A stretch of 64,000 nucleotides of DNA from assembly GCA_964439905.1 (NCBI GenBank), contig CAYTPK010000007.1, forward strand, positions 68,539 to 132,538, written 5' to 3'. The translations under genes and the position numbers were made by a program. The notes under the pieces were generated by a model that made no database searches, was not told the DNA's origin, and worked only from the letters and a program-made list of their open reading frames with translations. This DNA comes from an uncultured Dehalococcoidia bacterium (GTDB taxonomy: Bacteria > Chloroflexota > Dehalococcoidia > Lucifugimonadales > GCA-2712585). Shown one piece after another: positions 1 to 64,000 of this stretch; positions within the stretch are counted from its first letter, which is position 1, and every line of letters begins with the position of its first letter.

Positions 1-332
1 GTAAACCCTGGATCCATGTAAGACGCGTTTGTGTAACCCATTTTTAGGAGAGTCTGCCCTGCCAGGGCAGATCGACCGGTCCCGCCTCAATGGACGAATA
101 TCGTTTGGTCCTTATTTGGTATCATGTTCTCTACACGTCCTTCTATAAGCCCTCGTGACAATAGAGTTGCCTCTTCGATGTGTCCTTCAGTCCATTCACT
201 CGGCTCTCGCACGTCAAGAATAATGAAGTCCTCTTTTCGTTGTAGTTTTAAATAGACGGTTTCTATTGGAGTTGATGGTACCTCCGCCTGGGCTTCTTCT
301 ACCATCCTCTTTCCCACGTTTTCTTTATCCAT
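1..332 (-). CDS. Single-domain rhodanese-like sulfurtransferase with in-frame TGA at the catalytic Cys position (candidate selenocysteine); C-terminus runs off the left edge
   Basis: The tracked ORF 87..332 contains the rhodanese motif ILDVREPSEWTEGHIE. It ends ...QTIFVH at TGA (complement of 87..89). The same frame stays open for 28 more codons to position 1, reading GGTGRSALAGQTLLKMGYTNASYMDPGF. Together this gives H-[TGA]-GGTGRS, which matches the CX4R[ST] rhodanese active-site loop with TGA in place of Cys. Confidence 0.7.
53..71 (-). promoter_or_regulatory. SECIS-like stem-loop downstream of the in-frame TGA
   Basis: mRNA sense is UCUGCCC-UGGCA-GGGCAGA: a perfect 7-bp GC-rich stem with a 5-nt loop containing GG. 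It starts 15 nt after the UGA, so the loop begins 22 nt after it. That is where bacterial SECIS hairpins are expected. Confidence 0.5.
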
Positions 333-464
333 TTGACACCTCGGCCCTTTAACTGTCTAGACAAATAGCACAATGTTGGATCCGGGTCAATACTATAGGC
401 GGTCTTATGCGTTTTCGAGTCGTCCAATAATTGTTATACTATTTTCCTACAATCTAGATTAACC

Positions 465-1076
465 GTGGACGGTTTTATGGCTCGCATGAAATCAGCTTTT
501 GAAAAAGCGATGGAAAGAATTGAAAAAATTGAGGCTCCGGATCCTGTTAAAAAACTGGAATGGGAATTCCTACCCCTAGGCCGCAAGCTAGCGGGATCGT
601 ACATCAAATTTGAGGGAGACCCATTTAAGAAATATAGTCGCGCATCTGAGGAGGCCAAACCTTACCTAAAAAACGGAATGATGGAGGTTCTTATAGCGAA
701 CCTACAGCTTCCGAAAAACGAGACCACAGATGCTACAAATAAAAGAACCTTTGAAGGGCTAACGATTCTTCTTGAAGAACAGCAACCGGCCAAAGATTTA
801 TTAGAACGGGCTATATATGTCACTCAGCAATACGCTCAGTACGGAAATCCGCAAAGAGAACAGGCCTACTTGGAGCTAAAAAAGCAAATAGAACAGGTCG
901 TGATGGAATCTTTGGCTCGACAAGGCGGAGGTGTGCAACCTCAAGTAGCGGGGCAAATCAGAGTGGAGACCATGCCAGAATTTCAACAACAATGGATGAA
1001 AATTTCTGGGCAAATTGATCAGCAGTACGAACAACATTTGGACCAAATTCGTCAAGAATTGATGAATTTATCATAA
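465..1076 (+). CDS. Hypothetical protein, predicted helical, Gln/Glu-rich C-terminus
   Basis: 203-aa ORF with no motif I recognise. Its TAA stop lies 1 nt before the ATG of the next ORF (TAATATG), which suggests translational coupling. The start is uncertain: GTG at 465 or ATG at 477. Confidence 0.55.
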   Translation: MDGFMARMKSAFEKAMERIEKIEAPDPVKKLEWEFLPLGRKLAGSYIKFEGDPFKKYSRASEEAKPYLKNGMMEVLIANLQLPKNETTDATNKRTFEGLTILLEEQQPAKDLLERAIYVTQQYAQYGNPQREQAYLELKKQIEQVVMESLARQGGGVQPQVAGQIRVETMPEFQQQWMKISGQIDQQYEQHLDQIRQELMNLS

Positions 1077-1077
1077 T

Positions 1078-1782
1078 ATGCAAGACCGAGAAAATGCATT
1101 GAATCGGCTTGAAGATGCGGTAGCACGGACAGAAGTCGTAAAGGCTCCTAGCCAATACTTAGATACGTTTGGCATCACAAAACTACACTATTATCTAGTT
1201 ACCGAGCCTAGTTATCTGGAACTGGTTAAAGGCCCGTCCGAAGCAGTTGTCAGAGAAGGAGACGTGACTGCGTCCATGCCAGTAGTCGTTACTCCAACAT
1301 ACATGACCCATCTCGACGGGTTTGGAGAGGAGGCCTACGAATATTTTGAAGAGTTAAAGCGTAGTTATGGTCCCAACACACCGGGTTTACTATATAGATA
1401 TTCCAACCAATTAGGAGGGACAGAGATTGTCGAGGGGACTGCTTTGGATGTTGCTCAAAGAATTGGAGGAAGGACTCGGGAGCAAGGAGAGACGCTTTCC
1501 GTGGTAATTAAGGGTGTAGATGATTTATGGGATGTTTCCCTGTTGAAGTTTATTTATGAATATACAATGGCTTCCATTTCCTCCAATGTTGGTGCATTAA
1601 GACGAGGAGGGTTGCTCTCATCAGATGTAAACGGAGTGCCAACCGCAGCCCTAAGACGCATAGAGGCCCTGTTCGACGATGTCAGGAAAGGAGGGGATCC
1701 CTACGTACTCAAGCGAGAACTTGATAGATGGGAGTTATACCATGTTTTCGAAGACAAGTTTTTGGATTTGTTTAGAAAATAG
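1078..1782 (+). CDS. Hypothetical protein (unknown family)
   Basis: 234-aa ORF with non-repetitive, globular-looking composition. It is tightly coupled to the upstream ORF. I recognise no catalytic motif. Confidence 0.6.
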   Translation: MQDRENALNRLEDAVARTEVVKAPSQYLDTFGITKLHYYLVTEPSYLELVKGPSEAVVREGDVTASMPVVVTPTYMTHLDGFGEEAYEYFEELKRSYGPNTPGLLYRYSNQLGGTEIVEGTALDVAQRIGGRTREQGETLSVVIKGVDDLWDVSLLKFIYEYTMASISSNVGALRRGGLLSSDVNGVPTAALRRIEALFDDVRKGGDPYVLKRELDRWELYHVFEDKFLDLFRK

Positions 1783-1964
1783 AAATATTTATTCCCTTTG
1801 TAATATGCTAATCATATGTTCGAGATGGTCATCCGACTCTGGTTGACACGAGGATTCACGGTGTCAATCGATGACTATCTTGTCTGTTCTTAGGGTCTTA
1901 ATTTCTAACTACAATTGGATTTATCTATGCTATTATATTGGACAGATTGTTCAGGGAGAATGAG

Positions 1965-3533
1965 ATGTTGGATCTCCTCATAATAAATGGCTTGATCATT
2001 GATGGTACGGGGAGTCCTGGGTTTTATGGTTCGATTGGGGTAGAAAAAGATATGATAAGGATCTTTAGGGGAGATGTGGCAGACGTCGTCTCTGAGAAAA
2101 CAATCGATGCGAAAGGTCAAGTCGTTTGTCCAGGATTTGTGGATCTACATTCGCACGCCGGGCTTACCATATTAGGACAACCTCACCACGATCCTAAGGT
2201 GAGGCAAGGGGTTACCACAGAGCTTATTGGTATAGATGGTATATCTCACTCCCCGTTTAAGACTTATGAGGAACTCCGCAGATATATTTGGCTGGATTCT
2301 GGGCTTAACTGGTATCCTCCAGAGCCTGCCGATTGGTTAACAGTAGCTCAACAACTTGATAAATACGAACAATCAGTGGCCATAAATATTGCATATATCT
2401 TAGGCAACTCACCGGTTAGAATTTGGGCTTTGGGTTGGGAAGATAGGTCAGCTACCAACAAAGAAATACAAGAAATGAAAGCCGTGACTAGAGAGGCTAT
2501 GGAAGAGGGAGCTTGGGGGCTATCAACAGGTTTGGATTATCCACCGGGTGCCTATGCGAGCACCGCTGAATTGACAGAATTGGCAGAGACATCTGCTAGA
2601 CTCGGTGGATTTTATCATACACACACGAGAGCCAGTCTTAAAAGATATGGCCGGATGGCTCCTTGGGAAGAAGCCCTAGATATTGGAAGGGTCAGTGGGA
2701 GTCCTATACACATGACCCATTATAGACAAACGGCTCAAGGTAGTGGCAGTCACTGGGATTACATTAAACTTATAGAAGACGCTAGGGATGAGGGGTTGGA
2801 CGTAACATTTGATTGCTATTCGTATATATATTCCAGCACATCTATAACGATAGCGATCCCTAACTGGGCTAAGGATGGAGGACCGGAACGTTTAATGAAG
2901 GCTCTAAAAGATCCGGATGATCGCCGACGGATCGCGGAAGAGCTTTCAAGCGATAGATTGTCCACTGCAACTCTTACTAATTTTAATTTGCCTGAAAATA
3001 GCAAGTATGATGGGAAGAGCATTTTGCACATAGCGGAACTACGGGGACAAGAGCCTGCATATGCATTAATGGATCTCTTACACCAGGAAAATTTAGGTCT
3101 CTGCACCGTTGGTCCTGGCACCAATCCCCAGACGTTACCTGCGTTCGTATCTCATCCAGCCGGTATGATAGCCAGCGATGCAGTGTTATTTGGTGAGTTT
3201 CCGAGCCCAAGAAGTTATGGTTGTTTTCCTGTAGTACTTGCCGAGTTTGTAAGAGCCGAAAAGCATCTAAGCCTTCCTGAAGCGATTCGGAAGATGACTT
3301 CGTTCCCAGCCCAGCGCCTCGGGTTGCGAGAAAGGGGTATTCTATTGGACGGGTTTAAGGCAGATATAGTGATATTTGATCCGATAACAGTAAAAGCCCC
3401 AGCTACCATGCAAGATCCAAAGCAATTTCCTATAGGTATAAACTACGTGATCGTTAATGGAAATGTCGTTATAGACCAGGGAAGGAACACGGGGTTGTTA
3501 CCCGGGAGAGCGCTCAGACGAGGTCGAGATTAA
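1965..3533 (+). CDS. D-aminoacylase-type amidohydrolase (N-acyl-D-amino-acid deacylase family)
   Basis: N-terminus LLIINGLIIDGTG...CPGFVDLHSHAG carries the metal-binding HxH, and the length is about 520 aa. Start placed at ATG 1965 because AGGGAGA lies 5 nt upstream. The tracked ORF begins at TTG 1938. Confidence 0.8.
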   Translation: MLDLLIINGLIIDGTGSPGFYGSIGVEKDMIRIFRGDVADVVSEKTIDAKGQVVCPGFVDLHSHAGLTILGQPHHDPKVRQGVTTELIGIDGISHSPFKTYEELRRYIWLDSGLNWYPPEPADWLTVAQQLDKYEQSVAINIAYILGNSPVRIWALGWEDRSATNKEIQEMKAVTREAMEEGAWGLSTGLDYPPGAYASTAELTELAETSARLGGFYHTHTRASLKRYGRMAPWEEALDIGRVSGSPIHMTHYRQTAQGSGSHWDYIKLIEDARDEGLDVTFDCYSYIYSSTSITIAIPNWAKDGGPERLMKALKDPDDRRRIAEELSSDRLSTATLTNFNLPENSKYDGKSILHIAELRGQEPAYALMDLLHQENLGLCTVGPGTNPQTLPAFVSHPAGMIASDAVLFGEFPSPRSYGCFPVVLAEFVRAEKHLSLPEAIRKMTSFPAQRLGLRERGILLDGFKADIVIFDPITVKAPATMQDPKQFPIGINYVIVNGNVVIDQGRNTGLLPGRALRRGRD

Positions 3534-3568
3534 TCGCAGATCTCTTGGGGCTTGAGGTTTTATTGATA

Positions 3569-4147
3569 TCAATTCAGTTGTTTGATCAAGTTTGGTCGGC
3601 GGCGTTGGTATTCTGTTTCAAGTAGACCCATCACCATTGAATTATGCCATTTGCCATCCTTTAAATGGGTGCTTCGTAGATGTCCTTCCAATACGAACCC
3701 AGCTCGCTCTACTAGATGACTTGCGTGGACATTATAATCGGGCACATCAACCCATGCTCTATGAAGTTTATAGGTAAAAAATACAATGTCCAACAGCTGT
3801 ATTAGTGCTGCAAAACCGTAGTGTTTGAACCAGAGTTCGGTTCTTCCTATCACGAAAAACAGCTGGGCTTCATGTAGGGCTGGCTCGATGAGCATTTGTA
3901 CTTCACCTATGTGGCCTTCGTGTTCCTCATATATAGACATAATTTTTCTGTCATCATTGTTGAAAGCTTTCTCCCAATCACTTTGGTCCCCCTTGATAAT
4001 GTTATAGGGAGAATAGCCTATGTGATATGGTTTTCCTGTGTCGTCCAATCCGTACCAAAAATCCGAAAGTGTTGGTGATTTAAGCCAGTCCCCCATCCTA
4101 GCAACATCTTCTTTGGTTACATCTACTAGCTGTATTTTTGGTTCCAT
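3569..4147 (-). CDS. GNAT-family N-acetyltransferase
   Basis: 192 aa with a GNAT-like core (HIGEVQMLI...GRTELWFKHYGFAALIQLLDIVF...VERAGFVLEG), resembling RimJ/RimL. Confidence 0.65.
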   Translation of the reverse strand: MEPKIQLVDVTKEDVARMGDWLKSPTLSDFWYGLDDTGKPYHIGYSPYNIIKGDQSDWEKAFNNDDRKIMSIYEEHEGHIGEVQMLIEPALHEAQLFFVIGRTELWFKHYGFAALIQLLDIVFFTYKLHRAWVDVPDYNVHASHLVERAGFVLEGHLRSTHLKDGKWHNSMVMGLLETEYQRRRPNLIKQLN

Positions 4148-4286
4148 TTACCACCGCCTTCAGACAGAATAAATCTGGAGCCCTTGAAAGGAGTATTCAG
4201 AAAGTGTAGTTTAACCCCGTAACAGAGTCTAGGGCAAATCAATTGTATATGGCTATCTTTAAGTATACTTCCAAGCAGCAATCACA

Positions 4287-4820
4287 TTGAACAGGTTTCT
4301 GTACGATATATTCCACACAAGATTTGGTTGGGTTGGAATTCTGTATACCATAAATGGATTGCGATTTTGTGTCCTAAAGCAGACCGCTCTTCAGACTTTG
4401 GAGGCAATAAAGACCGAGGCTTCTGGGTCTTATCTAGCGGCATCGAGCGAAACAGATGTGAAGGTAATCCTTCAAAGGTATATGTTAGGAGCGGAAGACA
4501 ATCTAAGGTTAATAACTATCGACATAAATGTACAATCAACGTTTTACTTAGATGCATGGGAAGTTTGTAGGAACATACCATCAGGCCAAACTAGGACCTA
4601 CGCGTGGGTTGCTAGCAAAATTGGGCGACCTAAATCTCAGAGAGCTGTCGGACGGGCTATGGCCAGCAATCCTATCCCCATAGTCATTCCCTGTCATAGA
4701 GTTATTCGTAGTGACGGATCTGTAGGAGGATATAGTGGTGGGGGTCCTGACATTAAAAAAAAGTTGTTAACCTTGGAAAGAGAAATGGAGGCTAACGACT
4801 ACTCTAGTCCATTGCGGTAA
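4287..4820 (+). CDS. ogt: Methylated-DNA--protein-cysteine methyltransferase
   Basis: Active-site motif IPCHRVIRSDGSVGGYSGG (PCHR) plus an upstream helix-turn-helix region (YAWVASKIGRPKSQRAVGRAMASNP). TTG start. Confidence 0.85.
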   Translation: MNRFLYDIFHTRFGWVGILYTINGLRFCVLKQTALQTLEAIKTEASGSYLAASSETDVKVILQRYMLGAEDNLRLITIDINVQSTFYLDAWEVCRNIPSGQTRTYAWVASKIGRPKSQRAVGRAMASNPIPIVIPCHRVIRSDGSVGGYSGGGPDIKKKLLTLEREMEANDYSSPLR

Positions 4821-7800
4821 TCTGTTGTGCTTGGACCGTTTCTTGGGCACCCTTTATTCTAAAGCGGTCTGGGCCCAAAACATTGATGATCTTTGATTCT
4901 AGTTCGGGACAGTTCTTGACCGTAAATGGCATTTCCACCAAAACAGGGTTGTCAATATTATTGATCCGTAGTTGGACTCTGTTTTCGCCACTAAAATCTA
5001 GAATAGATCGGATTAGCGTATCTAAGAAGGCAGCTTCAGAACCTATGGCATCCGAGTCTTCTATGATAATTTCAACGATTGTGTCTTTTGGATTTGGTTT
5101 ATCTTTCGCTTTTTCTGGGTTAGCGGATGTTGTAGGAAAAGATTTGTTAACAGTTTCTGATTCGGTGTAGCTTGGCATATCGGTCCGATCTGTCACAGAT
5201 TCTGCTACTGCTTCAAATTCACTTACAGTATCACAGTAAATTGATAGGCGTGGCCCCCTGGATTTTACCTTTCCAGATATGAGAAGTAGTTGGCCTTCTT
5301 TCCAAGACCGGCGGGTTTGGTCAAAGATATGGGGCCATGCTACTACCTCTATGTTTCCCCCAAGTAAATCCATGGATGCACTAAGGAATTGTCGGTTATC
5401 TCGAGTTAGTCGTTCACTTAGTGTTGTTACTTGACCAAGTATAGTGATTTGTTTGCCTTCTAATTCTGAACTAATGTGTTTTCTAGATGTTATGGCTTGA
5501 TCTGGAATCGAATGGTTCGGTATTAAGGAGAGGGGAGAAGATGATATTGATACTCCAAGCAACTCTCTTTCCCACCCGATTAATTCGTTTAGGGGAACCT
5601 CGTCTTCACCAACGTTTATTTGAACGGTACTTGCAACCGGCGTCGAAAAATCTCCGAACAGACTGGTTTGACCTGTAGATCGCATGTTTGATTCTTGCTG
5701 TGAGATGTTAACTAATTGATCTGATATGTCTAATAGTGCTTTGCGCGGGCCAAATGTGTCAAAGGCACCAGCCTTGATCAGGCTTTCCAAGCCTCGGCGA
5801 TTCAGGGCGTGGCAATTTGAGTTGCGAGCAAATTCCTCTAGGGAAGCGTAGCTTCCAGTTTTTGCTCTGGCTTCAATTATCGGTGTCAAAGCTGTGATAC
5901 CAAGATTCTTTATTGCCGAAAGACCAAATCTAATATTTTGAGTCCCGTTCTCACTATCTTCAATGGTGAAATCCACTTGGCTGTAATTAATGTTTGGCGG
6001 TAGGACTTTTATTCCCATTCTTAAACATTCATTAATAGCGTTACTAATCTTGTCTGGATGCCCAGCTCTAGAATTCAATACTGAAGCCATATATTCGAGC
6101 GGGTAATTAGCTTTAAAATAAGCCGTCCAATATGAAATCTGTGCATAGCTAACACTGTGCGCTTTGTTGAATGCGTAACCCGCAAACGGTTCAATTAGAT
6201 TGAAGATTTCCTCGGCTAGAACTGAGTCAAAACCTTTTTTCTTAGCACCTATTATGAATCGATCTCTTTCCTTAGCCATCAGACTTGGGATCTTTTTGCC
6301 CATGGCTTTCCTTACGATATCGGCTTCACCCAACGAATACCCAGCAAAAGTCTGCAATATCAGGAGAACCTGGTCTTGAAATACGATAATACCGTACGAA
6401 TCCTTTAGTATGTCATCTAGGCTTGGGTGCGGTGATATTACAGGTATTTCGCCGTGTTTCGCAGCTATGAAATTTGGGATCTGTTCCATGGGGCCAGGCC
6501 TATAGAGGGCTATCATGGCCGCAACATCACTGAGGGATGACGGCCGTAGAGTTTTGATGTATTTTTGCATGCCCGTACTTTCAAGTTGGAAAACCTCTGT
6601 GGTGTCACCTGATGACAATAAGTCAAAGGTTTTATCGTCGGCCATGGAAACATCTTTTAGCGACAGCTTCAATCCCCTGGTTTGTTCGATTATTTTTAGG
6701 GTTTTGTCCAGTATGGTTAAGTTAGTTAGACCCAGAAAGTCCATTTTTAACAAGCCTAGTTTTGCTATTGGATCCATAGCGAATTGTGTCATTGCCACTT
6801 CACTATCTTCATCGGCCTTCGTTGGTCTTTGTAATGGGACGTATTCTGTCAATGGATCTTCTGAAATCACCACGCCTGCAGCATGTGTGCTAACGTGATG
6901 AGCAATCCCTTCTAATCCCTGGGCGTCTTTTAGCAGGTCCCTAATGTCCTCCCTGCTCCGTTGTAGGTCCTGGATCTCCGGTACGGTATCAATCGCTTCT
7001 TGAATACTCTTCGCCCTAAATGGTATCAATCGTGCGAGACGGTCTGCGTCTCCATAACTTACATTCCTGGCCCTCCCGACATCTCTAATGGCTGCCTTTG
7101 GACCAAGCGTACCAAAAGTTATTATCTGGGCCACTTTGTCCTTTCCGTATTGTTGAGTGACATGTTGCAAAACCTCGTCCCTACGATCATCTTGGAAGTC
7201 CATGTCTATATCTGGCATTTCGTTACGTTCTAGATTTAGAAATCGCTCGAAAACTAGATGGTGTTCCATAGGATCCACATCGGTCACGCCCAAACAGTAG
7301 AGTGCTAAACTTGCGGCAGCGCTACCTCTAACACCAAAAAGTATGTGTCTGTCTCTTGTGTACGATACGATTTGCCATACAACGAGAAAGTAGTGGGCAA
7401 AACGAGTGTGTTTTATAACTTCTAATTCATATTTTAATCTCTGTTTATGCTGATTATTAGGAGTCTTATAGATACGAGTGAGACCTTCCCAACAAAGTTT
7501 TGATAAATATTCGTCTGCGTCCATCCCATCTGGAACAGGGTATCTGGGTACATGTATTTCCCCAAATGGCAATACTAGTTCACAACGCTCTGCGATACGT
7601 TGTGTGTTTATAATTGCATCTGGAAGTTCTTTAAACAATTCCATCATTTCCTTGCCACTTTTTAGGTAGAAGGAATTTCCTTCCATTTTTAAACGTTTGC
7701 TATCAGAGATAGTGGAATTAGTTGATATGCACATCCGTATATCTTGTAGATGTGCGTGGTCTTCGAATGTGTAGTGACTATCATTAGTAGCCACCAAGGG

Positions 7801-8409
7801 GATGTCCAAAGTTTTACTTATCTCGATAGTGTTTGTGTTGATGGTATCTAGATCAGGGATGTGATCGTGTTGTTGGATTTCCATAAAAAAGCGATCGCCA
7901 AAAACCTCTTTGAGCCATGCGGCTCTTTGTTTGCCCTTTTCAATATTTCCATCAGTAATATCTCTGGATATCTTTGAGTTGGGACATCCTGATAGGATTA
8001 TTAATCCTTCGTTATATTGTTCCAAAAGATCATCATCGATTCTAGGCCTATAATAGAAACCTTCCATATGTGCAAGAGATACCAATTTTAGAAGATTCTT
8101 GTACCCCTGGTTGTTATGAGCTAATACTGTAAGGTGGAAGGGTCTTTTTTCTGAGGTATCTTTAACCAACCGGCTATTCCTTGCTTCATACATCTCACAT
8201 CCTATGATGGGATTAATACCTCTGGCCTTCGCTGCAGAATAAAAATCAACAGCTCCGTAAAGAACTCCATGGTCTGTGATGGCTAGCGATGACATACGAT
8301 GTTGGACAGCTGCTTCTACCAAGTCTGTAATACGGCTGATACCATCTAGCAGGCTATATTCTGTGTGGACGTGGAGATGTGTAAACATATTCAAATTCAA
8401 TCTGTACAA
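4804..8409 (-). CDS. dnaE: DNA polymerase III alpha subunit
   Basis: 1201 aa. N-terminal PHP domain (FTHLHVHTEYSLLDG), the polymerase core (DIDMDF, FLGL), and C-terminal OB-fold region are all present. Confidence 0.97.
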   Translation of the reverse strand: MYRLNLNMFTHLHVHTEYSLLDGISRITDLVEAAVQHRMSSLAITDHGVLYGAVDFYSAAKARGINPIIGCEMYEARNSRLVKDTSEKRPFHLTVLAHNNQGYKNLLKLVSLAHMEGFYYRPRIDDDLLEQYNEGLIILSGCPNSKISRDITDGNIEKGKQRAAWLKEVFGDRFFMEIQQHDHIPDLDTINTNTIEISKTLDIPLVATNDSHYTFEDHAHLQDIRMCISTNSTISDSKRLKMEGNSFYLKSGKEMMELFKELPDAIINTQRIAERCELVLPFGEIHVPRYPVPDGMDADEYLSKLCWEGLTRIYKTPNNQHKQRLKYELEVIKHTRFAHYFLVVWQIVSYTRDRHILFGVRGSAAASLALYCLGVTDVDPMEHHLVFERFLNLERNEMPDIDMDFQDDRRDEVLQHVTQQYGKDKVAQIITFGTLGPKAAIRDVGRARNVSYGDADRLARLIPFRAKSIQEAIDTVPEIQDLQRSREDIRDLLKDAQGLEGIAHHVSTHAAGVVISEDPLTEYVPLQRPTKADEDSEVAMTQFAMDPIAKLGLLKMDFLGLTNLTILDKTLKIIEQTRGLKLSLKDVSMADDKTFDLLSSGDTTEVFQLESTGMQKYIKTLRPSSLSDVAAMIALYRPGPMEQIPNFIAAKHGEIPVISPHPSLDDILKDSYGIIVFQDQVLLILQTFAGYSLGEADIVRKAMGKKIPSLMAKERDRFIIGAKKKGFDSVLAEEIFNLIEPFAGYAFNKAHSVSYAQISYWTAYFKANYPLEYMASVLNSRAGHPDKISNAINECLRMGIKVLPPNINYSQVDFTIEDSENGTQNIRFGLSAIKNLGITALTPIIEARAKTGSYASLEEFARNSNCHALNRRGLESLIKAGAFDTFGPRKALLDISDQLVNISQQESNMRSTGQTSLFGDFSTPVASTVQINVGEDEVPLNELIGWERELLGVSISSSPLSLIPNHSIPDQAITSRKHISSELEGKQITILGQVTTLSERLTRDNRQFLSASMDLLGGNIEVVAWPHIFDQTRRSWKEGQLLLISGKVKSRGPRLSIYCDTVSEFEAVAESVTDRTDMPSYTESETVNKSFPTTSANPEKAKDKPNPKDTIVEIIIEDSDAIGSEAAFLDTLIRSILDFSGENRVQLRINNIDNPVLVEMPFTVKNCPELESKIINVLGPDRFRIKGAQETVQAQQITAMD

Positions 8410-8791
8410 AAAATATTATATTGACGTTCAACGGTCAAGGGCGGAAAGAACCAGGTGTAAGAATTCAACTATTAACTTGCAGGTTGTGTCTTGATCGTTT
8501 TGATTTTGATTACCTTGCCTTTATGGGTAGATTGATGGAAAGGCAAGGAAAATTCCGTATAAAACAAAGATTTGGGTCTTATAACCCATGTTTGTATCGG
8601 AGAAGATCGGTTGAATATTTACTCTAGACTTTATAAAGAAAATCGGGTTTACTGATGAGAGTGTGGAGTTGATAAAGGTGGTCACCTAAATTCTTGTCAT
8701 TCTGCTCTATGTTTGAGGTGGGTCACCCTATAATGGTCCGATTGTCTAATAGATAAAATCGGGGTTTTGTCCCCAATATGGAGGGATTTCT

Positions 8792-10000
8792 ATGGCATGG
8801 AATGGGTTAACCGTAATTGATATGGATTCACATATACAGGAACGCCCCGATCAGATGTATGAGGGAAATATAGACAAGAGATATTACGACGACTTTCAGA
8901 GATTGAAAACAGCGTTGGTGCAAAGTATAGAAAAAGGGAATAAAGGCGCCGTTGCTGCAAGTCGCCACGCTATACTTGCTCCGGTTATTTCCGATAACGC
9001 ATTAGGAGTCATGGATAGTTTTGGGCTTACTGATCGGGAATTTATATTGGAACATAAATCACAGGGCCGGAAAAATTTTGGTAGACCCGATAGGGGAGAC
9101 CTGCCAGCTATTCGTTCAGAAGCAAGCTGGGATATTAAAATCAGACTCGAGGACATGGATGCCTCGTTAATTGATGTTGATGTCCTTTATCCCACACATG
9201 TATCCAGTTATTGCGCTTTAACCGATGTAGGATTCGAAAATGCTTTGTATCGGGCCTATCACAGGTGGGTTAGTGATTTTTGTTCTCAGGCTGGAGATAG
9301 ATTGAAATGGACCTTGGTAGCCAATATGAGAGATTCACGATCGGCGGTTGACGAGATTAGGTATTGGAAAGACGATCCATCTCTAGTGGGAGTTTATATG
9401 TCTCCTCAAGGGCCTAACAACATGCTACTCGACGATGTTGGGTTGCATCCAATTTATGAGGAAGCTCAAGAACACGATTTGGCTATTTTGGTACATGGAG
9501 GTACCGCCAGGCCTCCATATAGTCCTGGGACTTTTGACCTAAGAGGAGCGTGGTTTTTGCAGCACGGACTAGGCAATCCCTGGGCGGGCATGGCTGCTCT
9601 CGGAGCTATCATTGGTGGTGGCATACTAGAAAAATTCAAAACTTTGAAGATAGGTTCACTTGAGACATCGTCAGGTTGGTTGCCATCTATAATCGAGCGA
9701 TTTGATGCCCATTATCAACTATCCCCAGGCCATGTGCCCAATTTAAAGCGGACTCCTAGCGAAGTAATTCAGGAAGGAAGATACTTCCACGGAATAGATA
9801 CATGGGAGAAAACTCTGGAGTCAACGGTAGCTACATTAGGGGAAGATTTGCTTCTCTTTGCTACAGATTGGCCGCATGGAGACACGGCTTGGCCCACCGC
9901 CGTGGAACAAGTTTGTGAATGGCCGAACCTGACAGAGACGGTCAAGGGTAAGATACTTGGTGGAAACGCCTTGCGCCTTTGCCCTAGGATTCTGGGGTAA
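8792..10000 (+). CDS. Amidohydrolase-2 family metal-dependent hydrolase (ACMSD-like TIM barrel)
   Basis: VIDMDSHIQE near the N-terminus, HGG in the middle, and FATDWPHGD near the C-terminus. GGAGGG Shine-Dalgarno lies 6 nt upstream of the ATG. Confidence 0.8.
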   Translation: MAWNGLTVIDMDSHIQERPDQMYEGNIDKRYYDDFQRLKTALVQSIEKGNKGAVAASRHAILAPVISDNALGVMDSFGLTDREFILEHKSQGRKNFGRPDRGDLPAIRSEASWDIKIRLEDMDASLIDVDVLYPTHVSSYCALTDVGFENALYRAYHRWVSDFCSQAGDRLKWTLVANMRDSRSAVDEIRYWKDDPSLVGVYMSPQGPNNMLLDDVGLHPIYEEAQEHDLAILVHGGTARPPYSPGTFDLRGAWFLQHGLGNPWAGMAALGAIIGGGILEKFKTLKIGSLETSSGWLPSIIERFDAHYQLSPGHVPNLKRTPSEVIQEGRYFHGIDTWEKTLESTVATLGEDLLLFATDWPHGDTAWPTAVEQVCEWPNLTETVKGKILGGNALRLCPRILG

Positions 10001-10580
10001 TATTAAGGTTATTGATGAATTCCTCTGAATCTACAACGGTTGCAATACGGGGCAGTACGTGAGTGAGAGCCGCATCATTTGCAAGTTCGTCTCTGTCTGC
10101 GCACCCGTCCTTAAGGATGATTATGCTATAGTCCATGTCTATCGCGTGTCTAGCTGTTGATTCTACGACACCAACCGAACTCACGCCGCATAAAACCAGC
10201 GTTTGTATTGATAGACCGCTCAAAATCTGCTCCAGATCACTTCCGGTAAACGCGCTCATACGTTTCTTGGTAACAATTAGGTCTCCTGGTAGAGGAGAAA
10301 GCTCTATACAAATTGCTGCTTCTTGAGAGTCGAGAATCATCCTTTTGGATTCCTTTACTGATGTAAACCACCCTTTTGGTCCAATTTCGGGATGCCCTTC
10401 TCGAAATCCAATTACAACGTAGATTATTGGTATACCTGCATTACGGGCTGCTGTTTTTGTTTGTTGCAAACTAGTCATCAGAGCGCTCCTCTGGTCTGGG
10501 TTTAAGGCCCCGACAATACCCTCTTGGCAGTCCATTAGAAGAAGAGCTGTTGATGTGGCATCTAAATTAAGTTCTGACAT
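9984..10580 (-). CDS. Isochorismatase-family cysteine hydrolase
   Basis: Motifs ALLLMDCQEG, KKRMSAFTGSDLEQIL and LVLCGVSSVGVVESTARHA (catalytic Cys context). Confidence 0.8.
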   Translation of the reverse strand: MSELNLDATSTALLLMDCQEGIVGALNPDQRSALMTSLQQTKTAARNAGIPIIYVVIGFREGHPEIGPKGWFTSVKESKRMILDSQEAAICIELSPLPGDLIVTKKRMSAFTGSDLEQILSGLSIQTLVLCGVSSVGVVESTARHAIDMDYSIIILKDGCADRDELANDAALTHVLPRIATVVDSEEFINNLNITPES

Positions 10581-10698
10581 CCGTTTTCACCTTGATTCAA
10601 TCCATGGCTTTTAATTTGTGGCTAATGGCAGTATGCTCTTGCCCGATAAACACTGTCAATAAAAAACTACTTTGGAATTCAAGTCAAAAAGAGGAAAC

Positions 10699-11481
10699 AT
10701 GAATATCGTCGACACGCATTGTCATGCTGGAACGAGCTGGTTTGAACCTATCGATGTACTTGTTTATCAAATGGACAAGAACAGGGTTGACCATGGCGTT
10801 CTAATTCAACATAGAGGCATGTACGATTCCACATATTTGTTAGCCTGTATGAAGCGATACCCGGGCCGATTCAAAGTTGTTGCCATTGTGGACGGATCTA
10901 AAAGTGACGCGTTACAAAAGCTCGAACAGGCGGCTTTTGAAGGTATATCCGGTATACGATTGAATCCCATGGAAAGATCTAGAGATCATGACCCACTCTC
11001 TCTGTGGAAACGGGCAGCTAGTCTAGGAATGGTAGTGAGTGTTTTAGGCACGGTTGAAGAGTTTGCATCCAAAGAGTTCTTTAGACTAGTTTCTTCCGTT
11101 CCTGATCTCACTATAGTTATTGAACACTTAGCAGGTGTAAGAGCTAATAATAAAGAGTCCTTGAAGGTTTTTCGGCAAGCCCTGAATCTTGCGAATTATC
11201 CAAACGTAAAAATCAAGGTAGGAGGGCTTGGAGAAATCTGTGAAAGGCCAGGTCGTCTATTGAATCATTTCCACATGGACGATAATTCAGGGGTAATAGA
11301 GATGGCATTAGAGGTCTTTGGTGTAGAACGCATGATGTGGGGCAGCGACTATCCACCTGTAAGCAATCGTGAAGGTTATGGCAATGCATTAGATGGAATT
11401 AAGACCCATCCAGCTTTCAAAACAGACGAGGAACGAGAATGGATTATGGGTAGGACGGCTATTGAAACATTTAATTTCTAA
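10699..11481 (+). CDS. Amidohydrolase-2 family hydrolase
   Basis: MNIVDTHCHAG... and WGSDYPP motifs. ATG 10699 is preceded by AGAGGA. The tracked ORF begins at TTG 10672. Confidence 0.8.
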   Translation: MNIVDTHCHAGTSWFEPIDVLVYQMDKNRVDHGVLIQHRGMYDSTYLLACMKRYPGRFKVVAIVDGSKSDALQKLEQAAFEGISGIRLNPMERSRDHDPLSLWKRAASLGMVVSVLGTVEEFASKEFFRLVSSVPDLTIVIEHLAGVRANNKESLKVFRQALNLANYPNVKIKVGGLGEICERPGRLLNHFHMDDNSGVIEMALEVFGVERMMWGSDYPPVSNREGYGNALDGIKTHPAFKTDEEREWIMGRTAIETFNF

Positions 11482-11539
11482 CTTTTTCCGAACTTAATAT
11501 TTAGGTGTTTTGTAGGTCCGATGAGTTTACACTGTTGTT

Positions 11540-12889
11540 ATGAAAAATCCTAAACCTTATAACCATTACCTTGAAAGGCTACTCACACTAGTAGACCTGG
11601 AAAAATTCTCTGGTACTAGAGGACCTAGAGTTAAGTTTAGTTTATCTAGAGTTTACGCACTACTTAAATCTTTAGGTGATCCGCATAAAACGAGTCCGGT
11701 CATACATGTGGCTGGATCTAAAGGAAAGGGAAGCGTTACAGCTATGGTTAGTTCCATATTATCTGAAAATGGATACAAAGTAGGTATGTTTAGCTCTCCT
11801 CATATACACACCTTCAGGGAAAGAATAAGAGTTAACGGAAAACCGATAACCGAAGGTGAATTCGTTCATTTAGTCGAGAGAGTTTGGCCAATTGTTGAGA
11901 ATATTAGTAGCAAAGCAAACTTGGGAGCGGTTACTCTGTTTGAAACTTTGACAGCTATGGCTTTCGTTCATTTCAGAAACGTTGAAACGGACTTTCAGGT
12001 TATAGAAGTGGGATTGGGTGGGAAATTAGATTCCACAAATGTCGTAGAACCAGCGGTCAGCGTAATCACGTCCATAAGTTTTGATCATATGCATATTCTT
12101 GGTGACACACTTTCGAAAATAGCTACAGAAAAAGCAGGAATAATCAAACCAGGAGTTCCTGTCATCGTTGCACCGCAGTTTACAGAACCCATGAATGTTA
12201 TACGAGATATCGCGAGAATTAAATCTGCTCCGATGGTAGAGGTGGAATCTGAGTTTGAATGGCTTCTGGAGACCACAGACCTAGAAAAACAATCCGTTAA
12301 GATTCAGGCTAAAGATAAAACGTACATCTTGAACCTACCGTTGTTGGGGATTTATCAAATTATAAACGCGGCGACTGCCATTGGGGTAGTAGAACGATTG
12401 CGAATCCTTGGTCATGGTATATCTGATGAGGCAATATCACTAGGATTTGGAAGGGTGACTTGGCCGTGTCGGATGGAAGTTTTACGTGATAGGCCTAAAT
12501 TAGTGGTCGATGGGGCACATAATCCGCAATCTGTTAGAAGTGTGATAGACAGCTTACCAACCTACTTTGATTATAGTAAGTTGGTCGTAATTTTCGGTGC
12601 CTCTAAGGACAAGAATCTAAAAGAAATGGTCAAAGAGATATCTGCTATACGCCCTAGAGTTGTGGTAGTGAGTTCAAGACATCCTAGGGCTGCTGACACT
12701 GATATTTTGGCGAAGAACTTTCAGGATTATCAGATACCTGTGGAAATTAGCAAATCTATCCCTCAGGCGATTGAATGTGCTGTAGGAATAGCAGGCCATC
12801 GAGGGTTGGTTCTTACCCTAGGTTCTCTTTTTGTAGCTGCCGAGGTTAGGGAAAATGTTTTAGATATAGTTCCGGAATTATATTTCTAG
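11540..12889 (+). CDS. folC: Folylpolyglutamate synthase / dihydrofolate synthase
   Basis: Mur-ligase P-loop HVAGSKGKGSV, EVGLGG and DGAHNP motifs. Confidence 0.9.
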   Translation: MKNPKPYNHYLERLLTLVDLEKFSGTRGPRVKFSLSRVYALLKSLGDPHKTSPVIHVAGSKGKGSVTAMVSSILSENGYKVGMFSSPHIHTFRERIRVNGKPITEGEFVHLVERVWPIVENISSKANLGAVTLFETLTAMAFVHFRNVETDFQVIEVGLGGKLDSTNVVEPAVSVITSISFDHMHILGDTLSKIATEKAGIIKPGVPVIVAPQFTEPMNVIRDIARIKSAPMVEVESEFEWLLETTDLEKQSVKIQAKDKTYILNLPLLGIYQIINAATAIGVVERLRILGHGISDEAISLGFGRVTWPCRMEVLRDRPKLVVDGAHNPQSVRSVIDSLPTYFDYSKLVVIFGASKDKNLKEMVKEISAIRPRVVVVSSRHPRAADTDILAKNFQDYQIPVEISKSIPQAIECAVGIAGHRGLVLTLGSLFVAAEVRENVLDIVPELYF

Positions 12890-12928
12890 GTTAGAAGTTT
12901 TATACAGTGTGAACATAGTAAGGTGAAA

Positions 12929-14170
12929 ATGGAAAGCAATAAAATTGTGGTAACTGGGATGGGAGCATTTACCCCATTGGGAAATACTCCGAAAGATTTT
13001 TGGAATAGACTTGTAGCTGGTAAGTCTGGAATTGGCCCAATGACTCTCTGTGATCCATCCGATTACCCATGTCAGATTGCTGGTGAGGTTAGCCAATTCG
13101 ATCCTGGTCAATATTTGCCCGTGAAAGAAACTAAACGAATGGCCAGATTTTCACAGTTGGCCGTAGCTGCTGCAATTCAAGCTGTCGAAAAATCAGGATT
13201 GACCCTTAGCTCCAGAGGATCAAATAGAATGGGGGTTATATTAGGTAACGGTAACGGCGGATTTCCTACTACTGAAGCTGGAGTAAGGACGATGATTGAA
13301 AAGGGAGGCATGAAGGTCTCACCGTTTTTTATGCCGATGATATTGCCGAACATGGCTGCATCCAATATTAGTCGCATTCTCGGTATCAGGGGATATAATT
13401 CCACGGTCGTAACCGCCTGCTCTGCATCAAACCAAGCAGTGGGAGAGGCTTTGGAGGTATTAAGAAGAGGGGTTGCTGACGTGATGATAACTGGGGGTAC
13501 AGAGGCAGGCATCAGCCATTTGGGGCTATCTGGGTTTTGTTCTATGAGAGCTCTAAGTACTAACAATGATAACCCACAGGAAGCTAGTAGACCATTTGAT
13601 GCCAAAAGGGATGGCTTCGTTCCGGCAGAGGGAGCGGCAATACTTGTCCTGGAAACTGAGAAGCATGCTATTAAAAGGGGGGCAAACATCCTGTGTGAAC
13701 TAGCAGGGTTCGGATCTACATCGGATGCATTCCATCCTGTTCAGCCTGAGGATAGCGGAGATGGGGCGATGCGTGCTATGGAACAGGCGTTGGTGGATGC
13801 TCGGATAACAACTGCCGATGTGGATTATATTAACGCTCATGGCACATCGACTCCAATTAATGATGTGGTAGAAACTACTGCAATAAAGCGTTTATTTGAA
13901 AACCGGGCCTATGATATACCTGTTAGCTCAACTAAATCCATGATTGGCCATTCGCTCGGAGCATCTGGAGCCTTGGAGGCTATACCATGCATTTATTCGA
14001 TTGTGGAAAATGTTGTCCATCCCACCATTAATTACCAATTTGTAGACCCCAGATGTGATTTGGATTATGTGCCAAATCAAGCGAGAAAAATGAATGTGGA
14101 TGTTGTATTATCCAATAGCTTTGGATTTGGTGGTCAGAATGCCTGTATTGTGTTTAGGCGTTATCGGTGA
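12929..14170 (+). CDS. fabF: 3-oxoacyl-ACP synthase II
   Basis: Active-site context VVTACSAS, HGTSTP and NSFGFGGQN, giving the Cys-His-His triad pattern. Start is either ATG 12929 or GTG 12923. Confidence 0.93.
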   Translation: MESNKIVVTGMGAFTPLGNTPKDFWNRLVAGKSGIGPMTLCDPSDYPCQIAGEVSQFDPGQYLPVKETKRMARFSQLAVAAAIQAVEKSGLTLSSRGSNRMGVILGNGNGGFPTTEAGVRTMIEKGGMKVSPFFMPMILPNMAASNISRILGIRGYNSTVVTACSASNQAVGEALEVLRRGVADVMITGGTEAGISHLGLSGFCSMRALSTNNDNPQEASRPFDAKRDGFVPAEGAAILVLETEKHAIKRGANILCELAGFGSTSDAFHPVQPEDSGDGAMRAMEQALVDARITTADVDYINAHGTSTPINDVVETTAIKRLFENRAYDIPVSSTKSMIGHSLGASGALEAIPCIYSIVENVVHPTINYQFVDPRCDLDYVPNQARKMNVDVVLSNSFGFGGQNACIVFRRYR

Positions 14171-14408
14171 CGAAACCTGACAGAGGTATTATATCGGATA
14201 GGACCCTTTGCAAAGCCATGGTATGGCTGCAGAGGCCCTGGAGAGAGAAATAGTAACAATCGCATTTCCAAGTATCAGCGTCTAGTGAAACCTGATGGGA
14301 GCTATGATCTCCTCTGATGGTTGCTGAGAAAGACTCCATGCAAATTCTGTCCTTTTCTTCTGCGTAGCGACGGGCCTTTTCTATTTTGTTTATGACACTT
14401 GATTGCAT
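14154..14408 (-). CDS. Small SWIM zinc-finger protein
   Basis: 84 aa containing WKCDCYYFSLQGLCSHTMAL, which fits the CxCx(n)CxH SWIM signature. Confidence 0.6.
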   Translation of the reverse strand: MQSSVINKIEKARRYAEEKDRICMESFSATIRGDHSSHQVSLDADTWKCDCYYFSLQGLCSHTMALQRVLSDIIPLSGFVTDNA

Positions 14409-14555
14409 TAACTCTCCTCGGGTTTGGAAGATTTATTGTTCGAATAGTAACCTTGAAACATAATTTGGTCAAACCGAAAATAGTACAAATGGTTCTCCTT
14501 ACGACTTGTCCAAAATAGCACTCGGAACTACACTAGCAAGTGCTGAGACAAGATT

Positions 14556-17267
14556 ATGGAAACAGCTAAGGCAATTAGGGAAGGATTTTTAAGATTTTTT
14601 GAAAACCGAGGGCATACTCGGCTTCCTTCTTCATCGCTTATACCTTCTGGAGATCCCACCCTGCTTTTTACTAGCGCAGGTATGGTTCCATTCAAGCCAT
14701 TTTTTCTTGGTGAGCAAAACCCTCCATCAAAAAGAATTGTTTCTTGTCAAAAATGTTTTCGTACGACTGACATTGATGAAGTCGGGGATAGTAACCACGC
14801 AACGTTTTTCGAAATGTTGGGTAATTTCAGTTTTGGCGATTACTTTAAGGATGAATCCATAACCTGGGCTTGGGAGTTTACCACTTCTAAAAAGGAAGGA
14901 CTAGGATTATCACGAGATCGGCTTCATATAACAATTTATCTAGATGATGAGCAAGCTTATGAGCTTTGGAACTCTAAAATAGGAGTAACTGCAGACAGGA
15001 TACATAGATATGGATCTACGGAGAATTGGTGGGGCCCAGCCGGTCTCGAAGGACCATCGGGTCCGTGTAGCGAGATTCACTATGATTTTGGAATCGAAAG
15101 TGGGTGCGGCCAGCCGATCAGAACAGCTGATGGAAAGGAAGGGTGTCATCCAAACCATGAGTGTTCACGTTTTGTAGAATTGTGGAACCTTGTATTTATG
15201 CAATATTACCAAAAACAGAATGGCGACATTTCTGAATTGCCTATGCCCAGCGTAGATACTGGTATGGGACTTGAAAGGGCCGCAGCAATAGCCCATGGTA
15301 CAGATAGTGTTTACGAAACGGATTTATTTAGTCCAATCATGTCAAAAATCGCTGATGTTTCTGGAAAGGCATATGGTTTAACCGATGAGTCAAATTATTC
15401 GTTGCGCGTAATTAGTGAACACAGCAGGTCTGCATCATTTTTGATAGCCGATGGAGTTCTTCCTGGTAACGAAGGAAGAGGTTATGTTCTTAGGCGTATT
15501 ATTCGTAGAGCTGTAAGATATGGTAGACGTTTGGGACTGACCGGACCCTTTTTATCAGAAATTGCTGATGTGGCGATTGTAAATTACAGTAAGAGTTATC
15601 CTGATTTGTCGTCTAATCACGAGTTTATTCTTGGTGTGATTGGCCAAGAGGAAGCCAGGTTTATAGAGAGTTTGAAAATAGGAATACCGAGAATCGAAGA
15701 ACTGATTGGTGAGATTCAATCTATTGAAAATGAAAGTAAGTTGGATGCTCTTGGGAGCGGAGCTGCGGAATTATATGACACATTTGGTATCCCACCGGAA
15801 GTGGTGGTCGACATGGCTCAAGTCAATGGGATAGACATGTCGGATGCCGCTGCATTCGATTTGGCATTTCAGCTTGGAATGGAACACCGCCGCGACAAAG
15901 CAAGAGAGGCTCATGTCACTGCTAGCGGTATGGTGATTGACACACTATACGAAAGTTTAGGTGTCCAAAGTGTGGAATTTATTGGTTATGATGATCTAAA
16001 GGCCACAACCGAAATATTAGGTCTCATTTCTGACGGAATGTCGGTGAAAAATGTAAAGAGTAAACAACGTGTAGAAATAATTTTGGGAGCTACCCCATTC
16101 TATCCTGAAGGAGGGGGACAGGTTGGCGATAGAGGTCAGATAAAAGGTCTCAATGGAATATTCGAAGTGGAAGATACACAAAGTCCTACTGCTGGTTTGA
16201 TTGTACATAAAGGGCTTATTTCCCAAGGGAATTTGTCTCTTGGTGAACAAGTTGAGGCAGTGGTAGACGGGATAACTCGCTCTGATACAGCAAGGAATCA
16301 TAGTGGAACTCATTTACTTCATTCTGCATTGAGAAACGTCGTGGGATCCCATGTTAGACAGGCAGGTTCCCTGGTTATACCCGATAGGCTGAGATTCGAC
16401 TTCACCCATTTGGGATCACTTTCAGTCGAGGAATTGAGGAATACACAGCTCCTGGCAAATCAGAAGGTTCGGGAAAATTTGTCAATAACCTCGAGGCGGT
16501 CGACTTATGTGAAAGCCGTAAAGAGTGGTGCTCTCGCATTTTTTGGGGATAAGTACGGGGCCGAAGTTAGGGTTGTTACCGTGGGAAAACGGACGGTCTC
16601 GGATAATCCATTTAGTGTTGAACTTTGTGGCGGCACGCATGTTGCTGCAACTGGTGAGATTGGTCCACTCTTTATACTAGGAGAATCTGGCATCGGTGGC
16701 GGAACTAGAAGAATAGAGGCTGTATCCGGGCGTAAAGCAGAAGAACTTTTTGAAAAGCGATCGAACTTGTTATCGAATATCGCTACCCGATTAGAGACTC
16801 CTATATCAGATTTGGAAGGCAGGTTAGAATCATTTATTGATGAAATTATCGGTCTAAGGAAAAGGCTGAAAGAATTAGAGCATGTATCACTTATGGCGGA
16901 AGCTCAAAGCCTTTTGGATACAGTAACCATCATCGAGGATATTAACGTCGTTTCTGGGATTGTTGTGGCCCAAGATATTAGAGGTGTTCGAGAAATAGGA
17001 GATTGGTTGAAAGGAAGACTTGAGAGTGTTCTATTAGTCTTAGCTACGATCCAAGATGGGAATCCGGTTATATTATCTATGGTAACTCCTGATTTGGTAA
17101 AAAGGGGCCTTCATGCTGGCAGAATAGTGAAAAAGTTGTCGATAATGTTGGAAGGCGGTGGAGGAGGAGGGCCTGAAATGGCTCAGGCAGGAGGCAAAAG
17201 GCAGGACAAATTAAACGAAGCCTTGAAAACAGTAGGTGATATAGTTAGAAGAGAGGTGACTCGCTGA
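14556..17267 (+). CDS. alaS: Alanine--tRNA ligase
   Basis: 903 aa with N-terminal FFENRGH and FTSAGM motifs, the editing domain HSGTHLLH...CGGTHV, and a C-terminal DHHA1-like region. Confidence 0.97.
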   Translation: METAKAIREGFLRFFENRGHTRLPSSSLIPSGDPTLLFTSAGMVPFKPFFLGEQNPPSKRIVSCQKCFRTTDIDEVGDSNHATFFEMLGNFSFGDYFKDESITWAWEFTTSKKEGLGLSRDRLHITIYLDDEQAYELWNSKIGVTADRIHRYGSTENWWGPAGLEGPSGPCSEIHYDFGIESGCGQPIRTADGKEGCHPNHECSRFVELWNLVFMQYYQKQNGDISELPMPSVDTGMGLERAAAIAHGTDSVYETDLFSPIMSKIADVSGKAYGLTDESNYSLRVISEHSRSASFLIADGVLPGNEGRGYVLRRIIRRAVRYGRRLGLTGPFLSEIADVAIVNYSKSYPDLSSNHEFILGVIGQEEARFIESLKIGIPRIEELIGEIQSIENESKLDALGSGAAELYDTFGIPPEVVVDMAQVNGIDMSDAAAFDLAFQLGMEHRRDKAREAHVTASGMVIDTLYESLGVQSVEFIGYDDLKATTEILGLISDGMSVKNVKSKQRVEIILGATPFYPEGGGQVGDRGQIKGLNGIFEVEDTQSPTAGLIVHKGLISQGNLSLGEQVEAVVDGITRSDTARNHSGTHLLHSALRNVVGSHVRQAGSLVIPDRLRFDFTHLGSLSVEELRNTQLLANQKVRENLSITSRRSTYVKAVKSGALAFFGDKYGAEVRVVTVGKRTVSDNPFSVELCGGTHVAATGEIGPLFILGESGIGGGTRRIEAVSGRKAEELFEKRSNLLSNIATRLETPISDLEGRLESFIDEIIGLRKRLKELEHVSLMAEAQSLLDTVTIIEDINVVSGIVVAQDIRGVREIGDWLKGRLESVLLVLATIQDGNPVILSMVTPDLVKRGLHAGRIVKKLSIMLEGGGGGGPEMAQAGGKRQDKLNEALKTVGDIVRREVTR

Positions 17268-17272
17268 GGATA

Positions 17273-17674
17273 TTGGCTTTGGATGTTGGAGATAGACGCA
17301 TTGGGATGGCGCTAAGCGATCCTATGGAAGTGATTGCGACCCCATTGAATTATCTTGAGCGTAAAAGTGACGACTTGGCTGTGAAAACTATTGCTAGGAC
17401 TGTTTGTGATCTCAACGTTGAACTTTTGTTGGTTGGAATGCCATTCGATCAGAAAGGATACGTTAGTAATCAGGGAGAAAAAATTCAGTCGTTTCAAAGA
17501 CTGTTAAAAGAAAGCATAAAAATCCCGATTAGGTACTGGGATGAGGGGTTTTCAACTAAAGATGCTGAAGTTCTATTACATGCATCAGGCAAGTTTGGAC
17601 CTAAGAAAAAGGGGATTATCGATTCTGCCGCAGCTGCGGTTATTCTTCAGTCCTACATTAACCGGGTGAGATGA
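17273..17674 (+). CDS. ruvX: Putative pre-16S rRNA nuclease / Holliday-junction-resolvase-like protein YqgF
   Basis: LALDVGDRRIGMALSD at the N-terminus and DSAAAAVILQSY at the C-terminus. It sits in the conserved position after alaS. TTG start is uncertain. Confidence 0.85.
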   Translation: MALDVGDRRIGMALSDPMEVIATPLNYLERKSDDLAVKTIARTVCDLNVELLLVGMPFDQKGYVSNQGEKIQSFQRLLKESIKIPIRYWDEGFSTKDAEVLLHASGKFGPKKKGIIDSAAAAVILQSYINRVR

Positions 17675-17678
17675 TTAT

Positions 17679-18542
17679 ATGACAAAAAGGCTGGGAATAA
17701 TTGGCTATCCCTTAGGCCATAGTCTTTCTCCAGTAATTCATAGTTCAGCATTCACTCACTACGGATGGAATGATATAACCTATGAATCGTGGGAAATTGC
17801 CCCCGATCTGTTGGGCGAATTTATGTCCCAATGCCGTTTACTCGATGCTGATATTTTAGGGTTCAATGTTACTGTTCCGCATAAAGAACGAGTGATACCA
17901 TTTTTGGATACCTTATCCTCAGAAGCACGACTGTCGGGAGCCGTAAACACGGTAGTAAACATAAATGGAAAATTAACTGGTCATAATACAGATGGGCTTG
18001 GTTTCATGCGCAGTTGGGTGATGGCAGGATTTATACCTAAATCAAAAAAAGTAGTTAGATTGGGTGCCGGTGGAGCTGCGAGAGGTATAGCCTTCTCCTT
18101 GGCATTAGAAGGAGTATCTTCTATAACGATAGCCAATAGAAGTATGGGGCGAAGTACTAAATTGATGAGTGATTTGAATCAAGAATTTCCTGATTTGAGT
18201 GACGTATGCAGTTTAATAACTGATGAGGTGAGTGAGGTAGTACGTGGAGCTGATCTAATTGTGCAGGCCACGTCTATGGGTATGCTTAATCATCCTAACC
18301 AATTTGATAGTCCATTATCGTTTGGAAATAATTCTATCCCGGCTTTAGCTTACGAGCTAGTGTATAATCCACCCGAGACACCTTTTATGAAAGAAGCAGA
18401 AAAGGTATGTTTGGCTGTGATGAGTGGCTTACATATGCTTGTGTTTCAGGGAGCTATTGCGTTTGAGCTATGGTTTGGGAAAACTGCTCCTGTAGACGCA
18501 ATGATGATATCTGCAAAGAAATCCTTGGGGATAGGAGAATAG
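17679..18542 (+). CDS. aroE: Shikimate dehydrogenase
   Basis: IIGYPLGHSLSP, NVTVPHK, GAVNT, NTDG and the Rossmann GAGGAARG motif. Confidence 0.9.
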   Translation: MTKRLGIIGYPLGHSLSPVIHSSAFTHYGWNDITYESWEIAPDLLGEFMSQCRLLDADILGFNVTVPHKERVIPFLDTLSSEARLSGAVNTVVNINGKLTGHNTDGLGFMRSWVMAGFIPKSKKVVRLGAGGAARGIAFSLALEGVSSITIANRSMGRSTKLMSDLNQEFPDLSDVCSLITDEVSEVVRGADLIVQATSMGMLNHPNQFDSPLSFGNNSIPALAYELVYNPPETPFMKEAEKVCLAVMSGLHMLVFQGAIAFELWFGKTAPVDAMMISAKKSLGIGE

Positions 18543-18544
18543 TT

Positions 18545-19714
18545 TTGTTTAATAGGATCCGGTTTCTTACAGCTGGGGAATCGCATGGGCAAAGTTTGAC
18601 CGTTTTGTTAGATGGATTCCCTGCAGGTTTGTCTTTGTCAGAGTCTTATATAGGCCAACAGATGGTTCGTAGGCAAAGAGGATATGGAAGAGGGGGAAGA
18701 CAGTTAATTGAAAAGGATTGGGCATCAATCATGAGTGGCGTTAGGCATGGGTTCACCTTGGGGAGTCCTATATCCATGTCTATAGAGAACAAAGATTGGG
18801 TCAATTGGACTAAAGTCATGAGCGTTTCAAAAATTGATGAAGAAATCAAGAGAGTGACCCGACTCAGACCTGGACACGCGGATCTACCAGGTACTATGAA
18901 ATACGGATATGACGATGTGAGAAATGTACTCGAACGGGCTAGCGCTCGAGAAACTGCTGCTAGAGTAGCTGCTGGGGCAGTAGCAAGGCGGTTATTGGAA
19001 CAATTTGGAGTAGAGATTAACAGCCATTCGTTATCAATAGGAGGAGTCTGGGCGAACTCCATGGGACCAGTTGACTGGCATGCGGTAGAGCAATCGCCTG
19101 TACGATGTGTTGATGAGAAGGTTGGTGAACAAATGATGAAGGTTATAGATGATGCGAAAGAGGCCGGAGATACAGTAGGTGGAGTAGTGGAAGTTGTTGC
19201 CGAAGGCTTGCCTATAGGCTTAGGATCCCACGTACAATGGGATCAGAAGATAGATGGTCGTATAGCCCAAGCCCTTATGTCTATTCATGCTACTAAGGCT
19301 GTTTCTATTGGAGATGGTTGGGAATCAGTAAACCATCGAGGTTCTCAAGTCCATGATGTAATAGAACCAGTAAAAGACCCAAAAAGTTCATGGAAAAGAA
19401 AAACTAATCGATCAGGTGGTACAGAGGGAGGTATGACGACTGGATCCGCGCTTGTAGCGAGATTCGCCATTAAGCCTATATCAACTTTAAAGAATCCTCT
19501 TCCATCGGTAGATCTGGATTCTGGCGATGTAGTTCAAGCGCATTATGAAAGGTCGGATGTGTGTCAAGTTCCACCCGCAGGAGTCATAGGAGAGGCTATG
19601 ATTGCACTGGTTTTGGCCGATGCATTTTTGGAGAAATTTGGCGGGGATAGTATTACTGAAATATCTAGGAATTACGAAGGATACCAGAGAACTGTACGGC
19701 CTCGTAACATGTAA
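18545..19714 (+). CDS. aroC: Chorismate synthase
   Basis: Motifs FLTAGESHG, RPGHAD and SARETA. TTG 18545 lies directly after the aroE stop, with GGGGATAGGAGA upstream. The tracked ORF start at 18470 overlaps aroE and is probably an artefactual extension. Confidence 0.92.
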   Translation: MFNRIRFLTAGESHGQSLTVLLDGFPAGLSLSESYIGQQMVRRQRGYGRGGRQLIEKDWASIMSGVRHGFTLGSPISMSIENKDWVNWTKVMSVSKIDEEIKRVTRLRPGHADLPGTMKYGYDDVRNVLERASARETAARVAAGAVARRLLEQFGVEINSHSLSIGGVWANSMGPVDWHAVEQSPVRCVDEKVGEQMMKVIDDAKEAGDTVGGVVEVVAEGLPIGLGSHVQWDQKIDGRIAQALMSIHATKAVSIGDGWESVNHRGSQVHDVIEPVKDPKSSWKRKTNRSGGTEGGMTTGSALVARFAIKPISTLKNPLPSVDLDSGDVVQAHYERSDVCQVPPAGVIGEAMIALVLADAFLEKFGGDSITEISRNYEGYQRTVRPRNM

Positions 19715-19764
19715 TTTATTCTTGTAGTAATTGGGGAAATTATATAGAAGGTCAATAAAGTGCC

Positions 19765-20646
19765 ATGTCGCAACCACAGAATGTTATAGCTTTAGTTTAC
19801 GATTATGATAAAACTTTGAGCCCCTTGCATATGCAAGAGGACGTTATCTTTGAAAAGATAGGAGTTAATTCCAAGGAATTTTGGGGAAGAGTCGACGAAC
19901 TTGCGTCTGATAAGACCTATGAAAGCGATCTGGCTTGGATACGCCTTCTTTTGGACAATCTTTTTTTTCGAAATTTGTCTAATACTGATTTATCCGAACT
20001 AGGGAAAGAACTGAATTTTTTCCCGGGAATACCAGGAATGTTTGAAGAATTAGATGGCATGTTATCTGATGAAAAATTTGTTCGGCATGGTATTACGTTA
20101 GAGCATTATATTGTTACTTCTGGTTTGCAAGCAGTATTGGCGGGAAGTGATCTTGCGAAATACGTCAAGCGGATATTTGGATGCGAGTTTGATGAAGACG
20201 GTCAAGGTAAAGTTTACTGGCCGAAACGGGTTATAAGTCACACGGCTAAGACTCAATATTTGTTTCGTATAACGAAAGGTTTTGAATATATGAATTTTGA
20301 AAAGGATGTGAATGATCACATTCCAGAAATTGAGCGAAGGATACCGTTCAAAAATATGTTATACATCGGGGATGGCCCTACTGATGTTCCCTGTTTTTCT
20401 GTAATTACTAGTAGGGGAGGGAAAGCCCTCGCAGTTTATGATGCCAAGAGCAAACATTCATTTGAAACATGCATGTTGCTCATGGCTGCACAAAGAGTTA
20501 ACGAAATTGCCGAGGCTGATTACCGACCAGGTACACACTTGCGTCGTATAATCGAATATATGGTTTACGGTATGGCAGAACAGATTGTGGCACAGGAAGA
20601 AATGGAGCATGACCGTAGAATAATACATGCTCCTAAGCATGGTTAG
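19765..20646 (+). CDS. HAD-superfamily hydrolase-like protein, subfamily uncertain
   Basis: Motif I is YDYDKTL (DxDxT). The C-terminal motif is YIGDGPTDVPCF (GDGxxD). A large cap-like insertion lies between them. Confidence 0.6.
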   Translation: MSQPQNVIALVYDYDKTLSPLHMQEDVIFEKIGVNSKEFWGRVDELASDKTYESDLAWIRLLLDNLFFRNLSNTDLSELGKELNFFPGIPGMFEELDGMLSDEKFVRHGITLEHYIVTSGLQAVLAGSDLAKYVKRIFGCEFDEDGQGKVYWPKRVISHTAKTQYLFRITKGFEYMNFEKDVNDHIPEIERRIPFKNMLYIGDGPTDVPCFSVITSRGGKALAVYDAKSKHSFETCMLLMAAQRVNEIAEADYRPGTHLRRIIEYMVYGMAEQIVAQEEMEHDRRIIHAPKHG

Positions 20647-22300
20647 TTTGAAGAGAAACATATTCTTGACGGGTTTCTCTGGGACCGGCAAAACGGCTGT
20701 GGGAACTCTTGTCGCCCAAATGTTAGGTTGGAAATTTATTGATACCGATAGTTATATAACTGATTTAAAAGGAAAGTCTATACAAAGAATTTTTTCGGAA
20801 GATGGGGAAAATGAATTCCGGAATATAGAAAGATCGACGTTGGAAAAGATTTGTTTTGAGGAGAATCAAGTAGTTGCTACTGGCGGAGGCGCTTTCATTG
20901 ATTCTTTAAATCAAGAACTTCTACTTAGTAGAGGATTAGTGATCGGACTCGATGCACGACCAGAAACTATAATTGGGAGATTAGACGCTCAGAAAGATCG
21001 TGGGGATGTTGAGATAAGGCCGCTCCTGGAAGAGAACAATAAGTTAAAACGTATCACAGAGTTGAAGCAGAACCGTCAGAAATCCTATGATGTTTCTCAT
21101 TGCGTAATAGCTACTGATCTTTTGACAGTTGATCAGGTAGCGGCAGCAGTGATCAATAACTGGAAATCCTTTGTTGGAACTGCTAGCAATCGACCTGCCT
21201 TTGGACCATCCATTGCCGCTATAGTAGAACATGCTACTGGAGCCTATCCGGTTAAGGTTGGGTGGGGTTTGTTAGACGAGCTTGGGGAATCTCTTGTTGC
21301 GATAGGGATAGAAGGACCAGTTTACATAATCAGTGATGACAAAGTATTTCAGCTTTACGGAAGGAAGATCCAGAAAGTTTTGCATAGGTCTGGAATAGAA
21401 GCCCATAGCTTCATATTCCCGGCAGGAGAACAATCTAAAACTTTGGCAACTGCCGAATCAATCTATAAATGGCTTATTGAAAGACGAGCTGAGCGAGGTC
21501 ATGCCATCTTGGCTGTTGGCGGTGGAGTAGTGGGTGATCTCGGTGGATTTGTAGCTGCTACGTTCCTACGTGGTATTCCATTCGTGCAAATACCAACCAG
21601 TATGGCAGCAATGGTGGATGCTTCTATTGGTGGAAAGGTAGCAGTGAACGTTCCGCAGGCCAAGAACATGATAGGATCATTTTATCAGCCAAAGCTGGTT
21701 TTCGCGGACCCAGAGACTCTTTTGACTATGGATAAACGTGGGTTATCAGAAGGCTGGGCGGAAGCGATAAAGCATGGCTTCATCCGTGATGAAAACTTAG
21801 TTAAGACTTTTGAAGATAACGCGAATAGATTATCTGATTTAGACCCGCAGCTTTCTACGGAAGTAATTCGAAGAAGTATAGCAATAAAGGCTGACGTGGT
21901 TTCAAACGATGAAAAGGAGAAACTAGGTATAAGAATATTATTGAATTATGGTCACACAGTAGGACACGCCCTGGAAGTAACCAGTGGCTATGGAAAATAT
22001 CTTCATGGGGAAGGCGTGTCCATAGGTATGATGGCCGCTGCTGAGATCAGCCGTAAAATGGGTATGATTGAAAGCAACGTTGTTGTGCGTCAACGTGATA
22101 TTTTACGTCAATTTGGTTTACCTACTGTGGCACGAGACATAGATCCAGATACATTATCTCGGGCTATGAAATTGGACAAAAAAAACGAAAAAGGGTCGAT
22201 TAGGTGGGTATTATTGCGGGAGGTTGGTCAGGCTGTGTCGAGAGCGGATGTTCCTAATGTTGTTGTTAGTGAAGTTTTGTCTTGGGTTATAAAAGACTAG
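20639..22300 (+). CDS. aroK/aroB: Bifunctional shikimate kinase / 3-dehydroquinate synthase
   Basis: The N-terminus carries the shikimate-kinase P-loop LTGFSGTGKTAVG. The C-terminal ~360 aa are DHQS-like (GGGVVGDLGGFVAATFLRGIPFVQIPT, NYGHTVGHALE). It is one uninterrupted frame. Confidence 0.9.
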   Translation: MVSLKRNIFLTGFSGTGKTAVGTLVAQMLGWKFIDTDSYITDLKGKSIQRIFSEDGENEFRNIERSTLEKICFEENQVVATGGGAFIDSLNQELLLSRGLVIGLDARPETIIGRLDAQKDRGDVEIRPLLEENNKLKRITELKQNRQKSYDVSHCVIATDLLTVDQVAAAVINNWKSFVGTASNRPAFGPSIAAIVEHATGAYPVKVGWGLLDELGESLVAIGIEGPVYIISDDKVFQLYGRKIQKVLHRSGIEAHSFIFPAGEQSKTLATAESIYKWLIERRAERGHAILAVGGGVVGDLGGFVAATFLRGIPFVQIPTSMAAMVDASIGGKVAVNVPQAKNMIGSFYQPKLVFADPETLLTMDKRGLSEGWAEAIKHGFIRDENLVKTFEDNANRLSDLDPQLSTEVIRRSIAIKADVVSNDEKEKLGIRILLNYGHTVGHALEVTSGYGKYLHGEGVSIGMMAAAEISRKMGMIESNVVVRQRDILRQFGLPTVARDIDPDTLSRAMKLDKKNEKGSIRWVLLREVGQAVSRADVPNVVVSEVLSWVIKD

Positions 22301-22403
22301 TGACCTAGACGATATCAACAATTTAAGTGTTGGCTTGCCCAAAGCTATCTATGTAACAGGCCAATTGCACACACTAATATTTTACTGGGCTTTTTTGGTA
22401 AGT

Positions 22404-23222
22404 CTAGCCGTATACTCTCTCAATTAAATAGTGGATGGTTCCCTTTGGGGCTAAAATCTCGACTCGTTCTCCCTGCTTTCTATTTATCAAAGCCTTACCT
22501 ACAGGTGATTCGCTGGAGAGTTTCCCCTCGCTTGGACTAGCTTCTCGGGGGTGTACTATGAGATAGCTACGAAGTTTTCCGTTGGATGCGTCCTTCAATC
22601 TGACCTTTTTACCCATGGAAATCCTTACTTGACCCTTCCCTGATTTTTCTCCCACGACCGCATGGTTTAGGATCGCCTCTAATTCTCTGATCTTAGATTC
22701 AACGAATCCCTGCCTTTCCTTAGCAGCATCCAAGGGTGCATTTTCTCTAAAATCCTTATCTTCCATGGCACGACCGATGTCGTCTACTATCTTTACTCGT
22801 TCTACCTTCAATGATTCGAGTTCACTGGTGAGTTGGTTAAATCCGTCTTGTGTTAGATATACTGGCTCGATTCCGGTTGCCCCGCTGGACATATTTTTGC
22901 CCCGTCCTTTTGGAATACGAATATGAGGGGCCAGGCTTAGTTCAATAAGTTCCTTGCGTTTAAGATAGGCTAGGAACATTTTAACTGGCGCTAATTTTGT
23001 CGCTGGATCTCCTCCTCTTCTACCTATCCATTCTGCGTAGGACGCTACTGTTTGTGGTGTTAGGGAGATTATCTTTGTAGTCCTTCCACACCACTGCACA
23101 AACCTGCTAAGGTCTTGGTACAGTTCACGGGTCTGCCCTTGTTTCAGTCCATTGAGATAGCGAGTGTAAGCTTCATTTAGGTCTAGACTGGTTTCTATTG
23201 AAATTGGCAATAGCCCTCCCAC
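22404..23222 (-). CDS. greA: GreA-family transcript-cleavage factor with ~120-aa N-terminal extension resembling an integrase core-binding (SAM-like) domain
   Basis: Residues ~122-272 look like GreA. They include the coiled coil with acidic tip (KDFRENAPLDAAKERQ) and the C-terminal domain (KLSSESPVGKALINRKQGERVEI). Residues ~15-105 (YTRYLNGL...LTPQTVASYAEWI...VKMFLAYLKRKELIELSLAPHIRIPK) follow the helical pattern of phage-integrase N-terminal domains. Start is GTG 23222 or TTG 23210. Confidence 0.8.
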   Translation of the reverse strand: MGGLLPISIETSLDLNEAYTRYLNGLKQGQTRELYQDLSRFVQWCGRTTKIISLTPQTVASYAEWIGRRGGDPATKLAPVKMFLAYLKRKELIELSLAPHIRIPKGRGKNMSSGATGIEPVYLTQDGFNQLTSELESLKVERVKIVDDIGRAMEDKDFRENAPLDAAKERQGFVESKIRELEAILNHAVVGEKSGKGQVRISMGKKVRLKDASNGKLRSYLIVHPREASPSEGKLSSESPVGKALINRKQGERVEILAPKGTIHYLIERVYG

Positions 23223-23372
23223 AACAAATCTGTTAGTTTATAGTTTGGGGATAATCTCGTATGGAATATAGATTTCGATCCACAATTGGCTCTAAGCATA
23301 GCAGGAAGATAGCCCTTAGAAAAGTCCCCGTAACGATGCGGGCGTCGTGCAATGAGGTTTGTTTAGCGGCAT

Positions 23373-24017
23373 ATGATGACTAAAATAGTTTGGATTAAAC
23401 TAGGAAATAACCATTCATTCGAAGGGATGACCTCACTCTTGGAGAAACATACAGATGAATCTATAGTGATTAGGTCTTCTTCCCTTGGTTTATCAGATAT
23501 CAGTGGACTAATCATAACTGGAGACGCCCCCGATTTAGAAGATCCAGCGTCCATTTACGACTTAAAGTCAATTGATTTTGTAAAAAGAAGTTTATCTAAT
23601 GATATTCCCATTATTGCTACGGGATATGGGATGGGTCTCTTAAATATATGCTTCGATGGAGGGCATCTAACGTCCGTTGTAAATCACCGGATAGGATCGA
23701 TAACCCATAGTCATAAAGTTTACGTTTCACCTGGCAGTAAATCTGCTGCGATTCTAGGTATAGGGGGCTTTTTCTCTCTTAATAGTCGTCATAAATTGGG
23801 ACTTAGGGAACAACAAAGATCACCTAGATTATTAGCCGCAGCATATTCTGTAGATGATGGAATTATTGAGGGGATTGAAAGTACTGAACATTCTTGGGTG
23901 ATAGGATATCAGGCTAATTTAGAAAACTCTGAAGAGACCCCAAAGGTTTTTGGAAATATTTTTGTAGCCTTTGTAGAAAGGGCCGTTAGTTTTCATAAAC
24001 TACATTGTAAAAGTTAG
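23373..24017 (+). CDS. Class-I glutamine amidotransferase-like protein (peptidase C26/PuuD-like) lacking the catalytic Cys and His
   Basis: The fold-level pattern is conserved (GLIITGD..., IPIIATGYGMGLLNICFDGGHL, IEGIES...VIGYQANLE). However, the GICRGMQ nucleophile position reads ATGYGMG and the QWHPE position reads QANLE. Confidence 0.55.
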   Translation: MMTKIVWIKLGNNHSFEGMTSLLEKHTDESIVIRSSSLGLSDISGLIITGDAPDLEDPASIYDLKSIDFVKRSLSNDIPIIATGYGMGLLNICFDGGHLTSVVNHRIGSITHSHKVYVSPGSKSAAILGIGGFFSLNSRHKLGLREQQRSPRLLAAAYSVDDGIIEGIESTEHSWVIGYQANLENSEETPKVFGNIFVAFVERAVSFHKLHCKS

Positions 24018-24143
24018 ATGATTTATAGTCATAAGTGGAGTCATCTGGAAAAACGTGTTAGAATCAAGGCTAGAGCCCCCAATATATTGGGATGTGGGCT
24101 TGTGTTTGATCAATATTTAGTATAAATGAGGTCGATTTAGAGC

Positions 24144-26615
24144 ATGGTCACCACCCCTGACGACCAAATCCAGAACATACATATAGATGAGGAGATGAGA
24201 AACTCTTACCTCAGTTACGCTATGAGCGTAATTGTGGCTAGAGCACTACCAGATGTAAGAGATGGATTGAAACCCGTACAGCGCAGAATTCTTTATGCTA
24301 TGAGGGAACTCAGTCTGAGTCCCGGTAATGCCTACAAAAAATGCGCTAGGATAGTAGGGGAAGTTTTAGGTAAATATCATCCACATGGAGATTCGTCGGT
24401 TTATGAAGCTCTGGTGCGGATGGCACAGGATTTCTCTTTACATTATCCTCTTGTAGATGGCCAAGGTAATTTTGGAAGTGTCGACGACGAGCCTCCTGCG
24501 GCCATGCGTTACACTGAAGCTCGACTGACTCCAATTGCGATGGAATTGTTGGCTGATATAGACCAGGCTACAGTCGACTTTGTTGAAAACTTTGATGGTT
24601 CCTTAAAGGAACCGACGGTTCTTCCAGGAAAACTTCCCAACTTGTTGTTGAACGGGGCCTCTGGCATAGCTGTGGGAATGGCTACTAATATTCCACCTCA
24701 TAACTTGAGCGAGATTGTTAATGCTGTATGTTATTTAATCGATAATCCCAGCGCATTCGTAGAAGATCTTATGAAGTTTGTAAAGGCACCAGACTTTCCT
24801 ACGGGTGCAACAGCACTTGTCGGGAATGACAGAGAATTTGTTAGACAAATATATTCTACCGGTCGAGGCAGAGTAGTCTTGAGGGCTACAGCTGATGTGG
24901 AAGAACTGAAAAATGGTCGTAGCCAGATCATAGTTTCAGAACTACCTTACCAAGTGAATAAGGCGACGCTGGTAGCACGTATTGCACAAATGGTGAGAGA
25001 TAAACGGATTCATGGAATTTCAGATATTCGGGATGAGTCTGACAGAAGGGGAATGAGAATTGTAATAGAGTTGAGAAGGGATGCGATGGGTCAGATGGTG
25101 TTAAATAGCCTCTACAAGCACACCTCCATGCAGTCATCGTTTAGTGTAAATATGCTTGCTTTGGTGGATGGCCAACCCCAGGTACTTAACCTGAAGAGAG
25201 CGTTACAGCTTTTCATTGATTACCGAAAAGCTGTGGTTATCCGAAGGGCTGAGTTCCAGCTTAAAAAAGCAAAAGATCGATCCCATATCTTGGAAGGATT
25301 AAGAAAAGCCTTAGAATTTTTGGATGAAGTCATTAAGTTAATTCGAGCCTCAGATGACGTAGAGACTGCTAGAAACGGATTGATGCAAAGCTTTGGTCTG
25401 ACAGAGATACAAGCTCAGGCAATTTTGGACATGCAATTGAGAAGTCTAGCGGCGCTAGAACGTAAAAAATTAGAAGAGGAATATCAAGACCTACGTAAGA
25501 CTATAGGTGAACTCGAATCTCTACTTGGTGATACGATAAAGATTTTAGATGTTGTAAAAGAAGAAACACTAGGCTTGAAGAAACAATACCGAGGGACAAG
25601 ACTTACTAAAATAATAAAGGAAGAACCTAGAGATCTGTCCCCTGAAGACTTGATATCCCCTCAAGATATGGTAGTTACAATAAGCCGTAGGGGATACATT
25701 AAAAGGATGCTGCCTTCAACCTACAAATCCCAACATAGAGGTGGACGCGGAGTCCGAGGCCAGGCCACTCGAGATGACGATGCACTTCATCACCTTCTTT
25801 ATGCAAACACCCATGACACCATACTTCTGTTTACTAATAGGGGTAGAGTTTACAAGGTGAGATGCTTTGAGATTCAGCAAGATAGTTCGAGAACGACCAA
25901 GGGTGCATCACTAAACAATTTAATACCCTTAGCTGAAAAGGAAGAAGTGAATGCTGTGGTTTCGGTACCCAAATTAGATCAAGATGGTCTGTTTGTTATG
26001 GGTACAAGATTAGGAGAAGTGAAAAGTTTAAGAATCAGACACCTGGCTAATATCCGAAGTAACGGCTTAATAATTATGGATCTTGAAGAAGGGGACGATT
26101 TGGTTTCGGTACGTAATTTAGAACCAGATGATGATGTTCTAATTGTTACATCTAATGGGAGATCCATACGATTTCCAGGGATTCAAATCCCGGTGCGTTC
26201 GAGAACTGCTGGTGGAGTAAGGGGCATTAAGTTGATTGATGGGGATCACGTAGTAGCGATGGAGCCCGTGAATCCGGATGAGCGACTTTTGGTTGTTACG
26301 GAAAGAGGTTACGGTAAAGTGGTTACTCTGAACCGATATCCAAGGCAAAGGCGGGCTGGTCAAGGTGTAAGAGTATTCAAGGTTACTCCAAAAACTGGGA
26401 AATTGGCAGACGCTAGGCTGATCCGCGAAGGTGTTGAGGACGAAGTCATGCTGGTCTCCGCGAAAAGCCAGGTCATTAGGACGAGTATTCAGAGTATTTC
26501 CGTACAAGGAAGGAATGCCAGCGGTGTCATCGTATGGAGGCCAGATAGTAGAGATAAAATCGTTTCAGTCGCCTGTTTTTCTAATGGCAAGACCCCTAAT
26601 GGGAAAACTTCTTAG
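24144..26615 (+). CDS. gyrA: DNA gyrase subunit A
   Basis: 823 aa with [25 protein letters not shown], the [10 protein letters not shown] active-site Tyr context, and C-terminal beta-pinwheel repeats. Confidence 0.97.
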
Positions 26616-26623
26616 TAAGTGAG

Positions 26624-27121
26624 TTACGTATTTCCTTTAGGGTCCAATTCACGGAAGTTACTCTCGTAGAAAATCAGAGGTCCAGTCGAGTTGCTTCCAC
26701 TGGTAATTTCCTCCACCTTGCCTACGTAGATAGTGTGATCTCCTTGGGGATGGGCGTCAACCATACTACAACCTAGGAAACCCAGGGACCCTTTTATATA
26801 AGGAATTCCATGCTCGCTTAGACTTGTTTGTATGATATCTGGTTGATATGTTCTATGGTTGGTTTTTGCGAAGTATGTTGATAGTTTTCTTTGGTCCGCA
26901 CTTAGGATATTGACACCAAACTTTCTCTGAGCGTCGATGAAATTGTGGGTTTGATTTTGCACATCCACACATACAAGTATGAGAGGAGGGTTTAAACTGA
27001 CCGAGGTAAATGAATTGGCAGTCATACCGTGGAATGCACCTTCGTGGTCTAGTGTTGTTATTACGATCACACCAGTTGCAAATTGCGCGAGAGTGCTTCT
27101 AAACTTATCTCTATTTATCAC
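26624..27121 (-). CDS. Flavin reductase-like (HpaC/NADH:FMN oxidoreductase) protein
   Basis: Pattern FATGVIVITT...GMTANSFTSVSLNPPLILVCV. GTG start with AAGGTGA upstream. Confidence 0.85.
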   Translation of the reverse strand: MINRDKFRSTLAQFATGVIVITTLDHEGAFHGMTANSFTSVSLNPPLILVCVDVQNQTHNFIDAQRKFGVNILSADQRKLSTYFAKTNHRTYQPDIIQTSLSEHGIPYIKGSLGFLGCSMVDAHPQGDHTIYVGKVEEITSGSNSTGPLIFYESNFRELDPKGNT

Positions 27122-27302
27122 GACTATCGTTTCACCTTGTGACTAGGTATTCCAAGTATAAGTCAGGTTAGTAGCACGCTCAAGTTAATCATTTAAGCAG
27201 GGAATCAGACAGCCATATCTTTTATATCCCGATGGGTATTGCATTAAATCGGAATATTGGTGATCCTATAGTAGCGTTTAAGTGTAGTGAAAAGGAGAAG
27301 GA

Positions 27303-28184
27303 ATGACAGTTTTTAGAAGTCTTCAGTTTGTCCCAGGTAATAGACAGAATATGTTGGACAAGGCCCGTATATTTAGGAGCGATGCTCTGGTATTGGATCT
27401 TGAAGATTCGGTCCCAGTTAGCGAAAAAGATGCCGCATTACCGATGGTGGTTTCAATGATAAAACCGTTGTATGACTTAGGGCATACCGTTTTTGTAAGG
27501 TTGAACTCATTCAATTCTGGTCTGATTTGTAAAGAACTAGAAGCCGTCGTTTGTGAAGAGCTATACGGGGTTAGCTTAGGGAAGGTTGACACTCCTTGGC
27601 ATGTTATAGAATGTGATAAATTGATGATGGACTTCGAGATTAAATACGGGTTAGAAGAAGGTAAGGTTAAGATCATACCTTGGATTGAAAGTGCTGAAGG
27701 AGTATTGAATGCTTTTCGTATTTCGAATGCATCTCGTAGAGTTATAGCTTTAGCCTTTGGTGGTGAAGATTTTACTAACGATATGGAGATACGCCGCAGT
27801 TACGATGGTGCTGAACTAATGATGCCAAAATCGATGGTATCTATGGCCGCGCGAGCATCAGGTATCCCTGCCTTAGACACGCCTTTTGTGAATTTCAGGG
27901 ATATAGATGGTTTACGAGAAGAGTGCAATAGATCCGCAAATTTAGGGTATAAAGGCAAATTTTCAATTCACCCGGGCCAATTAGAGGTCATTAATGATGT
28001 TTTCAGACCAGATGCCAAAGAAGTTGAATATGCACGACGGGTAGTAGCTGCATGGAATGAAGCTGAAGCTGCCGGAATTGGGTCCCTGGAATTAGACGGT
28101 GCAATGGTAGACATACCTGTCGTAAAACGAGCCGAGGCATTGCTACAATCATTAGAGAGCATGGAACAGAGGGAATTACGTTGA
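27303..28184 (+). CDS. HpcH/HpaI aldolase / citrate-lyase beta (CitE)-like acyl-CoA lyase
   Basis: Pattern RSLQFVPGNR...LDLEDSV...ESAEG...FGGEDFTNDM typical of the CitE family. Strong Shine-Dalgarno AAGGAGAAGGA. Confidence 0.85.
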   Translation: MTVFRSLQFVPGNRQNMLDKARIFRSDALVLDLEDSVPVSEKDAALPMVVSMIKPLYDLGHTVFVRLNSFNSGLICKELEAVVCEELYGVSLGKVDTPWHVIECDKLMMDFEIKYGLEEGKVKIIPWIESAEGVLNAFRISNASRRVIALAFGGEDFTNDMEIRRSYDGAELMMPKSMVSMAARASGIPALDTPFVNFRDIDGLREECNRSANLGYKGKFSIHPGQLEVINDVFRPDAKEVEYARRVVAAWNEAEAAGIGSLELDGAMVDIPVVKRAEALLQSLESMEQRELR

Positions 28185-28186
28185 CC

Positions 28187-28567
28187 ATGAACCCGTCGGA
28201 TAAGATTATTCTCGAAGGTATGCGGTTTTATGGGCATCATGGTGTTCATGCAGAGGAAAGGACACTTGGCCAAATTTTCATAGTTGATGTGGAAATCGCG
28301 TTAGACCTCAGGCAGGCTGGATTATCTGATGATATAGGAGATACGGTGAGTTACTCGACGATTCATGCTATTGTTAAAGGTGAGATCGAGGGTTCATCTA
28401 AATTTCTCTTGGAGAGTTTGGCTGAAGGGATAGCACAGAAAGTAATATCCAATGGAATGGCTTGGTCCGCCACGGTAAGAGTGATGAAAGCTAACCCTCC
28501 TATAAAGGGAGCTGTGTTATCAAGAGCCGGGATTGAAATACATCGAAAAAAATACTCGGATCATTAA
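28187..28567 (+). CDS. folB: Dihydroneopterin aldolase
   Basis: GMRFYGHHGVHAEERTLGQ, DTVSYS and LLESLAE motifs. Start is ATG 28187 or the overlapping TTG 28181. Confidence 0.85.
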   Translation: MNPSDKIILEGMRFYGHHGVHAEERTLGQIFIVDVEIALDLRQAGLSDDIGDTVSYSTIHAIVKGEIEGSSKFLLESLAEGIAQKVISNGMAWSATVRVMKANPPIKGAVLSRAGIEIHRKKYSDH

Positions 28568-28621
28568 TTTACCAATAAAAATTAGGTGAAATTGGTTTAA
28601 CTAGCTCTAAACGCCATTTCA

Positions 28622-31513
28622 TTAAACTATCGCATTTCTCAAAATTTCGACTAAATGCTTTGGTTGTTTGTTGGTACCGTGTTCGATTTGCTGCCTACAA
28701 GATATACCCGTAACCGCTATGTCCCATTCTTGACCTTTATTAGATATGCTAGGGAATAGCCTATCGTTTCCTATAGCCATAGATATATCGTAGTGTTCTT
28801 TTTCAAACCCAAAGGAACCAGCCATTCCACAACAACCTGCGTCAATTAATTCAACAGTGAAATTCTTGGGTAGACTTAAAGCTCGGATGGATGCGTCTAC
28901 TCCACTGATAGCTTTTTGATGGCAATGACCATGAAATTGAATCTGCTTGGGTAAGTCAGAGAATGTTAGATCCAATTCCCCGTGTTCGTATAAATCCACT
29001 AGGAATTGATCTATGAGTACAGAATTTTTAGCTATCAACCTAGAATCAGCGTCTTGTAGCAAATCGGGATATTCTTCTGTTAGGGTAAAAAGGCATGATG
29101 GTTCACATCCCACTATGGTTGCACCTGATAATACGTAAGGAATTAGGGAATCTACGTTTGATCGAGCGTTTGCACGGGCTTCTTCAAGCAACCCTTTAGA
29201 TATCATTGGTCGGCCGCAACACCGGACGTTTGCTAGAACAACCTTGAACCCACATTTCTCGAGTAACTCTGTAGCTGCTATCCCTATTTGGGGGAGATTA
29301 TAGTTCATAAACGTATCGTTAAATAGAACTACTGTACCTTTCTTGCCAGCGGTTAATGGTATGTGCTTTTTGAACCAATTTGGAAAAGTGGTTGTACTAA
29401 ATGTGGGTAGTCTCCGATTACGGTGGATTCCAAGTATAGATTGAAATATGTTATGGAGTCCTGGAATTTTAACCGAAAGATTGGTTAACATGTGGAACCG
29501 ACTTGCCCAGCGGCTAACAAGGTTTATGTTTGCAAAAAGGCGTGTTCGTAGTCTTGGTGGGTTGACCTTGTTGTATTGGTAAAGAAACTCGTATTTTATC
29601 TTGGCCATATCTACGCCTGATGGGCACTCTCCCTTACACCCCTTGCATTCAAGACACAAGTCCAGGGCTTCGTAAAGTCTTTTGTCGGCCAAAGTTTTGG
29701 GGGTGAGGGATCCAGATAACACTGCTCTCAATAAATTTGCTCTTCCTCTGGTCGAGTGCTCTTCTTCTCGAGTCGCCTGAAAAGATGGGCACATTGTCCC
29801 AGTTCCCTTTCTACAATCGCCCATACCGTTGCACATTTCGATGGCCCCTGTTAATCCATCGTCTGAGGAAAAGTCTAGTAACGTTTGTACGTTTAGGGGC
29901 GTATTGCCATTTCCGAATCGGAGATTCTCGATCATCGGAGGTGTATCAATTATTTTACCGGGGTTCATAAGATTGTTTGGGTCAAACGACTTTTTAATAT
30001 CTTGAAAAGCTTTATATAATTTTGGGCCGAACATTTTTTTTGTCCAAACTCCTCTCACTATACCGTCCCCGTGTTCGCCACTGAACGATCCACAAAATTC
30101 CTTGACTAAATCTCCTACCTCTTCGGCGATCTTGACCATTGTTTTCACTCCAGCTGGAGTTTTTAGATTTATCAAAGGTCGTATGTGGAGACATCCAACG
30201 CTTGCATGACCATAGTAGCCCGCAGATGTTTCATTGCTTTTTACTATAGAATCAAAACGACGGACAAACTCTCCTAATTTTGAAGGATGTACAGCTGTAT
30301 CTTCCACGAATGGTATTGGTTTGTTGTTTCCACGTATGCTCATTAGCAAACCAAGCCCAGCTTTTCGAATCGACCAGACTTTTTGTTGCTCTACATTATC
30401 CGTAATGTTAATCCATGCATAACCCAATGATTGTCTTCGCAAGGACATTTTAAATGAAGATAGCTTCTTTGAAATTTCCGAAGTGGTTTCACCAGAAAAT
30501 TCCACTACTAGTACCGCTTCTGGTCGGCCGTCTATAAATTTCATAAGTCTGGAGAAAGCTGGAGACTCTCGAGTCCTCTCTATAAGCATGCTGTCGATCA
30601 GTTCTACAGCTGACGGGTTATGCTCTAGAATAGGGTTGGTGGCAGCACAGGCCACCGCTAGATCATTGAAATGCACTATACACAACCCGGTATATCTCGG
30701 AGTTTTAACGAGTTTCACCTTAGCTTCTGTCACCACACAAAGTGTGCCTTCGGATCCCACGACAAGGTCTGCCATGTTGTGTTCGCTGTTTCCGATTAAT
30801 GAATCGAGATTATAACCGCTGATTCGGCGGGGTATCTCGGGATAATTTGACTCTATTTCGGTCGAGTTTGCTCGGGCAATATCCAGTACCTCGCGATAGA
30901 TATTTCCTTCGAAATCTTGCTGAGAAAGTTTTTTCTCTAGTTGAATTGCATCCAAAGGTCTGAAGTTGGCTTTTGTTGCGTTGGAGAGAACAGATTCTAT
31001 TTCCAAGATTTGATCACTTGTCTTTCCGTAGATTAGTGAATGGGAACCACAAGAATTATTCCCTATGCCTCCCCCGATACAAGCTCTGTTCGAAGTCGAT
31101 GGGTCCGGACCGTACCTGACCCGTTGTTCAGCCAGGAAATTTCGATTCAGATCATCTAGAACAATTCCTGGCTGAACCCTAGCCCACCGTTCCTCATAGT
31201 TGATTTCTAGGACCTGGTTCATGTATTTAGAGAAATCCAAGACCAGCGCGTGATTGACTGTTTGCCCAGCTAAACTAGTCCCTCCTCCTCGGGGCATGAT
31301 AGGGATATCAGCGGTTTTGGCTATCTCCATTGAAGCTAAAACGTCATCTGTGTCTCGTGGTAATACGATTCCGATGGGTTCCATTTGGTAAATACTTGCA
31401 TCGGTGCTATAAAGTGTTTTTGAAAAGGAGTCAAAGCGCACATCTCCCAGAATAGTCCGTTTAAGGTCTGACTCCAACGCAAAGAGATCGTTTTGGCTTT
31501 TGTTCATTTCCAC
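28622..31513 (-). CDS. FAD-linked oxidase (GlcD-like) fused to an Fe-S / CCG-domain (GlpC/GlcF-like) oxidoreductase
   Basis: 963 aa. The N-terminus is an FAD-binding PCMH domain (PRGGGTSLAGQ). The middle carries ferredoxin-type clusters (CxxCxxCxxxCP-like: CLECKGCKGECP). The C-terminus carries cysteine-rich CCG repeats (CCG, CCGMAG). Confidence 0.9.
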   Translation of the reverse strand: MEMNKSQNDLFALESDLKRTILGDVRFDSFSKTLYSTDASIYQMEPIGIVLPRDTDDVLASMEIAKTADIPIMPRGGGTSLAGQTVNHALVLDFSKYMNQVLEINYEERWARVQPGIVLDDLNRNFLAEQRVRYGPDPSTSNRACIGGGIGNNSCGSHSLIYGKTSDQILEIESVLSNATKANFRPLDAIQLEKKLSQQDFEGNIYREVLDIARANSTEIESNYPEIPRRISGYNLDSLIGNSEHNMADLVVGSEGTLCVVTEAKVKLVKTPRYTGLCIVHFNDLAVACAATNPILEHNPSAVELIDSMLIERTRESPAFSRLMKFIDGRPEAVLVVEFSGETTSEISKKLSSFKMSLRRQSLGYAWINITDNVEQQKVWSIRKAGLGLLMSIRGNNKPIPFVEDTAVHPSKLGEFVRRFDSIVKSNETSAGYYGHASVGCLHIRPLINLKTPAGVKTMVKIAEEVGDLVKEFCGSFSGEHGDGIVRGVWTKKMFGPKLYKAFQDIKKSFDPNNLMNPGKIIDTPPMIENLRFGNGNTPLNVQTLLDFSSDDGLTGAIEMCNGMGDCRKGTGTMCPSFQATREEEHSTRGRANLLRAVLSGSLTPKTLADKRLYEALDLCLECKGCKGECPSGVDMAKIKYEFLYQYNKVNPPRLRTRLFANINLVSRWASRFHMLTNLSVKIPGLHNIFQSILGIHRNRRLPTFSTTTFPNWFKKHIPLTAGKKGTVVLFNDTFMNYNLPQIGIAATELLEKCGFKVVLANVRCCGRPMISKGLLEEARANARSNVDSLIPYVLSGATIVGCEPSCLFTLTEEYPDLLQDADSRLIAKNSVLIDQFLVDLYEHGELDLTFSDLPKQIQFHGHCHQKAISGVDASIRALSLPKNFTVELIDAGCCGMAGSFGFEKEHYDISMAIGNDRLFPSISNKGQEWDIAVTGISCRQQIEHGTNKQPKHLVEILRNAIV

Positions 31514-31669
31514 CTACTTTAGCCCAGTCTAACCTTTTGATCAACGAAAACTAAGGCTAATCAATCGAGATTTATCGACACTTTCAAAAAACAAATTTGA
31601 ACGGTTATGTAGAAATCTCTTCGTTTCTCGACAATTCAATTGCAAGTCAGTATTTTTATATAGATATAC

Positions 31670-32167
31670 ATGAGTTCTGAAGATCGTTATTGTTCATTCT
31701 GTGCCAATCATTTGGAGAAAAGGTTGATCCAAGGTGTTGAAAGGCCTGCGTGTTTAAAATGCGGACGAGTTATTTATTATGACCCGAAATTAGCGGTTAC
31801 CGTGGTTATTGAAGTAAGTGGTAAAGTAATTATGGTAAAGAGGGCTATGGATCCTGGAAAGGGATTATGGGGGTTCCCTGGAGGATACGTAAATAGAGGC
31901 GAACGAATTGAGGACGGTGCTGCCCGAGAGGTAAATGAAGAAACAGGTCTTATAGTATCTATTGATCGACTTATCGGTCTATTTTCTGAACCTGATGACC
32001 CTATTGTCTTGGCTGTGTTTTCTGGTCAGAAGATTGGCGGAGAGATTAACTGCGATAGTATTGAAGTGATGGATGTCGATGGGTTCAGTCTGGATAAGCT
32101 CCCTCCCTTAGCTTTTACACGGGATCTAAGCATACTCGAAATGTGGCATAAAGGAAGATCTTCATAA
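31670..32167 (+). CDS. NUDIX hydrolase with N-terminal zinc ribbon
   Basis: CSFC...CLKCG zinc ribbon followed by the Nudix box GFPGGYVNRGERIEDGAAREVNEETGL. Confidence 0.85.
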   Translation: MSSEDRYCSFCANHLEKRLIQGVERPACLKCGRVIYYDPKLAVTVVIEVSGKVIMVKRAMDPGKGLWGFPGGYVNRGERIEDGAAREVNEETGLIVSIDRLIGLFSEPDDPIVLAVFSGQKIGGEINCDSIEVMDVDGFSLDKLPPLAFTRDLSILEMWHKGRSS

Positions 32168-32185
32168 ACGGGCAGTAGCCTTTTG

Positions 32186-33079
32186 TTAATGAACTTCAGT
32201 ATGCCCGATTTCTTCAAGAGCCTTGATGTAAGATTGGGTACCCTCTTCATCCAGACCTTTTTGACCCAGAACATAGAAGAACTGTCTGGCTACAGAAGAT
32301 ACTGGCATAGGAAGTTCTAGTTCCTCGGAAGCTTGATTAATTAGTCTTTGATCTTTAAGCATTAGTTTTACCGTGAATCCAGGGGCAAAATCTCTTTTAA
32401 TGATCCTAGATCCCAAGTTTTCTAATTGCCACGAATTCGCAGCCCCTCCCGTGATAGCCTGAAACACCTTTTCTAAATTTACGCCCGCTTTAGATCCGAG
32501 CAACAACCCTTCGCAAACAGATGCCAATGTGCCGGCTACTATAACCTGATTAACCAATTTGCAGACCTGACCCATACCAGTGGGCCCAATATGAACTACT
32601 GTTTTCCCGAGGGCTTCAAAAATGGGTAAACATCTTTGAAATACTTCATCGTCACCCCCTACCATAATGGATAATGTGCCATCTTCTGCAGCCCATGAAC
32701 TACCACTGACAGGAGCATCGAGCATGCTTGCACCTTTCTCAGACAACTTTTCTGACAGGGTTTTCGTCATCGAGGGAGATATAGTGCTCATATCTATTAC
32801 AACGGAATTACGATGAATCCCCTCAAAGATTCCTTCGTTTCCTAACACAATTTCGTGGACGTCGGGGGAATCAGATACTATAGTGATGATCACATCAGAA
32901 TTTTCAGCTACTTCTTTAGGTGATGAAGCTAGGTGTGCCCCGGCCTGTTTTAGGGCATCCGTTTTAACTCTAGTCCTGTTATAAACCGTTAGACTATAGC
33001 CAGCAGAAATTAAGTTCAATGCCATGGGTTTTCCCATGATTCCTAATCCAATAAACCCGATTCGCTCCATATGATCCAT
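32186..33079 (-). CDS. 3-hydroxyisobutyrate / 2-hydroxy-3-oxopropionate reductase-family NAD(P) dehydrogenase
   Basis: IGFIGLGIMGKPMALNL Rossmann motif, DAPVSG, and a C-terminal 6-PGDH-like helical domain. The real start may be ATG 33070. Confidence 0.85.
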   Translation of the reverse strand: MDHMERIGFIGLGIMGKPMALNLISAGYSLTVYNRTRVKTDALKQAGAHLASSPKEVAENSDVIITIVSDSPDVHEIVLGNEGIFEGIHRNSVVIDMSTISPSMTKTLSEKLSEKGASMLDAPVSGSSWAAEDGTLSIMVGGDDEVFQRCLPIFEALGKTVVHIGPTGMGQVCKLVNQVIVAGTLASVCEGLLLGSKAGVNLEKVFQAITGGAANSWQLENLGSRIIKRDFAPGFTVKLMLKDQRLINQASEELELPMPVSSVARQFFYVLGQKGLDEEGTQSYIKALEEIGHTEVH

Positions 33080-33223
33080 GTACTACGTCCTCACTTTCCT
33101 AATTTTGCGTGCCATTCTCAATGTACTTAAGGATAGAGGTACCGTCAAATGCCGTGATTCGGGAATATAGATTATCTAAAAGGAAAGTGGGTGTGACAAA
33201 GATTGTGGGTCACGTTAAAATAG

Positions 33224-34411
33224 GTGCGGTTTTCCGCTCGAGGTAATGTTATAAAAATTCACGAATATCAAGCAAAAGCATTGATGTCCCAGTATGGAAT
33301 TGAAATTCCAGAGGGGTATTCAGCTTCCAATGCAGAACAAACGGGACTATTGATCAATCAACTTGGCCCTCCGGTTGTCGTGAAAGCACAGATACATGCT
33401 GGAGGTAGGGGTATGGGAGGAGGAGTTAAACTTGTTAATTCATCACAGGAAGGTATGGATATCGCCAGAACTTTGATCGGCTCCCGTTTAACTACTAATC
33501 AAACCGGGCCGGATGGGTCTATAGTTAACGAGTTGTTAGTCGAGAAGACCGTAGCAATTAAGAGAGAAATGTACTTGGCGTGTGTTGTTGACCGAATGTC
33601 ACAAGGACCATTGTTGATAGTCAGTTCCTCCGGAGGAATGGATATAGAAGAGATCGCGAAGACCGATCCAGAAAGGATTCTGCGTGTTTCCGTTGATCTC
33701 GCCGCAGGGTTCCAACATTATCAATCTCGTATCATATGTAGATTTTTGGATTTGGATGCAATCTTTACAAAGAAGATATTCGATTTGGTGTCGGCCGTTT
33801 GTGAATTGTTTATCGAGAACGATTGTAGCCTTGTTGAAATCAACCCCTTGGTATTAGACGAAAATGATTGTTTGATAGCTCTAGATGCCAAAATAGATCT
33901 CGATGATGATGCGCTGTTCAGACATATGGATCTGAGTGAGCTTAAGGATTCTACTCAGCAAGAAGATTTAGAAAGGCAGGCTGCAGAAGCTGGTGTAGCC
34001 TACGTAAAATTGGATGGAACAGTTGGCTGCCTTGTCAATGGAGCGGGACTTGCAATGGCTACCATGGATTTAGCCCACGGGGTGGGAACAGAACCAGCCA
34101 ATTTCCTTGATGTTGGAGGTAGCGCAACCGTAGAAAAGATATCTGCGGCCGTGAAAATTATGCTCAGTGATACCAACGTATCATTGATCCTGGTAAACAT
34201 ATTTGGAGGAATATTGCGGTGCGATATTTTAGCCGAGGGGATTGTTAAGGCTTTCAAGGATTTTGGGGGCTCATTGCCAATAGTGGTGAGAATGTCTGGG
34301 ACCAATGTCGAAGCAGGAACCAGAATTCTAGCCGAGTCAAAATTGAACGTATCTTTTGCTTCGACACTGAGCGATCTTGAACGTATATTGTCTACAAAAC
34401 ATGCTGCTTGA
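33224..34411 (+). CDS. sucC: Succinate--CoA ligase beta subunit
   Basis: [22 protein letters not shown] and [11 protein letters not shown] motifs. The exact start is uncertain (GTG 33224). Confidence 0.92.
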
Positions 34412-34434
34412 TTCTGTGGAGGGCCTTATCTCGC

Positions 34435-35310
34435 ATGAGTATATTTGTTAACGCCAAAACAAGATTATTAGTCCAAGGTATTACTGGTCGTGAGGGCGGA
34501 TTTCATACTGAACAATGTCTGACATATGGAACAAATGTTGTTGCTGGTGTTACCCCTGGTAAGGGAGGACTTATGGTAGCCGGGAAAATCCCGGTTTTCG
34601 AATCAGTATATCAAGCTGTCAATGAAACGGGAGCCAACGTTTCACTGATATTTGTACCCGCTCCTTTTGCGCAAGATGCGATGTTAGAAGCGGTGGATGC
34701 AGGCATTGAACTGGTGATTTGCATAGCTGAAGGAGTGCCCATTTTAGACTCTGCCAAAACTCTGAATTTTATTAGGAAGAAAGGTGCGAGATTGTTGGGC
34801 CCTAACTGCCCTGGGATTATATCTCCAGGAGAAAGATGCAAGGTAGGGATCATGCCAGGTTATATACACATGCCTGGTAAAGTAGGTGTTGTTTCGAGAA
34901 GTGGAACGCTTTCATATGAAGCCGTTAGTCAATTGACAGGGTTGGGCATAGGGCAAAGTACGTGTGTGGGAATAGGGGGCGATCCATTGATCGGGACTGA
35001 TTTTGTCGACGTATTGAAATTATTTAACCAAGATCCTGAGACCGAGCTAATAGTGTTGATTGGAGAAATAGGCGGAAGTATGGAACAGGAAGCTGCGAGA
35101 TATATAGAGGAGCATGTTACGAAACCGGTTGCTGCCTTCATTGCTGGAGCCACAGCTCCTTCGGGAAAACGGATGGGTCACGCCGGAGCTATAATTACTG
35201 GATCCGATGGAACCGTTGGAGCAAAAACAGCTGCTTTGGAAAGGGCGGGTGTTGTCATGATTCCTTCGCCTGGTGAAATTGGCGTCACAGTAAAGAGTCT
35301 TATTGATTGA
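34435..35310 (+). CDS. sucD: Succinate--CoA ligase alpha subunit
   Basis: [30 protein letters not shown] and the GHAGAII phosphohistidine loop. The tracked ORF start 34408 overlaps sucC. Confidence 0.95.
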
Positions 35311-35369
35311 TTCTTTTCCCATCAAATAGTAAAATCTCCATCGCTTGCAATTTGGAATTATAGAGGGTT

Positions 35370-36650
35370 ATGACTTTGGTACCTTTAGATAAAGCCATCG
35401 GGTCCGGTGCCTCAATATTCGAAATGGCGAAAGCCCAGTTTTATGTGGCTGCTGATAAATTGGATCTTGATTCAGGTATGCGCGATATATTGGCAGCATG
35501 TAAGAGAGAGTTCACGGTAAATTTCCCCGTAAAGATGGATGATGGTAGTGTAACTGTATTCACCGGTCATAGAGTCCAACACAATATTAATAGAGGTCCA
35601 GCTAAAGGCGGGATCAGATTTCATGAAGATGTTACTCTCGATGAAGTTAAAGCTCTTGCAATGTGGATGACATGGAAATGCGCTGTAACTAACATACCCT
35701 TTGGGGGCGGCAAGGGAGGGGTTACCGTTAATCCCAAGCTAATGTCGATTGGAGAGAAAGAAAGATTAACTAGAAGATACGCGACCGAAATCGCTCCATT
35801 GATTGGTACTGAATCCGATATTCCGGCACCGGATGTTAACACTGATGGTCAGGTGATGGCCTGGATAATGGACACAATTAGTATGCATAGCGGATACACG
35901 CAGCCAGGGATAGTGACTGGGAAACCTATTGGTATAGGCGGGACCTTAGGACGGACCGAAGCAACCGGTAGGGGTGTAATGATCACTGCCAGAGAAGCTG
36001 CTAAAGAGGTTGGACTTGATCTCAGAGGAGCACGGGTAGTTATCCAAGGTTATGGTAACGTTGGGTTCTGGGCAGCTGAACTTTTGCACAAGGAGCTAGG
36101 CTGCAAAATCGTTGGTGCTAGCGATAGCAGTGGTGCTATTTATTGTGAAGCGGGTTTAGATCCGACTAAATTAAACGATTACAAGAATTCCGCAGGCTCG
36201 GTGCACGAATTCCCAGGGACCGATTCGGTGACGCAAGAAGAGCTTTTGGAATTACCTTGTGAAATATTAGTACCTGCGGCGCTAGAACAGCAAATTACGA
36301 AGGATAACGCAAATAATGTTAAAGCTAAGTTAGTAGTCGAGGGGGCTAATGGCCCCACGACTCCTGATGCAGATAAGATATTAGCAGATAAAGGCACAAT
36401 GGTGATACCAGATATACTAGCTAATGCGGGTGGTGTGGTAGTCTCCTACTTTGAATGGGTACAGGACACTCAACACCTTTTCTGGGACAAAGATGAGGTT
36501 GACCGCCGGCTAGAAGATATACTTGGCCAGAGTTTTTCCGGGGTCGCGAGTACTGCTAAAAAACATAATTGTGATATGAGATTAGCAGCCCTGATGACTG
36601 CTATAGAGCGTGTTGCCGAGGCCACTAGATTGAGGGGCATCTATCCTTAA
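35370..36650 (+). CDS. gdhA: Glutamate dehydrogenase
   Basis: GPAKGGIRFH, PFGGGKGG and the GYGNVG Rossmann motif. Confidence 0.94.
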   Translation: MTLVPLDKAIGSGASIFEMAKAQFYVAADKLDLDSGMRDILAACKREFTVNFPVKMDDGSVTVFTGHRVQHNINRGPAKGGIRFHEDVTLDEVKALAMWMTWKCAVTNIPFGGGKGGVTVNPKLMSIGEKERLTRRYATEIAPLIGTESDIPAPDVNTDGQVMAWIMDTISMHSGYTQPGIVTGKPIGIGGTLGRTEATGRGVMITAREAAKEVGLDLRGARVVIQGYGNVGFWAAELLHKELGCKIVGASDSSGAIYCEAGLDPTKLNDYKNSAGSVHEFPGTDSVTQEELLELPCEILVPAALEQQITKDNANNVKAKLVVEGANGPTTPDADKILADKGTMVIPDILANAGGVVVSYFEWVQDTQHLFWDKDEVDRRLEDILGQSFSGVASTAKKHNCDMRLAALMTAIERVAEATRLRGIYP

Positions 36651-37249
36651 AGGTATGGCCTTACCAGACCTTGAATTTCTATTGAAACTTCTTTGATTGG
36701 CTTGGACCCGTCTACAATGGCCCATTTACAAGGGCTTTCCCCTGCTAACTCAAGATACCCTTTTCTTACACGATCCAAAAACGTTGTCCCACTTGCTTCC
36801 ATGGCGTCACGGTTGCCTAAACCCTTTCTAGAATCTAATGTGTGGACAGGTACATCGAGCAGAATATTAAGTGTGGGATATAGGCCCTGGCATGCCTCAT
36901 TGCATAATGGCCTCAACTTTTCTAATGAGAGGCCTCGGCCGTATCCCTGATATGCCAGCGTAGACCCCACGAATCGATCGCATATCACGTGTGAACCGTT
37001 AGATAATGCAGGTTTTATGATTTTTTCTACATGTTCTGCCCTATCGGCGTTAAAAAGCAATGATTCAGCAAAGGCTGTTATGCCATTATTCGATTTTATG
37101 AACTGAGATATGGCAAGGCCTAGAGGTGTTCCGCCTGGCTCTTTTGTTAGAATGGAATCGATACCGTTACTCTTGAAAAATTCGTATAGTAACGCGGCTT
37201 GAGTTGTCTTTCCTGATGCGTCAATGCCCTCTAGTGCAATAAAAGTCAT
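36647..37249 (-). CDS. tmk: Thymidylate kinase
   Basis: FIALEGIDASGKTTQ P-loop, the DRF motif and the lid region. Its end overlaps the gdhA end by 4 nt (TTAA). Confidence 0.92.
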   Translation of the reverse strand: MTFIALEGIDASGKTTQAALLYEFFKSNGIDSILTKEPGGTPLGLAISQFIKSNNGITAFAESLLFNADRAEHVEKIIKPALSNGSHVICDRFVGSTLAYQGYGRGLSLEKLRPLCNEACQGLYPTLNILLDVPVHTLDSRKGLGNRDAMEASGTTFLDRVRKGYLELAGESPCKWAIVDGSKPIKEVSIEIQGLVRPYL

Positions 37250-37257
37250 GATGGATA

Positions 37258-38868
37258 TTATCGCTGCAAGAGGCGAATATGGCGATTTGGCTCGGATCCG
37301 CTACTCAGTGACCCAAGGTTATATTTTTGGGCCAGTAGGTGTTGTAACCTTCGGATATAAGCGGGTTGTGAAGATAGGTCCATATATTCAGCCGTTCCCT
37401 CTAAGAGTTTTCTGGACGCAGTGTGAGCCTCTGTTAGGGCATTATCTAAATCGTTTTGGTGAGACTGACCACTCCTATCAACTTTAACCATGTTTCTTAG
37501 GAATTGGTATACTTGGGTGGTAGAGTTTTTTCTTATAACATGTACTGGAATTCTAAAACTTTCAGCTGTCTTAACTACTTTTGACCCCCGCTTATAATGA
37601 GGTTTAGTTGTAAGTACGAGGTCAGCTGTTCGAAGGTCATTAGTGATTTCGACACTAACGCCTGTAGACATAGATCCCTGTTCCAATTTGTCTCGCCCAA
37701 TACCGAAGAGAAAGATCTTACGAGGCGGCATGCCCTTTTCTGGTCTGGAAATGGCCGGATTGTCGTTAAAAGCTGATGAATTGTTTGACGGTAAGAAGTT
37801 TGACGTTTGATCATAATTATTATGATTATCAGAAGGATGCCATTGAATTACAGCCTGTCGATGGGATTTACTTAGCTTGCGGTTCCCATCTAAAGTTCTG
37901 ACCTCAGGTATTAAGGGAAGTCCTCTTAACCAAGAGTCTACGACTTTAGATATATCCTTATGAACCGCCACAGTGTCCCTGTCTTGGATTTCCACCACGA
38001 CGTCGAATGTAGGAAGGGCTTTTCGTTCCAGAACCGTCTTCTGTGTGCCTCTAAACCTTGCTTCATCATCGCCAAGGGTTACGGTTTGTATGCCGCCTAC
38101 TAGGTCACATAGGGTGGGATTCATTATGAGATTGTCCAAGGAGTTACCATGAGCGGTTGCTATTAGTTGCACCCCTCGTTCCGCTATGGTGCGGGCGGCA
38201 ATGGCTTCTTGTTCTGTTCCCATTTCATCGATAACTATTACTTCGGGCATATGATTTTCCACGGCCTCAATCATCACATCGTGCTGACGATTTGGAGTTG
38301 CCACCTGCATTCTACGTGCGTGTCCTATTGCTGGATGAGGTATGTCTCCGTCACCTGCTATTTCGTTGGACGTGTCTACTACAATCACCCTCTTTTTAGC
38401 AGAATCTGCCAATATCCGGCTTACCTCTCTGAGCATAGTGGTTTTCCCTACTCCCGGTCTGCCCAGAAGAAGTATGTTTTCATTTGAAATTACTATGTCT
38501 TCAATTATATCAATTGTTCCGAATATAGCTCGGCCTACTCGACATGTTAGCCCGAGTACACGGCCCTTACGATTTCTAATTGCTGAAATTCTGTGTAGAG
38601 TTCGTTCTATACCCGCCCGGTTATCGTCTCCGAACTCCCCTACTCTTTCAATAACATGATTAAGATCTCTCTCGGTGATTTCCTTCTCACTCAGAATCAT
38701 GTCAAACCCTGGGAATCTAGCTTCAGGTGGCCGACCTACGTCTAATATGATTTCCAGGAGGTCATCTAAGGAGTTCGTTTGCTCCACTAAAGGACTAAGT
38801 GTATCCGCTGGTAAGCACTGGAGTAAAAGGTCTAGATCGCTATCTATTGTTTTGGTCAATGTCTTCAA
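37258..38868 (-). CDS. AAA-type ATPase with C-terminal R3H nucleic-acid-binding domain (Ycf45/SpoIIIAA-like)
   Basis: Walker A LLLGRPGVGKTT, Walker B VIVIDE, a low-complexity linker, then the C-terminal R3H-like segment SSGSEPNRHIRLL. Confidence 0.8.
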   Translation of the reverse strand: MKTLTKTIDSDLDLLLQCLPADTLSPLVEQTNSLDDLLEIILDVGRPPEARFPGFDMILSEKEITERDLNHVIERVGEFGDDNRAGIERTLHRISAIRNRKGRVLGLTCRVGRAIFGTIDIIEDIVISNENILLLGRPGVGKTTMLREVSRILADSAKKRVIVVDTSNEIAGDGDIPHPAIGHARRMQVATPNRQHDVMIEAVENHMPEVIVIDEMGTEQEAIAARTIAERGVQLIATAHGNSLDNLIMNPTLCDLVGGIQTVTLGDDEARFRGTQKTVLERKALPTFDVVVEIQDRDTVAVHKDISKVVDSWLRGLPLIPEVRTLDGNRKLSKSHRQAVIQWHPSDNHNNYDQTSNFLPSNNSSAFNDNPAISRPEKGMPPRKIFLFGIGRDKLEQGSMSTGVSVEITNDLRTADLVLTTKPHYKRGSKVVKTAESFRIPVHVIRKNSTTQVYQFLRNMVKVDRSGQSHQNDLDNALTEAHTASRKLLEGTAEYMDLSSQPAYIRRLQHLLAQKYNLGSLSSGSEPNRHIRLLQR

Positions 38869-38925
38869 TCTCTCTACATATTAACCGCATCTACAATTGT
38901 TCCTAGGCACATAAGGTTCGTCCTA

Positions 38926-39495
38926 CTACTTTACCAAAGAAATAAAGAATTTATGAAATCGGGCATCGTTTGTCAGCTCTGGATGAAATGCGGTTGCGAG
39001 CATATTGTCTTGTTTTACCGCAACCGGAGTTCCATCATTAAGTTTGGCAATGACCTCTACGTTCTCTCCGATATATGTAAAAGAAGGTGCACGTATAAAT
39101 ATTGCGTGTATTGGATTGCCCTTTATGACAGACACAGGTATATCGGCTTCGAAACTATCTAACTGTCGCCCATAGGCATTTCGTTTTACAGTGATATTCA
39201 TAAGATTAAGGGGTTCTGGTCGGTCATCTGTGAGGGTTTCCGCCATCATTATCATCCCGGCGCATGTACCCCATATTGGCCTGCCCGACTGCGCATAACG
39301 TTTTATGGGGTCGGTTAATTCATAAATATCGAAGAGTTTACGAAGAGTTGTACTTTCGCCACCTGGAATGATCAGTCCGTCGACGTCCTCCAGGTCTTTT
39401 GGTAGACGAACCTCTTGTGTCTGGACATTTAGTGTTTTGAGAATTGCGAGGTGCTCAGAAAAGTCACCCTGAACAGCCATAACACCTATGATCAC
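38926..39495 (-). CDS. pdxT: Pyridoxal 5'-phosphate synthase glutaminase subunit
   Basis: IGVMAVQGDF, GTCAGMIM (catalytic Cys) and FHPE motifs. Confidence 0.93.
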   Translation of the reverse strand: MIIGVMAVQGDFSEHLAILKTLNVQTQEVRLPKDLEDVDGLIIPGGESTTLRKLFDIYELTDPIKRYAQSGRPIWGTCAGMIMMAETLTDDRPEPLNLMNITVKRNAYGRQLDSFEADIPVSVIKGNPIHAIFIRAPSFTYIGENVEVIAKLNDGTPVAVKQDNMLATAFHPELTNDARFHKFFISLVK

Positions 39496-39531
39496 TTGTT
39501 TGAAATCCTGCCGATCTCTATCCAGAAGTGG

Positions 39532-40413
39532 TTACCATCCACGAGTTGCTAGCAACTCATTATCTGGCAGCTCTCTTGTAGATATGCCGGACATAGCCGG
39601 CCCTAAGCCTTTTGAAACATCTGCCACGATCTGGGGATCTTTATAGTGAGTTACTGCTTGAACAATAGCTTTTGCCATGGCTGATGGATTCTGGGCTTTG
39701 AAGATTCCAGAGCCTACGAAAACCCCATCAGATCCTAGATGCATCATTAATGCTGCATCGGCCGGAGTAGCGACACCGCCTGCCGAGAAATTTACTACTG
39801 GTAATCGCCCCAGTTTTTTGACGGACTGTACAAGATCTAATGGAGCTCCGAGGTTTTTGGCTTCGGTAGCTAGCTCATCTGAACTCATATTTTGGATTTT
39901 CCGGATTTGGCCCAACACGGTTCGGTTGTGTCTAACCGCTTCTACCACGTCGCCCGTTCCGGCTTCTCCCTTTGTTCGAATCATAGCTGCCCCCTCGGAT
40001 ATCCTTCTCAGGGCTTCACCTAAATTACGACACCCACACACAAATGGGACGTCAAAATCATGTTTCCATACGTGATGTTCTTCGTCTGCAGGGGTGAGGA
40101 CTTCAGACTCGTCGATGTAATCTATGCCCAGAGCTTGTAGGACCTGAGCTTCAACAAAATGTCCTATACGACATTTTGCCATTACTGGGATAGTTACCGC
40201 TTGTTGTATCTCTATAATCTTGGTTGGATCTGACATTCTAGCTACTCCACCGTCAGCTCTGATATCAGAAGGCACTCTCTCGAGCGCCATTACTGCACAT
40301 GCACCAGCATCTTCGGCAATTTTTGCCTGCTCGGCGGTGACTACATCCATGATTACGCCGCCTTTCAACATTTGAGCTAAGCCTGTCTTTACTTTCCAGG
40401 TACCCTTTGCCAT
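39532..40413 (-). CDS. pdxS: Pyridoxal 5'-phosphate synthase lyase subunit
   Basis: Highly conserved [18 protein letters not shown] and [15 protein letters not shown] motifs. Confidence 0.97.
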
Positions 40414-40569
40414 TTACATCAAGCTCCTTCGAAACTAGGTGGAATTATACGATAGGAACACTCTATTATCAATTTTGATTGTGGGGATTCGTTAGGTTCA
40501 TATGCCAGAGATTGCACTTTATTTCAGTCTCTGATAAAGTCACCCTCGTTAGATGGTTCATGGGTTATG

Positions 40570-40668
40570 CCTTTAATCTAGTCCAGTGAGGCTGGCAAGG
40601 GAATTGAAGATCGAACAATATCTCGTTAAGTTCTGCCCCCTTGCTACACAGGAAAGGGGGTCTTTTTT
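40570..40668 (+). promoter_or_regulatory. PyrR-binding transcription attenuator (pyr leader)
   Basis: AGUCCAGUGAGGCUGGCAAGGG at 40580..40601 has one mismatch to the PyrR loop consensus RUCCAGAGAGGYU. A terminator follows. AAGGG (40597..40601) can pair either with CCTT upstream or with CCCTT of the terminator 5' arm, as in the classical anti-antiterminator scheme. Confidence 0.75.
40636..40668 (+). terminator. Intrinsic terminator of the pyr attenuator
   Basis: CCCCCTT (40636..40642) pairs with AAGGGGG (40654..40660) across an 11-nt loop. TCTTTTTT follows and ends directly at the GTG start of pyrR. Confidence 0.7.
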
Positions 40669-41226
40669 GTGTCAATTCGGGATGCGCGACAAGAAAAAAT
40701 CGTCATAAACTCCGATGATTTTAGGAGAGTACTGTCACGTATTGCTCATCAAATCATAGAATCACAAAAAGGTATAAAGAATCTCATCCTAGCAGGTATA
40801 CCAACCAGGGGAGCAATACTTGCCCAAAGACTAGCCAAAAATATCAAGTTATTTGAGGGAGAAGAGGTTGGTGTAGCTACTTTGGATATTACGGCTTTTA
40901 GGGACGATTTGGATTGTGGACGGGATTTGACTTCTCATATAACCAAATCTGCAATTGATGTGGATGGAATGAATGTAGTATTGGTCGACGATGTACTATT
41001 TACAGGTCGTAGTGCTCGTGCGGCTTTAGACGCGCTAACTTATAGCGGTAGACCAAATAAAGTCCAATTTGCGGTTTTTATAGATCGTGGTCATCGCGAG
41101 TTACCCATTAGAGCTGACTATGTTGGGAAGAACATGCCCACGTCGGTTTCAGAAAGGGTACAGGTCCTCGTCAATGAGATTGATGGACGGGACGAGGTTA
41201 TTCTAATAAGGCCTGAAACTAGATAA
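40669..41226 (+). CDS. pyrR: Bifunctional pyr mRNA-binding attenuation protein / uracil phosphoribosyltransferase
   Basis: RVLSRIAHQIIE, VVLVDDVLFTGRSARAALDAL (PRPP-binding) and FIDRGHRELPIRADYVG motifs. GTG start. Confidence 0.93.
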   Translation: MSIRDARQEKIVINSDDFRRVLSRIAHQIIESQKGIKNLILAGIPTRGAILAQRLAKNIKLFEGEEVGVATLDITAFRDDLDCGRDLTSHITKSAIDVDGMNVVLVDDVLFTGRSARAALDALTYSGRPNKVQFAVFIDRGHRELPIRADYVGKNMPTSVSERVQVLVNEIDGRDEVILIRPETR

Positions 41227-42260
41227 TGTACAGGAATTCTTTAACTGAAATGAGAGATTTAGAGATCCGAGAAATCATGGATATTCTGGATCTCGCGGCT
41301 CAATTTAAGTCAGATATCAGAGGGCATAGAAATATGGCCCAGGGTGTATTAATGGCTAGTCTTTTTCTTGAACCGAGTACTCGTACCAGAGGTTCTTTTG
41401 AAGCAGCGATGAAACGATTAGGAGGGGATACTATTACCACTACAGATTTTAAATCCTCCTCAATGGAAAAAGGAGAAACATTTGATGATTCTATAAAGAT
41501 ATGGGGAAATTACTGCGATATCATAGTACTCCGTCATCAGGAGTCGGGAGCCCCGAGAGAAGCCGCCGATATATCTTCTGTCCCGATCATAAATGCGGGG
41601 GACGGAAAAAACGAACACCCCACGCAAGCCTTATGTGATTTGTTAACTTTGAAACACGAATTTGGAACTCTTGAAGGATTAAATGTTGCTATTTGCGGAG
41701 ATCTGAGCAATGGACGTACGGTTCACTCCCTGGCCTATGGGCTTCTACTTTTAGGCAACTCTGTAACATTTGTTCCGGCAAAAGGCCTGGATCTGACGAA
41801 CACGACAAAGAAATATCTTGTAGACCATTTTGGTGTTGCTATTCATGACCTGCCATCCACGCGGGAAGGATATAGTGATCTTTTTGAAGGAGATTATGAC
41901 GGAAAGGCCTACATGCTCCATAAACCGAGATCAGGATATAGGGAATATGATGAAAAGAATACAAGTTTAAATACTGACCCTAGACCGGTTGCTCTTTATT
42001 TCACAAGATGCCAAACAGAAAGAGGTTCTTCCCAGAGCGAAATTGGATATCCGAAAGTAAACCAGAATAATTTAGAGACAGAATTCCTCTCGAGGGCCAT
42101 AGTTATGCACCCTTTACCAAGGCTCGATGAAGTGTCAGTTGACCTTGATCGACATCCAAGGAGTAGATATTTCGAACAAGCTTCTAATGGAGTGCCTACG
42201 AGGATGGCATTGATTTGTTTAATGCTAGGGTTAAAACCTTGGTCAAGCGTGGCTGCATAA
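41226..42260 (+). CDS. pyrB: Aspartate carbamoyltransferase catalytic subunit (with ~35-aa insertion)
   Basis: STRTR, HPTQ and HPLPR motifs. The ATG overlaps the pyrR TAA (TAATG). At 344 aa it is longer than the ~305-310 aa I recall as typical. Confidence 0.93.
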   Translation: MYRNSLTEMRDLEIREIMDILDLAAQFKSDIRGHRNMAQGVLMASLFLEPSTRTRGSFEAAMKRLGGDTITTTDFKSSSMEKGETFDDSIKIWGNYCDIIVLRHQESGAPREAADISSVPIINAGDGKNEHPTQALCDLLTLKHEFGTLEGLNVAICGDLSNGRTVHSLAYGLLLLGNSVTFVPAKGLDLTNTTKKYLVDHFGVAIHDLPSTREGYSDLFEGDYDGKAYMLHKPRSGYREYDEKNTSLNTDPRPVALYFTRCQTERGSSQSEIGYPKVNQNNLETEFLSRAIVMHPLPRLDEVSVDLDRHPRSRYFEQASNGVPTRMALICLMLGLKPWSSVAA

Positions 42261-43369
42261 TGGCATCATCTGCATTTTTGATATTAGAAGATGGGGCGGT
42301 TTTTCCCGGTATTGCTTTTGGCTTCAATAGCAGAGAAATTGGCGAAGTTGTTTTCAACACTACAATGACAGGATACCAGGAAGTATTGACAGATCCTTCG
42401 TACAGTGGGCAGATAGTTGTCCTAACTTATCCCCTCATTGGGAACTATGGGATAAATAATCGACACAGTGAATCTAATAGGGTCCAAGTATCAGGATTTG
42501 TTGTGAGGGAACAATGTGAGACGCCTAGTAATGGAACAAGCACTGAAACTTTACATGAATTCCTGGTTTCTCAACGTGTACCAGGAATCTATGGAGTTGA
42601 TACCAGGGCAATAACCAGGAGATTGAGGTCCCATGGTGTGATGATGGGGGCTCTTACTCATGGCTCTGTAGAAGCTGCAAAAAAGGCTCTTAGTAATTCA
42701 GCCCGTTATGATGATCGGGATTTTATTAAGGTAGTGACGGCCAGTAAAGAGTATAGATGGGGAACTTCCATTGACGATAATATGCCGAAATACCGTGTAA
42801 TGGTTTATGACTATGGGCTGAAATACAACATATTGCGATTATTAGAAGCCCGTGGATGCGATGTTCTGGTAGTACCATCTGAAACGCCTGCTAATGAAAT
42901 ACTAAATGCAAACGTAGATGGCGTGCTTCTATCTCCAGGTCCAGGAGATCCGCTTTTATTAGATTACTTAGTAGAAAATACAAAGAGACTTCTGGGCCAT
43001 ATTCCTATAATGGGGATTTGCTTGGGTCATCAAATAGCGGCAAGAGCTTTAGGTGCGAAGACGTTCAAATTGAAATTTGGGCATAGGGGTGGAAACCATC
43101 CCGTGAAAGATCTTAGCACAGGCCGTGTTTATATTACTTCGCAAAATCATGGATATGCGATTGATGCATCAACGTTGGATCCAGGATGCCAGGTGAGCCA
43201 CGTTAGCCTTAATGATGATACGGTGGAAGGATTAGTTCACCGACAGATACCTTTGATATCAATACAATATCACTCGGAGGCTTCACCTGGTCCACTTGAT
43301 AACGAATATATGTTTGATCGCTTCCTAGGGTTAATGGAAGCACAAAAATTCGGAAAAGGAGGAATGTAA
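42260..43369 (+). CDS. carA: Carbamoyl-phosphate synthase small (glutaminase) subunit
   Basis: FNTTMTGYQE, GICLGHQ (catalytic Cys) and QYHSEASPGP motifs. The ATG overlaps the pyrB TAA (TAATG). The tracked start 42215 is an upstream extension. Confidence 0.95.
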   Translation: MASSAFLILEDGAVFPGIAFGFNSREIGEVVFNTTMTGYQEVLTDPSYSGQIVVLTYPLIGNYGINNRHSESNRVQVSGFVVREQCETPSNGTSTETLHEFLVSQRVPGIYGVDTRAITRRLRSHGVMMGALTHGSVEAAKKALSNSARYDDRDFIKVVTASKEYRWGTSIDDNMPKYRVMVYDYGLKYNILRLLEARGCDVLVVPSETPANEILNANVDGVLLSPGPGDPLLLDYLVENTKRLLGHIPIMGICLGHQIAARALGAKTFKLKFGHRGGNHPVKDLSTGRVYITSQNHGYAIDASTLDPGCQVSHVSLNDDTVEGLVHRQIPLISIQYHSEASPGPLDNEYMFDRFLGLMEAQKFGKGGM

Positions 43370-43465
43370 GCATCTTGAAGGAATGGTCAGGAAAAAGCCA
43401 CAATAGGCCTACTTCCCTTGGAAGTTCAACCTGTGGTTACAATTCCCAATTAATGGAGATGACTA

Positions 43466-43876
43466 ATGTTTGGCCAATTTCTTCTTGAACAAGGTGTAGA
43501 GATTGAATTGCCGGTCGGAATCAATAGTGTTTTGGGTTTTTTAGATGAAGAGATCCCGAAATTCAGGCACAAAGAATATTGTTATGATTTAAGTTCATGT
43601 AAGAGTGACCTTAAAACAGAGTGGCAATTCACTGTAGAGGCGCAAATGTTCGAAAAATCAGGGGCCAAAATGCTGTTAATCGCCGTATTGGTTCTGGAGA
43701 AGATGGATGATTTGACCACATCAGTTAAAATTCCACCCGTGATCGAAGGCCGCAAGAAACAGGAAGGACCATCGGATAACGATATTGAATTGTTTTCCAG
43801 TTTCGTCTTTCAACTGTTGAATGGTTTTAGATCTAAGGGATTTAGTTCCATGCCAGAAGCGCTTCCTGTAGTCTAA
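43466..43876 (+). CDS. Hypothetical protein (orphan ORF between carA and carB)
   Basis: 136-aa ORF on the operon strand that fills most of the carA-carB gap. GGAGATGA lies just upstream of the ATG. I recognise no motif. Confidence 0.45.
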   Translation: MFGQFLLEQGVEIELPVGINSVLGFLDEEIPKFRHKEYCYDLSSCKSDLKTEWQFTVEAQMFEKSGAKMLLIAVLVLEKMDDLTTSVKIPPVIEGRKKQEGPSDNDIELFSSFVFQLLNGFRSKGFSSMPEALPVV

Positions 43877-43988
43877 GCCAACTTAGTTAGATTTCAGGTC
43901 ACTATCAGCCGAATTCCGGTCCGTGTATAACTGGGCCCTAGATCTCTTAGCCTTGGTTTTGTTTGCTAATTAACGTTAGAGGAATGAT

Positions 43989-46900
43989 ATGGCTGATAAA
44001 CAGAAGATACTTGTTATTGGGTCAGGACCCATAGTTATTGGACAAGCTGCCGAATTCGATTACGCGGGCACACAGGCTTGTAAATCGTTGAGAGAGGAAG
44101 GGTTATACACAATATTAGTAAATTCTAACCCTGCTACCATAATGACTGATCTGGATGTGGCTGATTCGGTATACATAGAACCTCTGACGGTTGAAGTCCT
44201 TGAGCGCATCATAATTAAAGAGAAGCCGGACGGTATCCTACCAACTCTTGGCGGACAAACAGGTTTAAATCTAGCTGTGGAACTTTCTGATAAGGGAATT
44301 CTTGCCAAATACGATATTGATTTATTAGGTACGCCTATTGATGCGATAAAAACGGCAGAAGACCGCGCTGGGTTCAACCTTTTATTAAAGGATATAGGAG
44401 AGCCGTTATCAGCGAGTGTAACGGCTATGTCTTGGGAAGACGCATTATATGGACTAGGCCAGCTGGGCCTTCCATTAGTCATAAGACCGGCTTATACGCT
44501 AGGTGGTACGGGCGGTGGGTTGGCTAGAACTGAAGAAGAATTTGAGCGCATCGCGAAAGAAGGCTTGGCTGCAAGTCCTATACAACAAATATTGCTTGAA
44601 CGATCACTAGAAGGCTGGCGAGAAATAGAATACGAAGTTATGAGGGATGCCGCTGATAATTGTATAACAGTGTGTAATATGGAGAATTTGGATCCGATGG
44701 GTGTTCATACTGGTGATAGTATCGTAGTTGCACCTAGTCAAACTCTCACAGATAAAGAATATCAAATGCTTAGATCAGCTAGCCTGAGAATTATAAGAGC
44801 TTTGGGTATAGAGGGAGGGTGTAATGTTCAATATGCGTTACGTCCACACCCGATTGTGTCGGCCAGCTTTCATAGTGATTGGACTCCAGAAAGCCCTTAT
44901 TATGTTATAGAAGTGAACCCAAGAGTTAGTAGAAGTTCAGCTTTAGCTAGTAAAGCGACTGGTTATCCAATCGCCAGGGTTGCGGCTAAACTTGCGATAG
45001 GTAAACGACTGGATGAGATACCTAACGCTGTTACAAAGATAACATCTTCGGCCTTCGAGCCCACTCTTGATTATTGTGTAGTTAAAATCCCACGTTGGCC
45101 CTTTGATAAATTTCCTGATGGCAATAGGAACCTATCAACCCAAATGAAAGCCACTGGTGAAGTAATGGCTATAGAGAGATCGTTTGAGGCAGCCCTGCAA
45201 AAAGCAGTGCGGTCCGTAGAATATGAAGGCAAGAGCCTCTTGTGGGAAAACGGAGACTGGATAAACGATGATAAATTTGTTGCCTGGGAATTTATCAAAG
45301 GCGCCACTGATTTTAGATTGTGGGTACTTATGGCGGCTCTTAGAAGGCATGTGTCTCCTGAAGAATTGAGTCGGATTAGCGGTATAGATATTTGGTTTTT
45401 ATCGGCGTTAAGACGAATCGTTGATATGGAGAGGTCTTTACTTAAGGGAAATCTAACACCCCAGCTATTGTGGGAAGCAAAGCGTAAAGGATTTACTGAT
45501 GAACAAATTGGGGCTTTATCTGATCACTTACCCGATAAAGTGAGAGATCTCAGGAAATATTGGGGTATTACCCCAGTTTATAAAATGGTAGACACCTGTG
45601 CTGCGGAATTTGAGGCAGCTACACCTTATTACTACAGTACTTACGATTCCGAGAATGAAGCTCTGCCACTGAAGGGAAATAAGACTATCGTAATTGGTAG
45701 TGGTCCGATTCGTATAGGACAGGGGATCGAGTTTGATTATTGCAGTGTTCATGCTGCTTGGGCATTAAGAGATGAGGATACCAAGAGTATCATGATTAAT
45801 TCTAATCCGGAAACTGTATCCACAGATTTTGACACGAGTGATCGTTTGTACTTTGAGCCCTTAGATGAAGAAGCTCTTTTAGATGTCATAGAAAATGAAG
45901 AATTCAATAATGTTAGCCCTTCCACCATTGTTCAATTTGGAGGGCAAACTGCTATAGATCTTTCGCAACAGATCCACCGCGTTGGCTATCCCATATTGGG
46001 ATCTAGTGCGGAATCGATAGATATCGCCTCTGATCGGAGGCGGTTCGAAGAGTTTTTGTCGCGGCTTGATATTCCTCAACCACCGGGTGCTTCAGTTACC
46101 TCAAAAAGAGAAGCTCTCATGGTGGCGGAAAACATTACATACCCGGTGGTAGTCCGTCCAAGTTATGTCCTAGGCGGAAGAGCCATGGAAGTGATTTATA
46201 GTCCGAATGAGTTGGGAAAATACTTAAGTGGGAATACAGCATTTACTTCGGACAGATCAATTCTTGTCGATCACTACATGGAAGGAAAAGAATGTGAGGT
46301 TGATGCTATTTGCGACGGCGAGACCGTGCTTATACCAGGAATTATGGAACATATTGAGCGTGCTGGAGTCCATAGTGGAGATTCAATATCGATATATCCT
46401 GGTATTAATCTTACTGAAAAGGAAGTCACCACCATAGTTGATTACACTACCCGTATAGCGTTGGCTTTAGGGGTTAAGGGACTCATGAATGTGCAATTTG
46501 TGATTGTAGGGGGACCGCCTTATAGGAGTCCAAACCAACCTAGAAAAGAAATATCCAATACTACTGTATATGTATTGGAAGTTAATTTAAGGTCTAGTCG
46601 CACGGTCCCGTTCCTGTCAAAGGTTACTGGTATTCCAATGGTCAATTTGGCTACGCGGGTGGTTTTAGGCAAGAAACTAACAGAATTAGGGTATGGGAAT
46701 GGTCTTTGGCCAAGAAGAAAGTTGGTAGCAGTTAAAGCGCCCGTTTTTTCCATGTCGAAATTAATTGGAGTTGATTGGTATTTAGGGCCAGAGATGAAGT
46801 CTACTGGAGAGGTGATGGGAATTGATTATGAGTTTGATTCAGCTTTAATTAAAGCTTTGATGGCATCCAATATGACGTTATCATCAAGCGCATCTGTTCT

Positions 46901-47294
46901 TGTGAGCGTTGCTGATCGAGATAAGCACGATGCGGGAAAGTTGGTAGAGAAATTATTGGAAGCGGGCTGTTCTATATATGCTACTGAAGGGACGGCGGAG
47001 ATGATTAAGAAACTCGGAGGAAAAGTTACCCTGATCACGAAGAAATTAGATCAAGGATATCCTACTGTTGTTGATGTGATAAGAGAAGGTACCGTGAGTG
47101 CTGTAATAAACACGGTTTCTGATTCTGCGAAGACGCTTAGGGACGGTTTCTACATAAGACGCGCCGCCGCAGAGCACAGGATACCATGTTACACTTCTCT
47201 GGATACGGCGAATGTTGCAGCCGAGAGTTTGCTCATACCTTCAGATAAGTTCAATGTCGAATCTATGAACACGTATCTCGGCATAGAATCGTAG
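43989..47294 (+). CDS. carB: Carbamoyl-phosphate synthase large subunit
   Basis: 1101 aa with duplicated ATP-grasp halves (two IGSGPI.IGQ..EFDY segments) and a C-terminal MGS-like domain. Confidence 0.97.
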   Translation: MADKQKILVIGSGPIVIGQAAEFDYAGTQACKSLREEGLYTILVNSNPATIMTDLDVADSVYIEPLTVEVLERIIIKEKPDGILPTLGGQTGLNLAVELSDKGILAKYDIDLLGTPIDAIKTAEDRAGFNLLLKDIGEPLSASVTAMSWEDALYGLGQLGLPLVIRPAYTLGGTGGGLARTEEEFERIAKEGLAASPIQQILLERSLEGWREIEYEVMRDAADNCITVCNMENLDPMGVHTGDSIVVAPSQTLTDKEYQMLRSASLRIIRALGIEGGCNVQYALRPHPIVSASFHSDWTPESPYYVIEVNPRVSRSSALASKATGYPIARVAAKLAIGKRLDEIPNAVTKITSSAFEPTLDYCVVKIPRWPFDKFPDGNRNLSTQMKATGEVMAIERSFEAALQKAVRSVEYEGKSLLWENGDWINDDKFVAWEFIKGATDFRLWVLMAALRRHVSPEELSRISGIDIWFLSALRRIVDMERSLLKGNLTPQLLWEAKRKGFTDEQIGALSDHLPDKVRDLRKYWGITPVYKMVDTCAAEFEAATPYYYSTYDSENEALPLKGNKTIVIGSGPIRIGQGIEFDYCSVHAAWALRDEDTKSIMINSNPETVSTDFDTSDRLYFEPLDEEALLDVIENEEFNNVSPSTIVQFGGQTAIDLSQQIHRVGYPILGSSAESIDIASDRRRFEEFLSRLDIPQPPGASVTSKREALMVAENITYPVVVRPSYVLGGRAMEVIYSPNELGKYLSGNTAFTSDRSILVDHYMEGKECEVDAICDGETVLIPGIMEHIERAGVHSGDSISIYPGINLTEKEVTTIVDYTTRIALALGVKGLMNVQFVIVGGPPYRSPNQPRKEISNTTVYVLEVNLRSSRTVPFLSKVTGIPMVNLATRVVLGKKLTELGYGNGLWPRRKLVAVKAPVFSMSKLIGVDWYLGPEMKSTGEVMGIDYEFDSALIKALMASNMTLSSSASVLVSVADRDKHDAGKLVEKLLEAGCSIYATEGTAEMIKKLGGKVTLITKKLDQGYPTVVDVIREGTVSAVINTVSDSAKTLRDGFYIRRAAAEHRIPCYTSLDTANVAAESLLIPSDKFNVESMNTYLGIES

Positions 47295-47399
47295 GTTCGC
47301 CATTCTTTTCCCCTTGATTACCGCATTGTATGCATACCTATGTGGATAAGAGTACTAATTTTTGCAGTACATAGTTCTATTATGATAATTTAAAGTCAA

Positions 47400-48119
47400 A
47401 TGACGATTTCTATAGATATAGTTATACCCGTACTTAATGAACAATCCGCGCTCCCCATATGTATTGAGAAATTGACGGGTTTTTGCAAGGAGAACCTAAA
47501 ACAATATTCAACACAAATTGTAATTGCTGATAATGGTTCTACAGACCTAACCAGAAAGGTTGCCGAACAATTGAGCAAACAATACAGTAACGTGTCTTAT
47601 CTTCATATTCCGGTACGAGGTAGAGGTCTAGCTTTGCGAACTTCCTGGCTGAAAAGCGAGGCAGATCTGGTCGGTTATATGGACGTAGATCTTTCCACTG
47701 GATTAGATGCCTTACCCAGAATAGTTGGTTCTATCGTAGACGACGGGTACGACATAGGGATAGGAGGTAGACTTAGCCCTAGTTCTGAAACTAGTCGTTC
47801 TTATAGGAGAGAGATAATTTCCCGGGTTTATAATTTTATTATTAAGGCTCTATTTTTCGTGCCGTTTAATGACGCACAGTGTGGGTTCAAATTTTTAACG
47901 AAACAAGCGGCGCAAAAACTCGTCCCTGCGATAAAAAATAACCATTGGTTTTTTGATACCGAGCTTTTAGTAATAGGATGTAAAAGAGGATATAAGATTA
48001 TAGAAACTCCAGTAACATGGCTCGAAGACAAAGACACTCGTGTGAAGATCTTTAAAACGGTTCTCGAAGATCTGTCTGGTCTTTTGAGATTGAGGCTAGG
48101 GGGAATACCCAAAATTTGA
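47400..48119 (+). CDS. Family-2 glycosyltransferase (polyprenyl-phosphate glycosyltransferase-like)
   Basis: VIPVLNE, ADNGSTD and YMDVDLST (DxD) motifs in a soluble ~240-aa form. Confidence 0.85.
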   Translation: MTISIDIVIPVLNEQSALPICIEKLTGFCKENLKQYSTQIVIADNGSTDLTRKVAEQLSKQYSNVSYLHIPVRGRGLALRTSWLKSEADLVGYMDVDLSTGLDALPRIVGSIVDDGYDIGIGGRLSPSSETSRSYRREIISRVYNFIIKALFFVPFNDAQCGFKFLTKQAAQKLVPAIKNNHWFFDTELLVIGCKRGYKIIETPVTWLEDKDTRVKIFKTVLEDLSGLLRLRLGGIPKI

Positions 48120-48138
48120 TGGATATATAAAAACGATC

Positions 48139-49581
48139 CTATATGGACGATTTGTCGAAGGTGATTTTCACTGCTTCCGCAGAATCGTGTCGAACTTTCG
48201 ATATGTCTGAGAGTCTGTATCCGACTACCCAAAGGATGTTGCCATTGCATTCAAAAAGAGGCACTTTAGGTCGAGATATTCGTGGTATTTTGTTGTCCAC
48301 AAAAAAATCTTGTAATTTTTTTTCATTTCGCATCCCCAAAGGTTGAAAACGATCTCCTGGCTGCCAGGTTTTAATAAATGCAGGGCCCTTTAACACACGA
48401 GGATCCATGTAGGCGGTTAACGGATTAGTTGTAAAACTTGTTGGTTTTTTAACTAGTTCTGTGTTTATAGTCCAACCGTTCATCGTAGTTTGACCATAAA
48501 CGTTGACCATCGTTCGATTATTGAATACCGGCTTTACATTCGGTTCCAATAGGGCTATGGATACGAGAAGATAGTCGTGGTTGGTTACGCAAGTCACCCC
48601 TCCTGGTAAGTTTGTCTTAGCACCTGGAGGTTTATTAATTGTATTAATAACGGCCATTACATGTTTCTGATCGAGTTTTCTAAGTGTTCCAGTCAAGTGC
48701 TTGTAAACCATTCTAATAAGAATATGTTGAATCGCGCCGTCCAATTTTGTGAATCTGGTTTTATCTATATGGACACCGTTTGGATAGACTGTTGTTACTT
48801 TATCCCAAGCTATAAAAGCTTGGCTTCTAATGTATTCATTTGTTTTTGACGATATATAACCCAATCGCATAATTGAGTTTCTGATTGCTGGATTAATGGT
48901 TTCTAGTAACGGGATCAACTGGTTCCTGACCTTGTTCCTAGTAAATTCATTCATTCTATTACTAGAATCATTACGATATGGTACGCCCAGACCTTCACAA
49001 TAACTTTTACAATTGGTTTTGGTAACTGATAGGAATGGTCGAAAAACTTGCAATTTTATATTATTCCTCGGGCAGCCCCATATGCTAAATTCTTTCATGC
49101 CTTCCAACCCGTCCAGCCCAGAACCTCGAATTATGTGCATCAATATTGTTTCTATTTGATCGTCTGCTGTATGACCAACGGCGACCGCTTGAGCCCCTAC
49201 TCTGGCCGCTACTTTTCCCAAGAATTGATATCGCACTTCTCGTGAGGCTTCCTCGAACGACGAGATGCAATGAAGTTTTTGATATTCAAATGAATCTGCT
49301 TGCTCTACTGTATATGGAAGGTTCAACCTTTTGGCCATAGTTTCTACAAAGGTTGCGTCATCGTGGGCTTCCTCTCCTCTGAAATCATGGTCTAAATGAG
49401 CGACGTGGAGATCCAGATCCCATTCATTTTTGTGAGAAACCAATGAATGCACTAGAGCGGTTGAATCGGGCCCGCCCGATACGGCTACAACTAGTTTGCG
49501 TACTTTGTGCCCGATTGATATCCTGCCCAGCGCGCTGTTAACTGCCACGTCAAGACTAGTAGGCTTTTTTGCTTTATTCAT
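48139..49581 (-). CDS. tilS: tRNA(Ile)-lysidine synthase
   Basis: PP-loop VAVSGGPDSTAL, HLDHDFRGEE, and a C-terminal TilS substrate domain. Confidence 0.9.
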   Translation of the reverse strand: MNKAKKPTSLDVAVNSALGRISIGHKVRKLVVAVSGGPDSTALVHSLVSHKNEWDLDLHVAHLDHDFRGEEAHDDATFVETMAKRLNLPYTVEQADSFEYQKLHCISSFEEASREVRYQFLGKVAARVGAQAVAVGHTADDQIETILMHIIRGSGLDGLEGMKEFSIWGCPRNNIKLQVFRPFLSVTKTNCKSYCEGLGVPYRNDSSNRMNEFTRNKVRNQLIPLLETINPAIRNSIMRLGYISSKTNEYIRSQAFIAWDKVTTVYPNGVHIDKTRFTKLDGAIQHILIRMVYKHLTGTLRKLDQKHVMAVINTINKPPGAKTNLPGGVTCVTNHDYLLVSIALLEPNVKPVFNNRTMVNVYGQTTMNGWTINTELVKKPTSFTTNPLTAYMDPRVLKGPAFIKTWQPGDRFQPLGMRNEKKLQDFFVDNKIPRISRPKVPLFECNGNILWVVGYRLSDISKVRHDSAEAVKITFDKSSI

Positions 49582-50204
49582 GCCGTATCATCATCTAACA
49601 GGTGATTAGTATTGTTCGATGAGATTAATCTCCATTTCTCACATCTCGATTCTATTATGGTAAAGGAAGCTAGGTCTACTTGAAACTGATGAAATCGTGA
49701 CAGTGGAATGTTCAATATATAGCATAGGAATGAAATAATTGCGAAGTTATGGCTCACGATCATGATTGATTTATTAGATGAGCCAATATGTAGTTTGTTC
49801 AATTTTCCTATGATGAGGGACACACGACTCTGGAGTTGTTCCAGAGATTCCCCATTAGGCATTGTCACCAGCGAAGGGTCTGTCCTCCATTGGGAAATGA
49901 GTTTTGGGAACTGTTTGGATACCTGAGTAGATGTCATTCCGTCTAAATCACCAAGATCCAATTCTTTGAGTTCAGAATAGGATCTCATGGGAATCGATAA
50001 AAAGGTTGAGATTATCTCCGCTGTTTGAGTGGCACGATTCAGTGAGCTATGATATAGAGACCCTACTGAAAGGCGTGTGGCGGCCTGTGCCATACGGTGA
50101 GCTTGGGTTATCCCCACCGCATCTAGGGGAATGTCGCAGATTCCCTGAAACCTACCTTCAATATTCCACGAAGTTTGGCCGTGACGGGCCAGTATGATTT
50201 TCAA
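49578..50204 (-). CDS. Histidine phosphatase family protein (phosphoglycerate-mutase-like)
   Basis: The RHG motif in ILARHGQTSWN, plus a downstream SHN segment. It has 4-nt ATGA overlaps with both neighbours. Confidence 0.85.
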   Translation of the reverse strand: MKIILARHGQTSWNIEGRFQGICDIPLDAVGITQAHRMAQAATRLSVGSLYHSSLNRATQTAEIISTFLSIPMRSYSELKELDLGDLDGMTSTQVSKQFPKLISQWRTDPSLVTMPNGESLEQLQSRVSLIIGKLNKLHIGSSNKSIMIVSHNFAIISFLCYILNIPLSRFHQFQVDLASFTIIESRCEKWRLISSNNTNHLLDDDTA

Positions 50205-51484
50205 TGATCGTGTGGCCCAGCAATACCGGCGATTACTTTGGCTTGAATCCTCTTTATTTTAACCCCCGACATCTCAATTATAGAAAGACGCAGAGTTTCA
50301 TAGTCTAAGTAATCGCCCTCTTCTGGAATATGGCCGAGTTGTTCAAGTATAAAGCCTGCAAGTGTCTGATAGTTTCCTTCGGGAAAGTGTGTAGAAAGAA
50401 GATCAGTAGCGTCCGATACACTAATAGTTGGGTCCACCAAAAACGTTACTTCGTCTACGGTTACAAATGGTTCCTCAGTAGGATCTCCGTCTTCCACGAC
50501 CGGCCCAACTATTACTTCTAATAGTTGTTTCAGGGTTATCAAGCCTGCGATACCGCCATATTCGTCTACTACCATCACGAGCGATATACCTTGTGTTCGC
50601 AATTCAGAAAAAAGTGCGCCCACTCCTTTCGATTCAGGTATAAAATTAACATTTCTGAGTAGAGTAGTTACGCTGTCCGTTTCCTCTAACCGGTCTTTTG
50701 ATAGTGCTTGAACGATGTCTTTAACCGACAAAAGTCCTATCACATTATCAACCGTATCTTGGAAAACAGGAAATCGGGTATGGGGGTTTTTGTCGTATAT
50801 CTTCAGAAATTCCGATAGGGTAGTGTCTTTCTCAATCCAGATGAGCTCGGGCCGTGGTGTCATTATCTCAGAGACTCTTAGGTCCCCGAAATGGAAGATT
50901 TTTTCGAGCATGTCAGCTTCTTCTACATCAACCACACCCTCTTCTTTTCCTAACAATATTAGGGATCTGATTTCCTGTTCTGATACCAATGCGTGTGATG
51001 AAGCGCCGCCACCGATTATGGAAATTATTCGCATTAAGTATTGTAAGATTTTAGTAAATGGAAAAAGAAGGATCTCGACTAAATGGAGAGGTTTTACGAC
51101 AAAAAAAGCGACTTTTTCTGAGTTGCGTGCGGCGAAACCTTTAGGTAGCAACTCGCTAAATACCAACAGGAGAACTGTCACTGTAATGGTAGAAACCAGG
51201 ATTGACATGTTCGTGTTATCCATCCATTTAATTACCAGAGCTGTTCCTAATGCAGCTACAGCAGTGTTAACTAGATTATTTCCTAAGAGGACTGTGGAAA
51301 GGAAACGCTCGTAATCGAGTGACATGTCCAAGACCTTTTGGGCACCAGTTATTCTCGTTTTTACAAGATGTACTATCCGGACCCGCTGGAGCCCTATGAA
51401 AGCTGTCTCCGATGCGGAAAAGAATGCGGAGAGGATCAGAAACAAAACGAGCAGGCCGATATTTATTAAGTCACTGTTATCCAT
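50201..51484 (-). CDS. CNNM/DUF21-CBS-CorC family transporter-associated protein (hemolysin-like)
   Basis: N-terminal 4-TM DUF21 region, a tandem CBS pair, and a C-terminal CorC_HlyC-like domain (TLAGFILEQLGHIPEEGD). Confidence 0.9.
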   Translation of the reverse strand: MDNSDLINIGLLVLFLILSAFFSASETAFIGLQRVRIVHLVKTRITGAQKVLDMSLDYERFLSTVLLGNNLVNTAVAALGTALVIKWMDNTNMSILVSTITVTVLLLVFSELLPKGFAARNSEKVAFFVVKPLHLVEILLFPFTKILQYLMRIISIIGGGASSHALVSEQEIRSLILLGKEEGVVDVEEADMLEKIFHFGDLRVSEIMTPRPELIWIEKDTTLSEFLKIYDKNPHTRFPVFQDTVDNVIGLLSVKDIVQALSKDRLEETDSVTTLLRNVNFIPESKGVGALFSELRTQGISLVMVVDEYGGIAGLITLKQLLEVIVGPVVEDGDPTEEPFVTVDEVTFLVDPTISVSDATDLLSTHFPEGNYQTLAGFILEQLGHIPEEGDYLDYETLRLSIIEMSGVKIKRIQAKVIAGIAGPHDH

Positions 51485-51604
51485 TGAGTCATTAACATTT
51501 TGTTTTGAGAACTAGTCGATGATAGCAAAGCGTTGGCCGTACTGCAAAGATTGAAAAGATCACTAACCTTTTTTATATGAGTTAACATCTTTATACTAAG
51601 TCGC

Positions 51605-52630
51605 ATGAATATTCTAGGGATCGAGACGTCATGCGACGAGACAGCAGTTGCAGTTGTAAAAGATGGGAAAGAAGTGTTGTCCAATGTAATTGCATCTCAA
51701 ATAGAGATTCATCGGCGATTTGGAGGCGTTGTTCCGGAAGTTGCCTCCAGACAACACGTGCTCCAAATCACCTCTACTATAAGTGAAGCAGTAGAGAGAT
51801 CAGGGATTTCTTTAGATGAAATTGAGGCGATTGCAGTGACCCACGGACCGGGCCTTGCAGGGGCCTTGTTAGTTGGATTGAATACTGCAAAAGCCTTATC
51901 GTGGGCTTTAGGTGTTCCTCTGGTGGGGGTAAATCACCTAGAAGGCCATGTTTATGCTACTTGGTTGGAAGGTACGAATCCAGATTTAGATCCGGGTTTC
52001 CCACTATTATGCTTGATCGCTTCAGGTGGACATACAGATCTTATTCTGATGAAAGGCCATGGGGACTATCAATTGCTTGGCAGGACTAGAGATGATGCGG
52101 CTGGAGAGGCCTTTGATAAGGCTGCCAGAATATTGGGGCTGGGTTTTCCTGGAGGGCCCGAGATACAAAGAGTTGCGGGCGATACTAGACCGAAACAAAA
52201 ACTCCCAAGAGCGTGGCTTAAGGGGACACATGATTTTAGTTTCAGTGGTATCAAAACAGCACTTCTTCACAGGGCTCAATTAGAAGGAGTGTATCCGGCT
52301 GATACCATGAACCCTGGAGACAAGCATAAAATAATTGAAGAGATTGCGGCTGCTTTCCAGGATTCTGTTGTTGACGTAATAGTTACGAAAACCCTCAAAG
52401 CAGCTCTGGAATATAAAGTGAATGGAGTAATATTAGGAGGCGGTGTAACAGCTAATCTTCTGTTACGAACCGTCATGCAAAAACGGTCAGGTATTGCTAT
52501 GTTTATTCCGAGTCCTAAGCTGTGTACGGATAATGGTGCTATGATTGGTGCCTGTGGCTATTTCAGTTTGAGTAGAGGGCATATGTCTACTACAGACTTG
52601 GATATCGTTCCAGCCCTTTCCTTAGGATAA
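51605..52630 (+). CDS. tsaD: tRNA N6-adenosine threonylcarbamoyltransferase
   Basis: [21 protein letters not shown] and SGGHT motifs. Confidence 0.95.
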
Positions 52631-52672
52631 AAGAAATACCGCGGGGTTATAGTAACTCATTCAACTCTATTC

Positions 52673-53257
52673 TTAGCGGTAGAGGTTGGCTTTAGTTCTT
52701 AGCACAATGTTAATAAACTCTGGAATTTGGTCACCAGATTGTTTGTTCGTGCAGGTCAGCTTTAGAAATGTTGACCCAGCGTTTATAACAAGGTTTTGGT
52801 CTTCTCCTTGAGAGGATTGTGCCAATTCGAATCTGTGGATGATGTATCTTCCTACCAACATAAGGCCTAGTAAACTGAGTGCGATTCCTATAGTGATAGC
52901 CATAGTCAGACTATCGCTGTTATAACCTAAAACCAAATAAGATAAGATGCCGCCGAATATAAAAGATAGTCCTTGATATAATGATTTCGGGTTCCTGATC
53001 TTCTTATGTAATAATTCTGAATTCTTAGAGTTATCGCTTCTTTCTCTACTACAGCTATCTATCTTATCCAATGGTACGACAGAAAACTCTGACCCCTGAT
53101 TTGGTTCCGGAAACCATAGTAGTCTATGTGTTGTGAGTACGAGAAGTGCGTTATGGGTAGTGTCAGCAGATGTCATACCCTGAGCTGGATCAAACATTTG
53201 CACGGTTTTTTCATCCGCCAGAAAAGTTATGTTTCTAATGGTTATTGGTAGATTCAT
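52673..53257 (-). CDS. Hypothetical membrane protein with PH/GRAM-like N-terminal region
   Basis: 194 aa. The N-terminal segment ALLVLTTHRLLWFPEP resembles bacterial PH-like domains. Two hydrophobic helices follow (LSFIFGGILSYLVLG and ITIGIALSLLGLMLVG). It lies 47 nt downstream of the cysS fusion on the same strand. Confidence 0.5.
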   Translation of the reverse strand: MNLPITIRNITFLADEKTVQMFDPAQGMTSADTTHNALLVLTTHRLLWFPEPNQGSEFSVVPLDKIDSCSRERSDNSKNSELLHKKIRNPKSLYQGLSFIFGGILSYLVLGYNSDSLTMAITIGIALSLLGLMLVGRYIIHRFELAQSSQGEDQNLVINAGSTFLKLTCTNKQSGDQIPEFINIVLRTKANLYR

Positions 53258-53304
53258 TTGTCTGATTAGTCTGATCGTTTGAAGTTAAGTTTATCATAAA
53301 CATC

Positions 53305-55482
53305 TCAGATGCTTCTTGATACCAGCAAATCAGTCCTGTTCTTCCAACGGACCAAGAAACGCTTGAAGTTTTTTTTGCTGAGTTCGTCCCTATCCGCTTC
53401 GAGTAGACTTTCCCACTGTCTATGTGTGTGTCTTAACATTGGCAATGAGCCATCGGCTAGTATTTTATATCCGTGGTTTTTAATTTGGAAACTGAAATCA
53501 ATGTCTAGTATTCGGTAGAATCTGAAGCATTCTCTCATAAGACCAACCTTTAGCAGGATATCCCTCCTAAAGGCAAAACAATATCCCTGAAGAGCGTCGA
53601 TCTCTCCGAATTCAGCTTCCTCGTGAAAGTGGTTTAAATTTTCTGATAAAAGTCCCCACGTTCCTATTGCACCCACTCTTGTATCCTCCAGGTGTGTCTC
53701 AATTTTTCCTAGGACATCGCCTTCTAGTTCTACAGATGTGTCCAGCATCAAGATTATGCGGCCCAAACTTTGTTTTAGGCCTATGTTTTTTGCTTGTGCG
53801 TCGCCCAGTTGATGATCACAATGTATGACCCTGATGTCGGAGTGTGTCTTCTGCAACTCTGCCAATTTCTCAGACGTACCATCGGTAGAGCCATTATCGA
53901 CAACGATTATTTCCAAATTGTATCCAGGGCAACGGGACAGGATACTGTTAATGCATCGTTCTACGTCTCGATAGTAGTCGTTTGCAATCAAAATAAGCGA
54001 AAAACTTTTTGTTGAAGCATGCGATAGGAATGATTCTACCTCTCGAGAAGATGAAACAGTTGACCAGCTTTCTTCTCGACGTTCTAGGCCTGTCTTTTTG
54101 CGGAAATACGTACCCGCTGTGGTGTCTCTAACGAGTAGACCGCTTTCCGATAGATCTGCCCTAATTGCGTCAGAAGTTTTAAACCGTTTACTTTTCCTGA
54201 GATCCTGTCTCTTTGACAACTTTTCTTGTTTGTCTTTTGTCAATTTTTCGGTATGAACATATTTATTCAAGTTTAGACCTAAAAGTTCGTCGAAAGCTAA
54301 TAATAGTTGTAGTTTGGTGTGATCTGGGAGGTTCGATGATACGAGGGCCCAAACGATTCCAAGCCCTTGTGCTAGGTTTAAATCGTTGTTTGTAGCATCC
54401 CAGAACTTGGTTTCCCAGAGGGATGCCGATGGGGGGTTGGTTTGAGAAATGTGGGCAGTTTGGTTCCAATATGCTACTAGATCTCTCAAGCGAGTCAGTG
54501 CTTTTTGCGAGGCCTTAAGGGCCGAAAACGTAAAGTTGAGACGATTACGGTACTTTACAGTTAGACAAAGATAACGGAACGCTAAAGGATCGAACCCTCT
54601 AGATTCCAGATCGGATACTGTGAATTCATTCCCAGCTGATTTAGCCATTTTTACCCCGTCAGCTAAGAGATGTTGTCCGTGGATCCAATAATTTACGTAG
54701 GGTTTCCCGAATGCAGCTTCACTTTGCGCGACTTCGTCTTCGTGGTGAGGAAATATATTATCAACGCCACCGGTGTGGATGTCCTGCGCCGGCCCAATAT
54801 ATTTATTGGACATAGCTGAGCATTCTATGTGCCAGCCGGGGAAGCCGTATCCCCATGGGCTGTCCCACTTCATATCTCTTCCTGGTTCGGCCTTCTTCCA
54901 TAAAGCGAAGTCTCGCGGATCGTTTTTGTTTGGGTCGCCTTCTAAGAGAGTTATGGTCTGGGCTTCGTCTATGGATGTGTTACCAGATAGCTGACCGTAT
55001 TTATTAAACGCAGGAACGTTAAAGTAGACGTTACCATCTACTTCATACGCATGTCTTCGTTTGAGCAACTGTTGAATTATCTCGATAATCTCCGGGATAT
55101 GATCGGTTGCCCGAGGGAAATGGCTTGCTGGTAAAATATTTATTTTGGTCTCGTCTTTTAGGAAGGCCTGAGTGTAGTAATCAGCAATGTCTTTGGGGGT
55201 TTTTCCCTCTGCTAGGGCGGCAAGAACGACCTTATCCCCCCCAGTCTCTAGTTGCTCTTGTCGCATATGCCCAACATCGGTGATATTTTTTACGTGGGTA
55301 ACTTCAAAACCCTGTAGTGTCAGGGATCTACGGATCCAGTCCGCCATAAGATAAGACCTTAGGTTTCCGATATGGGCGTATCGATAAACGGTAGGTCCGC
55401 AAGTGTAGAGTCCTACAACCCCTTTGCCGATGGGTTGGAATAGCTCTACTTTCTTGTTAAGGGTATTATATATCCTCAGCAA
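53305..55482 (-). CDS. cysS: Cysteine--tRNA ligase fused to a C-terminal family-2 glycosyltransferase domain
   Basis: Residues ~20-485 form a complete CysRS. They include the HIGN (HIGH) and KMAKS (KMSKS) motifs, the zinc ligand contexts CGPT, HIEC and HHEDE, and the anticodon-binding and C-terminal DAIRADL...GTYF region. Residues ~511-744 are GT2-like (IIVVDNGSTDGT, LMLDTS). The frame is uninterrupted. Start placed at TTG 55482 with GGAGG 8 nt upstream. The tracked ORF begins at 55539. Confidence 0.9.
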   Translation of the reverse strand: MLRIYNTLNKKVELFQPIGKGVVGLYTCGPTVYRYAHIGNLRSYLMADWIRRSLTLQGFEVTHVKNITDVGHMRQEQLETGGDKVVLAALAEGKTPKDIADYYTQAFLKDETKINILPASHFPRATDHIPEIIEIIQQLLKRRHAYEVDGNVYFNVPAFNKYGQLSGNTSIDEAQTITLLEGDPNKNDPRDFALWKKAEPGRDMKWDSPWGYGFPGWHIECSAMSNKYIGPAQDIHTGGVDNIFPHHEDEVAQSEAAFGKPYVNYWIHGQHLLADGVKMAKSAGNEFTVSDLESRGFDPLAFRYLCLTVKYRNRLNFTFSALKASQKALTRLRDLVAYWNQTAHISQTNPPSASLWETKFWDATNNDLNLAQGLGIVWALVSSNLPDHTKLQLLLAFDELLGLNLNKYVHTEKLTKDKQEKLSKRQDLRKSKRFKTSDAIRADLSESGLLVRDTTAGTYFRKKTGLERREESWSTVSSSREVESFLSHASTKSFSLILIANDYYRDVERCINSILSRCPGYNLEIIVVDNGSTDGTSEKLAELQKTHSDIRVIHCDHQLGDAQAKNIGLKQSLGRIILMLDTSVELEGDVLGKIETHLEDTRVGAIGTWGLLSENLNHFHEEAEFGEIDALQGYCFAFRRDILLKVGLMRECFRFYRILDIDFSFQIKNHGYKILADGSLPMLRHTHRQWESLLEADRDELSKKNFKRFLVRWKNRTDLLVSRSI

Positions 55483-55627
55483 GGATAGGACCTCCAGTTC
55501 CAATAATAGAATTTTAACAAGGTTGCATGTTAATTGCACCTAGACCTATCGAGATGTCTTCTATGTTCACTGTTGACATAGATTAGAAATGGTCCATACA
55601 ATCCGGTAAGTTTTTTAGAGGTCGTTT

Positions 55628-56323
55628 ATGGCAGCATGTGTACTTATAGATCTCCAGGAAGTTGATCTCAAAATCGAAGAAATAGTCAAGCGTTTGAGAC
55701 TCGCCGACAGGGCGTACGGTAATCGGGACTCTTTGACAAAGAGAGAGAAGCAACTTCAGCTCGTTCAAAGTAAAGTTAATATAGAACGTACCAACCATCA
55801 AGATGCAACTCTAATCTTAGATAGCACCCGTACGAAGATTACTGAGGTAGAGACCAAGCTTTATGGGGGAAATGTACGAGATCACAGGGAACTTCAGGAC
55901 CTTGATAAAGAACTGAGCTTTTTAAAAAGGGATGTAGAGATTCAGGAATACCAAGCCCTTGAGTTGCTTGATGTTTTGGAAAAAACTCAGCAACTGTTCT
56001 CCAAACTCGCGAAGGTACTTCAGAAAGATAATGTTAACTGGGGCTTAATGCAAAAACGCTTGGTCGTAGAAAAGGAAAGATTGTCCACCGAACTAAGTAA
56101 ACTAAAAAACTACCGAGATGTGGTGGCTAAAGACATATCAATGCCTGCTTTAACAATGTATGAAAGACTACGAATTCCCAAGGCGGGAAGACCTGTTTCT
56201 AAAATACAGCGAGGTATGTGTACGACTTGTCATGTATCAGTTCCTACTCAGCTCGAACAAAAAGTCAAACAGGGCAGACAAGATCTTACCTGCAATAATT
56301 GTGGAAGAATGTTGGCAACGTGA
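55628..56323 (+). CDS. Zinc-ribbon coiled-coil protein (COG1579-like)
   Basis: Long coiled coil followed by CTTCHVSV...CNNCGRML, a C4 zinc ribbon. Confidence 0.75.
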   Translation: MAACVLIDLQEVDLKIEEIVKRLRLADRAYGNRDSLTKREKQLQLVQSKVNIERTNHQDATLILDSTRTKITEVETKLYGGNVRDHRELQDLDKELSFLKRDVEIQEYQALELLDVLEKTQQLFSKLAKVLQKDNVNWGLMQKRLVVEKERLSTELSKLKNYRDVVAKDISMPALTMYERLRIPKAGRPVSKIQRGMCTTCHVSVPTQLEQKVKQGRQDLTCNNCGRMLAT

Positions 56324-56392
56324 TGATGGGTCGAATTTATGAATTAAGATTTATGCTTTTTTCAAACCCGTAGTCATGCTAAAGTTTAGAAC

Positions 56393-56819
56393 GAGAGTCG
56401 AGTGGTCTGGGTGGCCGCCTTTGAACACTTCAATGTGATTCTAGGGAGGAAAGTCCGGGCTCCATTGGGCAGGGTGCTGGGTAACTCCCAGGATTTTAGC
56501 GATAAGCGCTAGAATACGGATAGTGACACAGAAACATACCGCCGTTACACTGCGGCAAGGGTGAAATCGCGAGGTAAGAGCTCACGGCTAGTAGTGGTGA
56601 CACACTAGTGGTTAAACCCCACCTGGAGCAAGGCCGAATAGAGGGATAATAGTAGCCCAAACTATCCCTGGGTTGGCTGCATGACCCCGATGGTAACATC
56701 GTTCTTGGATAACCAAGGACTTCGTTGAATTACGAATGGGCAAGATAGATGGTCACCGTCTTGGTTAGTTGTAATCTAATCAAGTTACAGAACCCGGCTT
56801 ATAGGTCCACTTGACTCTC
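56393..56819 (+). ncRNA. rnpB: RNase P RNA, bacterial type A
   Basis: Universal P4 strand GGAGGAAAGUCCGGGCUCC, then CAAGGGUGAAA...GGUAAGAGC and ACAGAACCCGGCUUAU. The 5' GAGAGUCGAGUGG pairs with the 3' CCACUUGACUCUC to form P1. Confidence 0.93.
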
Positions 56820-56844
56820 GCTAAGTACCAGGATTGGATGGCGA

Positions 56845-57573
56845 TCATGAGTTCCGAGTTTCAGCGGCGTGTCTGGTTTGTATTATGTGATCTTCGACGT
56901 CTGATAGGTCTTTGAGGCTATCTACGCTTTTACAGAATTGAGAGGTTTTGATAGCACCTAGCCGTCCCTCTTGGGCAAGCTTGGGAAAAGTTTCTACCTC
57001 GTGATCACCTATCTGGGGAAGTTCTTCTAGGATGTATTGGTTTAGGGCAAAAACCCCGGCATTGATCCAGTAAGGTAATTCGGGTTTCTCTGAGAAACCA
57101 GACACGTTGCATTTTGAATCTACTTCCACGATTCCATAGGAACTTTGATACCTCCGGATTAGTAATGTGCCCGCGTGGTTGGGGTTTTGGGTTTTGGATG
57201 ATTTATATCTGTCGATTAACTTAACTAGATTGAAGTCTGAATAAACATCTCCATTAAAAACAATTACAGGTTCGTCGGAGAAAGGCAGGACTGAAAGGGC
57301 CTTTCTAATTGCCCCTCCTCGTCCAAGAGGAGACGTTTCGACACTGTAGGTAATGTTTATACCGAAAGCCCTGCCGTCTCCAAAATATTGTTCTATTGCA
57401 GATGATAGATATCCTGACAGAAAAATTACATCCGTTATACCTGCAGATATTGACTGCTGGACTTGGTAATATGCGATGGGTTTGCCTGCCACATGAAGCA
57501 TGGGTTTGGGAGTGTTATCGGTTAGTGGCCTCAACCGTTCGCCTCTGCCTCCTGCGATAATCATAGAATACAA
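56845..57573 (-). CDS. Sugar-1-phosphate nucleotidyltransferase (NTP-transferase family)
   Basis: MIIAGGRGERLRPLTDNTPKPML, the G-x-G-x-R-L signature. Confidence 0.85.
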   Translation of the reverse strand: MYSMIIAGGRGERLRPLTDNTPKPMLHVAGKPIAYYQVQQSISAGITDVIFLSGYLSSAIEQYFGDGRAFGINITYSVETSPLGRGGAIRKALSVLPFSDEPVIVFNGDVYSDFNLVKLIDRYKSSKTQNPNHAGTLLIRRYQSSYGIVEVDSKCNVSGFSEKPELPYWINAGVFALNQYILEELPQIGDHEVETFPKLAQEGRLGAIKTSQFCKSVDSLKDLSDVEDHIIQTRHAAETRNS

Positions 57574-57684
57574 TTTGTGCTCCTATTAGTTGTCAGCCGA
57601 ATTCAACATTGGAAATAACATTGATACCACCTCAGTTTACAGAAAGGAATTTTTGATGCCAAGGACAAAAGTTAAAAGAAATAG

Positions 57685-58419
57685 CTAGTGTAAGGCCGAA
57701 TCATGTTCAGTAGTCTGCTGAAATGTTCTGACTATATCGAAAATATCGAACAGATTATGTAGTGTTACGATAGGAATATTTTCTTGTAAAGCAGTGTTGC
57801 GTAAAGTAATTCTTGTTTTACCACGTACGTATATTCCCGTGTCTGCTAGGATAAAAGATATCTTTGCTCTTCGGGCAGCTTCAAGATCATGTGTCGAGTC
57901 TCCTGCAAAGATAACTTCATTTGATTTTACCTCGATCTGTTTCAGCATTAGCAATAAAATCTCAGGGTTTGGTTTGGGATGCGTCACATCGTCGGCCGTG
58001 ATAATAGCGTCAAAATAATGGTCAAGTTCATGATGTGATAGGACGGCTTGTGCTACTGAATTGCTACTCATCGTGGCAAGCCCAATAAGATACCCATGTG
58101 ACTTCAGAGCTATCAGTAATCTGCTAATGTTTGGAAGTAAGCGTACTTGTGTCGTGTATTTGACTTGTAAATTATTCTTGATTTGTATGGCCTTGGTTAA
58201 ACTAGCACAGGTTTTGTCCGGTCCTAGACATTTGCTCATAAAGTGCTTTAGAAGGCTTGCTGATCCTCCTCCGAACTGTTTACGTATGTTGTCTATTGGT
58301 ACTTGGACCCCAAACTGGGCCAGCGATTCAGCTGTGGCAGATAGTGCTGCCATTTGGCTGTCTACTAACATGCCATCTAGGTCAAATAATACCGCTTTGA
58401 TCTTGTTTGCCATTATCAT
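57685..58419 (-). CDS. HAD-IA hydrolase (phosphoglycolate phosphatase / beta-phosphoglucomutase-like)
   Basis: AVLFDLDGMLVDS motif I and AGDSTHDLEAA motif IV. Confidence 0.85.
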   Translation of the reverse strand: MIMANKIKAVLFDLDGMLVDSQMAALSATAESLAQFGVQVPIDNIRKQFGGGSASLLKHFMSKCLGPDKTCASLTKAIQIKNNLQVKYTTQVRLLPNISRLLIALKSHGYLIGLATMSSNSVAQAVLSHHELDHYFDAIITADDVTHPKPNPEILLLMLKQIEVKSNEVIFAGDSTHDLEAARRAKISFILADTGIYVRGKTRITLRNTALQENIPIVTLHNLFDIFDIVRTFQQTTEHDSALH

Positions 58420-58578
58420 CTCCAGAAAAGTATGAGAAAATTTTCACCCATACAGTTCGAGAAGTTGTTACGATTTCTAAATCTTCAAATTCAGCTTTGC
58501 CTAATGCTCTAGATAATTGCCTTTAAGTACAATGCGACAATTTCACAGGGTGTTAACCGTATGTCTAAAATTGTATAA

Positions 58579-60111
58579 CTAGGTTTGATTAAAGAAATAG
58601 AAGGGATCATCCGAAGTAAAACCCCATTTCTTATAGTAGTCTTCAACATGTGGCAAAAGTGTTCGCGAGACCTCCTTACGTTCGAGTTCCTCTGGGGTAA
58701 GGTCTTTAGAGAGCCAGTGGCTTAACTCGCTCCAGATATGTTGTTTATCAACTCTAGTGAAAATACGATCTTTCATGATAACGTTACCATCGACTATTGT
58801 GGTGTTTACGTCCAATCCTCGGCCTCTGTAGAGTAAGGCATCTACAATGTTAGTCTCTGGATCCAAGTACGGTTTTGTAATGTGGTCGAGGTCTACTAAA
58901 ATAATATCGGCTCGATTTCCTGGGGCTATAATGCCTATATCGTCGAAAAATGTGGCCTTGGATCCGTTAGCAGTCGCCATGTGTAGCACGGTATGAGAGG
59001 TAGGATGAGGTGACGTTATTCCGGGTTCACGATGTATTTTAGAAACTAGGCGCATTTCCTGAAGCATATCCTTATCATCGTTTAGGCCTGCCTCGTCTAT
59101 TCCAATTGCTACAACCACGCCTTTATTGTTCATATGATTTACTGGTGCTATGCCGCTTTTCAATCTCAAATTCGAGCTGGCATTGTGTACTACCATTGTC
59201 CCAGTGTTAGCGATCATATCTATGTCGGACTTAGTTACCCATACACCGTGGGCGCACGACAATTCTTTCCCCAAGAAATCGATTTCAGCAAGGTGAGCCA
59301 AGGGGGTTTTGCCCCAGGTTTTATATCCGTATAATTTTTGGTAGATGGTTTCTTGTAGGTGTATGTGAATACCAGTATTGTGTTTCCTTGCCACTAACTT
59401 TATTTCTTCAAGTAATGAATCTGAACACCATTGGACGTTCCCTGGGCTCAAAAATACGTTGATTCTAGGATCATGACTGAATGTGTTACTTACATCTGAA
59501 AATATTGTGAAATATGCGTCGGGGCTAAGTTGGGAATTTGCGAGACGGACGGATAATTTATCAGCTAAATCTTTTGGTAGCGTAGATAGGAAACGATTAT
59601 CGTCTTCGTACACAAAATGATTTTGATCTCTGTGACTAAAGGAAAATGCTACTCTCATACCAGAATCTTGATATGCCGTTAGTACGTCGCGGGCAGACTC
59701 TTGGAAACTTTGGTTCGAGGGTTTTCTCCAGGTGGCGTGATTGTGCATTACAGTGGTAATGCCATTTTCAATCATATGTAGGGCGCAATACATAGTATCC
59801 AGGTAATTATCGACATCACGATTAGCCAGCCTTATCGCTATCCAAGGTTCTAGTGGTAGATCTATGTTGCCGAGCTGAAATGGGGTAAGTCCAACGTGAT
59901 GGTGTGAGTTTATAAGGCCGGGTAGAACAATTTGGTTTCCGTTTCCTATGACTTCAGCTTTGCCGTATTTTATCCTTAGGTCTTCATATTTGCCTACTTC
60001 AACTATTGAACCGTTTTCTTGGAATATGGCGCCATCGGTAATAATTTCGCTGGACCATTGGTTTATTACTCTTTTGACTACGTACTTGCCTCTAATAATT
60101 GAAGATGGCAT
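58579..60111 (-). CDS. Amidohydrolase-1 family aminohydrolase/chlorohydrolase-like deaminase
   Basis: GLINSHHH metal-binding HxH, HLQE, and IGIDEAGLNDD (the Asp of the TIM-barrel site). 510 aa. Confidence 0.85.
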   Translation of the reverse strand: MPSSIIRGKYVVKRVINQWSSEIITDGAIFQENGSIVEVGKYEDLRIKYGKAEVIGNGNQIVLPGLINSHHHVGLTPFQLGNIDLPLEPWIAIRLANRDVDNYLDTMYCALHMIENGITTVMHNHATWRKPSNQSFQESARDVLTAYQDSGMRVAFSFSHRDQNHFVYEDDNRFLSTLPKDLADKLSVRLANSQLSPDAYFTIFSDVSNTFSHDPRINVFLSPGNVQWCSDSLLEEIKLVARKHNTGIHIHLQETIYQKLYGYKTWGKTPLAHLAEIDFLGKELSCAHGVWVTKSDIDMIANTGTMVVHNASSNLRLKSGIAPVNHMNNKGVVVAIGIDEAGLNDDKDMLQEMRLVSKIHREPGITSPHPTSHTVLHMATANGSKATFFDDIGIIAPGNRADIILVDLDHITKPYLDPETNIVDALLYRGRGLDVNTTIVDGNVIMKDRIFTRVDKQHIWSELSHWLSKDLTPEELERKEVSRTLLPHVEDYYKKWGFTSDDPFYFFNQT

Positions 60112-60173
60112 AGACTGCTCCTCGTCTATAATTTGTTGAAGGTATAGATATTAGTCCCCGAAGCCACTAAGAG

Positions 60174-61082
60174 TCACCAAACAGCTATGCCAGGCTCATA
60201 GGTTTCCATTAGATATATCGAAGTACGTGCGGTAAAGTATAAACTCGTCCAGGATGGTCCACCAAATGCTAAATTGGCTGGCACCTCTGGGAGTTTGATT
60301 ATCCCAATACGAGTTCCATCAGGGTTGAAAACCCAGCAACCCCCAGGGCCTGTGCAGAAAACCCTTCCCTTTTTATCGACCTTCATGCCATCGGGGACTC
60401 CGTCGTCCGATGAAGACATATTCGCGAATATACGGTTATTACCTAGTGTGCCGTCGGTATTCACATCGAATACACGTATAAACTGATGTTCACAGATTAG
60501 GCCTTGCTGTTTTTCCTCAATACACTTTTCATTCAAACGGCTTATCGAAACGTACAGCAACTTTTCATCCGGAGAAAATGCCAATCCATTGGGATATTCA
60601 CATTCGTCTGTTGCTATTGATAGCGTGTTGGATGGGCTAAACATAAAAACCCCTGAAAATGGCAGTATTTTTTCATTTTCCGGGAGTCTGCCTGCAGGAT
60701 CCGTAAAATAGATGGTCCCGTTAGAATGGCATATCACGTCGTTCGGCCTATTGAGACTTTTCCCTTGATAGTTATCCACCAATGGTGACCAATTGTGGGG
60801 ATCTGTGCGGACAGTTACTTGACGATTTCCACCCTCACACATGACCATTCTTCCAATAGTGTCAAAGGTCGTTCCGTTACCTTCGCCAGTGTTCGTTCGC
60901 ACAATTTCGGTCCCTGTTTTCCTACTCCAGCGAAGCTGTCGGCTATTCTGTATGTCTACAAAATATATGAACCCGTCCTCTGCCCAAACCGGACCCTCTG
61001 TAAATCCAAACCCAGTGGCTAACATCTCGGCGTAAGGTGTCCGTAGGATTTTACTAAATTCTTCGTTCATCGAGTTTCTCAA
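60174..61082 (-). CDS. SMP-30/gluconolactonase/LRE-like beta-propeller hydrolase
   Basis: Pattern FTEGPVW, NRPNDV, PNGLAFSPD and PDGMKVD. Start is TTG 61082 or ATG 61070. Confidence 0.85.
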   Translation of the reverse strand: MRNSMNEEFSKILRTPYAEMLATGFGFTEGPVWAEDGFIYFVDIQNSRQLRWSRKTGTEIVRTNTGEGNGTTFDTIGRMVMCEGGNRQVTVRTDPHNWSPLVDNYQGKSLNRPNDVICHSNGTIYFTDPAGRLPENEKILPFSGVFMFSPSNTLSIATDECEYPNGLAFSPDEKLLYVSISRLNEKCIEEKQQGLICEHQFIRVFDVNTDGTLGNNRIFANMSSSDDGVPDGMKVDKKGRVFCTGPGGCWVFNPDGTRIGIIKLPEVPANLAFGGPSWTSLYFTARTSIYLMETYEPGIAVW

Positions 61083-61190
61083 ATATTGTTAATGACAGAA
61101 TAGATTCCTAAACACTATCAGTCAAACATTTATTGTATCGTATACTTACTATATGCCTTTGTTAGGATAGATGAATCAAAGGAGAAGCAT

Positions 61191-61883
61191 ATGGCCCAAT
61201 TATTGGTGTTAACCGGTGGCGACGAGTTTCATTCAACTTGTATTGAATCGGATCTGGTTGCGTTAAACTTTTTCCAAACGAAGGAAAAATTGGTTCGAAT
61301 TCTTCCAACCGCGGCTAAATATCAATCGTCTGGAGAAAAAGCTTATAGTAATGCCAAGCGTTACTTTGGCACCATGGGGTTTTCATCGGATTGTATCGAT
61401 ATATATAGTAAATCCGAGGCAAACGACGCCTTACGGGTCAAAAAGTTAATTGGAGTCAGACACGTATATATAGTTGGCGGTAACCCCGTTTACCTTCTTC
61501 AAACTCTGAAGAATACCTTATTCGTGGAGAAACTTAGAGATTGGTTAAACCGATGCAATGTCTTATTTGGATCGAGTGCTGGAGCTATGGTCTTGGGATC
61601 ATATATGAGGAATCCTATAGATAAAACGTGGATTGAAGGCTTGGGGATTATTCCTGGAGTTGCTGTTTTGCCTCACCACGAGAATAGTGATCCCAATCAG
61701 ACTTTACGTAATATATCTAATGCCGGACTTGAGGACATCATTGTTTTAGGTATAGATGGTAAAACTTCGTGTTTGGGCAATGGAAGTTCTTGGAAAGTTA
61801 TGGGTCCAGGCGCCGTGACGGTATACAATCGAGGAAACTGGAAAGTATTTCAATCTGGAGAAGACATTACCAAAGTTGGATAA
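61191..61883 (+). CDS. Peptidase S51 family (dipeptidase E / cyanophycinase-like)
   Basis: IVGGNPVYLL, FGSSAGAMVLG (nucleophile Ser context) and LPHHEN motifs. Confidence 0.75.
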   Translation: MAQLLVLTGGDEFHSTCIESDLVALNFFQTKEKLVRILPTAAKYQSSGEKAYSNAKRYFGTMGFSSDCIDIYSKSEANDALRVKKLIGVRHVYIVGGNPVYLLQTLKNTLFVEKLRDWLNRCNVLFGSSAGAMVLGSYMRNPIDKTWIEGLGIIPGVAVLPHHENSDPNQTLRNISNAGLEDIIVLGIDGKTSCLGNGSSWKVMGPGAVTVYNRGNWKVFQSGEDITKVG

Positions 61884-61936
61884 TAATTACAGAAATTATA
61901 TAGTCTATACAAAGGTTAATCTCAAAGAGAGGTAAC

Positions 61937-63295
61937 ATGGTGGATTTAGATCGTTTGTTAACACAGGTGGACCAGTTTAAAAATGAACTACTGGATCTGC
62001 ATAAAGAATTAGTCAAAATCGAGTCGATAAATACAGGGCAAATGCCGACTGGAAATGAAAGTAATGTCGCCGATTTGGCTAGACAGTGGCTGGAGAAGGA
62101 GGGTATTAAGAGCGAGATTCTAGAATCCGCTCCCGGTAGGGGTAATTTAATTGCAACAATGCCCGGAAAATCGGGTAAAAACAAATTACTCTTGGCATCA
62201 CATTTGGACGTTGTGCCAGTCGAAGATGCTGGTAAATGGAATTATGATCCGTTTGGGGCAGAAATTGATAATGGTCGCGTTTATGGAAGAGGAACCTACG
62301 ATTGCAAAGGGCTTTTGGCATCGCAGATGCTTGCTATGGCTGTACTTGAGAGGAACGGACTGAAGCTTTCAGACAACCTAGTGTTGGTATCTGGTGCTGA
62401 TGAAGAGAGTGGAGGGCGATACGGATTAGGATGGCTTACCGAGAACCATCCAGAAAAAATCAAAAGTCCGCTGGCCATTAATGAAGGGGGTGGAACACAC
62501 GTAAACGTGGCCGGGACCACAACTTACTTGATGGGTATAGGTGAAAAGGGTAGATTAGAAATACAATTAACTATCAAGGGGACTAGTGCTCATGCTTCTA
62601 CTCCTTGGCTTGGCGAAAACGCTAGTTACAGATTGTCTAGCGTACTTAATCGTATAGAGCATTACGAGGCTACAAGGGACACGTCGGTAGCAATTTTTCA
62701 GTATCTATCTACCTTAGCGGTAGAAGATGTCCCTACACCCGGAAACATTGATAGAATTATAGGAGATATTCAACAAAAAAATCCTCAGTTAGCCTCAGTG
62801 TTAAGAGCGCTATCTCGTATGACTTTGACACCTACTATGGTCAAAGGAGGGATTAAATCTAACAGCATCCCTGAATCAATTAGTCTAACATGTGATGTGC
62901 GTACACTTCCTCATCAGGACGATAGATACGTACTGGACGAACTAGGGAAACTGTTAGGCGACATAGATGGGATAGAAATTGATGTTGATTATATGGCAAT
63001 TCCCAACAGTTCCGAATACGATACGGAGTTTGCCCATAGCCTTAAGAAAGCTACTGAAAATAGCCTAAATCGTACAGATCTAAATTGGGTCCCGTCTGTT
63101 GCCACGGGATTTACAGATTCCAGATTCTTGCGTCCTTTGGGAACTACGACCTATGGGTTCAATGGGATGGATCCTTCTGACGATCCATTATTGAATAGAA
63201 TGCATGGGACGGATGAATCGATTGGTATTAAATCGTTGACGACAGGAGCGAAGATAATGTTAGCGTTAGCAGTAGATGTGTTAGATGTTCACTGA
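61937..63295 (+). CDS. M20-family metallopeptidase (ArgE/DapE/ACY1-like)
   Basis: LLLASHLDVVP, GRGTYDCKG, GADEESGG and SAHAS motifs. Confidence 0.9.
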   Translation: MVDLDRLLTQVDQFKNELLDLHKELVKIESINTGQMPTGNESNVADLARQWLEKEGIKSEILESAPGRGNLIATMPGKSGKNKLLLASHLDVVPVEDAGKWNYDPFGAEIDNGRVYGRGTYDCKGLLASQMLAMAVLERNGLKLSDNLVLVSGADEESGGRYGLGWLTENHPEKIKSPLAINEGGGTHVNVAGTTTYLMGIGEKGRLEIQLTIKGTSAHASTPWLGENASYRLSSVLNRIEHYEATRDTSVAIFQYLSTLAVEDVPTPGNIDRIIGDIQQKNPQLASVLRALSRMTLTPTMVKGGIKSNSIPESISLTCDVRTLPHQDDRYVLDELGKLLGDIDGIEIDVDYMAIPNSSEYDTEFAHSLKKATENSLNRTDLNWVPSVATGFTDSRFLRPLGTTTYGFNGMDPSDDPLLNRMHGTDESIGIKSLTTGAKIMLALAVDVLDVH

Positions 63296-63390
63296 ACTCC
63301 TTGCAACTGATCTGAATTGAATATACGTTTTCCATTCATGCGGTATTTTTATCGCAGATGTTAAACCCAAAATAGATGGTAGAGGTCTTA

Positions 63391-64000
63391 ATGGATTTAT
63401 CGAAACTTGAACAAGAAATAACGAAATTTATCTCCAAGACACCCAAATCTAAGAGCCTTCAAGAAAGAGCCTCTCGCTTTATGCCGGGTGGCAGTTCTCG
63501 AGGCACTGCTTACTATGATCCATACCCGGCGTTTTTCGATCGAGGGCAAGGAAATCATATTTTCGATGTAGACGGTAACAAATATCTTGATTATATGATT
63601 AATGCCACCAGCCTCATTATGGGGCATGCTCATCCATTAATTGTAGATGCGATAAATTTACAGGCTGCGAAGGGCACAGCCTATAGTGGACCGTCAGAGA
63701 TCCAAATTGGTGTGGCCGAAATGTTGTGCGACCGAATCCCTTCAATGGATTCGGTCAGGTTTTGCAATTCTGGTACGGAAGCCACTCTTAATGCTATAAG
63801 GGCGGCTCGTGCTTTCACTGGAAGACATAAAATAGCGAAATTCGAGGGCGGGTATCATGGTTCTCATGAATATGTATCGGTAAGTGTAAGGCCTCCATCC
63901 TGGAAGCTAGACCCTAATGGGCCGACCTCTATCCCAGAATTTCCTGGACAGCCCCAATCGGTAAGTCGTGAGGTAATTGTCATGCCCTACAATGATCTCG
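63391..64000 (+). CDS. Class-III aminotransferase (glutamate-1-semialdehyde aminomutase-like), 3' end beyond window
   Basis: Not in the ORF track because no stop falls inside the window. My translation from ATG 63391 reads MDLSKLEQEI...RFMPGGSSRG...DVDGNKYLDYM...FCNSGTEATLNAIRAARAFTGR...KFEGGYHG. Confidence 0.88.
   Translation, partial: MDLSKLEQEITKFISKTPKSKSLQERASRFMPGGSSRGTAYYDPYPAFFDRGQGNHIFDVDGNKYLDYMINATSLIMGHAHPLIVDAINLQAAKGTAYSGPSEIQIGVAEMLCDRIPSMDSVRFCNSGTEATLNAIRAARAFTGRHKIAKFEGGYHGSHEYVSVSVRPPSWKLDPNGPTSIPEFPGQPQSVSREVIVMPYNDL

What the first reader, a model, noticed from the sequence alone, without database searches (positions are those of the whole stretch)
1..332. Rhodanese with TGA at the catalytic cysteine position plus a downstream hairpin: candidate selenoprotein
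The minus-strand rhodanese ORF stops at TGA (complement of 87..89) directly after ...TIFVH. The same frame then continues without a stop to the window edge, reading GGTGRSALAGQTLLKMGYTNASYMDPGF. Joined, the sequence is VH-[TGA]-GGTGRS. This is the rhodanese CX4R[S/T] active-site loop with the stop codon exactly where the catalytic Cys sits.

A perfect 7-bp GC-rich stem with loop UGGCA lies at 53..71, and its loop starts 22 nt after the UGA. That is where a bacterial SECIS element should be.

TGA also serves as an ordinary stop elsewhere in the window (alaS, fabF, the citE-like gene). A global codon reassignment is therefore unlikely, and site-specific recoding is the simplest reading.

From memory, Sec-containing rhodanese-type proteins have been predicted in marine metagenome selenoproteome surveys, so the family may not be new. 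Automated annotation would nonetheless truncate this gene or call it a pseudogene.
Basis: partly seen in the sequence, partly recalled or inferred. Interest (0 to 1): 0.75.

Follow-up and report, generated by a model that had tools for sequence, protein, structure and literature searches.

The report
Selenocysteine rhodanese in a marine Dehalococcoidia bacterium
A small sulfur-transfer enzyme gene in an uncultured ocean bacterium almost certainly uses the "stop" codon TGA to insert selenocysteine at its catalytic site; the evidence is strong, but this kind of selenoprotein was already predicted in ocean surveys, so it is a good example and not a discovery.

Summary
The minus-strand rhodanese ORF (332..87) stops at TGA (89..87), and the same frame stays open to the window edge. 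Public contigs supply the missing left flank and give a complete 127-aa single-domain rhodanese.

- **TGA conservation:** all 27 loci (14 distinct DNA versions, down to about 58% protein identity, two genomic contexts) carry TGA at this column.
- **Catalytic position:** Cys homologs, including the column of E. coli GlpE's only mid-chain Cys (residue 65), have Cys there.
- **Translation past TGA:** codons after TGA evolve under purifying selection (dN/dS 0.10-0.28).
- **Hairpin:** UCUGCCC-UGGCA-GGGCAGA (71..53, -12.3 kcal/mol) meets all four published bacterial SECIS criteria. Its seven codons never vary synonymously, while 39 of 40 other conserved codons do (p=1.3e-7). None of 80 Cys-form homologs has a hairpin this stable.
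- **Genetic code:** TGA is a normal stop for 14 of 49 long ORFs in the window.

The Sec machinery (selA, selB, selD, tRNA-Sec) could not be examined. The lineage is Dehalococcoidia, a class with very selenoprotein-rich MAGs. Sec-rhodaneses were predicted in 2005 and 2008, so this is a new member of a known kind.

The parts
87..332 (-). 5' part of the rhodanese gene: ATG (332..330) to His81 (92..90), plus the UGA codon (89..87)
   Evidence: Gene callers annotate exactly this 81-aa stub (P0001).
337..342 (-). Shine-Dalgarno-like GAGGTG, 4 nt upstream of the ATG
   Evidence: Read directly. This is inference only.
87..89 (-). In-frame UGA at the catalytic-Cys column of the CX4R[S/T] rhodanese loop; predicted Sec82
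   Evidence: TGA is present in all 27 loci and 14 distinct DNA versions. Cys occupies this column in P0142, P0157, P0006, GlpE (residue 65) and 6mxv.
90..92 (-). His codon CAT immediately 5' of UGA. It is the only degenerate codon outside the hairpin block that never varies.
   Evidence: 11 of 11 CAT. A possible context effect on UGA decoding is inference.
1..86 (-). Continuation of the coding sequence after UGA (residues 83-110, GGTGRSALAGQTLLKMGYTNASYMDPGF). The gene runs a further 52 nt beyond the left window edge, to TAA.
   Evidence: Searches give the full C-terminus from L001-L006. dN/dS after the TGA is 0.10-0.28. Codons +1 to +4 vary only synonymously.
53..71 (-). SECIS-like hairpin UCUGCCC-UGGCA-GGGCAGA (-12.3 kcal/mol); the loop starts 22 nt after UGA
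   Evidence: It meets all four bSECIS model constraints quoted in PMC13188914. It is rare by chance. No hairpin of comparable stability occurs in 80 Cys-form homologs. No T-run follows it, so it is not a terminator.
52..74 (-). 23-nt block CGA TCT GCC CTG GCA GGG CAG AC, invariant at nucleotide level in the 11 full-length versions scored codon by codon and unchanged in all 14 versions listed
   Evidence: 7 of 7 codons have no synonymous change, against 1 of 40 elsewhere (Fisher p=1.3e-7).

Best explanation
The gene encodes a 127-aa cytoplasmic single-domain rhodanese (GlpE/PspE/COG0607 type). Its catalytic cysteine is replaced by selenocysteine, encoded by UGA at 89..87.

**Proposed mechanism (inferred from the established bacterial pathway).** The hairpin 15 nt downstream of the UGA (71..53) would act as a bacterial SECIS. 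It would bind SelB-GTP-Sec-tRNA(Sec) and deliver it to the UGA in the ribosomal A site, in competition with RF2. Translation would then continue through GGTGRSALAGQ... to the TAA, 52 nt beyond the window edge.

**Proposed chemistry (inferred).** The selenolate of Sec82 sits at the end of the central beta-strand, at the start of the U-GGTG-R-S cradle loop. It would carry the transferred sulfane sulfur (or selenium) as a Se-S (or Se-Se) adduct, in place of the usual Cys persulfide.

**Shown here.** The TGA is conserved. The downstream frame is translated. Cys sits at this column in homologs. The hairpin conforms to the SECIS model and is selected at nucleotide level. The read-through product forms a complete rhodanese fold.

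**Not shown.** SelB-dependent Sec insertion, the presence of the Sec machinery in this genome, and the substrate.
For: - **TGA conserved:** it is present in 27 loci and 14 distinct DNA versions from many samples (Station ALOHA-type, Arctic and other marine metagenomes). Protein identity falls to about 58-62%, and there are two different gene neighbourhoods.
- **Complete C-terminus:** the read-through frame gives a full rhodanese C-terminus and a real stop at the expected length in every version.
- **Purifying selection after the TGA:** dN/dS is 0.10-0.28, against 0.05-0.15 before it. Codons +1 to +4 (GGN GGN ACN GGN) change only synonymously. No start codon lies between the TGA and codon +16.
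- **Catalytic Cys column:** shown by A2/A3, by PDB sequence hits 6mxv (E=2.5e-46), 1yt8, Sud 1qxn, PspE and GlpE, and by 598 Cys-form genomic homologs.
- **SECIS model (PMC13188914):** all four constraints are met. The loop is 3-9 nt, the stem 4-16 bp, and G lies in the first two loop positions. The loop UGGCA fits N1-G-[G|U]-N-N2 with U-A pairing.
- **Synonymous-site test:** 7 of 7 hairpin codons are invariant, against 1 of 40 elsewhere (p=1.3e-7).
- **Controls:** 6 of 80 Cys-forms have any model-conform hairpin at -7.5 or better; the best is -9.5 and the median -1.55. Only 0.18% of window TGAs reach -12.3.
- **Standard code:** TGA ends 14 of 49 long ORFs, including alaS, fabF, sucC and sucD.
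- **Fold:** the AF2 model (pLDDT 78) puts the recoded residue at the end of strand 49-52, before helix 56-68. Foldseek finds only rhodaneses.
- **Lineage:** a cluster mate of a window protein is labelled Dehalococcoidia bacterium. Two Dehalococcoidia MAGs are in the BSepDB top ten, with 49 and 46 selenoprotein genes.
- **Precedent:** Sec-rhodaneses are already predicted families.
Against: - No selA, selB, selD or tRNA-Sec was found in the 64-kb window or in the fetched flanks. The rest of the genome could not be searched.
- The hairpin is invariant, so there is no compensatory covariation. Its pairing is inferred from thermodynamics and nucleotide conservation only.
- No Rfam SECIS family matches.
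- No other selenoprotein candidate was seen in the window or flanks.
- No Sec-rhodanese has, to my knowledge, been confirmed experimentally.
Confidence: 0.86

Rival explanations
1. The UGA is read through, but not as Sec. Near-cognate or suppressor decoding (Trp, Cys, Gly or Arg) would be stimulated by the downstream hairpin, giving a full-length rhodanese without selenium.
For: - The data show translation past the TGA but not the identity of the inserted residue.
- The Sec machinery was not observed.
- One public gene call already reads the codon as Trp (P0003).
Against: - The recoded column is the catalytic Cys. Trp, Gly or Arg there would kill the enzyme, and Cys could simply be encoded by TGY, as it is in all distant homologs.
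- The hairpin matches the SelB-type SECIS model in loop sequence and spacing.
- The W in P0003 is a caller artefact: the DNA has TGA.
- The class includes very selenoprotein-rich genomes.
Confidence: 0.07
2. The TGA is a genuine stop. The gene is a truncated 81-aa remnant (pseudogene), and the downstream similarity to rhodanese is decaying sequence. The hairpin would be a terminator or fortuitous.
For: - All automated callers stop here.
- The 100-nt fold z-score is only -1.6.
Against: - The TGA and the downstream frame are kept intact in 14 distinct versions that have saturated synonymous divergence. dN/dS after the TGA is 0.10-0.28, there are no frameshifts or extra stops, and the true stop sits at the expected domain end.
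- The 81-aa product would lack the active-site loop and more than a third of the fold.
- No T-run follows the hairpin.
Confidence: 0.03
3. The lineage uses a reassigned genetic code in which TGA is a sense codon (code 4 or code 25 type).
For: P0003 was called with TGA=W on a 553-nt contig.
Against: - TGA terminates 14 of 49 long ORFs in the window. These include full-length AlaS, FabF, SucC and SucD with complete Pfam coverage.
- No other conserved in-frame TGA was found in the window or flanks.
Confidence: 0.01
4. The TGA is a sequencing or assembly error for TGC or TGT.
For: None.
Against: The identical TGA appears in independent assemblies from many samples and in diverged orthologs.
Confidence: 0

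Closest known systems
Predicted Sec-containing rhodanese-related sulfurtransferases. These are listed for the Sargasso Sea (3 sequences, COG2897; PMC1088965) and GOS ('Sulfurtransferase COG0607', cd01449, COG2897 and others; PMC2398784). Reviews list them as 'Rhodanese-like domain-containing protein forms 1, 2 and 4' (PF00581; PMC13188914, PMC9312934).
   Same: It is a marine bacterial protein with a PF00581/COG0607-type rhodanese domain. Sec is at the active-site Cys, a bacterial SECIS-like hairpin lies just downstream, and Cys homologs are far more abundant.
   Different: The loop here is U-GGTG-R-S, whereas the listed motif for forms 2 and 4 is UxxG; here the +3 residue is Thr. I could not obtain the reference sequences (MBM9537886.1, MCY3690685.1, AACY01016424), so identity with one of these forms is untested. 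The host here is a Dehalococcoidia lineage.
E. coli GlpE and PspE, Wolinella Sud, and Francisella rhodanese-like protein 6MXV (Cys-type single- or double-domain rhodaneses)
   Same: They share the fold, domain length and active-site geometry (strand, then Cys and cradle loop, then helix), and the CX4R[S/T]-like loop. The 6MXV domains are the best PDB match (E=2.5e-46).
   Different: They use Cys encoded by TGY and have no SECIS. GlpE is only about 28% identical.
NCBIfam NF041203 rhodanese_LYCAU (rhodanese form 3, CxU) and NF045694 TsoB (rhodanese/DsbD fusion selenoprotein)
   Same: Both are rhodanese-domain selenoproteins.
   Different: Scores are far below the curated cutoffs: 42.1 against 115, and 27 against 805. 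The Sec position, motif and architecture also differ. This protein is not a member of either.
E. coli fdhF-type bacterial SECIS and the bSECISearch consensus
   Same: It is a stem-loop inside the coding region just 3' of UGA, with a small apical loop containing GG and a spacing within 16-37 nt.
   Different: It has no sequence similarity to the fdhF element and no bulged U. SelB binding is untested, and no Rfam model matches.

Membership tests
Rhodanese homology domain (PF00581) | Profile match above the curated threshold, spanning the whole domain | tested here: met
   54.7 bits against a cutoff of 22.2, residues 28-110 of the window-limited product mapping to model positions 6-96 of 102, across the TGA.
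Rhodanese homology domain (PF00581) | Alpha/beta rhodanese fold, with the active-site residue at the end of the central strand followed by the cradle loop and a helix | tested here: met
   The AF2 model of ortholog P0003 has pLDDT 78 and pTM 0.71. The recoded residue 53 follows strand 49-52 and precedes helix 56-68. The top Foldseek PDB hits are almost all rhodaneses (TMq 0.6-0.76).
Catalytically active rhodanese (sulfurtransferase type) | Nucleophilic Cys in a six-residue CX4R[S/T]-type loop | tested here: met
   The column holding GlpE residue 65 (its conserved mid-chain Cys, which I identify from memory as the catalytic residue), the 6mxv Cys, and the Cys of P0142, P0157 and P0006 is the TGA column. 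The loop is U-GGTG-R-S. The feature is met with Sec replacing Cys. Enzymatic activity was not tested.
Bacterial selenoprotein (SelB/SECIS-dependent UGA recoding) | In-frame UGA conserved among orthologs and aligned with Cys in homologs | tested here: met
   14 distinct versions, all TGA; Cys homologs.
Bacterial selenoprotein (SelB/SECIS-dependent UGA recoding) | Sequence 3' of the UGA is translated in the same frame | tested here: met
   dN/dS 0.10-0.28; synonymous-only change at codons +1 to +4; complete C-terminus, stop at domain end.
Bacterial selenoprotein (SelB/SECIS-dependent UGA recoding) | bSECIS model: 3-9 nt loop, 4-16 bp stem, G in the first two loop positions, 16-37 nt spacing, MFE of -7.5 kcal/mol or lower | tested here: met
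   criteria; 7/8 bp, loop UGGCA/GGC, spacing 22/23 nt, -12.3 kcal/mol. Nucleotide-level selection is shown.
Bacterial selenoprotein (SelB/SECIS-dependent UGA recoding) | Base-pair covariation supporting the SECIS helix | tested here: inconclusive
   The hairpin is identical in all versions, so no pair varies. This says nothing for or against the pairing.
Bacterial selenoprotein (SelB/SECIS-dependent UGA recoding) | selA, selB, selD and tRNA-Sec present in the same genome | not testable with these tools
   They are absent from the 64-kb window and the fetched flanks. Only class-level support exists.
Bacterial selenoprotein (SelB/SECIS-dependent UGA recoding) | Selenium incorporated in the protein | not testable with these tools
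   This needs 75Se labelling or mass spectrometry.
NCBIfam NF041203 rhodanese_LYCAU (seleno)protein | HMM score above the curated cutoff (115 bits); CxU motif | tested here: not met
   42.1 bits. The motif here is H-U-GGTGRS.
NCBIfam NF045694 selenoprotein TsoB | HMM score above cutoff (805 bits); rhodanese/DsbD fusion with UxxxxU | tested here: not met
   27 bits. This is a single 127-aa domain with one UGA.
Rfam SECIS families | Covariance-model match | tested here: not met
   no SECIS family matched, even at E up to 10. My understanding, not checked here, is that Rfam's SECIS models cover only particular groups, so this does not argue against a bSECIS.

The most novel reading that the evidence does not exclude
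The 23-nt SECIS block is identical across orthologs that are only about 60% identical and sit in two unrelated gene neighbourhoods. This could reflect an unusually sequence-specific SelB-SECIS code in selenoprotein-rich marine Dehalococcoidia. The Sec-rhodanese could itself be a selenium-trafficking enzyme, a perselenide carrier feeding SelD, and not an ordinary sulfurtransferase. If so, the hairpin motif could be used to enumerate the whole selenoproteome of this abundant deep-ocean lineage.
Probability: 0.1. Interest if true: 0.55.

Novelty: new member of a known kind. Interest (0 to 1): 0.3.

Why it matters
- **Annotation.** This is a very clean, comparatively validated case of UGA-to-Sec recoding that every automated annotation gets wrong. 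Four ortholog clusters are called as 81-aa stubs, and one call reads the TGA as Trp. Correcting it restores an active-site-bearing enzyme.
- **Biology.** It adds a Sec-rhodanese to the selenoproteome of marine Dehalococcoidia.
- **Tool for further searches.** It supplies an invariant SECIS sequence that could seed searches for other selenoproteins in these abundant ocean bacteria.
- **Limit.** It does not change the understanding of Sec decoding or of rhodaneses, because Sec-rhodaneses were predicted from marine metagenomes in 2005 and 2008.

Tried and rejected
- **Genome-collection scan.** This was my error. The query alignment had Cys at the Sec position, so the search pattern ([HY]C[GK]...) could only retrieve Cys forms. 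The Sec machinery therefore could not be searched.
- **Metagenome pattern scan.** The pattern was TGA-GGN-GGN-NNN-GGN-MGN-WSN-GCN-YTN-GC. Of 120 hits, 114 were random matches in GC-rich DNA and 6 were real. No more distant Sec forms were obtained.
- **Exhaustive HMMER search with P0003.** The top 150 were dominated by multi-domain rhodanese repeats. Only P0142 and P0157 were informative.
- **Covariation analysis.** This was impossible because the hairpin is invariant.
- **Lower-stem extension.** The G-C and A-U pairs with a bulged C seen in the MFE fold are not conserved in L116, L169 and L206, so I rejected them.
- **Rfam.** No SECIS family matched.
- **Scans for other in-frame TGA genes.** These covered the window and the orthologous flanks. 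They found only off-frame noise. The MGMT gene has a normal PCHR Cys.
- **Sec machinery.** tRNA scans and Pfam scans of size-matched ORFs found nothing.
- **Terminator reading of the hairpin.** Rejected: there is no T-run.
- **Internal restart at ATG codon +16.** Rejected: codons +1 to +15 are conserved at the protein level.

Full report
**1. Observation**

On the minus strand an ORF runs from ATG 332..330 to His81 and stops at TGA 89..87. The same frame stays open to position 1 and reads GGTGRSALAGQTLLKMGYTNASYMDPGF.

A perfect hairpin lies at 71..53: stem TCTGCCC, loop TGGCA, stem GGGCAGA. Its loop starts 22 nt after the UGA. A GAGGTG Shine-Dalgarno-like motif lies 4 nt upstream of the ATG.

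**2. The missing left flank**

An exact look-up of the 81-aa product found 17 public contigs; six places from six different samples were shown (L001-L006). In all six the frame continues past the TGA to ...DPGFTGWREGGYPYTVPKSDT-TAA, which gives a 127-codon gene.

- The gene therefore ends 52 nt beyond the window edge.
- With Cys substituted for the UGA, the window-limited product matches Pfam Rhodanese across the TGA. The score is 54.7 bits against a cutoff of 22.2, and it covers model positions 6-96 of 102.
- The TGA is identical in all seven assemblies, so it is not a sequencing error.

**3. Orthologs**

A homology search returned four ortholog clusters that are all annotated as 81-aa stubs (P0001, P0002, P0004, P0005; 75-100% identity). 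It also returned one 97-aa call with Trp at the critical column (P0003) and one Cys-containing homolog (P0006).

- Fetching the DNA showed TGA at the same column in every one. That includes P0003, whose Trp is a caller artefact.
- A degenerate-pattern scan of metagenome contigs added six more loci (L116, L153, L166, L169, L206, L220).
- In total there are 27 loci and 14 distinct DNA versions. All carry TGA, all have an intact downstream frame, and all complete ones have a stop at the expected domain end.
- Identity to the window protein falls to 58-62%.
- The closer clade shares the neighbourhood DUF6657 | rhodanese | cyclophilin | O-methyltransferase | SDR.
- The more distant clade sits next to an aldo/keto reductase and a TauE/SafE-like membrane protein. 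The recoded gene has therefore been kept in different genomic contexts.

**4. The downstream region is translated**

Pairwise Nei-Gojobori estimates give dN/dS of 0.10-0.28 for the 43 codons after the TGA. The 50 codons before it give 0.05-0.15.

- The four codons directly after TGA (GGN GGN ACN GGN) vary at every third position but never change the amino acid.
- The first ATG after the TGA is at codon +16. An internal restart there cannot explain this conservation.

**5. The TGA sits at the catalytic Cys**

- The Cys-form homolog P0142 (122 aa; 55% identical to the ortholog P0003, 39% to the window protein) reads THCGGGGRSALA. P0157 and P0006 read YCGGGFRSALA and YCKSGGRSALA.
- 598 genomic relatives from many phyla carry Cys in the pattern [HY]C[GK][GS][TG][GF]RSAL.
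- E. coli GlpE was taken from the K-12 genome. Its conserved Cys at residue 65, which I recall from the literature as the catalytic residue, aligns to the TGA column.
- PDB sequence matches are all rhodaneses: 6mxv (E=2.5e-46), 1yt8, Sud 1qxn, PspE and GlpE. Cys sits opposite position 82.
- An AlphaFold2 model of the ortholog P0003 has pLDDT 78 and pTM 0.71. It places the recoded residue at the end of strand 49-52, followed by the loop and helix 56-68. Foldseek finds rhodanese domains with TM 0.6-0.76.
- A product truncated at residue 81 would lack the active-site loop and more than a third of the fold.

**6. The hairpin as a SECIS**

The published bacterial SECIS model (PMC13188914, Fig. 2 legend) sets four requirements.

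| Requirement | Model | This hairpin |
|---|---|---|
| Apical loop | 3-9 nt | UGGCA (5 nt), or GGC if the U-A closes |
| Upper stem | 4-16 bp | 7 or 8 bp |
| UGA-to-loop spacing | 16-37 nt | 22 or 23 nt |
| MFE | -7.5 kcal/mol or lower | -12.3 kcal/mol |

Three controls support the reading.

- **Background in the window.** Among 2,203 TGA triplets, 1.45% have any model-conform hairpin and 0.18% reach -12.3 kcal/mol.
- **Cys-form homologs.** Among 80 homologs that encode the same RSALA motif, 6 reach -7.5 kcal/mol. The best is -9.5 and the median is -1.55.
- **Synonymous sites.** In 11 full-length distinct versions, 39 of 40 amino-acid-conserved degenerate codons outside the hairpin show synonymous variation. 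All 7 codons spanning it (CGA TCT GCC CTG GCA GGG CAG) are invariant (Fisher p=1.3e-7).

The only other invariant degenerate codon is the CAT immediately 5' of UGA.

The RNA element is thus under strong nucleotide-level selection, on top of the protein constraint. Because it never varies, there is no covariation evidence, and the pairing itself remains inferred. No T-run follows the hairpin, so it is not an intrinsic terminator. No Rfam family matches.

**7. Genetic code**

TGA ends 14 of 49 long ORFs in the window. These include alaS, fabF, sucC, sucD and the HpcH/CitE-like gene, all with complete Pfam coverage. A reassigned code is excluded.

**8. Sec machinery and organism**

- No tRNA of any kind is found in the window or in 21 related loci.
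- Pfam scans and gene-call tables of the whole window show housekeeping genes and no selA, selB or selD.
- Scans for further conserved in-frame TGAs found none.
This is the main gap.
- A cluster mate at 90% identity or more of a window protein is MBD48439.1, labelled 'Dehalococcoidia bacterium'.
- The BSepDB paper lists two Dehalococcoidia MAGs with 49 and 46 selenoprotein genes among the ten richest bacteria (PMC13326102). The Sec trait therefore exists in this class, and one selenoprotein gene per 64 kb would be unremarkable there.
- The sample names suggest Station ALOHA-type and Arctic pelagic metagenomes. This is my reading of the names and is not verified.

**9. Mechanism**

The best-supported reading is SelB/SECIS-directed insertion of Sec at UGA 89..87, which gives a 127-aa GlpE/PspE-type rhodanese with a selenolate nucleophile in the loop U-GGTG-R-S.

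- **Shown:** recoding of some kind, the catalytic position, the SECIS-model hairpin under selection, and a complete fold.
- **Inferred:** Sec as the inserted residue, SelB dependence, and sulfur (or selenium) transfer through a Se-S or Se-Se adduct.
- The neighbourhood gives no specific pathway. The gene stands alone between a divergent DUF6657 gene and a convergent cyclophilin gene.

**10. Comparison with what is known**

- Sec-containing rhodanese-related sulfurtransferases were predicted from the Sargasso Sea (3 sequences, with a SECIS figure; PMC1088965).
- They were predicted again from GOS, as COG0607, cd01449 and COG2897 types (PMC2398784).
- Reviews now list five 'forms' (PMC13188914, PMC9312934).
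- This protein is a PF00581/COG0607-type member. It does not reach the cutoffs of the two curated NCBIfam rhodanese selenoprotein models: NF041203 scores 42 against 115, and TsoB scores 27 against 805.
- Its loop has Thr at +3, where the listed 'UxxG' motif of forms 2 and 4 has Gly. I could not fetch the reference sequences to decide whether it is the same form.

**11. Verdict**

It is a new, well-documented member of a known, computationally predicted selenoprotein kind. Interest is modest (0.3): the case is very clean and corrects a systematic mis-annotation, but a specialist would not be surprised.

Noticed in passing
window 53305..55539 (-): A single 744-aa ORF fuses a cysteinyl-tRNA synthetase catalytic domain (PF01406, aa 34-345; CysS_C, aa 438-480) to a C-terminal family-2 glycosyltransferase (PF00535, aa 522-643). 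This is an unusual CysRS-GT2 fusion. It is reminiscent of CysRS paralogs used in low-molecular-weight-thiol biosynthesis.
   Followed up: no
L001 10265..10337 (corresponds to window about 68..1 and beyond): L001 is identical to the window type except for a patch of about 75 nt directly after the TGA. That patch carries the seven substitutions typical of the P0002/L013 lineage. It is either a short recombination tract between co-occurring strains or an assembly chimera.
   Followed up: partly
L016 1..~45: The 553-nt ENA contig begins with a Nextera adaptor (TCGTCGGCAGCGTCAGATGTGTATAAGAGACAG). Its gene call translates the TGA as Trp, an artefact of the code-4-like call on a short contig.
   Followed up: yes
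window 90..92 (-): The His codon before the UGA is CAT in all 11 distinct versions. It is the only aa-conserved degenerate codon outside the hairpin with no synonymous change, which may reflect a codon-context requirement for UGA recoding.
   Followed up: partly
L001/L007 16150..20246 (left of the window): A multihaem cytochrome c, a 764-772-aa molybdopterin oxidoreductase, a 4Fe-4S protein and a large membrane-protein gene form an alternative-complex-III-like or polysulfide-reductase-like cluster about 6 kb from the rhodanese. No in-frame TGA was seen in it.
   Followed up: no
L166 1835..2566, L220 1719..2258: In the more distant Sec-rhodanese clade the gene lies near a TauE/SafE-like (sulfite-exporter family) membrane protein and an aldo/keto reductase. 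This is a different context from the window clade and only a weak hint of a sulfur-related role. The family names come from reading the ORF translations; no profile search was run.
   Followed up: no
window 56399..56817 (+): Bacterial RNase P RNA, class A (234 bits). It is the only Rfam match in the window. No tRNA genes occur anywhere in the 64 kb.
   Followed up: yes
window 63370..64000 (+): An ORF that reads like a class-III aminotransferase (MVEVLMDLSKLEQEI...GNHIFDVDGNKYLDY) starts here and runs off the right edge of the window. The ORF lister does not report it because it is open-ended. The family assignment is by eye only; no profile search was run.
   Followed up: no
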